A DNA stretch of 56,497 nt, filler included, from Circinaria calcarea (Eukaryota), in NCBI GenBank assembly GCA_051942165.1. It is 3 parts of 3 records of this genome, joined end to end, with 100 filler letters (N's around TTAATTAATTAA, not from the genome) between each part and the next. Parts side by side here need not be neighbours in the genome. Positions count along the whole stretch, not along the records: positions 18,878 to 37,653 come from JAVECS010000228.1; 2 more parts are not named here. One strand, given 5' to 3'. Both the position numbers and the translations under genes were made by a program. Below, in pieces: positions 1-56,497 of the stretch; within the stretch, counting starts at the first letter, position 1; each line of letters starts with the position of its first letter. The notes beneath the pieces were generated by a model, which saw only the letters and a program-made list of their open reading frames with translations, ran no database searches and was not told where the DNA came from.

Positions 1-319
1 CTTCAACGTGTTTTGCACCTCGATTGTCTTTTATATTCTTTGCTAGCTCGCTAGCTTCTTCGAGCTGCCCTAGTTTGTAAAGTGCGTAAGCATGCTCCAG
101 CTGAGCTCTCCTTTTGACCTTATCCCCGCCTTCTTCCAAAACACGTAAAGCCTCGTCGTAGCGATCCAACCTCAAGAGGGCAATGATCTTAACGTGATTA
201 GCATCACAGTCTTCCTTGGACTGTTTCAGGGCAGCATTGCAGGTTTTCAGTACTTCGTCGTGGTCAACTATGGTGGAGCGTCTAAGTAAACCGTCGAGTG
301 TCTGATTCCCGGCCGCCAT
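1..319 (-). CDS. SRP72: Signal recognition particle subunit SRP72, N-terminal part (runs off the window)
   Basis: Manual minus-strand translation from the ATG at 319: MAAGNQTLDGLLRRSTIVDHDEVLKTCNAALKQSKEDCDANHVKIIALLRLDRYDEALRVLEEGGDKVKRRAQLEHAYALYKLGQLEEA. The KIIALLRLDRYDEAL and LEHAYALYKLG TPR-like motifs are typical of SRP72. Not in the ORF track. Confidence 0.85.
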   Translation of the reverse strand, partial: MAAGNQTLDGLLRRSTIVDHDEVLKTCNAALKQSKEDCDANHVKIIALLRLDRYDEALRVLEEGGDKVKRRAQLEHAYALYKLGQLEEASELAKNIKDNRGAKHVE

Positions 320-2037
320 TGGCTTTCCATTCAGATGTTAGAATCGATACGAACCTCGAGTTGAGCGACTGTTACTGTGCCGCCTTGTCTCGTAAGCGCT
401 GGCTGGTGAAGTGAAGCAGGTGCTCGACGTTGGTCGTGCACGAAGTGGTTCCTCGTGTCCTTCAGTAGTAATATCAGGCCGAGGACTGGTCTGTGTCCCA
501 AATAGGCGGCCGCCGCTAGTGCCAGCCCTAAGCCTTTGCTATCTCGGCGAGAATTGCCATGCCCGGACTTTACAGAGTAGCTCTATACTTAATCAATCCT
601 TTTCTACCTACGAATCACGTTCCTCATATATTAATTACACGATTCGGAAGTCCTCCTTATGTATAGGGGCATCGGAAGTCTTCTATGAATAAGGCATGCG
701 AGCTCGAATACACGTATAGAACTCAACGAGCAGGATATTAAGGATCACGAAGGATTGTGGCCTTGTCTGGAATGGAACTACTGGCTTGTCGATATGGAGG
801 GATACAGCACGCTGTTATCGAAGGATGGAGGAACAGCGCTACTGCGCATATATCGAAGATTTGTTGAACAGCTACACTAGACACATTTGCACTGATTGCC
901 CCATTCCTTTCCTTTCCCCTCGCCTCATGACAACGATGACGCAGGCGGAGGAATTATGGTGGAGCATAGTGGTGGAGGACGGTGGTAGAGCACAGCAGCG
1001 GTGGGAGATAAGAAGAAACAGCAATGGAAGGACACTGTTATTATTGATCATTGATAACGGGCACGCTGGTGACAAAGTAAATCCGATACACAAACTGGTG
1101 GGGGTGGGGTTGGAGCGTATATCTTGGCACGTTACTGTATGGCTTATTTATCCCTTCCATCTTACATGATAGGCAAGGTTACACCACCAGGGGCGGCACG
1201 GGTCGTGGAGCTTCCAAGGTTTTCCCGACCATTACAACATTGAAATGATTTGATGCCTTTATCACCTGTAGCGACTAATTGCTTAAATCTAGAAGGTATT
1301 TTCGTTATACGTGCACGTATTTCCTCCATATTAAATCAATAATTTGTTATACTATTTACTATCCAAATGCTTTTTGGCGGCGAAACCTCGGAAGCTCCGC
1401 GACGTGTGCCACCCTCTGGTGGTGCAATCCTCTGGAATTCAGCAGCTGCCGCTTTGTGGAAAAAGATACCGACGCGCCACTTAGTACTCTCCAATCACCG
1501 GGAGAGACGAAAGGTGCATGTGCATGGGAAATTATCCCCAGTAGGAATGGCGGTCCACGAGCAGATCGACTGGTGGGCTCCTACGGAGTACAGGGCTAGA
1601 ATCCTCCACTAATGCACGGGTTAAATACAAGGGTATTTACCTGATTTCTCTGCAGCGTTTTAATACTTTTCCCGAGTCTTTGCCACAACACCGCATGGAG
1701 AAAAGAATGGTGGTCTTGTGAAAAATAATGCGCTTAAGCAAGAACTATCAGCTGTATCAAAGCTGTATTTCTGCCACTAAGTGTACCATACCCTGTCAGT
1801 AACAAAAGCGGCGTGTACAAGGGCCAATGAATGCCACGAAGGATTCTAGCCCGTGCTGTCTGTATTCTGTATCTGTCAGGGTGGTGTGTATAAAAGCGAT
1901 AACTCTACTCGATTCTGCTCTGTATACCAATATCCCATCTACTCCCGTAGGACCTTCTTCCACGTTCCACTAATTTTGTTTCTATCGCTCCGTTATCGTT
2001 GCCCCTCCCCATCTTGTACGGACCTCTATTTGCTACG

Positions 2038-4268
2038 ATGTCTGGTGAACACAATGTCGACGACAAGATCTTCGACGAGCAAGTCCATGAAGTTCTCGTT
2101 CTCGAAAGGTTGGGCTATCGACAAGAGTTGAAGCGCTCCTTTAGCTTGTTGGGAATGATTGGCTTCAGTTTCAATATCGTGACCTGCTGGACGGCTTTAG
2201 GTGGTGTACTCATCATCGGCGTGCAATCAGGAGGTCCGTAATTGTTATTCTCGAAGACCATTCAACTCGTCTGATGTTCCGGGAAGGGCCCCCGGTTATG
2301 ATATATTCTTGGATAGGTGTTAGTGTTGTCACACTTGCGGTTGCCTACTCGATGGCCGAGATCTGCTCTGCCTTTCCAGTCGCAGGCGGAGTATACAGTT
2401 GGGTTGCAATCTTGGCCCCTCCGAAAATCGCAAGAGGCATGTCGTGGATCACGGGATGGTTCATGATTACAGGTACAGCTAGGACTCTTCTATTGCAATC
2501 AAGATCCGAAGAAAAGAGTCGTTGCTGCATACGGGTAAAGAGCTCCCCCTGCTCGTTACATATGTCTAGAGCTTTGGGATGATGCAAATATCTTTGAGAC
2601 TCGGAACTCCCAGAATGCATATGATCTGTACGTGGGGAAACCCCGCGGTACATTTCCCGTTGCGAGTCTACTCCCTAGCTCGACTTTACCCTTCCTATGT
2701 GAGGTGTATCGTCTTTCCGAGTTGCCTCTACCTTGTCTATCTAGTCATGATCTGAACTAAATTGACTAGCTGACATTTTTTGGATTTAGGCATCTTAGCT
2801 ATGGTAATCTCCCTCTCGCTGCTCTCCATTTGTACTTCCATTGACCACACATAGGGTGCAACGTGTAATTTTATAGGTATCATAGCTCTTCCAAGCATGG
2901 CAACCTGGCAGTTGCTGAGCAGTTGACAGGGGCGAACTTTGTTCTAGGGCAGGCCAACCTGGTTTATCCCGAATACATCATAGAGCGTTGGCATACTGTC
3001 CTGCTTGCGTACCTTATTGTCCTATTGTGCACCGTGGGCAACGTTTATGGACCTCATCTTCTGGACAAAGTCTCACGGGTAGTCCTGATTTGGAATATCG
3101 TATCTTTTGTGACAGTCATTGTTGTCGTTCTAGCTACCAACGACCACAAGCAGCCTGCCAGTTTTGTCTTTCGTGATTTCCAGAACTTTACAGGTTTCGG
3201 CACCGCTTTCACTGCCATTCTTGGTTTATTGCAAAGTGCATTCGGGATGTGAGTGGGGAGCAGTGCGTCCTTGAGTGCAGGTCTATTACTAACGTAGATA
3301 GGTGCTGTTACGACGCCCCAAGTGTTAGTGCTCTGTTATCAAACGTTAATATTTGCTGAAATTAGAGGCGCAGCATATGACCGAGGAGATGCTGCACGCC
3401 TCCAGAGAGGCTCCAAAAGCAATTGTCATGACGGTTTATATCGGGGCTATTACGGGACTCGTCTTCCTAGTGTCGATCTGTTTCTGTATTGGAGACATTA
3501 CCACCACCGCGCAATCCAGTACTGGAGTTCCTCTAATCCAGATATTTTATGATTCGACCCAGTCCGTTGTCGGAGCATGCTTTCTCTCATCACTTGTTAC
3601 TGTCATCTTACTGTTTAGCGCAAACCTGCTGATTACAGAGGGATCCAGATGCCTATATGCTTTTGCACGGGATCATGGCTTGCCTTTCTCCCGCCATTTT
3701 GCCAAAGTAGAGCCTAGACGGCAGGTGCCTGTGAACGCGATACTGCTTACCTGTGCTGTTCAGATGGCCTTGAATGCCATTTACTTTGGCACCCTGACTG
3801 GTTTCAACACGGTCATCTCTATTGCCACCGAGGGCTTCTGTGAGTTGGCTGTCTTTATATAATTGGCCAACCTGTACAACGCTGATAACATCTATAGACC
3901 TGTCATACGCCATGCCTCTCTTGGCGCGTGTTCTTGCCCGGTTCACCGGACACACCCAGGTCTTGTCTGGTCCATATGCCCTGGGCAAATACAGCATCGT
4001 CCTAAATGCCATTGGCCTCGTGTTTTTGCTCTTCACCTCAATTACCTTCAACTTCCCAACGGTGAACCCGGTTGACCAATACAACATGAACTATACTAGC
4101 GCTGCCGTTGCGATTATTGGCCTTGTCAGTGCCGTAACGTGGATCACCACCGGACGAAAGAATTTCACAGGGCCGGAGACTGGCATCACGATTACCAGTG
4201 TGGAAGTGACAAAGGGAGTTGACGGAGAGGGAAGCAGTGGCGAAGGTTTATTTGAGAAAAGCGGGTAG
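2038..4268 (+). CDS. APC-superfamily amino acid/choline/GABA permease (HNM1/UGA4-like), multi-exon
   Basis: Motifs LGYRQELKRSFSLLGMIGFSF, GGP, MAEICSAFPVAGGVYSW, YDAPSHMTEEM, SRCLYAFARDHGLPFS and NMNYTS. Reconstructed introns: about 2238-2287, 2473-2789, 2804-2854, 2877-2929, 3249-3301, 3324-3373 and about 3840-3896. Micro-exons 2790-2803, 2855-2876 and 3302-3323 keep the frame (ITG-ILAM-GATCNFIG-ANFVLG). Confidence 0.9.
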
Positions 4269-5369
4269 ACGTTGTGGCGACTAGCTACGAGGCAAAGGAT
4301 GCAAGATTTATGAAGTGGTGTCGCCTGTTGTATGATATCGACGGCGAGCTGTATAGGGCGTGGAGGCTTGGTACGGAACATACTAGGGCGACTGATTTAA
4401 TTGGAGGTGGAGAATACATATGGACCTTTGCTTCAGGTGGCAAAACCCTCGCCGGTCCTGGATTATCTATATCAATCAATTACATCGATGCCTGCTGTAC
4501 GCCCATGAAGATGTTGCCGGGGATGTGTACGACCCACATATGCAGTGAGGAAGACGGTCGCATATGATGAGATTGTTGTTGGGTTCCCTACATGTACTCA
4601 TCATCGTATGGGGAATGGGGAATGAATGCGTTCGGGTGGAAAGGGCCGACATGGGGCACTAAAGTTCCCACTAGTCTTTGGCGGGGCTCACCCGCTCAAC
4701 ATTTACTCTGTACGGAGTATGGTAGATGAGAGACCTCAGCACGGCCAGAGGAGGTAGTCACGGCCCGGTTGTGATTTAACACTTTTGTCCGGTCCGTGCG
4801 GCCTATGACATCTTCTACCGTGGGACTAGTGGTCTCACTTTCTCCACGTTCGGCCCAGGGACCCAACAAGAATTGTGCTCGCCTAGATACTCTGATCCCG
4901 ACATAAAAGTCATGATTCCCCGTAGTTGCGAGTGTTGCTGAGGACAAATTGCAGCTGAACTCGCAGTAGAGTGTGATGTAAGCAGTCTACCGTCTGGTCG
5001 TCCTCTTGTCTATCCGGCTGATATCTTTCGAGAGAAGAGAGCTCTCGGTCACCGACGTCTTGGCGTCAGCAAGCTCTTCGTCCAGATGTGGTCTGTACCG
5101 GCTAACCTGACGAGTAGATTCCTCTTCATTGTAACTGCTTCTTCGCCTCCCTTGGTTTCTGTAAGTATCAATCCTCCTCTCTTCTTCCTGGAGCCTGGGC
5201 TTAAGATCTTCATCTGACTCCCACGCTCTATCCGTCGGTCATAGTCAGCAACTGAGTAGCCAAACCCACCGCTCAAACGCCCTTCTGGCGTATGGCCCCT
5301 CTACCTTTCCGGACATACTAAGGCCTACTTTGTTCTTTCTCGTTGCCATCAGTTTAGCATCTTCTCGAC

Positions 5370-8300
5370 ATGACTGTGCCAAAGGTCAACGGGGCTCCGC
5401 CCACGAATGGGGTTGCTGTCCCGTTCACCAATGGTCATACCGGTACAAAAACCTACGCAAAGAAACATAATCTTGCCGCACATTTCATAGGAGGCAATCA
5501 TCTTTCAGCTGCCGCTCCAGGACGAGTGAAAGATTTCGTGGCGGCTCACGATGGGCACACAGTCATCACTTCCGTAAGCTAGAAACGGAAAGGGTCGCTG
5601 CACTGGCTGAGACATGCTGACAACAAATGTAGGTGCTCATTGCCAACAATGGCATCGCCGCCGTCAAGGAGATACGCTCCGTGAGGAAGTGGGCGTACGA
5701 GACATTTGGCGACGAGCGGGCGATCCAATTTACTGTCATGGCCACACCTGAGGATCTGCAGGCGAATGCCGACTACATTCGTATGGCAGATCAATACGTC
5801 GAGGTAGGTTTCATAAGCTCTACAGAGCCGTCCGGTTCTTGTTGGGTCCTTTTCGAAGCTGGCTGAATGTTGCAACAGGTTCCCGGCGGTACAAACAACA
5901 ACAACTACGCAAACGTGGAACTCATTGTCGACGTGGCTGAAAGGATGAACGTGCATGCAGTTTGGGCGGGATGGTGAGTTTGTTTGCGCACTCCGGCAAA
6001 ATGCTTGAGAACTAATACAGAGGTGTCCAGGGGTCATGCTTCAGAGAACCCAAAATTACCCGAGTCGCTGGCGGCATCACCAAAGAAAATTATCTTCATT
6101 GGGCCACCTGGCTCGGCCATGCGATCACTTGGCGATAAAATATCTTCGACCATAGTGGCACAGCATGCGAAAGTACCTTGTATACCCTGGTCTGGCGAAG
6201 GCGTAGACCAGGTGCGACTAGATGAGGAAGGGATCGTTACGGTCGATCCCGACGTCTACGATAAAGGTTGCACACACTCACCTGAAGAAGGCCTCGAAAA
6301 GGCCCGAATAATAGGCTTCCCCGTCATGGTGAAGGCTTCCGAAGGTGGAGGTGGTAAAGGCATCCGAAAGGTGGACAACGAGGACAACTTTACAAACCTG
6401 TACAATGCGGCGGCCAGCGAGGTTCCAGGATCGCCCATCTTCATTATGAAACTTGCAGGGAACGCAAGACATCTGGAGGTACAACTATTAGCAGATGAAT
6501 ATGGTAACAATATATCTCTTTTCGGGAGAGACTGCTCAGTACAAAGAAGACATCAGAAAATTATCGAAGAAGCACCTGTGACGATTGCTAAATCAGCAAC
6601 ATTCCGAGCTATGGAAAAGGCCGCTGTTCGACTTGGAAGACTGGTTGGTTACGTTTCTGCAGGAACAGTTGAATACCTTTACTCTCATGCAGATGACAGC
6701 TTCTACTTTCTTGAATTAAACCCTAGATTGCAGGTTGAACATCCAACAACGGAGATGGTAAGCGGTGTCAATCTTCCCGCAGCCCAGCTTCAGATTGCAA
6801 TGGGGCTCCCATTACATCGTATACGAGATATTCGACTACTCTATGGTGCAGATCCACAAACTTCCTCAGAAATCGATTTTGACTTCTCCAACGAAGACAG
6901 CGTTAAAACTCAACGACGGCCGACACCAAAAGGGCATACAACAGCATGTCGTATCACCTCGGAAGATCCTGGCGAAGGTTTCAAGCCATCGAGTGGTATG
7001 ATGCACGAGCTAAATTTCCGAAGTAGCTCAAACGTGTGGGGTTATTTCTCTGTTGGTACAGCGGGCGGTATTCACAGCTTTTCTGACAGTCAGTTTGGAC
7101 ACATTTTCGCGTATGGTGAGAATCGATCAGCATCGCGGAAACACATGGTGGTTGCTCTGAAGGAGTTGAGCATCCGCGGTGACTTTCGAACGACCGTCGA
7201 GTATCTCATTAAGCTGCTTCAAACGCCTGCATTTGAGGACAACACCATTACCACGGGTTGGCTCGATGAACTGATATCCAACAAGTTGACGGCGGAACGA
7301 CCAGATCCAATACTTGCCGTGGTATGTGGGGCTGTCACGAAGGCTCACGTGGCAAGTGAGGTGTGTATAGCAGAGTATCGCTCGAGTCTTGAAAAGGGTC
7401 AGGTGCCAGCAAAAGATGTTCTCAAAACTGTTTTCCACATTGATTTTATCTATGAAGGCATCAGGTATAAATTCACTGCAACTCGATCCAGCCTCGATAG
7501 CTACCATCTATTCATCAATGGCTCAAAATGTGCTGTGGGTATCCGGGCACTTGCTGATGGTGGTCTACTCATTCTACTCAGTGGCCGGAGTCATAACGTA
7601 TATTGGAAGGAAGAGGTCGGAGCCACTCGAGTGAGCGTCGACGGCAAGACCTGTTTGCTTGAGCAAGAGAACGATCCAACCCAATTACGTACTCCTAGTC
7701 CTGGAAAGCTTGTAAAGTTTACCGTCGAGAGCGGGGAGCATGTCAAGGCCGGCCAGGCTTTTGCGGAGGTCGAGGTCATGAAGATGTACATGCCACTGAT
7801 TACGCAGGAGGCTGGAATTGTCCAACTGATCAAGCAGCCTGGGGCTACCCTGGAAGCTGGAGATATCCTGGGAATATTGGCTCTGGACGATCCCTCTCGA
7901 GTCAAACATGCACAACCTTTCTCTGGACAGCTTCCGGATCTTGGTCCCCCTCAGATCGTGGGCAACAAGCCTCCGCAGCGATTCGTCCTTTTACACAGTG
8001 TTCTACATAACATCTTGCAGGGCTTTGATAACCAGGTCATCATGGCTTCAACTCTAAACGAGCTTGTTCAGGTCCTCCGCGATCCAGAGCTCCCTTACGG
8101 CGAGTGGAATGCCCAGTTTTCTGCCTTGCATGCCCGCATGCCCCAGAAGCTGGACTCTCAATTCACTCAGATCGTCGAAAGATCCAGGACAAGGAAGACC
8201 GAGTTCCCAGCGAAGCAGCTTACGAAAGCACTAGCTCGTTTTCTGGATGAAAATGTCAACCCTAGCGATGTCGGATCGCTCAAATCAACCCTTGCACCTC

Positions 8301-11300
8301 TTGTAGAGGTTATGAATCGCTATACCGACGGGTTGAAAACTCATGAATTCGACGTCTTTTGCAACCTTCTGGACCAATATTTCAATGTGGAGAAGTTGTT
8401 TTCCAATCGCAACTCTCGTGATGAGGACGTTATCTTAAGACTTCGAGATGAGAACAAAGATGATATCATTAAGGTCGTCCAGATCGTGCTCTCTCATAGC
8501 AAGATTGGTGCTAAAAATAACCTTATCCTTGCCATCCTAGAGATGTATCGCCCGAACAAGCCCAATGCCGGCAACGTGGCGAAGTACTTCAGGCCTTTTT
8601 TGAAAAAACTAACTGAACTAGAATCAAGGTCGACGGCCAAGGTAGCCTTGAAGGCTCGGGAGGTTCTGATTCAGTGCGCGTTACCCTCGCTCGAGGAGCG
8701 AGCAGCTCAAATGGAGCACATCCTCAGGTCATCAGTCATTGAGTCGCGATACGGAGAAACGGGCTGGGATCATCGCGAGCCGAACCTGGAAGTGCTAAAG
8801 GAAGTAGTCGATTCGAAATTCACTGTATTCGACGTTCTCCCGAAATTCTTCGGCCATCAGGATCCCTGGGTCTCATTGGCAGCCCTAGAGGTTTATATTC
8901 GACGTGCATACCGAGCTTATTCTCTGAAGTCCCTCGAATATCACAATGAGTACGAGCCACCATATATAATCTCATGGGACTTCCAGCTCCGTAAAGTTGG
9001 AGCACCGGAGTTTGGATTGCCCGCTGCATCATCTTCTCCGTCAAACCCTGTAACCCCGGCGTCTGATGGCAGTCCGTTCAAACGCATTAGCTCGATAAGC
9101 GACATGTCATATCTTGTTGGCCGTGGCATAAATGAGCCTAACCGGAAAGGTGTCATCGTACCTGTCCAGTACCTTGATGAAACAGAAGAATACCTTATGC
9201 GCGCGTTGGAGGTTTTCCCCTCTAATGCGCCGAGGAAGAAGTCTCAAAGTGGCTTAATCTCAGACCTCTCGCGGGAGCAACGGCGAAAGGGGTCCAGATC
9301 TGACAGCGACGATGAGCTCACTGCCGTGTGTAATATTGCCATTCGAGATGTTGAATCTTGTGATGACAACGAGATTCTAAAGCGGATCACCTCAGTGGTC
9401 AAGGAATACAAAGACGAGTTACTTGCACGTCGAGTCCGAAGGGTGACTTTCATCTGTGGACACAAGGATGGTACTTATCCTGGCTATTTTACATTTAGAG
9501 GGCCAACATACGAAGAAGACGACAGCATTCGTCACATTGAACCTGCCTTAGCTTTCCAGCTTGAGCTTGGTCGACTCTCCAAATTCAAGATCAAGCCAAT
9601 CTTCACAGAAAACCGGAATATTCACGTGTATGAGGCGATCGGAAAGAGTTCGGATAGCGAGAAGGTCATTGACAAGAGATATTTCACAAGAGCAGTAGTA
9701 CGACCTGGTCGCCTGCGAGATGACATACCGACGGCAGAATACTTGATATCGGAGGCTGATAGGCTCACCAATGATATCCTAGATGCATTGGAGATCATAG
9801 GAAACAATAATTCCGACCTCAATCATATTTTCATCAACTTTTCGGCCATCTTTCCACTCGAGCCTCAAGATGTCGAAGAAGCACTCGCTGGATTTCTTGA
9901 GCGTTTTGGCCGAAGGGCTTGGAGACTGCGTGTTACAGGAGCTGAGATACGTATTATCTGCACTGAGCCGACCACAGGAATGGCATACCCTCTTCGAGTG
10001 GTTGTAAGCAATACATCCGGTTATGTCATCAACGTCGAGTTGTATGCTGAAAGGAAATCCGAAAAGGGTACGGAGTGGATTTTCCAGAGTATTGGTGGTA
10101 CCACGAAGATTGGCGCGATGCACCTCAGGCCAGTGTCGAGCCCATATCCGACCAGGGAGTGGCTCCAGCCAAGAAGATATAAGGCTCATCTTATGGGTAC
10201 CCAGTTTGTCTATGACTTCCCTGAACTCTTCAGGCAAGCATTCCAAAACAGCTGGACTAAGGCCGTTGCGAAGCACCAGTCGCTGGCGGACAAGAAACCA
10301 CCGACTGGTAGCTGCATAGAATACAGTGAGCTTATACTTGATGACAATGACAATTTAGCCGAAGTATCCAGAGAGCCAGGAACCAACACGCATGGCATGG
10401 TGGGATGGATAGTGACGGCGAAGACACCCGAATATCCACGAGGTAGGAGATTCATCATCATCGCAAACGACATTACCTTTAAAATTGGTTCTTTCGGGCC
10501 AATTGAGGATAAGTTTTTCTTCAAGTGTACGGAGCTTGCAAGAAAGCTAGGTATCCCTCGGATATACCTGTCAGCCAATTCTGGCGCGCGTATTGGCATG
10601 GCGGAGGAGCTGATACCGCACTTCTCCGCAGCCTGGAACGATGCCGCCAACCCTGCTGGGGGTTGCCGGTACCTTTACTTAACTCCGCAGATGAAGAAGC
10701 AGTTCGAGGATGGCAAGATAAGGCACGTGATTACCGAGCCGGTTATGGAGCAGGGCGAGGAGCGGCATAAGATTACAACCATCATCGGTGCTGAGGACGG
10801 GTTGGGTGTAGAGTGTCTTAAAGGATCGGGGCTGATTGCTGGGGCCACCTCAAAAGCCTACGAAGACATCTTTACCATAACACTGGTGACTTGTCGGTCA
10901 GTCGGGATCGGCGCTTATCTTGTTCGTCTTGGGCAACGTGCCATTCAAATCGAAGGTCAGCCCATTATCTTGACCGGAGCGCCTGCTATAAACAAGTTAC
11001 TTGGTCGTGAGGTCTACACGTCGAACCTCCAGCTCGGCGGTACCCAGATTATGTACAGGAACGGTGTGTCCCACATGACTGCTAATGATGATTTTGAGGG
11101 TGTCACCAAAATTGTCGACTGGATGTCTTTCGTACCAGATAAGAAGAACAACCCAATACCCATCTCACCGCACGCCGATCCATGGGATCGTAATGTCACT
11201 TACATCCCTTCACCAAGGCAAGCATACGACGTGCGTTGGCTCATTGGGGGTAAAGATGATGATGAAGGTTTCCTGTCGGGTCTCTTCGATAGGGATTCTT

Positions 11301-12471
11301 TCCAGGAATCGCTTGGTGGGTGGGCTCGCACGGTCGTAGTTGGACGTGCCCGACTTGGTGGCATTCCTATTGGAGTCATCGGTGTTGAAACCCGTTCTGT
11401 GGAGAACATTACCCCCGCAGATCCAGCTAACCCGGACTCAATGGAGCAGATCACCACTGAGGCTGGCGGAGTCTGGTATCCCAATTCTGCCTTCAAGACG
11501 GCCCAGGCGATACGCGATTTTAACAACGGCGAACAGCTGCCTTTAATGATTCTAGCCAACTGGCGAGGCTTTTCGGGAGGTCAGCGGGACATGTACAATG
11601 AGGTACTCAAATATGGCTCGTATATTGTTGACGCACTGGTCAAGTATGAGCAGCCGGTATTCGTTTACATTCCGCCCTTTGGCGAACTTCGAGGGGGTTC
11701 CTGGGTAAGTCAAAATCACCCGATTCGCTCAGTAAAACATTAACACGAGATTAGGTCGTCGTTGATCCAACAATTAATCCAGAATGCATGGAAATGTACG
11801 CCGACGAAGAAGCTCGTGGTGGCGTTCTCGAACCAGAAGGCATTGTTAATATCAAATTCCGTCGAGACAAGCAGTTAGAGACGATGGCACGGTTAGACTC
11901 CATCTATGGCGAACTCAAGCGGTCTTCTACCGACAAGACTCTGTCCGCCGACCAATTGTCCGATATCAAAATCAAGATGACGGAGAGGGAGCAGCTCCTT
12001 TTACCAGTTTACTCCCAGATCTCCCTACAATTCGCCGATCTGCATGATCGTGCCGGTCGCATGGAAGCTAAAGGTACGATTCGACATCCACTGCAATGGA
12101 AGAACGCCCGCCGCTTTTTCTACTGGCGTCTTCGTCGACGTTTAAACGAGGAATCCATTCTCAAGAAAATGGCCGCAACTTCTGTCCGAGGTCCAGCACC
12201 AAGTCGAGAGAGCAATCTTGAGAGATTACAGGCCTGGACGGGGATCACAGCGTTCGAGAAAGATGACCGATCGGTGGCGATGTGGTACGAGGAGAAGAGG
12301 AAAGATGTTAATGCGAAGATAGAGGGACTACGGAACGAAGGCGTTACCTCTGATGTCGCGAGTCTACTACGGGGGAATAAGGAAGGTGGCCTAGCCGGTG
12401 TCAAGCAGGTACTGGAGATGCTCCCTGTCGAGGAAAGGGAGTCTGTTTTAAAATATCTGGGAAAGGTCTAA
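5370..12471 (+). CDS. ACC1: Acetyl-CoA carboxylase (BC, BCCP and CT domains)
   Basis: [38 protein letters not shown], the EVMKM biotinylation motif, a Snf1-type site RISSISDMS, and the CT motifs ANSGARIG and [13 protein letters not shown]. Introns at about 5574-5632, 5804-5878, 5974-6030 and 11705-11754. Confidence 0.98.
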
Positions 12472-13141
12472 CTGCTCACGCTCCACGAGTACAAAAACGG
12501 TAAAGACGGGGTTTCTTTGTAACTGCTTGTCGAGAATCTGTATTCCCCTTGTTCGTGGCGCTTTGAACCACGGCATAGGCGTTATTCGCCTGGGTTTTCT
12601 GTCGTTATCCAAGGTTAGCCGGGTGAGGGATTGTGAGTCGACGGTGTTGCTTTTCTTATTTTATCGGGGAGATTCTCGACTGTATTTAGACAGGGATAGA
12701 TGCGTGTAGTTTACCCCGGTAGACACAGAGTGTGATTCAACAATGGATTTGTTTCATACGCGGTCGAGCGTTCTCTGGGTGATCCTCGTATATGTGACCT
12801 GGCTTAAGAAGATATAGCGCGCGGGCATGCCCAAACAATAGACCCAAGCCCCCCGCGTCAAAGTACCAACATGTAATGCATCCAGGGTATCATGCTCGTT
12901 CGTGCTCTTGCTGGAACTCATCAATCACCGTGACTCGTTCTGCATCAGTATTCCCGCCTCTGCTCTTTTATCCATTAAAACCAGGGGGGGAAGGGGGGGA
13001 AGGGGGCAAAGATTCCATAGATCCTCCCCATGCGCAATACCGCAAAGCACACGTGGATGCCTCTGGCCTTCGTATTCCAGACCCTCTTCTCCCCTCCCAG
13101 CTCTCCAGAACCATACCCCCGGGGACCCTTTTTCCGTCGGA

Positions 13142-14312
13142 TCAAATATCCTGCTGGACTGCCGGCACGCCATCCCGCCGATCGAGCGCCCTCCACCTCG
13201 ACTCATCCGCTCCGCTCCCCGTGCCTGTGTGAGCACTAGCACCGGTATGGTTCGCCTGGGTCGTTTTAACACCGGTCGAAGTCGATGTGTCAGCTTCCTT
13301 GGCCGGGGCGACTCTCTTCGCCGGCGCAGCGGCTCTGATCTCGGCAAGCTGCTCGGGGGTTTTCGCCGCCAATTGGCCACGAGGGCTCTCGGTGAGCTTG
13401 ATCAGTTCGCGGAGCATCAGGTCGCGGGTGTAGCGGGTGAGGTCATCGACGTCTTCGGCGGTCAGGTTGTGGGTTGGGATGGGGGGCAGGACTGTTGACG
13501 TGGTTAGGTTAGCTAGATCGTCTGGGAGTTTGGCGGAGTGGTTTGTGGGTGTGCAAGTGAGAGGATATCTGCTGGGTGCTGGTGTATAGCCTGCCTTTCA
13601 CCGGTATCCTCCCTGCTCTAAACCTTCCTTCCCTCGCCCCCAGAATTCCCCAGTAACAGGCCGCGATAACGGGTACGATGGGCACCCCGGCCTGAATTGC
13701 CAAATGAAATGCCCCCTTTTTGAACCCCAGTAGCCTCGGCTCCTCGGCATTACTTCTCGTTCCCTCCGGGAATATAAACACGCTCTGCCTCTCCCTCTTC
13801 ATCTCCTCCGCCGCGCCCGCAAACGCCTTCAGCGCCGAGGTCCGACTCGTCCGGTCAATAAACACCGTGCCGGAAAGCGCCATGAACCACCCTAGGAACG
13901 GCACCCGCGCCAGACTCTTTTTCGCCGTGACAGAACAATATGGCGGGAAGATCTCGCCCAGCAGGAGCACATCCAGCGCCGTCTGGTGGTTCCCGACAAA
14001 TACCGCCGGCCGCGTGGAGAGGTGCTGCCGGCCCTGGACGATTTCGAAGCGCACGCCGGTGGCGAGGGCCATTGTATGCCTGAAGGCGCGGGCCGTGGCC
14101 CATTGGGAAACTCGATGGCGGCTGAATAGGCGGAGGATGAGGGAGGCGATGACGCCGTAGGTCGCGCAGACAAGGAGGCAGGCGTAGGAGGCTAGGAGGC
14201 GGGCGTAGAAGGAGGCCATTTGGTTACCGAGATAGGACATGCTGAAGAGGGAGGTGACGAGGCCGAGAAAGAGGGAAAGCAATTTAAGGAGGAGGGAGAG
14301 GATGGTGGCCAT
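13142..14312 (-). CDS. SLC1: 1-acyl-sn-glycerol-3-phosphate acyltransferase (LPAAT)
   Basis: Acyltransferase blocks NHQTALD (NHX4D), VFIDR and FPEGTRS. Intron 13492-13594 (GC donor) joins GRIPVK to VLPPIPTHNLTAEDVDDL. The start ATG at 14312 is inferred (alternatives at 14408, 14240 and 14219). Confidence 0.92.
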
Positions 14313-15068
14313 GATAGAGAAGGAGATTAAGAGGTAGGGGCTTGAACTGCCGGCTTCGGGTTGTAGGGAATCGGACTCGCAGAGGGAATGAATGGATGGT
14401 ACGAACATGTAGAACTGTACCCTACCGCAGTATCATAGTGCAAAATTTAGTGAATGGATTGTCTCGTAAGTGATATATCGACGTAGGGTCAATACAATGG
14501 TCACACCCGTCTGTGGTCTACTTGTATTCGACACCGATTAGGCTTGTGACCCTAATCGAGCGCTAATATGCAGCAGGCCTGGTCGCGTGAAGAGTCAAAC
14601 AATAAATTTACCCCGATTGTACCATCTACATCGACCCGCTCTGATTGGAAAACCATGTCCATAGCCGGTAGATATATGCTGCAGAGGAAAGCATTGGTCG
14701 TGCACGATATTGAAATAGTACATGTTCAACGGTATGGACGGAGCGAATCGAATGGGTGCTATTTGACGAAGAACAGATCATAAACACAAGGGCAGCCCTG
14801 CCTAAACACTCCAAAACCGATGCTACCGAACCAAAGACCGGTTTCCCGTTTTGTACCCAACGCCATGCTAAGTACGCTCGAGATCATTCTACTTCACGTA
14901 TGCAAACGGGCCCTTCCGAACCAAAGCCCTCAAACATCAACGCGAACGCCGAGCAATGCACTATGACGGGCCGCAAGCCAGTGGAGCAATCCAACCGGCG
15001 ATGAGCTTGGATATCCCAAGGCCCTGTAACACCCTTTGCACATTGGGCCATTCGAGCTTGCGAGGAGT

Positions 15069-17617
15069 TCACTGGACCATCTGTCCTTCGTCATCATCTC
15101 CCTCTTCCATCTGCTCCATGGCCTCTTTAATCGCTTGCGAAGCCTTCTCACAACGTTAGCATAGCTTCAAATCCGAATCGCCATGTTGCGTACCTTAGGA
15201 TCCAAGTTCAGTGCTGTGGTGAAATGCTTGATCGCATTTGCCTTCTGCCTTAAGAGCTTGTACACCCTCCCGAGCGAAAAATGAACGCCTGGATCATCGG
15301 GCGCAATGTCCTTGAGTATCTTTAGCTCTGCCAGTGCCAAGTTGGGTTCTTGGAGCGCCAGGAGGACCTTGGCCTTTCTGGAACGAGCCAGAAACTGCTT
15401 GGGAGCCAACTCACAGGCCTTGTTGTACTGCAGCAAGGCGGCCTTGGGATTCTTCATTTTCTCCAGGACCCCGCCGACGTGACTCAGAAGCACTGGGTTG
15501 GTGGGATTGATTCTTGCCGCGGTCCTGTAATGCTGCTCTGCCACGTCGTATTTGCCTTGATGCTCGAAGACTTTGCCGAGGCCGTACCATGCGCCGTAGT
15601 ATCGACTTTCCGTAGCAAGACTGCTTCGGAACGCAGCTATGGCTTTATCGTGTTCATCGTTCTCGAGGTGCTCATGTCCTTGAAGGGCAAATGCATAGGT
15701 AAACTTTGGGTCTAGCTGTGTTGCCCGCTTGAAGCATTTCACGGCTTGGTCGCGATCCCTTGATAAGGAAAACGAATTACCAATAGCGCACCAAGCTTGG
15801 GGTGAGAGCCGGTCAATGTCACTGATCTCATGTGCAAGGTATGCTAATTCGACTTCACTTTTCAGATGCCAGAGTGTCGTGGAGTAGACCTCCATGTCCT
15901 CAACTCGCGATGGTGCCATGGCTTTTACCCGAGCAAAGTACTTTGCAGCCTCCGCATACGAATGCTCCTCGTATAGTGCGCGACCAATGCTGGCAAGTAT
16001 GCAGGGCGTTTCTCTTTGGCTTGGAGTGATGGAGTTAAATATTTGTATCGCCTCTTGGCATCGGTAATGGCTAAGGGCAAAGTAACCACTGCCAAGTTTC
16101 ATGAACAGATCTAAAAGCCACTGAAGCCCCTCAAACTCCTTCACCTTCTCGTTTGCTGCAGGCTTAGGCTGCGATGTCAACACCCCGCTCGTATTCGTGG
16201 GGCGGACTTCCTTCCTGTCAATGTCCATGGGATCTCCATGCTTTCGATTGCCGCTCACGACACGACCAACTGTTGAGCCATTTGTGCTTCGTCCCTTTGT
16301 TCCTGTGGCTTTTGCCTTTTTCAGTTCTCGTCCATCCCGGGTAGCAACGGCACTTGAAGAGCTAGAGAACTTGGTACTCTGTGGTCTGATTTGATTGAAT
16401 AGCCTGGCGCTACGTCTCTGAGGTGCCGTAGGATCATTTGAGCTGGCCGATAATTGGAGCGCCGCCATATTAGGAGCGGCCTGTGACACATGTCCGGATA
16501 CAGTTCGTTTTCGATCCCCGATGCCAGTGTTTGTAGCGGCCGATATCTTGATGTCCGGGTGATCTGCTTCTTCCGACTGGGTCTGGCTCTTCGACTTCGA
16601 CCTCCACGAACTAGTCTTCATCCGAGGAGGCGCATCTATCCCGAAGTCCATACCAAGTCCATATAGCGTCCGAGGCTTCCTCATCGGAGCTAGGGGAGGC
16701 TCTGCAGCAGCCATTTGTTCAGAGGTTCTCAAGGAGTTATCCCTGTCATAGACAACCTCTGCGGTGATGCCGCCTCCAGCACTAATTGGAGTATCCGTCC
16801 CTTCGAAACCATGTCCTCCCCCGCCGCCTATCGGTGTAACAGTGCTCCTGCTACCATTGAGCTTCTCGAAAAGCGCAGATTTGCTCGCATTGATGCGGCT
16901 ATCTCCGTTAAGACGATTGGTAGATATGCTGAATGGGTCATTGCTCGCATTTGGCTGGGAGGTAGCTGTTTGCTGACTAAAGGAGGTATTGGAGGACGGA
17001 GAATCTTCAAGCACTCCTAATGGTGTTTCTTCGCTAGAGCCAGCTGCCAGACCATTCATCATCTCTGGGGTCATCTTGAAGATGTTTGGAAGTCGGACAT
17101 TGACCCCCAGATCACAGAGACCTAAAAAGGCATCCCACATGAACGGATTAAGCTTGAGAGCCTCCGCGTAACAATAAATTGCTTGAGTCGTGTCCTTGTG
17201 CGCTTGCGATAGTTTTCCCAACAGGCAGTAAACAGCAGCGGCATCCGGCAGATGCTGTCTCCGTGTATCTGTGTGTTTATTCCAATTGTTCCTCACCCCC
17301 CATAGGCCTTTACTTCGTTCCAGTGCGTGGATACCCTCTAGGTATTTTTCCAAAGCCAAACATGTTTGTGCAAAGATGTAGGAGCACCCAAGGTGGGTTC
17401 CTTTCGAGCCTGGTATCTTGCAGCTGTCGTAGGCAGCTTTAAACTGGCCTAATCGGAAATGACAGAGAGCTTGTAGATAGGCTGCTTCTGGCAATTTTGA
17501 TTCGCAAGCGGAAAGACGGCCTGCAAGAAAAAGGGCATTGCGTAGTAGGTTGCAGTCCAGGTTGTAGTAGATGAGCTGCCGAAGTTGACTGGCGATGTGG
17601 TTGGCCGTCTGTGGCAT
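15069..17617 (-). CDS. CDC27: Anaphase-promoting complex TPR subunit Cdc27/Nuc2/BimA
   Basis: N-terminal LRQLIYYNLDCNLLRNALFLAGRL; TPR motifs MEVYSTTLWHLK, SPQAWCAIGNSFSL and AIKHFTTALNLDPK. A last short intron (about 15143-15193) leads to ASQAIKEAMEQMEEGDDDEGQMVQ*. Confidence 0.95.
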
Positions 17618-18239
17618 ATCTGTGGGCTAGTCACGGCTGACCGGCTGACACTGCTGAGGATGTTTTGGAACGAGTGAGAATCATAAGACTAAGGCGAGTT
17701 GACTGTAAGTTGACTGATGATAGTTTGTGTAAAAAAGGGTGCATCCACGTGAAGCTCCTGGCCGAAGGCCGTCGCGGTCTATGCACACATGCAGGTAATA
17801 CCGAGATCTCTTTATGTTCCCATTACCTTAGTTGTAAGGTTTCTCAACACTCGTCACTTCCCTCTTTGTTCCAGAAACCCCACTATCGAATTATGGTATT
17901 GGGCAGGATTGGCTAAATTTCCAGCAGCAGTGATGAAACTCCGAGATCGTGGCCCAAGTAGATGAGAAATGAGGTTGTATTCACCTGAGGAGCTTCCGCC
18001 GGCGCCGGAGAGAGCATCGAGTAGAGTGAGGTTCCAAAAGTCACTTGGAAGGTGCCCGTGATGTTTTGGTAAAGATCCCACTCGGAGCGCCAAGGATGAT
18101 GCTGGTTGGTCGCCTGTTTCGCGAAGTGGTCCGTGCACGGCTTCTCCGGCGCTTCAAGATTGCGGACCGATGCAGTTTAAGATCTGTGAAGTAGGCATCA
18201 AATCAACATAGATCTCACCTTGCGTTGAAGTGAGGGAAG

Positions 18240-18777
18240 ATGGCTCAGGTGAGCGTGTTACTGTCTGGGGGAACTCTAAGAATGCTGAAACGTCTTGCAG
18301 AAAGCCGCGAAGCAGCAAGCCGCCCGCAATAGCGCAATCCTTAAACGCACTCACCTGATATCCTTAGGCATCAACCTTCTCTTCATGTTTTCCCGCTTCC
18401 TCATATTCCACTCTTCTTGCACGCGAACAACTTACCTTCCATACCTCGCTCTCGCTCTCCCTGCGTTTGTTCTTGAGTTCTGGCTCGAGAAAATTGGTCG
18501 GCCAGCCTATGGCCCAAAGGGCGACCTTCAGAAATCAGGCGAAGACCTCGAAGCCAAAGGGTTGACCGAGTACATGTTCGATGTTCTATATTGGTCTTGG
18601 GGAACAATGTTTGCGGCAAGCTTCTTTGGTGATAAGGCTTGGTGGATGTCGATAGCTATCCCAATGTACTCAGCGTGGTTAGCCTACAGCACTTTGAGTG
18701 GCATGAGGCAAGGTATGGCAGGGCTGGCGGGACAGAGTGAAGCCGGCAATTCCGCCAACGGCGATAGTATGAGCAAC
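18240..18777 (+). CDS. SND2: TMEM208/SND2-like ER membrane protein (DUF788); 3' end lost in the gap
   Basis: ATG GCT CAG, then intron 18249-18300, then KAAKQQAARNSAILKR...GEDLEAKGLTEYMFDVLYWSW. The frame runs into the N gap. Confidence 0.85.
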
Positions 18778-18877
18778 NNNNNNNNNNNNNNNNNNNNNNN
18801 NNNNNNNNNNNNNNNNNNNNNTTAATTAATTAANNNNNNNNNNNNNNNNNNNNNNNNNNNNNNNNNNNNNNNNNNNN
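18778..18877. other. Scaffold gap: 100 nt of N with an artificial six-frame stop linker TTAATTAATTAA (18822-18833)
   Basis: Directly visible; an identical construct occurs at 37654-37753. Confidence 0.97.
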
Positions 18878-19299
18878 GCGCGCGAGGCCGCGGACGGGGG
18901 AGGGGGTGGGTTTTGTGGAGGAGACTGGAGGCACTTCAAGGATACAAACGGCCGCGCTGTTGGACGCACCGCTGCCGCGGAGGATGGCGTCGCGGCCGGT
19001 GGATTGAATGGCGGCGAGGAGGAGGGAGGGCGGAGCCGTGCCGGTGATGGTGAGGGTTTGGGCGGGTAGGTATGGGGTGAGGGTATGGATTCCTGTAGGT
19101 AGTGCCGTTAGCGGGGGTTCTCAAGGGTTGGTCGCGAGCGATAGGGGGGTTCAAGGACGAGGCGGGAGGAGATGTTACCGGAAACGTCCTGAAGGGCGCG
19201 GGTTACAGAGGTGATGCAGGCTTCGCAGTGGAGGGGAAGGGCGAAGGTGGTTTGGAAGGGGGGAATGGTGTAAGATGAGGTGGAGGTTGGTGCTGGCAT
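18878..19299 (-). CDS. CCS1: Copper chaperone for superoxide dismutase; 3' part lost in the gap
   Basis: PFQTTFALPLHCEACITSV (HMA-type CXXC), one intron (about 19095-19178), then GTAPPSLLLAAIQSTGRDAILRGSGASNSAAVCILE...PVRGLAR, the characteristic CCS1/Lys7 domain I-II linker. Confidence 0.9.
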
Positions 19300-19710
19300 G
19301 GTGGGAGGGGGCGTTTACGGTGGGATATGCGTAGATATAAGGGGTTTGTACGTATGAATATACTGGAAGGGTTTTGGTTTAATTAACAGGAGCATGTTTG
19401 ATGGGTGATTATTTTGGGGAGGGGGGAGTTTTTTTTTGGAGATTTGCGGATTTCAAAGCGGGCGGGAATCCTTGTCGGGAGTCGGGGACGAGAGCCGATG
19501 AGCTTTCGATTTGGGAGCATTGAAGATTCGTATTCCACGATTTCCACTTCCCATTTATACATAGTCTGCGCTCAAACACCGTCTTCTCAGGCACCGGCCT
19601 GGTCGATAACTTGACACGTGCATCTGCACCCAGTCGCACAATCCAACCTCACCTTCCGCACATTCGATGCCCCGGTGATAAAAAAGCTAGACCTTTTTAT
19701 TTACTTAAAA

Positions 19711-20414
19711 ATGTCCCAAACCATCGGCCATGTATGCTCTATCCTTCCCTATCCCATCTCAATCCCCCCTCCCACTCCTACTCCTACCAACATCACTAAC
19801 CCTCCTCCTTCCCTCCTTCCTCTCCCAGACCCGCCTCGCCTACGCCAGAACCTGGCACCACGTCTCCCTCTCCTCGCCGCACACGCCCCCGCTCGGCCGC
19901 CTCGCCTCGCGCATCGCCCTCATCCTCATGGGCAAGCACAAGCCCATCTGGGACCCGTCCACCGACTGCGGCGACTACGTCGTCGCCACCGGCTGCACGG
20001 ACCTGCACGTGACGGGCAAGAAGCGGCAGCAAAAAAAGTACTACAGACACTCGACGCGTCCGGGCAGTCTGCAGGAGATTAACCTCGAGGGCTTGATGCG
20101 CAAGTGGGGGGGGGGCGAGGTGCTGCGGAAGGCGGTCAGGGGCATGTTGCCGAAGAATCGGTTGCGGGATAAGCGGTTGGAGAGATTGAAGGGTGAGTTT
20201 TTCCGGTGGTTTTCTAAAATAAAAAATTTGGGTGTGGAAGGGGGGGGAATGGGAAGCGGGAATAAGAAAAGAGAGAGAGCTAATGCTTGGAGGTTTAGTC
20301 TTTGAAGGGGCGGCTCATCCGTACAAGGAAAATCTGCTCAAGGTAGATGGGAGGACACGGATCGTAGATATGCCGGAGGTGAAAACAGAATTGATCAAGG
20401 CAAAGTCAATATAG
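19711..20414 (+). CDS. MRPL23: Mitochondrial ribosomal protein uL13m
   Basis: MSQTIGH / TRLAYARTWHH, LGRLASRIALILMGKHKPIWDPSTDCGDYVV and AVRGMLPKNRLR. Introns 19732-19828 and 20193-20298. Confidence 0.95.
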
Positions 20415-20640
20415 CATAGACATAGGCAACGGATGCATGGCAACGGCGTTGCGGAATACAAGCAGTATGTACAATATCAACATGTATTGAGATTGGACAT
20501 GTGCATTTATCTTCTATGTACTCCATTGCCGGGAACCTCAAGCAGAGAAATTCCACGTTTCACCACAAAGCCGTTCTATGGCCCTGTGCTAGCCCTACCC
20601 TAATTGCATAACTTCAAGGAATCTAGTTCTGCTTCGAAGC

Positions 20641-21636
20641 TTACTTCCCGTCTCTCTTGACTGTGCATTGGATCAAGCCGTTGGGGCTGGACTGTGGTGC
20701 ATAGACCTCTGCATCTTTTCCGGTATTCTCCAGCCCCTTGTGCCAACTCAGGTCTATTGCAGATGTCAGTGCTCTGCCTTTGCAGGATATTTCATGATAC
20801 CTACCAATCTCAAAGTAATGCTTGTTCGGTAGAGAATAGTCCACAGCATCAACACCCGTCTCCGCGGCCAATATTTGCTCGCACATTTGATACATGGTGT
20901 TCTGCACACTGGCACTGTTATCATTGGCAAAGGTCTTGAGGGTAATCTCCCGGGCTGTGTTCCAGGTATCGTCAAACTTGGAGCCGACTTCCTCTACTGC
21001 ATGCAAAGTGCTGAAGGTCTCCCAAGTCCAACCACAGTCGACGTCAGTGCTCAGTATTCGATCGTTGGTTTCTTGCAAGATGGTAAACTCATCCTGAATG
21101 AATCCGTGGAACGCAGAGCCGGTACTTTTGAGAACCAACAGACCGACGATTGCAGACCGGACCGAAATCCCCTGTCCTTCCTTGGAAGTAGCTTCGGCAT
21201 TGCGCGTCTCGGAACCATCCCTCAGGAATGAGTGCGGGTGGGGTTCACCATCTATCGTCATTCGAGTCCAGCGGTGGGTTATTACTTTGACTTTGGCGGT
21301 ATGTACATGTTTATACGTATCCGTAAAATGGGCTGCCAGGATGGAAGCAAAGAGCTCCGGTGGGTTGACTGGATGCTGTTTTGCCATGATATAGGTCGTC
21401 TGCTTCATTGTATCTGTGGGGACCACAACACTGTTGTCGGCCTGGGTATATCTAAAAATCGTTGGTAGTTTGCTCTGTGACTCCATCGCGCTTGCTTACG
21501 ACGTTTCAATCTCACCGTCAAGGAGGACGCAGACTGTCATTTCAGTTACAGACTGCAAGCCTGTCTTTTCGTCCCTGTGGACTTTGTAAACTCGGATGTT
21601 GTCTTTGCCATATTGGCAAGCAGCAAGTTGTGGCAT
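20641..21636 (-). CDS. uaZ: Uricase (urate oxidase)
   Basis: MPQLAACQYGKDNIRVYKV, YTQADNSVVVPTDTMKQT, VLKSTGSAFHGF, SASVQNTMY, PNKHYF and PNGLIQCTV. Introns at about 21451-21499 and 20754-20804. Confidence 0.96.
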
Positions 21637-21766
21637 AATGAACTAGAAAGTGCAGGTAAGGCAAAATGACTCAACTTGGACACGATGGAACTAGAACAAT
21701 AAGTATGAGGTGAAAGCAATGCTCTATACTATCAAGACTCATGCGCAATGGCAGTGTTTGAGGGGG

Positions 21767-22094
21767 AGATAGCGAGCAGTCTTTATCTGGTTGCTCTACA
21801 CAGCACTCACGGCGCTCTCCGCCATCTTCGGGCTTTTGGCTCCGATCTCCTAGTATGGATCTGCTAGCCACCTGATAAGCTAGGCAGGTGAGTGGAAAGT
21901 GGAAAGAGAGATCTCCGGCTCAACTCCTTGTGGCGGGTTCCGCACGCCCCCCCCAACTTGAGGTTTTGCAGTATGTGTCTAGCCTGATGTGCTGCTTGTG
22001 GGGTGATTGGAAGTAAATCAAACAGAGTGGAAGGGTTTCCCCACCACAGAAATAAGTATGGGATTCTCGATCTCAGCCCTGCGGCAAGGTCCGA
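21767..22094. promoter_or_regulatory. Candidate uricase upstream regulatory region: three HGATAR (AreA/NIT2-type) sites and one CGG-N6-CCG (UaY/PPR1-type) site
   Basis: AGATAG 21767-21772, TTATCT 21783-21788, TGATAA 21873-21878 and GCGG-CAAGGT-CCGA 22081-22094, all 130-460 nt upstream of the uricase ATG. Confidence 0.5.
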
Positions 22095-22576
22095 ACCCCC
22101 CTAGCCTCCTAGCGTGCACTTAATGTCGATCACCCGAACCTTCCGGGGTCGGCGGGTTACGTTTGGGTACCCACGGACCTTACTTGCTGAACGGGTGCGC
22201 GATCCAGGGAGTATTCCTCTTCAGACATCTCAATGCTCAGTGTTGTCGTATTGGAGTTCTTGAAGCATCCCTAGTTTGACTATCTTCGATGAGCTGGAAA
22301 AGAGCTGGTGCCGAAGTATGCGCGCTGTCGAAGCATGATAAGAATAGTGAATACTTGCTAGGTACCAGTCAACGCCAGGCCATATGCGAAGTGCATTTAC
22401 TCATGATATGTACCTTTGGACTAATGACAGAGGCCTCTCTGCCGTACTGCAGCTGTGAAGGGAGATAAGTGGATGCATTTGTCGCTGCTGGAGAATGAAT
22501 CCTGTTGCCCAGGCCCCGTGACGCCGATGCTACATCCTTACGACGGAGGTTGATCGCGGATTGAGGGGGGATTCTT

Positions 22577-25500
22577 ATGGCTTCTTCCACCGGCCCAGGA
22601 GTAACTGAGGACCTTACGGCGAGAGGACCTCTGAAAAGCGAGCATATCTCACAAGGTGGCGAAGGGATCCACGATGAAAAGGACGCTTTACTCCCTTATG
22701 GTAAGGCTGGGAACGACATTCGGTCTCTGTCAAACAAGAGTGTTATCTTTGGCCCACGAAATGCTTCCCTCGCCAACCTGAATGCACCGCCCGGGAGCTT
22801 CAGTACCAATCTCAAGACCCTGAATGTTGCCCCATACCAAAGCTCAAGGCCAGCGCTCGGTGGCTATCCTAGTAGGGACGGTGAACATTCGACCAGCCAT
22901 AAGACCTCGGAACAACGTCAAGCTGATATCAGAGACAAGATTAACAAGGAGCTCAAAATCAAGGTCGGCTCTGAGAACTTACTCGAAGCGCTGCCCGCGA
23001 AAAATGCGAAACAGACGAAAGACCAAAGGTTACGAGTGGAATTAGAGCTCAGTTCCACGAATCGTAAAATCGCAGAGCTGAAATCCCAACTCGAAGACGA
23101 AATCGAACAATCCAAGCGGCCCACCACACCAAATCAGGGCCGTTTGTCCTCTTCATTTCGCGGAAGCCCGTTACGTTCGCCTTCCCGGGTGGAATATGAG
23201 AGCGACCCCGAACAGCTTGAGGCTGATTTGGAATCGGAATCGCCAACGTACGTTCTGGCGGAAATTCTCCAATCCTTGGAGGTGGAATCAATGCAGCCTA
23301 GTTACTACGTTGAAAGAGCCAACAGTCTGGTCGAGCTCTTCAAGCGATATCCTACCCTCAAGTATGACCTTGTATGGTCAATTTTTGGCATCCGCATGCA
23401 GACGATGATGTTGAGCGAGAGTCGAGAAGTTGTGGCGGCTGGCTACCGAGTGACCAGACATGCTATAGCGGACCGAAAATCACTTCAGACCATCCGTGGA
23501 TTGCACACCGATTCGATGGTAGTTTTATCTCTTATCAAAGAAGGTAAGGCTAGTATCGAGCGTGAACAGGCTCTGAAATTTGTTCGTGCATTCCTAAACG
23601 TGAAGGACGGGGTTCAGGAGTTATCAAAAGCAGTCTTGCGAACTATCGTGTCAATCGCAGAACACCACGAAGATCGATTGCGGAACATTGCCATATTGAC
23701 ATTGGCCGAGATGATGATCAAGGATCCAGTGCTGGTCGCTGCTGCTGGAGGTATTACTCCCTTATTTGACGCGCTAGGAGAAGGTACTTACCATGGGTCG
23801 GAGAGCCTTACTTCAACCATCTTATATACGATGGATTCACCTCGATCCCGCAAGGCGCTCAACTCTGGACAGGAGCTCGAAGCCGCTTTTGGGCTCTTTA
23901 CAGATCCTCTGGCTGCGCACGGGCATGAGGAAAGGTTGAAGGTGAACGTTAGATCCATAGCCACAATGATAAATTCCTGGCCTGGTCTATTTACCTTAGC
24001 AAAGAATGGGTTTGCTACCCTACGGTCACTGCTTTTGTCGCTCAGCCATCCTACCAGTTCTGCGAGGGACCTGGTACTTGATCTCTTGTTCGACGTTCTA
24101 CGTATCAAACCTCCTTCATGGACTTCGTCCTTTTTAGCTGGACGCAGACTCACAACATATGGGCGAGTTGCCAATCTAAGGACTGATCGACTGGAAAAGG
24201 AATCGCGGATTGAGGCCGAGGGAAATTCCGGTCGTGTAAACCTTGTCGATCATTACAAGACCCTGACCTTAGCTGTTCTCATTCGCTGTGGACTTCTGAA
24301 AGTATGTATATGGGCTACAACAACCAAAGACATATCTAAACATCTTTGTAGGCTTTATCAAATCTAGCTGCGGAAGCGTCTGAAATACCGTTGAAACGAA
24401 AGACAGCCTTACTCCTTGGCGAAGTGTTGAAGCTGGCCGATTACTCTCTTCCCCCTTCGATGAGTGTTGATTTGCAAACTCTCCCTGCATTGATGGATTT
24501 AGCCTTCCAAGAGGACGATGAAGAGTATCCGGTAGCGGTAAACATGGTCTATCAAATCGACAGTGTTATTCGTACGTTACAGAAGTCTTCCACGTCGGCG
24601 AAGAATGTCACGCCTTCCCCGGCAACTGGTCTGGACACAAATGGTCTTTCAAAAACGACGGATCCCGGAAGAGCCAGAGTTGACATGGACGAGATACAAT
24701 TTAGATCACTATTGGTAGAGACACAGGTTACTAGCACGGTCAACTATCTTAAGTGGAGATGGGATATTATCATCGATATTATCGAAGGACCGCTAGTAAA
24801 CCCGAGGCGTCTAGAGGACGCGATAAAGGGGACTAAGTTTCTCAAGAGGCTTATAGCTTTCTATCGCCCTTTCAAGTACAGATTCTCGGATGCTAGGAAT
24901 ACCAAGGCCAACCAGCGTTACGTACGCATCGGCTGCGCTTTACTGAAGAGCCTTCTGCAAACCCCTGAAGGTGTACAATATCTTTCAGAAAGTAAATTAT
25001 TGCGCCAACTTGCTGAATGCTTAGCCCAACTAGATAGGGTAGGTTTCCTCACTGGGTGATGTGTGACCACATACTAGTAGAGGAATCACTCAAACCCCTT
25101 TTTATAGGATCTCCAAGAATAGATGCTAATACAGTCTTTTTAGATGAGTGGCTTGATCTCTACAGCTCCTCTTTTCGCCCCAGATCGCATATCCGAGACA
25201 TTGAGTGGGGGATACTTTACCATGCTCGGAGCTTTGAGTAGCGATCCTCAAGGTTTAGTCATGATCGGACGTTGGAGGATGGTTAACATGTTTTACCGTA
25301 TTATTGACCTGAAGGACCGAGATGATTTGATACGACTTTTATTAGGCAATATGGATTTCTCTCTGTACATCATACAGCCCATCAACAGTTACATTGCTAA
25401 ACTTAGGACAGGGATAGTCATTTGCAAGTTATGCTGTCAAAAGCTCTCACCACATGCTCAAAGGTAAATAATCCATTCGCATATTAAATATCAGTGCTCA

Positions 25501-26975
25501 TCTTGTTCAGACTATACGGATTTTCTCTACAAAACTTCTTCGAAAATACGCTACCCAAGCCCCAACCACAAGCGAGGTTGAACGCGGCAGCTCTTCAACT
25601 GCATATTGGGCCATTCGCCTTCTTGTAACTCAGCTATACGATCCTGATGTGGAGGTTAGCGAGGTAGCCGTGCAGATTCTACAGGAAGCATGTCACTCGA
25701 AGAGATATCTGGAGTACGTGGTCAAGTGCCGTCCCGCTCTGGATCATCTTGGTGAAATCGGTGCACCTCTGCTTCTTCGGTAAGTCGGGGGATACCCTTA
25801 GCGATTATACATTGCTCAAAGGAATACGCAGGTTTCTATCTACCTCGCTAGGCTATCAGTATCTGAATGGACTGGATTACATAACGCAGGAAATGGATGA
25901 TTGGTTTCTGGCAAGTCCTTAGGCTCAATCACAAAAGTAGCTTCTATTAACGAATGTTAGGGTCGTAATGAGAAGTATGTCCTGTTGGTCGAGGCATCAC
26001 TAACCCGTGCCTTATCGCCCAACTCGAATCGACCGAGATCTACAATCGATGTACCTATGCAGGCCTACGATTACGGCATGGTGCCTCCTCATTTTTATAG
26101 AGAGTTAACCCGGACAAGTGAGGGATGTAGCCTCCTAAAAGCGTCAGGCCACTTTGAAGACTTTGTCTCCACTATCCAGGCCTTCTGGTCCGAAAACGAA
26201 GACTCCGAAACAATGTTGAAAGTGAAGGGTTGTTTGTGGGCAGTCGGCAATATCGGTTCCATGGAACTTGGAGCGCCATTCATCGAGAACTCAGACGTCG
26301 TGAGCTGGATCGTAAAGATCACCGAATGTTCTAAAGTGATGACTATGAGAGGTACCGCCTTCTTGGTCCTCGGTCTCATATCTCGAAGTCTACATGGGAT
26401 GGAGATATTGGCGGAGCACCGTTGGGATGCGGTGACGAATTGCATGGGTGAATCACTAGGGTTTTGTCTTCCTCCGTCCTTGGAGCTACTTTTCCAGGTC
26501 CGAGCAAAGTCGACGTGATTCGAAATCCCCATGCTAACCATCGTTACAGATCCCCGAGAAGTCATCCGAACCTAGGGCAAATCGAGCGACCGTAACGATA
26601 AAAGATGTGCAGCCAGTGCCCGACGACAGTGACCCTCTCGAAACTCGAATTCTCAGTCTGGTCGTCGATCTGGGTAATACTGTCTTGACCAAACGAGCTG
26701 CCGGCGAGCTGCATGGGTATGTAAGATGTTCCACAGTCTCGGGTGTCGCTGATCGACATAGGATCAAAACCAAGAAGCCTGAGCTGTTCAGCTCCATTTC
26801 TCTGTTCAACAGAGTCATGTTCATTCTCGAATGTCACTCGTTCCGATTACCTATAAGGCGGTTTATCATCGACATGTTTGACAAGGATGTGATGAGACGC
26901 ATCGTCTTGGAAGACAACTCGGATTACGAAGCCGAGTATCAACCGACAACGGCAAAGTTGATTGCCACTGGATGA
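22577..26975 (+). CDS. AVO3: TORC2 subunit Rictor/Avo3 (S. pombe Ste20-like), multi-exon
   Basis: HR1-like KELKIKVGSENLLEAL, EREQALKFVRAF, SSFLAGRRLTTYGRV, FYRPFKYRFS, PPHFYRELTRT, KGCLWAVGNIGS and FRLPIRRFIIDMFD, spread over several exons. Includes a GC-AG intron at 25911-25960. Confidence 0.93.
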
Positions 26976-28319
26976 GTCAGGGGCAATGGCGATAGCAGAA
27001 TGCTCTCCACTCCAAAGTACTTCTGGCGGTTGCGGAGTAAGAGGAAGAGCAGACACTGACCCTCACACTATAGAATGTACAGTACAGCTCTCGCATAGCG
27101 GCGGTGTTCGCTTATGCATCTATGTTTCAGGGCATTCGAGCTAGGACACATCGAAGGAAACGGATTGGCTCCGAGCGTGGGGTGTTGGTTGTGCCACGTA
27201 ATGTAAGACTACCGTTCACGATGTACTTTAGACAGCACTCGGGGATATGGATCTGATAAGACAAGCGTGACCACGGGCCGTGAGCCTGTCCACTTCTCGG
27301 TGTCCTTTAGTAATGCACAATTCACGTGGCGGTTTGGCCATCAGGAACCCGAGGCAGCACTGTCATCTAACAGCTCCCGACTGCGCTGTACTTCCTTGAT
27401 TATGCCCGTATCCCCATCCGTTCTCTGGGTGGCGGCTACACCGGACCCTGCCTGGGAATGCCTCGTCCGACCAGCAGCTTTTTTGATGTTTTGTGGATAC
27501 GGAGTTCTTGACGCCGGAATGGTTCACTAGGGCATTTAAGCGACAGAACTGGGTAGAAAACCCCTAGCCAAAGGGTCGGGCTTCGGCACTATGAAATCTC
27601 CCGGTGATCATGCACTCTCTCCTCGAGAGTAAGGGTCCTCCTCAATGCGGTCAGGGGACCTTAAGGCGTGGCGCGGGCCGAATGATGGTGATGCAATCGT
27701 GGTCGAATGCGTGCAGAAAGCAGTAGAAACGATCCAGACTTCATTTCCACTACCGTTAGATCTGATTCTAGGGACTGTCCGTTCATCCCTTTGGTGCGTC
27801 TTGGCGCCATCCCTGACCGATGAAGCATCTCCACATTTGATTGGCCCCGTCCAACGCCAACTGCCTCCCTGCCATCCGACTTTGAGGCCACGGCAAGACT
27901 GTCCGCCATGCTATCGCCAGGACCGCAGTCTTGTCGTCGTTGACTTTGAAACCTCCCCACCTTACTAATGCGGGCCTCCCATTCTACTGCCTTTCATTCT
28001 CGCATAGTCCTTTTGACTGAAGCCCACAACCAATAGCCTTGCGCTTCCCTCCACTGTCCCACCAAACGTCACCTCCCCCCCGACCAGCAGCACTTTTGAA
28101 GGACACTACAAGCCAATCTCTTCGCTATCGATTAGACCTGACGTTTAGCCGTGCAGCCACCTGCGCTGAACCGCGTGTTACCTCATCCGGCCGGACGACA
28201 GAATTTCACACAGGCTTGCCTTGCCTCATTGACGAGGCGAGAATACTACATCGCTGCGGTTCTCGGTGCAGCCGCCGTCGTATGGAGAAGTTCAGACAGC
28301 GGCAAACCCAGAAATTGGG

Positions 28320-30246
28320 ATGAGTCTATTCTCAAGACAAGGAGCCGCCTTGCCCGCTGCAATCGACGGTACAGCTGAGCAGGCCGCTGGCCTGGCCATA
28401 GACTCGGTCGGTTTTATGGGCGATAGGGTTGCCCGGCATGATCTCTCCTTCCCACGCGCACTCGATCCCCACCTGGACGCCAGAGCCATTGTGCGCTTGG
28501 TCCAGTGCTCACAATGCTCTCTCCCTCTGCGGACTCCGATGACCTTACCATGTGGCAACAGTCTATGTCGACCATGCCTTCCGGAACTTCACCGGCGCGA
28601 GAACATCTCCTATCCAAGCACACCCGGCCGTCAACAGGGCTTCACTTGCCCGTTCAAAGATTGCGGACGGGAGCACGCTTTGGGGGACTGCAGTCAAGAC
28701 GTCACACTCGCCAAGATTATGGAGCGGATCGGGATGGAAATTGCGAAATACAGGCCCATCACCAGTGACACACCGATGCTGTTGGACGAAAGGTTACGGT
28801 GGAAGAATATCGTGGATAGCTCCAAGGAAGGAGATTTACCCAACTCAAGGATATTACACGGCGGACGACTGGTCGCCACATACACAATGGCTGAGCTTGG
28901 CGAGTTACGGTTCGACTCGGAAGTCTCGTATCAGACCATGTCACGGACTGGGGATACTTATCCCCATCTTGATACCGCCATCTTGGATCACTTGAAAGAA
29001 GCGACAAGAAGTGAAATGGACTGCCATGTATGCTACGCTTTGATCCTCGATCCGCTGACCACGCCTTGCGGTCATACCTTCTGCCGCAAATGTGTGGCGC
29101 GTGTACTCGATCATTCCAATCTTTGTCCCATCTGTCGCCGGCTACTTCTGATGCCCCCGGGTGTTCAATCCGTACCGAGTAACAAGCGACTGTCTAATTT
29201 GCTCCTGAAGCTCTGTCCGGACCATGTTGCCGCACGGGCTGACGCTGCGACACAAGAGGAGTCGGGCATGGTAGGCGAGCAGAACATGCCTTTATTCGTC
29301 GTCACGTTGGCGTATCCATCCATGCCGACATTCCTACATGTTTTCGAACCTCGATATCGTCTTATGATACGTCGAGCGATCGAAAGCGGGGATCGAAAGT
29401 TCGGCATGATGATGTATAATCGAACGGGGGAACCGCAGGGGGAATTAGGTCCTACGCCCTTTATGCAATACGGTACATTATTACATATCATCAGCATGCA
29501 GCTCATGCCAGATGGTCGAAGCCTAATTGAAACCGTTGGTATATCAAGATTCAAGGTCCACTCTTGGAGTATGCTGGATGGGTATTTTGTGGGAAATATT
29601 GAGCGCGTTGACGATCTTTCTCTCGCAGAGGAAGAACATGACGAGGCCATGGAAGTGAGCTCTAACCCGCCGGCCAATGATCTGATCGCTCAATTGAATG
29701 GTTTATCGACAAGGGAACTTCTGCAGATAGGTGTTGGCTTCATCACTCGAATGCGTGCTGCCTCGGCCCCGTGGCTACGTGAAACTGTTATCGCCACTTA
29801 TGGTGCTCCACCAGAGGACCCAGCATTGTTCCCTTACTGGTTTGCCAGCGTCGTACCGATCTCTGACGATGAGAAATACCAACTGTTACCATCAAGAAGT
29901 GTGAGGGAGAGACTCAAGATCACGGCGCAGTGGGTCCGAAGGATAGAAGCACAGAGATGGTGAGCCAGATCCTGTTTTTTGAATGATGTCCTCCCCTATC
30001 CTACCCCTTATAACCTTTTCCCCCCCCTTTCAAACCGTGCTCGACCGGGGAATCATTATAGTCTGACCATGATGCGGTCGCGAAGGGACGGACTGGTGTC
30101 TCCAGACTCTGACTCCGATATTGACGGCGATGACGAACATGAACGAATGGCGGAACTTTTTGCCAATACAAGCTCTAGGAATGAAGACTGATTCTGTTTT
30201 CACGTCGTTATACAGGTCTTCAAATAGCTCTTGTACCGTCTTGTGA
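28320..30246 (+). CDS. RING-finger plus LON-N (LONRF/CrgA-like) protein with a C-terminal CaaX box (CTVL) in the distally spliced form
   Basis: Two RING-like motifs (CSQCSLPLRTPMTLPCGNSLCRPC and CHVCYALILDPLTTPCGHTFCRKC...CPICR) and the LON-N motif LHVFEPRYRLMIRR. Final intron 29960-30215 gives RWSSNSSCTVL*. Confidence 0.9.
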
Positions 30247-31365
30247 CCATTAGCAAGCGCCGCGGTTGGTGTCGCGGCGTGTATTCTCGCTTATATCCTC
30301 TATTGTCTTGAGCCCTAGATTGGCAGGTTTCATTAAAACATCATCGACGTCTACGGATTTTCTGAGCTGCAATCACATCATCGAACGACCTTTTGGATTT
30401 GCTTTTGGCATGGCGAGGGGATGTTTTATCGGTGCAGGTAATGGAGCAGGAGTTTGGAACTCAGGTGGAGGGGATTAAGAGCATGTCCTGGTTCTTTATA
30501 TGCAAAAATCTCATGGACCGCTATATAGCACATTGGCAGCTTACTTGCCGTCGAGGGTCCGAGATGCTCACCAGACACCTGTATATAGGGATCAGACTTT
30601 GCGGAGGGACGGTTTACTGGTAGTGCACCGAGCCGTTTTACCTCATTAGATCCAGTTAGAAGCCAAATTCTAAATATTAGACTTGCTACGTTGTGCATTT
30701 GTGTTCGTACAATTCGAAGTTACTTTGTTAGCGTAGCCATCACACTAAGGTTCTAGCGGATGTGAAATGCCGGCGTGGGCCAAGGTTAAAATCCATCTCG
30801 TCTTTGCACCATAAACGTCTGAAGCCACGTAGAATAGAGATTGTCCCAAGGCTCTAAACCAAGCACGAGTATATATGTCGATACTTCAGCACCGCAACCG
30901 ATGCTACTCTCGTCATCTGGTAGGTAAATGTACGTCCCTCGAGCCCATTGCGGAGAGTTGAGGCTCAACAGTGGAATCTCGGTAGCGATGCCCGCTACCA
31001 TAATCTAGTGTGAGATCGGTTGCTTGAATGGGGTGACGTCGTTGGCTCTCACTATGCACCCGTATTGTTCGCGACTGTGAATGAAATTTCAATAGAGTAA
31101 GGGGAAATGCCCATCTCGTACCGGCAAGTCTACTGGCGAGATTATTAACCTTCACGAGTTATTAAAGAGTCGCATATATAACCCTCACAGGTACTCAGCT
31201 CAGTACACAAAATTGACTCATCTCTGAACTCAGCAGGCAACAACTACTCCGTTCCAGATGAGAGACGCTTGATCATTCCAGTACTATAACAAATCTCCTT
31301 CCCAATCCGCCCATCGATAGATCAAAAAGTTGAATTCGGTATACTCGGGAGTAACTCGAAGGACC

Positions 31366-34300
31366 ATGGACCATGGCCTCGGACTCGGAGCTGGACTTTT
31401 CAATGGCTCATTTCATGATCGTAACGAAATCCAAGCAGCGGATGAAGCACCAGCCAAAGATGTTGAAGAAGCGCAAAACGGAGATAACACCAAAGAAACG
31501 AATATACTTGATGAATCGGATCGTCTTAAAGCTCTTGCTGCTGGCGTGCGAGACCAAGATGAGCTTGAGCGAAACATCGGCCGCCAGGTATGCGCGTTGT
31601 CGTGAAGAGTGGGTGGCATGATACGTCCGTACTAATGTACCTATTGCGATAGGCGGATCAACTACTCACGGAACAAGCCAATGAACGAGACGAAAAGCGC
31701 CTCGAGAAGACTCGAACAGACAAGGCGTATGTGATGGCTGTTTACCCTCGTGATAAACACTGCTAAACACTATTTTCTGCAGTAAGCTGATTACGCAAAT
31801 CCACAAGATTGAAGAGCGAATAGGACAACCTACCGGGGCCGCAACGTCGACCCGCTTAAGGGCTGAGATAGCAAACTATGAGGCCCAAATCAGGACACTA
31901 GATATCGATCTGGAGCAAATTCAACTTCGTATTGAGGAACGGAGCCAGAACTTGGAGCAAGGCGAAGTTGAGTCTACAGCACAGTTGGGGAGTCGGCGAA
32001 TGCCGAATGAGAGCCAGCGCGATTTCCTCATACGTACTGGCAAGATCACACCCTTTTCCAAGATAGCAGGTCACTCATTACCTCGTGCTGGTTCAACCCT
32101 CCAAGGAGTTCTATTGGATGTAGAAGAGGGCGAGGATGAGCTGGAAGAGGAGGGCAAACTGGAGGGGTCCCCAGCGGAAGACCCCTTATCTCATCGCAAT
32201 CTGCTACAACCAGGTTTCAGTAATGATAACGGAAGTGATATCGCGTCACATCTAACGGGAACTTCGGAGTACTCAAGGAAGCGTAGACGCCTGAGCGGAA
32301 ATTCTACATTACGTGTGGGCAGGGAGAGGGATCAGGAGAACATACTTCCGACGTCTTCAAGGGCCTCTAGTCAAATATCATCGGAGGACAGGGGGGGCGC
32401 AACATTTATATTTGACCAAGCTGCATATGAGCACGCTACTCCTGATAGCTCTGACCAGAGTGAGTATTCAGACTGTAAGGGGGGGGTTTTGGACACGCCA
32501 GTGCCCAAGCGCAATCGAAAAGGGCGAAAGCTGAAACGTGAAGATGGTGGTGCTTACCAAGAAGACCTGACCAGTCTGGATGATGGTGATGAGAAACTTT
32601 ATCAAGCTCGACTGCAAAAGTGGATAACCAGAAGAAGTACAGCACGACGGCTCGCAAAAGGAAAGAAAGGCTCGGTGGATGCATCAAATGAGATTCCTGT
32701 TTCGGGCCTAGAGTTTGAGAGTCAACCCCTTCTAGAAGATAGAAGCCAGCATACCGAGGAATCACTCGAGGATGAGTGGCATAGGCCTCATCCTACGAGA
32801 TCGGATACGAACCTTGAAGATGGCTTTCGAATACCAGGAGACATATACCCTTCCCTGTTCGACTATCAGAAGACCGGGGTCCGCTGGCTCTGGGAGCTGT
32901 ATTCTCAGCAAGCTGGTGGGATCATCGGTGATGAAATGGGACTTGGAAAGACGATACAGGCCATAGCATTCCTTGCTGGCCTCCACTACAGCAAAAAGCT
33001 AAGGAAGCCGGTAATAGTCGTCGCACCTGCAACAGTCATGAAGCAGTGGGTCAATGAATTTCATACCTGGTGGCCCCCTTTCCGGGTGTCGATACTACAC
33101 ACCTCTGGTAGTGGTATGATTGACCTCGGCCGAGAATCACGAAGGGAAGATGAGCTTGCATCGCAGACGTTCGATAGCTCAAGACGAAAACCTTTGAGCA
33201 AATCGATGAAGGGTGCTAAGAAGATCGTTGACCGTGTCATCAATGAGGGCCATGTTCTCGTCACAACGTATTCTGGCTTGCAGACGTATGCGGAGTTACT
33301 GATCCCAGTCAACTGGGAGTACGCGATCCTTGATGAGGGTCATAAGATACGAAACCCTAATGCAGCAATTACTATCTACTGCAAAGAGTTACGAACAGCG
33401 AACCGCATCATCCTTTCTGGAACTCCAATGCAAAACAACCTGGTTGAGCTATGGTCCTTGTTTGATTTCGTCTTTCCGATGCGCCTCGGAACGCTTGTCA
33501 ATTTTCGCCAGCAGTTCGAGTTCCCAATTCGCCAAGGAGGATATGCGAATGCCTCAAATTTACAAATACAAACTGCTAGCAGATGCGCAGAAACCCTAAA
33601 AGATACTATTTCACCTTATCTTCTACAACGTTTCAAGGTTGACGTAGCTGCTGATTTACCGAAGAAAACCGAGCAAGTCCTCTTCTGCAAGCTCACGAAG
33701 TCACAGCGAGAAGCATACGAGAATTTTCTTGCTTCTAACGACATGAAGTCGATACTCAGTGGAAAGCGGCAGGTCTTGTATGGGATAGATATCTTGCGAA
33801 AAATCTGCAACCATCCCGACCTTCAAGATCACAGAACTTTATCTATTCAACCTGACTACAACTATGGTAGCGGCGCAAAGTCAGGTAAGATGGTCATTGT
33901 CAAGGAGCTGCTAAATATGTGGAAGGACGGCGGTCACAAGACTCTTTTGTTCGCCCAGCATCGGATTATGCTTGATATCTTAGAGAAGTATATAAAATCG
34001 ATGGAAGGTATCAATTATCGTCGCATGGATGGCAATACTCCGATCAATATCCGGCAATCTATGGTCGATGAGTTCAATAAGAATCCCGAGCTTCACGTAT
34101 TCCTTCTTACCACAAAGGTCGGCGGACTGGGAGTGAATCTAACAGGAGCAGATCGAGTGATCATTTATGACCCTGATTGGAACCCATCTACGGATATTCA
34201 AGCTCGAGAACGGGCTTGGCGATTGGGCCAGAAGCGGGAAGTACAGATATACCGTCTCATGATTGCTGGCACCATCGAAGAGAAGATCTTCCACCGCCAA

Positions 34301-35263
34301 ATCTTCAAGCAATTTCTCACCAATAAGATTCTCAAGGACCCCAAACAAAGGCAGACATTTCAGATGAAAGATCTGCATGATCTTTTCACTCTCGGTGGCC
34401 CTGATGAAGGCGCTACTGAGACTGGTCGACTTTTTGAAGGAACCGAAGTCAAGTTCAGCAACGGTGGAAGAAATTCTCAGCCAGCACAAGCCAACCATGA
34501 CATGGCATGGGGCGGAGCTACTCCGCCCCCATCGTCTAGCAAAGATCGAGTACTCCGGGAGATGGCTGGCGTGGCGTCAGTTGAACCCTTCGGAAGCGAA
34601 GATCAGCTGCCAAGTCATGGTAATTCAGGTGAAAACAAAAACTCTGAAACTCGTATCATGGAAGGAATCTTCGCACGCTCTGGTGTTCATTCGGCACTCG
34701 AGCATGATCAGATTATTAATGGAAAGAAAGTTATCGCGGCAGATCCGAAAATCATTGAGAGAGAAGCTAAGAGGGTGGCATCAGAGGCAGCCTATGAGCT
34801 TAAAAAGGCAGGGGAGCTCGCAAAGACCGTCCCGGTTGGTACCCCTACATGGACAGGTCAGTTTGGCACAGCGGGCAGGCCAGATGGCGGAAACCAACAA
34901 GGCTTTGGTCGTGGTACTTCTCGAGCTGGCCCTGCTTCTACGAGCATACTTGCCGGGTTACAGAATCGCCAAGCTGCACATGTCCTCGTTAATGGCTCCG
35001 GCCCAAATACGCTAAATAGTCGTGGCCCAGGACAGGACGGCCTGCGAGGAAAGAACTTTATGACGATGATCCGAAATTATCTGGTCACGCATGGAGGGAA
35101 GGTACACACACAGATGTTGATTGATCATTTCAATCGTTATTGTAACACGCCAGAGAGAACGGCGGAGTTCAAGGAGATGTTAAAAGAGATCGCGACGTTG
35201 CAAAAGGGATCCAGGGGCAGAGGTGTATGGATACTGAAAGACGAGTATAAGTCTACTGCTTGA
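31366..35263 (+). CDS. RAD26: SNF2-family transcription-coupled repair helicase Rad26/Rhp26/CSB
   Basis: RDFLIRTGKITPF, IGDEMGLGKT, ILDEGHKIRNP, LSGTPMQNNL, QARERAWRLGQ and a C-terminal winged-helix-like FKEMLKEIATL. Introns at about 31588-31652 and 31727-31782. Confidence 0.95.
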
Positions 35264-36118
35264 TGTATCTCGATACGAAGCCAAATGAAGCATATGGGCC
35301 TCGCAACTTTACTTTGGACTGCTGAAGTCAGCACCTCACTGAATCTATGTCAACGCATAGCACTGTCGGGTTTGCGAATGGACGGGGCCGCCGTGTCTGA
35401 TTGATCTATGCCATGATACCCCATTTATAGATTTAACGGAGACTTTCTGAAGCGAATGCTATATTGACGATGCGTACACTTCTAACGACTGAGCCTCACC
35501 AATCCACCTATGCAATGCTGATTTAACAGATTCAATTCCTGTGAACTACCAGGAAAGAGCGACTCTAAAGCTCAGCCGGAGCGTATCTCCAATATGGCAT
35601 CTCTGAAGGATATTCTAGTCCCACATCAGCTGTACTCGATTCCAATAACTGCTATCAATATCCCTCTTCCTAAGGTCCTCCTCAATTGGACCACCCCCTA
35701 ACTAAGTGGTAATCTCTCGGGTGTAACTTAAATATAATACCGTAAGGGAAACCGCGTGGCAACCCCAAAATAGCCTGGCCAATCGTAATCCCTGTATGCT
35801 AAACAAATCCCAAGTTTACGGAGGTAGGAGATGGCTTGAAAGGATCATTGAGTTCAGTACTTTCTGTTTCTATCAGTCGAGCTAGATTCTCACGTTCGTT
35901 ACCATCAAGTCCATAATTTATCGCTGGGATCGTCCTCTGTCCATACCATTGTCGTTCGTTCTGGGATTCGTGTGTCGTCAGCATCTACAATTTCGGCTTT
36001 GGCTCAAGGAGGATCTTGTCTGACGGAGTAAAGCTTTGTGGAGCAGAGTAGAAAGCAAAGGAAGGGAGATTAAAAAAACAACAGTGCTCCTTTGGACGAC
36101 CCACGAAGCAGTGTCATT

Positions 36119-37114
36119 ATGCATTTCACCCAGGTCGCCTTCACCTTTCTACTCTACTCGTCTTTCACAGCGGCCTGGCCATGGCCACCGTCAATACAGA
36201 ACGTGGAGGACCTGATAGCAAAACGGCAGGAAGGTATGAAAATCAGATGGATCACATGGAAAACCAGCAACGCAGGAGGCTGATGAAAACATTGCAGGCA
36301 CAGCAACCTCTGCCTCAGGAAGGCAGCAGACCAGCCCCTCACAGGCCTCCCCCTCGGCCTCCAATTCTGCGGCATCAGCATCGGCGACTATAACAAGATC
36401 CGCAAATTCACCTGGGTCAGCTAGTGGGTCCGCGCCAGCAACATCAGGAGGTAGTAAAGGTACAGGGACGACAAAAGGTGCTACCACTGGCAAGGGCAGT
36501 GCGAAGCCAACAGCTACAACACCCACGAGCATCGATCAACGCCTTCCGGCTGGAGGAATTCAGATGCTTACGCCGTCAGCACTCGCCGCGCCCTCCTATT
36601 ACAAAATTGGTGATCAAATTACTTTTGGCTGGAATTACACTTCATTAATTGTTACACCCACTGCCATTGATATCATTGTTTCTTGCACCGCAAACAGTGC
36701 GACATACACCATATCCAGCAACGCGACCGTGCAGCCTACAGGGCAGGCAGTTTGGGATACAGCGCGTGACGCCCAAGGAGATAATCCACTGCTGACGGAT
36801 ACTTATACTCTGGTCATCCATGATGCAGCCAGAGACATCACTGCAGCCCCCGCTGCTGGCTACTTGGGTTCATACAGCCAGTTTAGGTTTGGCATGTATC
36901 GTCGACAGGAATACACTCCGTTGAACGGTAAATTACCTCCCCCTTTCTCCTCGTTGAATGTAATCCAGCTAATGCCAAGGAAGAGTACGTATGCGTGACA
37001 TGCAGTGGTGCTCTCTCCGCCATGGAGCGACAAACACTAAAGTTCCTCTTTGGTATGGGTTTGATTACCGTAATATCCTTTACCTGGTTTGCCGGCGGTT
37101 TGGGGGTTTTCTAG
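36119..37114 (+). CDS. Conserved fungal secreted/membrane-anchored Ser/Thr-rich protein (signal peptide, KR processing site, beta-rich domain, C-terminal hydrophobic segment)
   Basis: MHFTQVAFTFLLYSSFTAAWPWP...IAKRQE, intron about 36234-36296, a low-complexity S/A/T/G tract, LPAGGIQMLTPS...YYKIGDQITFGWNYTSL, intron about 36928-36983, then EYVCVTCSGALSAMERQTLKFLFGMGLITVISFTWFAGGLGVF*. Confidence 0.8.
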
Positions 37115-37526
37115 GCGGCCTCTCGAATGAACTTCTTCAACTCCTATACAATCAAACCTCGTCGGCATATCGGACCGTCTTTATCTATATTGCATGGCTG
37201 CAGAGGACTGCTTAGTATTGACGGGTTGCATCGGCGTTCGGCATACTAATCATGGGGTGACGGCGAAAATGGGATTGGGATTCGAATTCAGGCACGGTCA
37301 GGGGAAACGGGGTAAGGCCCTTTGTCTAAGCAACCATTCTAATTCAATTTAAGCCTTTTTATTTCCATCCGGATCTTACACTGTTCATGTCAGGCTTGTC
37401 TAGAGTTTACGAAAAGGGGGTTTGGAAAAGCATCAGTCTTCCGTGTTGGGAAGCAACGGCTCCGGCTCCACTCAAATCGATCATTCTCCCTGGCCCCGTT
37501 TGCATCAACGCTCCCCTTTACATCCG

Positions 37527-37653
37527 CCCTTCTACCCCTTCTACCCTTCTACCCTTCTACCCTTCTACCCTTCTACCCTTCTACCCTTCTACCCTTCTAC
37601 CCTTCTACCCTTCTACCCTTCTACCCTTCTACCCTTCTACCCTTCTACCCTTC
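37527..37653. repeat. 8-bp tandem repeat (CCCTTCTA)n, about 15 copies, truncated by the gap
   Basis: Directly visible as a near-perfect array running into the N gap. Confidence 0.95.
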
Positions 37654-37753
37654 NNNNNNNNNNNNNNNNNNNNNNNNNNNNNNNNNNNNNNNNNNNNTTA
37701 ATTAATTAANNNNNNNNNNNNNNNNNNNNNNNNNNNNNNNNNNNNNNNNNNNN
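37654..37753. other. Scaffold gap: 100 nt of N with the artificial TTAATTAATTAA linker
   Basis: Directly visible. Confidence 0.97.
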
Positions 37754-38831
37754 AGATTAGGGTTGAGTCGATCGTTCTTGAAGTCGTATTCCTCCAGTAC
37801 TGGGAAACCAAGCTCCAGGCATCTTTTTTGAACTGACTCTACGCCTTTAGCTGGAACTTCAAAAGAATGTATGTGTCTGTCATCATCGTCGTCATCATCT
37901 TCGTCACGCAGAGTCATGAACATATCGTCTTCATTAACCGTTCTCTCCTGATTACTCTGGGAAGGTCCTCCCTGGATTTGCTGGTTCTGCTGATCCGGCT
38001 GTTGTTTGACTCCGGCAGCGTCCTTTGTACCCGGAATCACCACCCCGCCCAGTTTAGGAGCTTTTTCAGTAATGATGCCCTCGCTTCCTTCGATCCTCTG
38101 CGCACCGATAACCTCATCTTGCATTAACTTCTGGAGAACCTTCGCATCGGGAGTTTCAAGAAAGTAGCGGTTGTGCTTTAGGACTAATTTCACTCTCCCG
38201 AATGCTTGGGTGCTCTTTAGTATCCACTCTCTGATTTCCTGTGGGAGGGGTGTTTTGGACAGCCGATCCAGGAAATCAATGATATCTTTCGGTACTAAAC
38301 CAAGCGATACGGCTGCGTATAGACTATGCACTGTCAAAGCATATTCATGGAGATGCAGAGGTCGGGATAAGGGCTCTGATATCGTGATGAGGAAATCTTC
38401 TGCTTCCTATCGAAACAATTAAGCTGTATGGTTACATCTTATGCGCAGCAAGTGAAGCTTACGGTAGCGAGCGGCGAGAATGACTCGAGAGTAATCCTGG
38501 CACGCTTTGCATCGACCCAAAGTGGACGGTTCGCGTGATCAGGCTTGAGGTCTAGGTAGGACAGATCGCTGACACCGTTGATCTTACTATCACGATTGAC
38601 CTGAGTCCCCTGAGCCTTGTTGCGGCTTCCTAAAGACTCGGCTGAGAAGGCTTTTACAGCTTTGTAGAGATTCTCTGCTTCGGTCTCGCTGGCCTCCTCA
38701 CCTTCTGCAGAGTAATCATCACTGCTGCCTATGCTCAAAGGTGTTGCTACGCCTGAACCGGTCCGGGAGCCAGTCCGTTTCGTAGCTTTTCCGGCAACGG
38801 CACCGGTAGAGGCTTTGCGCTTTGGTGGCAT
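37754..38831 (-). CDS. SSL2: TFIIH helicase XPB/Ssl2, N-terminal third; helicase domains lost in the gap
   Basis: MPPKRKA..., LKPDHANRPLWVD, ITLESFSPLA / EAEDFLITISEPLSRP (intron 38407-38462), LTVHSLYAAVSLGL, FGRVKLVLKHNRYFLE and FPVLEEYDFKNDRLNP. Confidence 0.95.
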
Positions 38832-39224
38832 CAGTTGTTGATCTCGAACGTGCCTTGGTATCAGCCAAGGATGTCCTCAGGCACTTCAGAGATAACGAGA
38901 CGCCTGGGTTTCCATGTCATCAGTATTTGTTGTGACTCTTCACTGACCACTGAATGAATCTGGTGATATTGGGAGTAGTGATGAATAACCAGGATCGACT
39001 TGAAGTTGAGCCATTCATGTAAGGCTGAAACCTCGAATCGAGAAGACCTAATGCGGTTAGGGTTCGGTAGTTTTACTTCGTACGACGAATGGTTCAGATC
39101 AAGAGGATCGGATTCAAAGCTTGAGGCCAGCCTCCGTCATGAGCTTAACAACGTCATTATTTGCCGCCACAGCTATTAGATGTGAATTCTAGAGAAGCTA
39201 CAGTGGTAAATTATTCAGCTGAGT

Positions 39225-39743
39225 ATGAACACAGTGCGTTCCTTACCTTGTGAGTTGACACTATGAGCTAAACATATGCAGATTCGTTCTACGTGGTAAA
39301 GAGCCGGCGGATCAGCCCCTTCAAGTTAATATCAGTTGCTCATTAGACTCTAGGTATGGGTGGGGATTTCTCATCGTCGGTAAGTTGTCCTTTGACTCGA
39401 AACCGCATACCCAATTGCTCCTAAGACTCCTGTAGCTGGCGGAGGATCCTATTATTTTGCGAAACGGTCAATCAATGCCGACAAGAGGGCTCGCCATGAA
39501 GCGGGCATGAAACGACGACGACTGATAGAGTCCCTCGAGCATAGTGGAAGCACCCAGCCTGTGCACCGTCGGAAAGAACTCTACAGGGGCGCCGATAATG
39601 CTTCCAGCCCAAGTACAGAAGCAAGTCATGACCCAGCACCTACGCGACATGCCCCAGAAAATGCAGGTCAGCAAGCCAACGAAAAGAGCAAATACGAACC
39701 CAGTGAACCCTATCGGACCAAAAAGGGAGATCGATTTAGCTGA
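39225..39743 (+). CDS. Small (118 aa) single-TM conserved fungal protein built from micro-exons (DUF4748-like)
   Basis: Exons 39225-39233, 39282-39295, 39354-39379 and 39436-39743 total 357 nt, joined by GT-AG introns of 48, 58 and 56 nt. Product: MNTIRSTWYGWGFLIVAGGGSYYFAKRSINADKRARHEAGMKRRRLIESLE...RTKKGDRFS*. The family assignment is from memory. Confidence 0.8.
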
Positions 39744-40446
39744 AAGATCTCGACGCAGCACAGGATGGATAAGGAGCAACATCCGATAGACAGGCGTACA
39801 CAACTCGAGTAGCTCGAGGGCACATTCTCGGTTCTCGGTAGGCTGCAGACCTAGCCCAAAACAGTCCGAGAACCGTACGTCTTTGAATGGGCGTTTTTAC
39901 GGCTCTGGGTGGAACTCATGCCTGAAAGAGAAACTTTACTTTGTGCCAGGGACTACCTCATGCGAACGCACTCATCGACGGTCTGTACTATTTACAGTTC
40001 TTCGTTAAAAACAAGCCAAATGCAAGGGAAGCACGAATATGACATTCACAGCCTCCTTTCTTCGATGTTAATATTCTGTATTGCACTGGGTACTGGATTT
40101 GTATTGGCAGCTGTACGCTGATTTTGGCTCTTGGGCGGTGATGAAGTCCGGTTACAATCCTGCCACCGCTGGTAGAACTTACTGTCTGATAGCTAATCAT
40201 CGTTCGTTCACAATAAATTACAATTTTTTCAATTAGTAACTTTACATTGACTCGGATGTAAGTAGTACAGGTGTTGCAATTTGCAAGACGCTAAGCCCTG
40301 TCAAGTGTTTGGAAAAGACGTCTTCATAATCTTAAAGTTAATAGATGATTACATCCATCGTGTGAAGAATCTCGCTCAGATGTATTACTCCGGATAACCC
40401 AATCACTCCTAACATCAACTGCCGTCATAGGAAATTCAACAAGAAC

Positions 40447-42339
40447 ATGGCGGCTCATACACTTGCCATAGCAAAAGCCTCCTTGTCTGCTAGCCTAATG
40501 AGACCAGATCCGACGTCGGTCCCCCGCGATGAAATCTTGCAGTTACATTCCTTGCTTGAATCAGCGCTGGTACAATGCTCGCCGAAGAACATACAGGTTT
40601 GGTGGCTATACCTTTATGCGACGATGACCTAGCTGAACGAACGTACGCAACAGCAATGTAAGGTATGGTTCTTGAAATATGCAATATCTACAGCTAGGAT
40701 CGCATCGGTTGGAAAATACCTAGTCGCCCTGTCTCTATCCTGGGGAAAGAAATCAACAGGAAAAGAAGCTATTCCTAGCGCCTCTCAAAAGCCTTCAGCC
40801 AGACACAAACAGTTACACGTCCTATACCTATTGAATGACCTCTTACACCATACCAAATATCATAATGACTCAACGTCAGCCTATTCCACCTTGACTGGCA
40901 GTCTCCAGTCTCATCTCGTTGATTTATTCCATGCTGCGTCTGCATACGACCCGAACACCTATGCCAAACATCACACAGGTATCAGCTCTTTACTAGACAT
41001 ATGGGAGAAAAATGGGTATTACCAGGCATCCTACATTGAAAAGCTACGAGAGACTGTTAGCAACGCAAGTAAGGATTATTCTGCATGCAGTGCACTTGGT
41101 CCTACTGAGTTGCGTAGCGAGGATCAAGGGAGGCCTGGTGGTTCTGCAGCCTATAAAAATACTCCCTTTATGATGCCAGCAATGCATGGAGATCCGTCGA
41201 CCCCTTACTATGATCTCCCCGCTGGGAACATGATGCCGCATATCATTCCGAATTCAGCTACCCCGATCAACACCCAGCTTGTCAAGCCTCTTCATTTCAT
41301 TGCCGGACCCGCGGATGACCATCTGGTAACTGCAGTGAAAGACTTTATGAAAGACGTTGATTCTTTGTACGACGGTCAAAACGCTCACGAGGACGAAGGG
41401 ATCTGTATGGACATTAACGAACTCGGACAGTTTGTAGTTCGCGACGAAACTACAGGGGAGATAATCGGCGGAGATGGTTACTATGGATGGTCCAAAGCTT
41501 TCTGCGAGAAGATGAAGCGCAGACAAAACGGGACAAGTGAGACTTTGAGAGGTCGCACTGGAACGGATAGCTTTGAGAGGAGCCTGAGTCCTCGCAAGCG
41601 AAGGAGATACACTTCATCGGGGAGTGAGCAGAGTCGGAGCAGACATAGATCGAGGTCGTGGAGTGCAGCCCGGCCCAGAATCAGCTCGCAGCGACGGCAG
41701 TCACGGGATAAACCTCCAAGGTTTTCCCGCTCAAGGTCACGGAGTAGGTCTCCTCTACGACAGCGCCCTTATCGCTCACTTCGTAGCTCATCTCATTCCC
41801 ATTCTCGATCTAACTCACGATCATACTCGCCGCCTCAACGGCTGCCTCTGTCACAAAGTGGTCATGTAGCCGCCCTACCACCACCGATGCCCTTTCAAGG
41901 GTCGCAGTCTGCTCTGACCCCACCACAACCTTTCACTTCTGCCTTCCCGCAAGGTATTCCTCTCGGGCCAAGAGGCATACCCATTCCTCCACCGCCACCG
42001 CCTGGTTACACAGGACCTTGGCCGCCACCGCCACCGCCTCTGCCTGCAAATGCCAGCTTCACATCGACAGGCAACCTTCCTAACGCCTTCCCTACCTTCG
42101 TACCTCAGCCCGTAGCTCAAATTGATAGCGCTTATAACTCGACTTCACCACCATTATCGGTAGGCTCCCGGGGATATCAAGACCAACCTGGAATGGCCGA
42201 AGGTAATTTTGGACAGCGGATCCAACAACAAACTGGCGGAACTGACGGATACGGCTATGGGGGCCCTTCAGTTTATCCACAGAATAATGGACAGCTTTAT
42301 GGGAATAGGGGTAGGGGTGGAAGGGGTGGATGGAGATGA
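40447..42339 (+). CDS. CID (RNA Pol II CTD-interacting) domain protein with RS- and Pro-rich tail, CHERP/SCAF6-like
   Basis: CID-like KQLHVLYLLNDLLHH...LLDIWEKNGYY; PYYDLPAGNMMP resembles the CHERP PYFDLPAG motif; RSRSRSRSP repeats, poly-Pro and an RGG end. Intron about 40597-40652. Confidence 0.75.
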
Positions 42340-42689
42340 TCTAATCCAGAGCCGCGAGAACAAATGAGCTTAGCATCGATATGACTACGACCTGACAGAT
42401 AACATCAGCTGTATGGACTTTGAGTGCCTCGCAAATCTTCAAAGAGGGATACCGGGTAATTAGCACAAGGCCGTTAAGAGCCGCAATACTCGTTGGCAGG
42501 AGTTCTGTTCCAATCCTACCTTCAAACCTAAAAGCCCACCTTGAATATAGACGTACCGGATGCCAAACTATAATACGGCGTGTTCGTGTGGAATGATTAC
42601 CTCCGTACGTGAAATCCTGTTCCGCGAAACTCGCGAGTTGTGGAACGTCCAAGTCGCTTCGAATGCATCGAATTTCGACTGAAGAATCA

Positions 42690-43229
42690 AAAGTCTTATT
42701 GTTACTCTACACTCGCGAGATTTTTCTTATTGAGAATCTAGTATCCACTGGATCTGATACTGTTGCACTATCCAATTAGTTCTTAGACTATTCTGGTATA
42801 AATGTGGAAATCAATTCGTGATTTCCCAAGAATCTAAGCCATATCATTCGAGCTCGCGATTTGACATGTTAGAAGATTGTTATTATCATCAATCCCACCG
42901 TCCGTGATGGCAGGACTTTCCGAAACTCAATAGGTTCACTAGAATACTGTGCATAATAATCTAAGATATCTATAAATCTTGTTAGATTGTAACTGGTGGA
43001 TGTTAAGTAAATAAACGATTCGTTTATTTCCGAAGTGGATTTTACGAGGCCTCGAGGATATATAAATTTGCCGTTCGATTTGGGACAGAATTTTAAGTGT
43101 GAAGTTAGGACTAGTCTCCACAGTCTTGGTACGACTGTCAAGTGAAATGTCGTGAGAGTTGAGTGGCTCCAGTAATGTGAGCCAGAGTATAATAGGCAAG
43201 GATAGAGATGTCAATAGAAGCAGGCCCAT
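42690..43229 (-). pseudogene. Possible decayed gene for a small secreted protein
   Basis: Signal-peptide-like start MGLLLLTSLSLPIILWLTLLEPL, overlapping broken frames, locally AT/TpA-rich sequence and recurrent TAG/TAA stops. Confidence 0.3.
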
Positions 43230-45400
43230 ATGATTCCACTCAGCGAGATGATACTATACCTACGTAGAGCATCTATGACAGGTCAAGGTGGATGGCAAAA
43301 TATCCGCGCACGGGAATTCGATACCCTCTGGTAGCTACCATTGCTCATTTCGCGTCAATCTTCCTTCATCAGCGCGATATTGCTGCTATCTGTTACACGT
43401 GCAAGCGATTCGCAGTCCATAGATGATATGACGATCTGGTGGCGGTAGCGACGTGGTAATATGTAGGAGATAGGTCCGATCCTCCAGGCGTCATGCACGA
43501 CAGACTGCATGATCAACGTTACGTCTCCTTGAGATCCTTGTGTTGATCTGGATGGTTTTTCTTTTTGCTTCATTCCTCAGGCACCAAGGGGGTCCATTGT
43601 ATACACTGGCTCGATTGTACATGTCATGGAGGATGTTCCGCAGTCGGGGCGGCATGAGACACTCTGGCTCTCGTGGAACGGGCAAATCCCCGCTACCGAT
43701 GACCGGTCGAAGGAGGAGAAGTGCAACGACGGTGGCTTCTCGATCTTGTTGTATCTAGTCTAGCCGGCTCTCACCCCAATGCCTCTTTTGTCACGACGCT
43801 AGCTTCGGGTCATTGCGAACGATTTCCCTGCTCTTTGGTAATCATTCGTCGTATCTTACTTCACCTCTTTTAACTACTTCAACACGGGACAGACATTCGG
43901 AGAACCCACCAGCTGGTTCCTTTCAGGACTTCATGCAGCAACTTATGGCTGTCGTGTCGCGCCGCATTTTCATTGGCCCTGCTTCGTGCCCTGCCTTGCT
44001 TGATGCCTTAGTGCTTTGGGAAGCAATGCTGAACTGCCAGCCGAAGATGGAACAGCTCGATGAGCAAGCAAAGTATTGATTGAGAGCACCCGACTTTCTC
44101 TTTTGGCCTCCGACAAGCATTGATAGGAACTAGCCCGTTCTTCGTGCTGCCCGCTGCAGTGCAGGAATCACACCATTAGGTTCCAAGTGGTAACTCTACG
44201 CCACCTACCGCTATTCCAGTCTGACTTCGGCCGCATGACAGGTCGTGGATCCTATCTACACGCCGTGCCTTTAGCGTTGAGTGGATGGCGGAACTGAAGT
44301 CACCGGAACCTCAGGACGGGCCAAGTATCTCGGCTTGGCCGGGGCATGCTAGAATGCGTGTATCTAGTATCCACGCGAATGCAAGCAACAAGCACCACCT
44401 TTAAGGAATCCAAAAAGCAATTGTAGTGCCTCTGCACGACATTTGTGTGACCTCACTATGTAATACAGTAGAGGCGTGAACCGTCGAGCTGTCCGACGAT
44501 AAACCCCCCCCCCCTTGGCGAGCCCTGCGCATGGACCCCTTCTGCGCTCCCACCTCGTCCTCGTCTACGTCCTCGTCTTTTGCAGTGTAGCGTCTTCCCA
44601 CTCCAACAACCAATCAGGTGGTCTGACCCACCACAACCTCCACAACCTCCACATCCTCTCCACATGCACTCCAGCTTACCCCACGCCTACCTTCGGCTGG
44701 CTTGGAATACCCTACTCTACGCCTACTCACCGACACCCCAACAACACACCGCATAAACACCACCAACGGCGCACATCATCGGCTCCATCCTTCTGCCACA
44801 TCCCCATCGCCTATCTGGATGTTGTACCACCGAATCTTCGTGGGGTCAGCGCCAGTCGTCTTGGATAGGGAGCATCCCGCTGGCCATTGGTCTCGGCTGC
44901 CCATGTGTTTGCCCCAGTCATTTGGCATCTCTCTTCCTGCGGTCATCTCAGCCACCATGTATGCACTGGTTCTCCCGCTTATGTGAGGTGAAAGCCCTGG
45001 TCCTTTTCGAAGCTTCTTCTGGAATGTCCACGTCCGATGGAAATCGACGGATGATGCATAGACAGCCCACGTTGCAGTGCACATATAAACAGCGTCCGCA
45101 TTCTGGCAAGCTACGCATTTCTTACTCATCCATGCTCATCTTTTCTCATCTTCGAAACATATCTGGTGATTGTACTAGTGGGACGGATGAAGTGTTCGGG
45201 AATGAAACGCACGTTGACCTTCTGTCGTCCCCCCGGCCAACATTTCCTTCTAGACACGTTTGTCGAGTCTATCCTTACATCGGGACCTTGATGGGGTTTT
45301 AGTACTGCCTGCCTTACTCCATCTTCCCACGCCTTGGACGTCGCAACAGGAATCTTTCACCATTTCCTCGTGATTTGCTCGTCAGCAGAGAAGCGCGGCC

Positions 45401-46783
45401 ATGGAACCGTCAATGAGCCTTGCCACCGCGCAAATTTACTTCATTGTAAGTCTTGTTGATCTTGCAGTCGACCGAAGAAATCCACGGGTTGAGAGATTTG
45501 CTCAGCCGAATGGTCTAGGTGCATACCAGGACCAGAATTTGTAGACGACTACACAACGACTGACGCGTCTCTGATGGGTAGGGTGACCAAGTCAGCTTGA
45601 TACATATTCCATTGGAGCGCTACCCAAACTTCCTCCAGCCACTTCTCCAATTGCTATCCCCCGGCACTGCCAGTGGATCTACTGCAGTCGATGGGAACAA
45701 TCATCATTATACTTCAATAATGCCGTGGACCAACCAGCGTCCGTTTCTAAATATCTCCATCACTCCAATCGAGTGCTCTGTAGTATGTTCGACTTTGTTG
45801 GCTCAAGAATATTTTGCACCGGTGATTGCCCGTGTCAATCAGTCTCTCGGCAAGGATCGCGACCATGCAACTATCTCAACAGAGGATTTTGTAGTTGTCT
45901 CCGTCGAGGGTGCTGGACTGGAGGCAGGTCAACGTGTTCTCGACCTCACATGTCCATTGGCGATGGCTGGCATGTAAGTTACTACAAACCTGTCACTGTC
46001 TGGGGAATTCCAGTCTCTTACTTGATGGCTCTGAAAAGTTCCATCTTCTTCATCACGACGTACTTTTCGGACTACATCCTCGTACCAGACAAGTCCCGTG
46101 GCCAAGTTATCCGAGCTTTAGAGGCGCGTGGATTTGCATTTGAAGAGAGCGCAGCAGCTTACGTAAATGTGGCGGCCCATCACCGGAGCGCTTCCTCAGC
46201 GCACAGCGCATCGTCGACTTCTTTGCTGGAATTCTACTCACCGACGACGCCGCCACCCACTTCGGTCGGGGAACTTCAAGCTCGTACTCTATCGCTACTC
46301 AAGCGCCGCAACGTAGTTCCAGCAGTCCATCAGGATCTTCGGCTGGTCCAGTGCGCAGGACGAACAGATAGCCCGGGAAGCCGATCCTCGCAGGAACTCG
46401 AGTTACAGGTCGGTCTGACGAAGTGTTTGGTTCATCCTCCCAAGTTCCTCAGTCTCACTTTGACCGAGTCTGATCCACCGTCTCTCCTTCTCCAGGACAG
46501 TGCTCTCGCGAACTTCAGTTCTGGGGACGTTCTCCTTGGCAGCAAAGAGGACTATCTGGTACCAATCACGCTTGACCTGAAGACGTTGCCCTTCGAAGCT
46601 ACCGGTATTGTATGTGGTGTAGCGGCGAAGCTTGGTGGTCGTACGAGTGGACAATTTACGGATGCCGTGGAGATGAATTACTTGAGCACGGCGACAGCAG
46701 GAACTGTAATGGTTGACGAAAAAGATCTGGGAAGAGCTATAACAGCTTTGAGAGATGGAGACTACGGCCTTCACATGCTCTGA
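45401..46783 (+). CDS. CASTOR/GATS-like ACT-domain protein
   Basis: Exons 45401-45445, 45582-45973 and 46039-46783. ACT-type motifs FLNISITPIECSVV, PLAMAGISIFFITTYFSDYILVP, FLSLTLTES and ATGIVCGVAAKL...YLSTATAGTVMV. Confidence 0.8.
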
Positions 46784-47339
46784 TTGGCCTTCTCAAGTCA
46801 TTGGAATTGAAGAAGTTGTTAGCGTCACACTTAATTGTGCAAAGTATTGCTTATTAATCTCTTTCTTGGCATCATCACTGGAGTTGATTTTCTCTACGTA
46901 AAACTCTACATGTTGAGCAGACTAGTGATACTCGGGAGAATTTTCATTCCGGAAATATGGGGTCGGTCGGGGCAATAAACACTTCAAGAATCTGACCTCG
47001 CCTGCCTTTTGGTGATTCGCAGAGATTCGTTTCCAATGGCTACTCATCTCCACATAATCGGTGTACAGGTACATAATTCTTCTCTATCCCGACACACAGC
47101 TCGTGCGTCCAAGCTCGCTTATACTTCTCTCTTAGGTTATATATCAATCCCGCTAAGACAAATCCTAACACCTATGACCTCGATGAGCTGACTATGGATA
47201 ATTCACTGTGAGAGCGTTGTTGGATTGTGCTTGACGGGTTTGACGGTAGGATTGCCGTGGGCGGCTAGAACCGCTGATGCTGCATCTGCCTGAGCAATTT
47301 TCGCCAAGGTCGACTCTCATCAGGCTGCAACTTCAAGAG

Positions 47340-48574
47340 TCAAGGCATTCCCCACACCATCACACTCCCTAAGTGATGTTAACTCTCAATCTTCATGGAA
47401 GCAGAATCAGCGCCCACCATCAGCCCCAGCGCTCGCCCACTCTTTCTTCGCTCCGCTGAAGGCGACCGCGCTAACCACCTTGCCCTCATGTGCGCCCACC
47501 TTTTCAATAACCTTACCCTCCAGAAGATCCCAAGCGTAGAGCTGTCCATCTTCACTGCCACTGATAACCACAGCGTCCGCCATGCCGAGACAGGACCGGA
47601 CACGAAAATCCTTGTTGGTATGCCCTTTGTAACATTGAAGCATCTGCCCATTGCCTTTATCCATCAGGCGGATTGTAGAGTCGAGGGTAGAGACAAGAAC
47701 AGCATTACCATCACGAGTCTGCTGGACGGATGTAATTGGTTCTGTCGGAGCCAATCAGTCTCATTTCCGTCGATCCTCCAGAGCCATTTCGACCGCACTC
47801 ACGGGCAACCACGTCCACATAGACTATCCCCATCCTCAAATCGTATGTTCTCATTCTCCCATCTACACTTCCCACCACGAGTTCATGGCCCGCCACATGT
47901 AAAGTACTCACACTGTCCTTGGCTTCTTCAAATGTTTGGATTGGTTTCGTAGATGAGCTCTTGCAATCCCAAAGCCGGACCGTAGCATCGAAACTCCCTG
48001 ACGGCCATCCGGGTATCAGTCAGGGCATCGCCATGCTCTTCTTCAGCCCGCCTTCCCGATGAACACCTTTCCGAGTGGGACTCACCACTAACAACCACCT
48101 GGTCACCTTCCCCTCCTAAACCTACCGCATTCACCCTCCCCGCGTGTCCTGCCCACCTTCTCAGCGTCCGGGCCGTCGCGACATCCCAGAGGAACACCGT
48201 TTTGTCCCCACCAACACTCGCGAACCGCGCATTGTCGGCCGCAACGGCAACATCAAGCACTTCGTAGCCGTGGGCGGAATAAGTCTGAACGAGACCGGAT
48301 GATGGGATGGAGGGTTTCGCTTTGAGCGGGTTGTAAAGGCGGATACTACGGTCCGAAGAGCCGGTAAGAATCTGCGTAGAACGTAGGACATGGTTAGAGA
48401 GAAGGTGGGAAAGGGGAAGAGGGGGTAGGTACGTATTGGCCGAGGCCGGCTGAAAAGGTAATGCAATGGACAGGGCCTGGGAGAGATGGTGAGAGGAGTC
48501 ATTTCAGAACGATATGAGACATTGGTACCGGTATGGCCGGTCAGCTTGGATATTTGGCGGTTGGGGAATATCAT
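47340..48574 (-). CDS. WD40 protein WDR83/MORG1-like, multi-exon
   Basis: MIFPNRQISKLTGHT/GPVHCITFS, ILTGSSDRSIRLYNP, YSAHGYEVLDVAVAADNARFASVGGDKTVFLWDVATA, GSVDGRMRTYDLRMG, STLDSTIRLMDK and GSEDGQLYAWDL. The last exon ends GSVMVWGMP*. Confidence 0.85.
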
Positions 48575-49097
48575 TCCAACATGCTTGAACGATGTCAAGT
48601 TGCTACGGGTTAATAAGAAATGTTTCGTGGTCCAAGGCGTCCACGCACTGGTAAAGCCCAATCAATAGAGTCCATGTACTGAGCTTGGTGCGGAGTATTG
48701 AGATACAGCATATCTACTTCGTACAGCGTTACTAGCCATCATGTAGTTTTCCACGCACCGCATGAGACACCTTAACCTAAGTCAACGGAGAACGCTGAAA
48801 TAGTCATCGTGTAGGCCTCTGATGCAGCGGTGGCGGCGGCGGTTCACGAACAACTTGCTGCATGGAATGGCCAGGAACTTTTTTGCCACCACAGGTATCC
48901 CCCAGTTGCTCATCCCTTCTATTGAATTTTCTCTCCGGCAAGAGGTGGGGTACAGCAAAGCTCTAAGCATTCCAGTGCCATAAACATCTAAGTAAAGATA
49001 TGATCACACTTGCAGAAATTGTAGATGATTAAGTGCCATGGTATCAAGTAAATGCAGAGCATTAACCACTGCGAGGACAAATATATCTCATCACTTA

Positions 49098-50596
49098 TCA
49101 ACGACGTCCATGACTTCGCTGCACACTTCCCTGCATGTTTTCCAACTCCGATTCGAGGTTCTTGATACTGTGCTCACTGTCAACTTGAGGATACAATACA
49201 TTGATTTGAGTACGTACGCCGCATGAGTGCTCTCAAGGTCCTGGTTTAAGCGATCACGTTCCTGGATCAGTTTCTGTTCCCATTGTCTAAACCGGTTCTC
49301 CTCAACCTTGACCTGTTCGGTGAATCTCTTTCGTAAGCTTTCCTCTTCCTCCTTGAATTTTGGGTTGTCCAACTTCCGGGGCCGCGCTTCACCAAATTTC
49401 CGTGTCTCCATCTGTTGGGCTCTATATGCCTCATAATGCTGCTCTTCGGTGGTATGAATTAAATCGAGCATATGTGTCCGGATGAGGATAGATCGTAATT
49501 TCTTGAAGTCGCAGTGGTCATCGTTCTCCACCTCCGCGACACCCCACATGTATTGACGACCTTTGACAACTCGACCGTCCGAAGTTTTTACATCCTTCTC
49601 TGAACCGATCACGGAAAATGGCATTGCTGCCATCAATGCTCGAGCGTGATTCGCAGCAGGCTCGTCGTCTTCCTCTACAGGAGGTTGATAGATCTTGATA
49701 CCTTGTGCTTCGATGACGGCCCGGACCTATCATTTATTAGTGTCCGGGACTTAGCATATCAATTCCCCTGTTTGTCTCACTTACCCTCTGTTTGAATCTG
49801 GCGAGATCAGCGGGGCTAAGGGTATCGGCCTTGGCAACCACTGGGATCAGATTGACTCTGGAGCTTAGTCGTTTCATGACTTCAATATCAAGCGGTTTGA
49901 GAGTGTGACCGGTAGGTCGGATAAAGTAGAGGCAAGCGTGCACACGGAGATCGATCTTGTCCGCACGCTTAGGCTGCTGCTCTTGCAACATATATGATTC
50001 GTGCTGATCATCTAAGAATTCGATAATGGGCATCCAGGAGTCCCGGTTGTTGACGTAGTCGCCAAAGCCAGGGGTATCAATTACCGTCAGTCGGACTGGA
50101 ACAGATTACCATTACCACTGCCTGCCTCGGAGTCTTAACCGATGACATACCTTTGAAAAACTTCTCCTCCAGTTCCGCCTTGGTAATCTCAATCTCGACA
50201 GTCTTGTCCATCTGCTTCGTATGTCGGCGTCTATGATCGACGTAGTTTTTGATGGTGGTAGAGAACAGGGTGTTGATGAAGGTTGTCTTCCCTAAACCCG
50301 ACTCGCCAGCAACCTAATTGGCGTGAGACAAGAGTAAGAATCGGAGCGTGGATTCCAAACCATAATCGTAAATGCGGCTCCTCTCTTGGCGACGATCTTG
50401 TGTCTAAATTAGATATGTCAATTTTCCAGCTTTCGACGCGTTCACAATAACTCGCTAGCTCTTACCTCTGATTAGGAAGCTGGGCAGATGACCATCAGTC
50501 TACTGAATCTCTCTGCTAGCAGATGCGAACTTGGGGCGTGGACAGACTTACATTAGCTATCCCGATGGGAGAAGCTGCTTCAGACGTAGGCGCCAT
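49098..50596 (-). CDS. CDC12: Septin Cdc12/AspC
   Basis: MAPTSEAASPIGIAN/LPNQ/RHKIVAKRGAAFTIM/VAGESGLGKTTFINTLF, DTPGFGD, PVVAKADT, GRQYMWG and a C-terminal coiled coil. Several short introns and a 14-nt micro-exon. Ends VQRSHGRR*. Confidence 0.95.
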
Positions 50597-50957
50597 GGGG
50601 ACGGAGAACGATGCGAATGGAGCGGTAGCTAAGCACTATGCCTTGTCGTCTTCTCGACTGTAATTTTATGAGCGGCAAGATTTGTACTGAGACGAATATG
50701 CTCACTGCCTGTCTTCGAAGTGACGTGGATAGTGTCCGTTTGAGCTTGACAGTCGTTTGGGTCAGTTCCGTTCAAAGTTAGGGGCTACCCCCTGTAACGC
50801 GTACAAACATCGGGCCGTGTTTTCTCGTTAGAGTAATTGGATTAGGGTTTTATATTACCTTCATCTCGATAGTCCGCAAGCTGCCCAGCATTGGTCGGAT
50901 TACTACTTTTGATATAGAAGCTGTAAATGTAACCACTCCTACAGTAAAAATAAGAAT

Positions 50958-53864
50958 ATGAAAACCGACTTTCAGGTCTGTTCATCTGTTCATTCTGCAC
51001 ATTTGTATTGTATCCGAGTTGCTCAAGCTTACTCCAACGCAGTTCTCAAATCTCTTAGGTACGGTGTACTGCAAAGGCAACTTACTCTTTACGCCCGATG
51101 GGACATGCCTGATATCTCCGGTTGGCAACAGGGTGACTGTCTTCGATCTCGTCAAGTGCGTTTGGTTGAAGACTTGTGCTGTTTTCTTGCTCTAACTTAT
51201 TGTACATCCAGTAACAAGTCATATACCTTGCCTTTTGCCCATCGTCGAAATATAAATCGCATTGCCCTAACACCTCGCGCGAACTTACTTTTGTCGGTAG
51301 ATCAGGATGGCCGCGCCATCCTGAGCAATTTTCCCAGACGGCTAGCTTTACACTATCTTTCCTTCAAAGGGCCTCCGTCTGCATTGGCTTTCTCGCCGTC
51401 AGGCCGACACTTTGCGGTGGGGCTAGGTAGGTCTGTCGAGGTATGGCAGACGCCCACTACTCCAGACTCGACGGAAGAAGGTGAACTCGAGTTTGCACCT
51501 TTTGTCAAACATCGAGTATATGCAGGTCATTACGATACAGTGCAAAGCCTAGAGTGGTCAGGCGATTCTCGGTTCTTCCTGAGTACGTCTAAAGATCTCA
51601 CTGCTAGGATATGGAGCTTAGATCAGGTGGAAAGCTTTGTTCCAACGACACTAGCGGGTCATCGAGCAGCCGTTATTGCAGGATGGTTTTCAAAAGATCA
51701 AGAATCGGTAAGCCTGCCATGGGCTTTCTACAGAAAAGAAACTCATTCAACATCTAGATTTATACCGTCAGCCAGGATGGGGCTTTGTTCGAATGGGCTT
51801 ACCTGTCAAAAGCATTAACTAATAGCGGTGCACCCAGCGACGGAGTGGACGAAGACCTCTTGCGATGGAGAATAGTACGGAGGCACTACTTCCTACATAG
51901 TCATGCGAAAGTCAGTTGCGCCGCATATCATATCACCTCGAATCTCCTCGTGGTTGGATTTTCGGATGGTTTATTTAGTCTCTATGAACTGCCAGATTTC
52001 AATATGATTCATACTCTAAGGTATAAGTTCTGTGGCAGCTTAAATCAGATAAATTCTAACGAATGACGGTAGTGTATCCCAAAAAGATATTGACTTCGTC
52101 TCCATCAACACATCTGGAGAGTGGTTAGCTTTCGGCGCCTCGAAGCTTGGTCAGCTTCTAGTCTGGGAATGGCAGTCGGAGTCCTACATTCTGAAGCAAC
52201 AGGGTCATTTTGACTCCGCTAATGCTCTAGTCTACTCCCCTGACGGTCAACAAGTTATCACTGCTGCAGACGACGGCAAAATAAAAGTCTGGGATGTTCA
52301 ATCTGGATTCTGCATTGTCACTTTCACAGAGCATTCAGCAGCGGTGACAGCTTGTGAGTTCTCGAAAAGGGGAAAAGTACTATTCACCGCAAGTCTAGAT
52401 GGGTCACTCCGAGCTTGGGACTTGGTACGCTATCGCAATTTTCGAACCTTCACTGCGCCTACTCGATTGGCATTCTCTTCCATTGCCGTTGATCCTAGTG
52501 GCGAAGTTATCTGCGCGGGCTCTCTGGATTCATTTGATATCCATCTGTGGTCTGTGCAGACAGGTCACTTGCTGGATCAGCTAGCTGGGCACGAAGGTCC
52601 TATCGCTGCGCTAGCATTCACCCCCAATGGTGGGACTGTGGTAAGCGGCAGCTGGGATCATACAGTTCGCATATGGAACGTCTTTGGTCGAACACAGACA
52701 AGTGAACCTCTGCAGCTGCAAGCTGATGTTCTTGATTTGGCGATTCGACCCGATTCTCGACAAATCGCGATATCTACCCTAGATGGTCAGCTTACTTTTT
52801 GGTCTATTGCCGAAGCTAGTCAAGAAGCTGGTGTTGATGGGCGTCGTGATGCTTCTGGTGGCCGAAAAATGTCGGACCGACGGACTGCGGCTAACGCTAC
52901 AGGAACCAAGGCTTTCAACGCTATTTCCTACAGCATCGATGGAAGCTGCATCCTTGCTGGAGGGAAAACCAAGTACATCTGTCTTTATGATGTGCGGTCC
53001 GGTACACTGCTTAAGAAATTTACCGTTTCGGTTAATTTAACCCTTGACGGCACGCAACAATATCTCAATAGTCGAAATCTGACTGAAGCTGGTCCAAACC
53101 GCCTACTTGATACTCAAGGCGAAGCTTCTGATCTAGAGGACCGTGTTGACCGGGCATTACCAGGTGCCAGCCGTGGAGATCTATCCGCGAGACACTCACG
53201 CCCAGAAGTACGAGTTTCAGCGCTAGCGTTTTCTCCCACCGGTAGATCTTTCTGCGTAGCCTCCACGGAGGGTATACTTATATACTCGTTAGATCATATC
53301 CTGATCTTTGACCCTTTCGATCTCGACATGTCGATTACTCCGGCCAGCATTTTGGAGACGTTGATAGAACGTGAGTATTTACTTGCTCTAGTTATGGCTT
53401 TTCGACTGAACGAGCGCAACCTGATCCGCAAGGTGTACGAAGAGATTCCCGAATCCGACATCAGCCTAGTCATCAAGAACTTGCCTTTAGTGTACATTGC
53501 TAGACTATTAAGATTCATAGCTCAGGTCACTGACGAAAGTCCTCATATTGAATTTAACTTACTATGGGTGGAAGCCCTAATGAGCCAGCATGGGCGCTAT
53601 CTGAAAGATAATACTAGGGGATTTGTTGCAGAGATAAGGATGCTACAGAAGGGGATTACCAGAATTCATGCGGATCTTGCAAGGATGGCTGAGGACAACA
53701 GTTATACGCTTGGGTACCTACTTTCGCAGCCTGCTTCAGAACGGAGGTCTAAGGCACCGGTTGGTGAGGCTGTCTTCGTTAATGGCAACGGGCAGGCTCC
53801 TAATGATAATATGGATACGGAGGAGGACTGGATTGGACAAACTAATGAAGGTGGCTTCACGTAA
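50958..53864 (+). CDS. PWP2: SSU processome WD40 protein Pwp2/Utp1
   Basis: MKTDFQ/FSNLLGTVYCKGNL, SPVGNRV, GQLLVWEWQSESYILKQQGHF, WDLVRYRNFRTF and FDPFDLDMSITP. Four introns. Confidence 0.95.
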
Positions 53865-53968
53865 GAAATTCTCACCAAAATACATGGTCGAACTTGATTC
53901 CCGTCGCCACGAGCATCTATTTAATAGCATGTGGGAAGCCCTGGTCTCATAAATACAGGCATTCCAAT

Positions 53969-55800
53969 CTAATATTCGCTCTCCAGCCTTGGTCGCTTCG
54001 GAGATCTATCTCCGGGATCTTGTACGCCATATCTTTTGGTCCCTGCAGCGCCGCCTGTTGCGTCTCTGATCATTTCATCAATGTTGAAAGGGTCCGCGGT
54101 ATCTTTCTCGAACTGAACAGGTCCATCTCGTGTCTAAAGGCAATTAACAATAAGGCCACGTCATTCTGACTATTATTACATACCTCAGCTTCAGCTGCAC
54201 CCTTAAAACCTTCCTTTGCTTTTCCAAGCACCTCGAAGCGATTATTCTCTTGGAGCTTGTCGAATTCTGCGCCTCCGCCCTCCTCGTCAGCTTCATCGTC
54301 GATATTTGCACGAGGTCTGTATATGCTGCTGATGGCATCCTGTGCTGCGAAGAGGGGTTTGTCGTATGCCTGGTCTTCGTTGAACCCGGTATCGAATCCA
54401 CTTGTTTGGTTGAATAACCTCGAATCCCACATCGTCTCCTTTGACTGTGTTGGCTTTGCCAAACCAAGTGCTACCTTCTCGGAGATATCCCGGTGTTGTT
54501 CTCGTGCCATCATCTGTATTCGCCGCTCGGTACCCATTCGTGATTGCCGAAGCTGTTTCTCGTGCTCCTGTCGTCTTTCCCGCCGCATCTGCTCTCGTTC
54601 TCTTGCTGCCTGTTCATCCTCACTTTCCGAGGCACTGAAGGACGAGGCCGACCGACTCCTACTACCACTATATGACCTTGCTATCGATACACGTCTAGCA
54701 ACCGCTGTTCGCTCGTCTCGAGCCTTCTGAGCAAGCAAGCGTAGATGCTCTTCCTTCAGAGCCTTTTCCTTCTCGGCTAGTTTCTGCTGCATTTGCGCTC
54801 GCTGCTTAACTTCTTCTCTTGCATGACGATCCGCTGTGAATAGTGCTTCTGCAAACTGCGCGAACTTGTCATTGATAGTAACATCCTGTAAGCCTCGACC
54901 ATCGGCCGCTAACCTCTTGTCAAGAGGTACTGTGTAGCCTTTGGGATTTTTCCAGTTAGAGATTGGTGGAGGGATCTTCCATGCTTCTTGGTCCTCAGCA
55001 GTAAGTTTACGGGGCGGTGAATGCATAACAGGGGGTGGAGGTGACGGTGGTCCACGAGGAATTTTTTTATGCTTAAACTTGGGTGGTTCCATGGGATCTT
55101 GCTGCCTCTCGACAATTTTCATTATTCTATCGTTCTTCCTTGTCGTGTCCCCCATTTGACTCGCAGGCGTATAGCGTACGTACGTAGGATCGTTCCTGCT
55201 GAGGCCCTTGACGTTCTTCGGCTTCTGGGCAGCTACAGCCCCGGAGACAAGTGTAGCCAGTGCATTCTTCGTTTTCTCGGTTTGAGCAGCCACTTCCTCT
55301 TCGGAGGGGCGGTCAAGAGAAATTTCGCCGACATCTGCTCGTTGTCGAAGGGGTATCAGATCTTTGAAAGAAGCGTGAATAACTCGCTTGTCATTATGCC
55401 CCTGTCTAGCAATTGAGTCATATTTGACTTTCCCTTCTCCATCTACCGGAACGGCTAAGGCATTGGACGTAGAAAATGCTTTTCTACCCATGTCGAGCGG
55501 GTATTGCGCTATGAGGATCTCTGGGAAAGCCCCTCCGTCACCGTAGTCCTCGGCGGATCGCGGGCGCCAGCCTGATCGTTGGCCATACGGTGGAGGCCCT
55601 ATCCTCTGTAGGCTGTCAGTTGCATACTGAGTGAATGATATCAGCGGTTTGTGACCCACCTTAAGAACAACTTGGCCTTCATCTAATGACCCGACAACCC
55701 GGGGAGCCCGAGAAGTGGTGTGAGCCGGCAGCTCTTCATGCTCGCCTATGTATCGGGGTTTTGGAAGCGCCTTCGCAAGAGAAATGGCTATTGAAGTCAT
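53969..55800 (-). CDS. PRP45: Spliceosomal SNW/SKIP protein Prp45 (Cwf13)
   Basis: DYGDGGAFPEI, QYPLDMGR, DPMEPPKFKHKKIPRGPPSPPPPVMHSPPRK, SNWKNPKGYTVPLDKRLAADGRGL and RDISEKVALG. Introns 55606-55659 and about 54134-54183; the last exon contains GPVQFEKD. Confidence 0.96.
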
Positions 55801-55829
55801 TATATTGGCGGCGTGAGAATAATTTATCA

Positions 55830-56497
55830 GCTGAGATTTTATGAGGTATTAGGTAGTATATCTACACAATGAACCAATTTATTCTAAATACATTTAGTTG
55901 GGGGGTTTAGTTTTTTTGGGTTTTGCTCGGAGGATGTTAGGGTCTCGTCTATTTTGACACCCCATCCGACTATTAAGACACCCCCCGCGTGACCCACCCT
56001 TATCGGGGCTATAGCGGCAGCTAATTCTATTAACAATTAATTTACCTTGCCTAATACTAGAAGGTCATTCATTAAATCAGAGCCGTAATTGCGATACACG
56101 AATACCTTTAATATTAGAAGGGTCCCACAAATATTAGAAAAGTTTTATTATCGCTGTTTTTATCGTTACCACCCATTATTATTATTGTCCCTGCTACTAT
56201 CGCGGTTACGGATTTAGCAGGCACGGGTTGCTATTGGGAATAGCGGGGAAGTAGCGTAGTAGTTTAGTATATATCCCGGGTTATTCCCTTATACTAATGG
56301 AATAACTTTCACTCTTTCAAAATCTTGGCTTGCGCCTCTTTACTAATCGCTGCCATTATCGCTACTATTATCGCTACCACTTATTATTATTATTATTATA
56401 ATTATCGCTGTCGCTACCACTTTAAATATTATTATTGATTTATTTTAATATTATAATAATAAGAAAAACGATAAATAATAATATTAATAAATAATAA
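55830..56497. repeat. AT-rich, TpA-rich degenerate sequence, probably a RIP-mutated repeat or transposon remnant
   Basis: Abrupt shift to high AT, no ORF, (TAT)n/(AAT)n runs and recurring TATCGCT units; TA dinucleotides are visibly abundant. Confidence 0.6.

Follow-up and report, generated by a model that had tools for sequence, protein, structure and literature searches.

The RING-RING-LON gene of Circinaria calcarea

The window analysed here is a stretch of 56,497 nt, and the gene under study, from the lichen fungus Circinaria calcarea, lies on its plus strand, within the part that comes from JAVECS010000228.1 (positions 18,878 to 37,653). The main open reading frame starts with the ATG at 28320, and the public protein P0001, which is 100% identical, begins at the same Met. 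Two RING fingers are predicted in the N-terminal half of the protein. Zf-C3HC4_2 matches residues 235-272 (Pfam, E=3.1e-14), the Pfam families zf-C3HC4 and zf-C3HC4_4 have two matching stretches each, and the first RING is marked by a Cys/His pattern at residues 63-124 that is nearly invariant among 40 homologues. C3HC4 RING fingers at this place are typical for CrgA/CarS/LONRF-type ligases. The RINGs are followed by a LON_substr_bdg domain (PF02190) at residues 323-540, which covers profile positions 2-199 of 200 with E=5.3e-34 and 118 bits versus a cut-off of 28.7. Furthermore, residues 55-547 are 45% identical to the protein of a Fusarium-like locus, L043 (E=3e-153). Judged by its domains, the gene product is a CrgA/CarS/LONRF-type putative E3 ligase, consisting of two RING fingers and a LON N-terminal substrate-binding domain.

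The RING plus LON-substrate-binding architecture is shared with PTR1 of Xanthophyllomyces dendrorhous, which regulates carotenoid, sterol and lipid metabolism, and with mammalian LONRF1/2 (PMC13123865). CrgA of Mucor circinelloides, the repressor of light-induced carotenogenesis, is similar as well, with two RINGs, a LON domain and a prenylation motif at the C-terminus; the isoprenylation motif of CrgA, which the first-pass annotation had named, is stated in a review to be a C-terminal site (PMC5715946). Glutamine-rich regions are described for Mucor CrgA and are under-represented even in CarS (PMC5715946). The function as carotenogenesis repressor or E3 ligase is known only from the genetics of Mucor, Fusarium and Xanthophyllomyces (PMC5715946, PMC13123865).

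One donor, two acceptors and three C-terminal ends

The coding region ends in an intron with the following elements:

28320..29959, plus strand: exon 1 of the RING-RING-LON gene, 546 codons and the TG of the final Trp codon
29960..29965, plus strand: common 5' splice site GTGAGC (TG/GTGAGC, GT at 29960-61), start of both RNA joints, with GT..AG ends
29960..30085, plus strand: short intron of 126 nt to the proximal acceptor, RNA joint in run X2, record 8
29960..30215, plus strand: long intron of 256 nt to the distal acceptor CAG (30213-15), RNA joint in run X4, record 22
30059..30061, plus strand: TAG acceptor of the public NCBI gene model P0001, 102-nt intron, tail CLTMMRSRRDG...
30063..30067, plus strand: branch-site-like CTGAC for the proximal acceptor, 19 nt ahead of its AG
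30083..30085, plus strand: proximal 3' splice site AAG, RNA joint of a relative
30086..30191, plus strand: alternative terminal coding segment, of which the G completes Trp, followed by 34 acidic and Ser-rich residues (12 D+E) and the stop TGA at 30189-91
30187..30192, plus strand: branch-site-like ACTGAT for the distal acceptor, 24 nt ahead of its AG and overlapping the stop codon with which the acidic frame ends
30216..30246, plus strand: CaaX micro-exon of 31 nt, of which the G completes Trp, followed by SSNSSCTVL and the stop TGA at 30244-46
30247..30666, plus strand: 3' untranslated region, at least to the extent of the relative's aligned RNA contig (X4 record 22, 30215-30666, no further joint)

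The first-pass annotation had described one donor facing two in-frame acceptors, each with its own branch site, and every one of these elements is found at the base that it gave. It had further predicted an acidic tail from the proximal acceptor, the end W-SSNSSCTVL from the distal one with ACTGAT overlapping the TGA stop, and ...RW upon retention, and the sequence reads accordingly in all three cases. The TGG of the Trp codon at 29958-29960 is restored by both the 126-nt and the 256-nt splice. The proximal frame from 30087 reads DGLVSPDSDSDIDGDDEHERMAELFANTSSRNED up to the stop at 30189-91, positions 30217-30246 encode the distal end, and the TGA at 29961-63 within the donor stops the unspliced product at ...AQRW. 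The distal isoform terminates with C-T-V-L and has the Cys at position -4, an aliphatic a2 residue and Leu as X, which corresponds to a CaaX box of the GGTase-I type. Leu at the X position of a CaaX box favours GGTase I.

As two 3' splice sites, each with a branch point of its own, compete for a single donor, three ends can be expected. Use of the distal CAG (30215) would add a micro-exon of nine residues ending with CTVL, the ancestral CaaX box of the family. Use of the weak proximal AAG (30085) would add the Ser-rich acidic tail of 34 residues and make the CaaX codons part of the 3' UTR, and intron retention would end the protein directly after Trp. Since the two acceptors lead to either a CaaX or an acidic end, the presence of a prenylation signal on the ligase would depend on the choice between them.

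A cassette exon, in which the acidic segment is joined to the CaaX exon, was also considered and rejected. The only GTs in 30086-30188 are those at 30096 and 30098, which would give an exon of 10 or 12 nt, and X2 record 8 is unspliced from 30085 to 30244, which contradicts this model as well. An RNA gene within the long intron as cause of its length yielded 0 matches in an Rfam scan of 29900-30700 with E up to 1.

Both junctions occur in RNA of a close relative

The RNA evidence comes from metatranscriptome contigs of one RNA study, which stem from a relative of C. calcarea with ~92% identity and not from C. calcarea itself. The junction 29959>30086, skipping 126 nt with GT..AG ends, is present in run X2, record 8. 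This contig of 188 nt, with a short side of 28 nt and 0 mismatches, is the sole support for the proximal joint in the relative. The junction 29959>30216, skipping 256 nt with GT..AG ends, is present in run X4, record 22, with a side of 142 nt. In addition, exon 1 runs on into the relative's distal exon in X2 record 7, where the latter forms the loose end. As X2 record 8 represents the proximal and X2 record 7 the distal form, both forms are present in run X2, and in run X4 the distal form alone was assembled. In X2 the contigs of the two forms have depths of 6.0 and 6.7 and the exon-1 contig one of 15.3, contig depth being no measure of the isoform ratio. The CaaX micro-exon of the relative differs from that of the window by three changes, all of which are synonymous. 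The comparison of the junctions 29959>30086 and 29959>30216 had been proposed in the first-pass annotation, and since both are seen, the distal junction is not the only one used in this relative. With one donor, two acceptors and both junctions in RNA, the ~92%-identical relative has an event of the type known from carS of Fusarium.

The whole intron is contained in the DNA-type contig X1 record 4. X3 record 17 spans 30029-30214 unspliced and no X2 contig lies over 29962-30084, but cover by contigs or its absence proves nothing in either direction.

The CaaX end is conserved in the family

The motif W-x(3-15)-CaaX is encoded in 69 of the 74 related metagenome loci that could be assessed. Thirteen of these 69 have no intron and encode the CaaX box directly after Trp, and in the other 56 it is preceded by an intron at the spot seen here; this phase-2 position carries an intron in 56/74 assessable loci. 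Among 150 family representatives, 45 have a C-x-x-x terminus, and of 49 distinct orthologous tails 32 have Leu at the end. According to this comparison, the distal end W-SSNSSCTVL is the ancestral and conserved C-terminus of the family.

Conservation of the proximal acceptor and of the alternative tail

A CTGAC 17-19 nt upstream of the proximal AAG, and behind this AAG a D/E/S-rich reading frame that stays open until the distal branch site, are found in the window and in the loci L001/2, L003, L005, L006/7 and L027; in the related loci this frame terminates on the distal CTGAC/CTAAC or shortly ahead of it. Of 10 distinct sequences (12 rows listed), 9 have AAG as proximal acceptor and L009 has TAG, and analogous acidic tails are present in L001-L007, L027 and L065. 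The comparison of orthologous introns, which had been suggested together with the two acceptors, thus revealed conservation of the internal CTGAC, the AAG and the open acidic frame in the closest related loci. Of the 8 distinct closest loci, 7 encode a tail that has 20 aa or more and a D+E content of 25% or higher; the exception, L008, has 15%. When the introns were shuffled with preserved dinucleotides and searched for a branch-preceded AG acceptor leading to such a tail with its stop inside the intron, 1 of 300 shuffles of the window intron and 0-2 of 300 per closest locus gave a match. The proximal branch site, the AAG and the acidic frame exceed what is expected by chance.

The kind of conservation can be seen from pairs of related loci. 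Between L005 and L027, the tail segment is free of internal indels, whereas the flanking intron and the UTR have many gaps of 1-3 nt, and the nucleotide identity is 77% in the acidic segment versus 71-75% in the flanking intron. Between L056 and L057 it is 78% in the tail segment versus 75% and 63% in the flanking parts. In nucleotide identity the segment hardly exceeds the flanking intron, and therefore the constraint lies on frame and composition and not on sequence.

L056 and L057 belong to an independent lineage assigned to the Dothideomycetes by its nearest named matches. Their coding regions are 85% identical and their alternative tail is conserved at the residue level. The contig L074 equals the genomic L056/L064 at 99.9%, minus the piece from the donor to the proximal acceptor. 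Both forms also occur as ORFs in this lineage: P0274 and P0301 represent the CaaX form, and P0275, P0288, P0291 (on 6 contigs) and P0303 (on 13 contigs) the alternative tail. The non-CaaX tail varies by class, being acidic here, FGIFTPYD...SDSE in the Dothideomycete lineage and short and basic in Fusarium, and none was found in the 9 Eurotiomycete-like long introns examined.

Comparison with Fusarium carS and other known systems

The gene family was already known to undergo alternative splicing, which has been published for Fusarium carS (PMC9581392). For the 3' intron of carS of F. fujikuroi, RNA-seq and RT-PCR revealed a proximal (168 bp), a distal (336 bp) and a retained form, the latter with an early stop, which leads to three predicted C-termini in all (Ruger-Herreros et al., 2022, PMC9581392). 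At 37-42°C intron retention increases and one spliced form decreases, for which a resulting drop of CarS was proposed; light, nitrogen starvation and H2O2 leave the splice pattern unchanged (PMC9581392). The C. calcarea gene resembles carS in belonging to the orthologous RING-RING-LON repressor family and in having an intron at the end of the coding region with one donor and a proximal and a distal 3' site (PMC9581392). The main text of that paper contains no mention of prenylation, isoprenyl, farnesyl or CAAX.

For Fusarium we used the locus L043, which was picked via primer match and named protein matches and which is a relative of F. fujikuroi and not F. fujikuroi itself. Over 59% of its length, the L043 protein shares 92% identity with P0405 (UniRef "RING finger protein, Fusarium fujikuroi"). 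In L043, the acceptor at 167 nt leads to the tail SIHGCTIL and the acceptor at 336 nt to the tail TITTRR, and the ORF P0391 (51 member sequences) is the CaaX form. Per L043, the order in Fusarium is reversed: there the CaaX end results from the proximal site (~168 nt) and a short basic tail from the distal one (336 nt), whereas in C. calcarea the distal site leads to the CaaX exon and the proximal one to an acidic tail of 34 residues. An isoprenylation site has been called absent in CarS (PMC5715946). The tail of P0405, TKLIHGRSGPSTAAQSSD, corresponds to an acceptor at 141 nt in L043. The sequences suggest that the described absence reflects a gene model in which the DNA of the CaaX exon is read in another frame.

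The literature on the other family members is silent on such a mechanism as far as it was consulted: no splice switch is described for Mucor CrgA, the main text on PTR1 (PMC13123865) has no mention of CaaX, prenylation, splicing or isoforms, and nothing relevant was found on LONRF proteins with a CaaX box. Prenylation experiments on a CrgA/CarS/LONRF family member were not found in the accessible literature, the primary CrgA papers lying outside its reach.

Lamin C, OAS1 p46 and ZAP-L are animal cases in which splicing adds or removes a CaaX box. The same holds for CDC42 (bioRxiv 10.1101/366369), and lamin A/C is an animal example of a splice-dependent CaaX box (PMC13296569). As in CDC42 and lamin A/C, the choice of the terminal exon or acceptor would decide about a prenylatable end and change the membrane association with the catalytic domains untouched. 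However, these proteins are unrelated to the ligase, and here a pair of 3' splice sites within one fungal intron and a CaaX exon of 31 nt are involved.

A proposed splice-dependent prenylation of a putative ligase

The idea of the first-pass annotation that splice choice acts as a switch of the prenylation signal gains support from the two junctions as well as from the conserved sites and the conserved CaaX end. We consider it probable, as the best explanation, that alternative 3' splice-site choice adds or removes the geranylgeranyl-type CaaX box of the ligase. The Cys would then presumably be geranylgeranylated, followed by cleavage of -aaX and methylation, so that the CaaX form may be anchored to the membrane and the acidic form soluble, with a regulated ratio of both.

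It is unlikely, in our view, that only the CaaX isoform is functional, with splicing to the proximal AAG being noise or an unproductive side product and the acidic frame serving no function of its own. The weak sequence conservation of the acidic segment, the differences of the tail between fungal classes and its absence from Eurotiomycete-like loci would fit to this, as does the assembly of the distal form alone in X4. However, the spacing from branch site to AAG and the open acidic frame recur in 7/8 distinct closest loci versus at most 2 of 300 shuffles, the contig of the proximal form has a depth in X2 similar to that of the distal one, and the Dothideomycete tail is conserved at the residue level between L056 and L057 and occurs on several contigs (P0291 on 6, P0303 on 13).

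We give a similarly low chance to what would mainly be a switch in dosage: retention and the non-CaaX forms would reduce how much active CaaX repressor there is, e.g., upon heat, and would not provide a second active protein at another location. The retention of the carS intron at 37-42°C, the decrease of one spliced form and the proposed drop of CarS (PMC9581392) are in line with it, and as the non-CaaX tails of the classes are unrelated to each other, the loss of the CaaX box is their common denominator. Within lineages, however, the alternative tails hold frame, length and composition, and this counts against a pure off-switch because the retained intron already stops right after Trp. That the public model with a single 102-nt intron to the TAG at 30061 and a protein of 589 residues with the tail CLTMMRSRRDG...NED is right is highly improbable, since, although P0001 is annotated this way and the TAG is preceded by a pyrimidine-rich run, the relative's contigs have no RNA joint at 30061 but joints at 30085 and 30215, and the model drops both the conserved CaaX end and the Trp with which 102 of the 120 closest homologues listed end.

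The favoured reading, splice-site choice that adds or removes the CaaX box, joins two facts that were published separately, the isoprenylation motif of Mucor CrgA and the alternative 3' splicing of Fusarium carS (PMC5715946, PMC9581392). The box concerned is deeply conserved and present in CarS as well, for which a review describes the motif as missing (PMC5715946). A ligase that is either lipid-anchored or free would offer a direct mechanism for proteins such as CrgA, CarS and PTR1, which are master negative regulators of fungal carotenoid synthesis.

A more far-reaching idea, which we regard as doubtful, is that the CaaX box under splice control serves as a metabolic sensor, conserved in Sordariomycetes, Dothideomycetes and Lecanoromycetes alike. 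The supply of geranylgeranyl diphosphate (GGPP) would then feed back on the location and activity of the ligase, and splice choice would set the share of ligase that is under this feedback. If so, a repressor of carotenoid synthesis (in Xanthophyllomyces also of sterol and lipid synthesis) would need for its own anchoring GGPP, which is the direct precursor of carotenoids and a product of the very pathway that the ligase governs. Most database models, which end at Trp or with wrong tails, would in this case miss the regulatory end of the protein. The gene models themselves point to a systematic annotation error, with those 102 homologues stopping at Trp and the acceptor of the public C. calcarea model standing without RNA support.

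The RING-LON gene and its terminal intron

The gene under study, which encodes a RING-LON ligase of the CrgA/CarS/LONRF type, is read in the window as one exon that starts with the ATG at 28320 and ends in a Trp codon at 29958-60, with a TGA immediately behind it. According to Pfam, the protein contains C3HC4 RING fingers (best stretch residues 235-272, E=3.1e-14; zf-C3HC4 with two stretches) and a LON substrate-binding domain at residues 323-540 (E=5.3e-34). The annotation of a metagenome-assembled genome from the lichen fungus Circinaria calcarea includes an identical public protein of 589 residues, P0001, and the closest protein matches after it belong to other Lecanoromycetes. The donor, the two branch sites, the two acceptors and the two tails named in the first-pass annotation were all found in place by sequence inspection and translation:

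29960, + strand: GT of the donor TG/GTGAGC
30063-67, + strand: CTGAC, proximal branch-like motif
30083-85, + strand: AAG, proximal acceptor
30189-91, + strand: stop of the acidic open frame DGLVSPDSDSDIDGDDEHERMAELFANTSSRNED
overlapping 30189-91, + strand: ACTGAT, distal branch-like motif
ending at 30215, + strand: CAG, distal acceptor
30217-46, + strand: SSNSSCTVL followed by a stop

Translation of the window shows the acidic stretch to be in frame with the main ORF, as its continuation past the TGA.

RNA junctions in a close relative

RNA evidence comes from contigs of a relative that is approximately 92% identical in DNA, obtained from three metatranscriptome runs, all belonging to a single study, and a DNA-type run, and aligned to positions 28000-31000 of the window. 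Two joints were seen, both with GT..AG ends. The proximal joint (29958/9 to 30085/6, 126 nt skipped) is found in X2 record 8 (188 nt), which has a short side of 28 nt with 0 mismatches and past the joint is unspliced up to 30244, and the distal joint (29958/9 to 30215/6, 256 nt skipped) in X4 record 22 (589 nt), which has a short side of 142 nt and extends to 30666. Both predicted junctions, 29959 to 30086 and 29959 to 30216, are thus seen in RNA contigs of the relative. Furthermore, X2 record 7 (58 nt) consists of exon 1 and a 27-nt loose end that represents the relative's distal exon, which differs from that of the window in three changes, all synonymous; records 7 and 8 therefore place both spliced forms in one run. 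Their contig depths in X2, which are a rough guide only, are similar (6.0 and 6.7) and sum to about that of the exon-1 contig (15.3). The entire intron is present in the DNA-type contig X1 record 4. The public model P0001 uses a TAG acceptor at 30059-30061, 24 nt upstream of the RNA-supported proximal acceptor, and this splice changes the conserved final Trp to Cys and adds eight residues, neither of which has RNA support; no joint ending at 30061 was present among the relative's contigs on 28000-31000. The best reading is that two 3' splice sites with separate branch points compete for one donor, and that the outcome determines whether the RING-LON E3 ligase carries a CaaX box of the geranylgeranyl type, with intron retention as a third outcome leading to a truncated protein; we infer prenylation, membrane anchoring and regulation of the ligase.

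The CaaX end across the family

Metagenome contigs were scanned with an alignment of 40 sequences, picked for spread from 270 homologues, which returned 80 loci, of which 74 could be assessed, as in six the contig end was reached or the match stopped early. In 69 of the 74, 3-15 residues (4-7 in most) lie between Trp (or a substitute residue) and C-x-x-x-stop, either without an intron (13 loci, e.g., WSSGSSCSIL in L026) or after an intron at the identical phase-2 position (56 loci). This intron is long, with a median of 205.5 nt (range 50-665) and at least 140 nt in 38 of 56 cases. Leu is the final residue in 32 of 49 distinct tails, and 45 of 150 family representatives have a C-x-x-x end. The distal CaaX end is, as judged from this distribution, the ancestral C-terminus of the family. 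It is absent in five assessed loci, namely L036, L037 and L072 as well as L039 and L074, which are cDNA-like contigs of the other isoform. L036, L037 and L072 have no CaaX micro-exon within 900 nt despite ample downstream DNA, which may be due to lineage-specific loss or to a more distant exon. In the close homologue P0014, represented by protein sequence only, Trp runs without an intron directly into YDCTIF and a stop, possibly a CaaX end of just six residues.

The acidic tail in the closest lineages

The closest loci (64-71% protein identity) have a common layout of donor, about 60 nt, CTGAC, 17-19 nt and AAG, followed by 20-37 open codons rich in D/E/S, whose stop coincides with the distal CTGAC/CTAAC or slightly precedes it, and by CAG or TAG 15-25 nt past this distal branch motif and then the CaaX micro-exon. 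Tails that reach 20 aa or more, contain 25% D+E or more, have a branch-like motif upstream and stop within the intron are present in seven of the eight distinct closest sequences (window, L001, L003, L004, L005, L006, and L027), counted without L002 and L007, near-copies of L001 and L006; the eighth, L008, has a 60-residue tail with just 15% D+E. The internal branch site, the AAG and the acidic frame proposed for the window are thus conserved in the closest related loci. Among 300 dinucleotide-preserving shuffles per intron, 0-2 matched for the eight closest sequences, with a maximum of three (L065) over all 34 long introns tested. Acidic tails are also found in P0117 (cf. Caloplaca) and P0013, which are public or ORF models. 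In the L005/L027 pair, no indel interrupts the tail segment, in contrast to the flanking intron and UTR with their numerous gaps of 1-3 nt. Nucleotide identity is just slightly higher in the tail (77%) than in the flanks (70-75%). Together this points to constraint on frame and composition, as would be expected of a disordered tail. No acidic frame was found in nine Eurotiomycete-like long introns (L013-L019, L025, L030). The terminal introns of these orthologues (L013-L019, L025, L030/L040) are unusually long, 205-288 nt, before an exon of the WSSGNACSIL type, and no long open frame of any kind, acidic or not, can be reached in them from the donor. L009:1752-2110 and L010:4135-4465 (53-58% identity) share the residue-level motif RLARPLEPEL, with acidic residues behind it, in an alternative frame within terminal introns of 326-356 nt, which points to a third family of alternative tails, of greater length.

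Dothideomycetes and Fusarium

The genomic locus L056 has its nearest named relatives in the Dothideomycetes (Cryoendolithus, 70%). L074 is 99.9% identical to genomic L056/L064 minus the stretch from the donor to an internal AAG acceptor, which identifies it as a spliced transcript; its tail is FGIFTPYDIYGIGGLGVASGDTSDSEI. Both spliced forms of this lineage exist as continuous ORFs in the protein collection:

CaaX form: P0274, P0301 (31 member sequences)
Alternative tail: P0275, P0288, P0291 (6 contigs), P0303 (13 contigs)

Likewise, public Dothideomycete models are of the CaaX type (YQSNSCRIL-like) in Peltaster, Hortaea and Zymoseptoria, and have an acidic tail in Cryoendolithus and Cercospora. 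For carS of Fusarium fujikuroi, a 2022 study describes an intron near the 3' end in which use of the proximal 3' site removes 168 bp (the predominant form in the dark) and use of the distal one 336 bp; with retention as a third form, three C-termini are predicted overall (PMC9581392). The terms prenyl, CAAX, isoprenyl and farnesyl have 0 occurrences in its main text, and a 2017 review states that a C-terminal isoprenylation site is present in CrgA and absent in CarS (PMC5715946). The Fusarium-like locus L043 encodes a protein with 96% identity to an entry from Fusarium oxysporum. The reverse primer reported in the 2022 study (PMC9581392) matches L043 with one mismatch, exactly behind the 336-nt acceptor, and the locus has three relevant acceptors:

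167 nt: tail SIHGCTIL
336 nt: tail TITTRR
141 nt: tail TKLIHGRSGPSTAAQSSD

It is with this third tail that the deposited CarS models P0405 and P0390 (F. fujikuroi and F. oxysporum) end; it is the DNA of the CaaX exon in another frame, the acceptor lying about 26 nt further upstream (L043:2481-2830). The transcript-type ORF P0391 (51 member sequences) has the CaaX form with the end SIHGCTIL, and the L039 contig holds the distal form directly. Judged by L043, which is from a relative of F. fujikuroi, and by the intron lengths (167 versus 168), the proximal isoform of the 2022 study most likely has a CaaX end. The CarS without isoprenylation site of the review probably stems from a TKLIHGRSGPSTAAQSSD-type gene model. 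By way of L043, Fusarium carS has the same switch as the window with the exon order reversed, the CaaX exon being proximal in Fusarium and distal in the window. Retention of the carS intron is increased at 37-42°C, and its splicing was reported as unaltered by light, nitrogen starvation or H2O2 (PMC9581392). The heat data fit a switch that mostly lowers the dose of the active CaaX form; alternatively, the proximal form could be splicing noise. Against both, the alternative tails keep frame, length and composition within lineages, which argues for a role of their own, without proving it. Two components of competing 3' sites that control a CaaX box were already known, namely alternative splicing of the terminal intron (Fusarium) and the CaaX motif (Mucor). 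Splice-controlled CaaX boxes in general are known from animals. Literature searches turned up no work on CrgA or LONRF prenylation. New are the link between the Fusarium splicing and the Mucor-type motif, its extension over three Pezizomycotina classes, the variant of lichen fungi in which an acidic tail is reached through a conserved weak AAG site, and the corrected gene models, P0001 of the window gene included. In contrast to the window gene, which has no 5' intron at this place, the Fusarium-like ORF is broken by an in-frame stop shortly past the first RING region (L043:1081-1083), which fits a 5' intron whose mis-assignment is mentioned in the review (PMC5715946).
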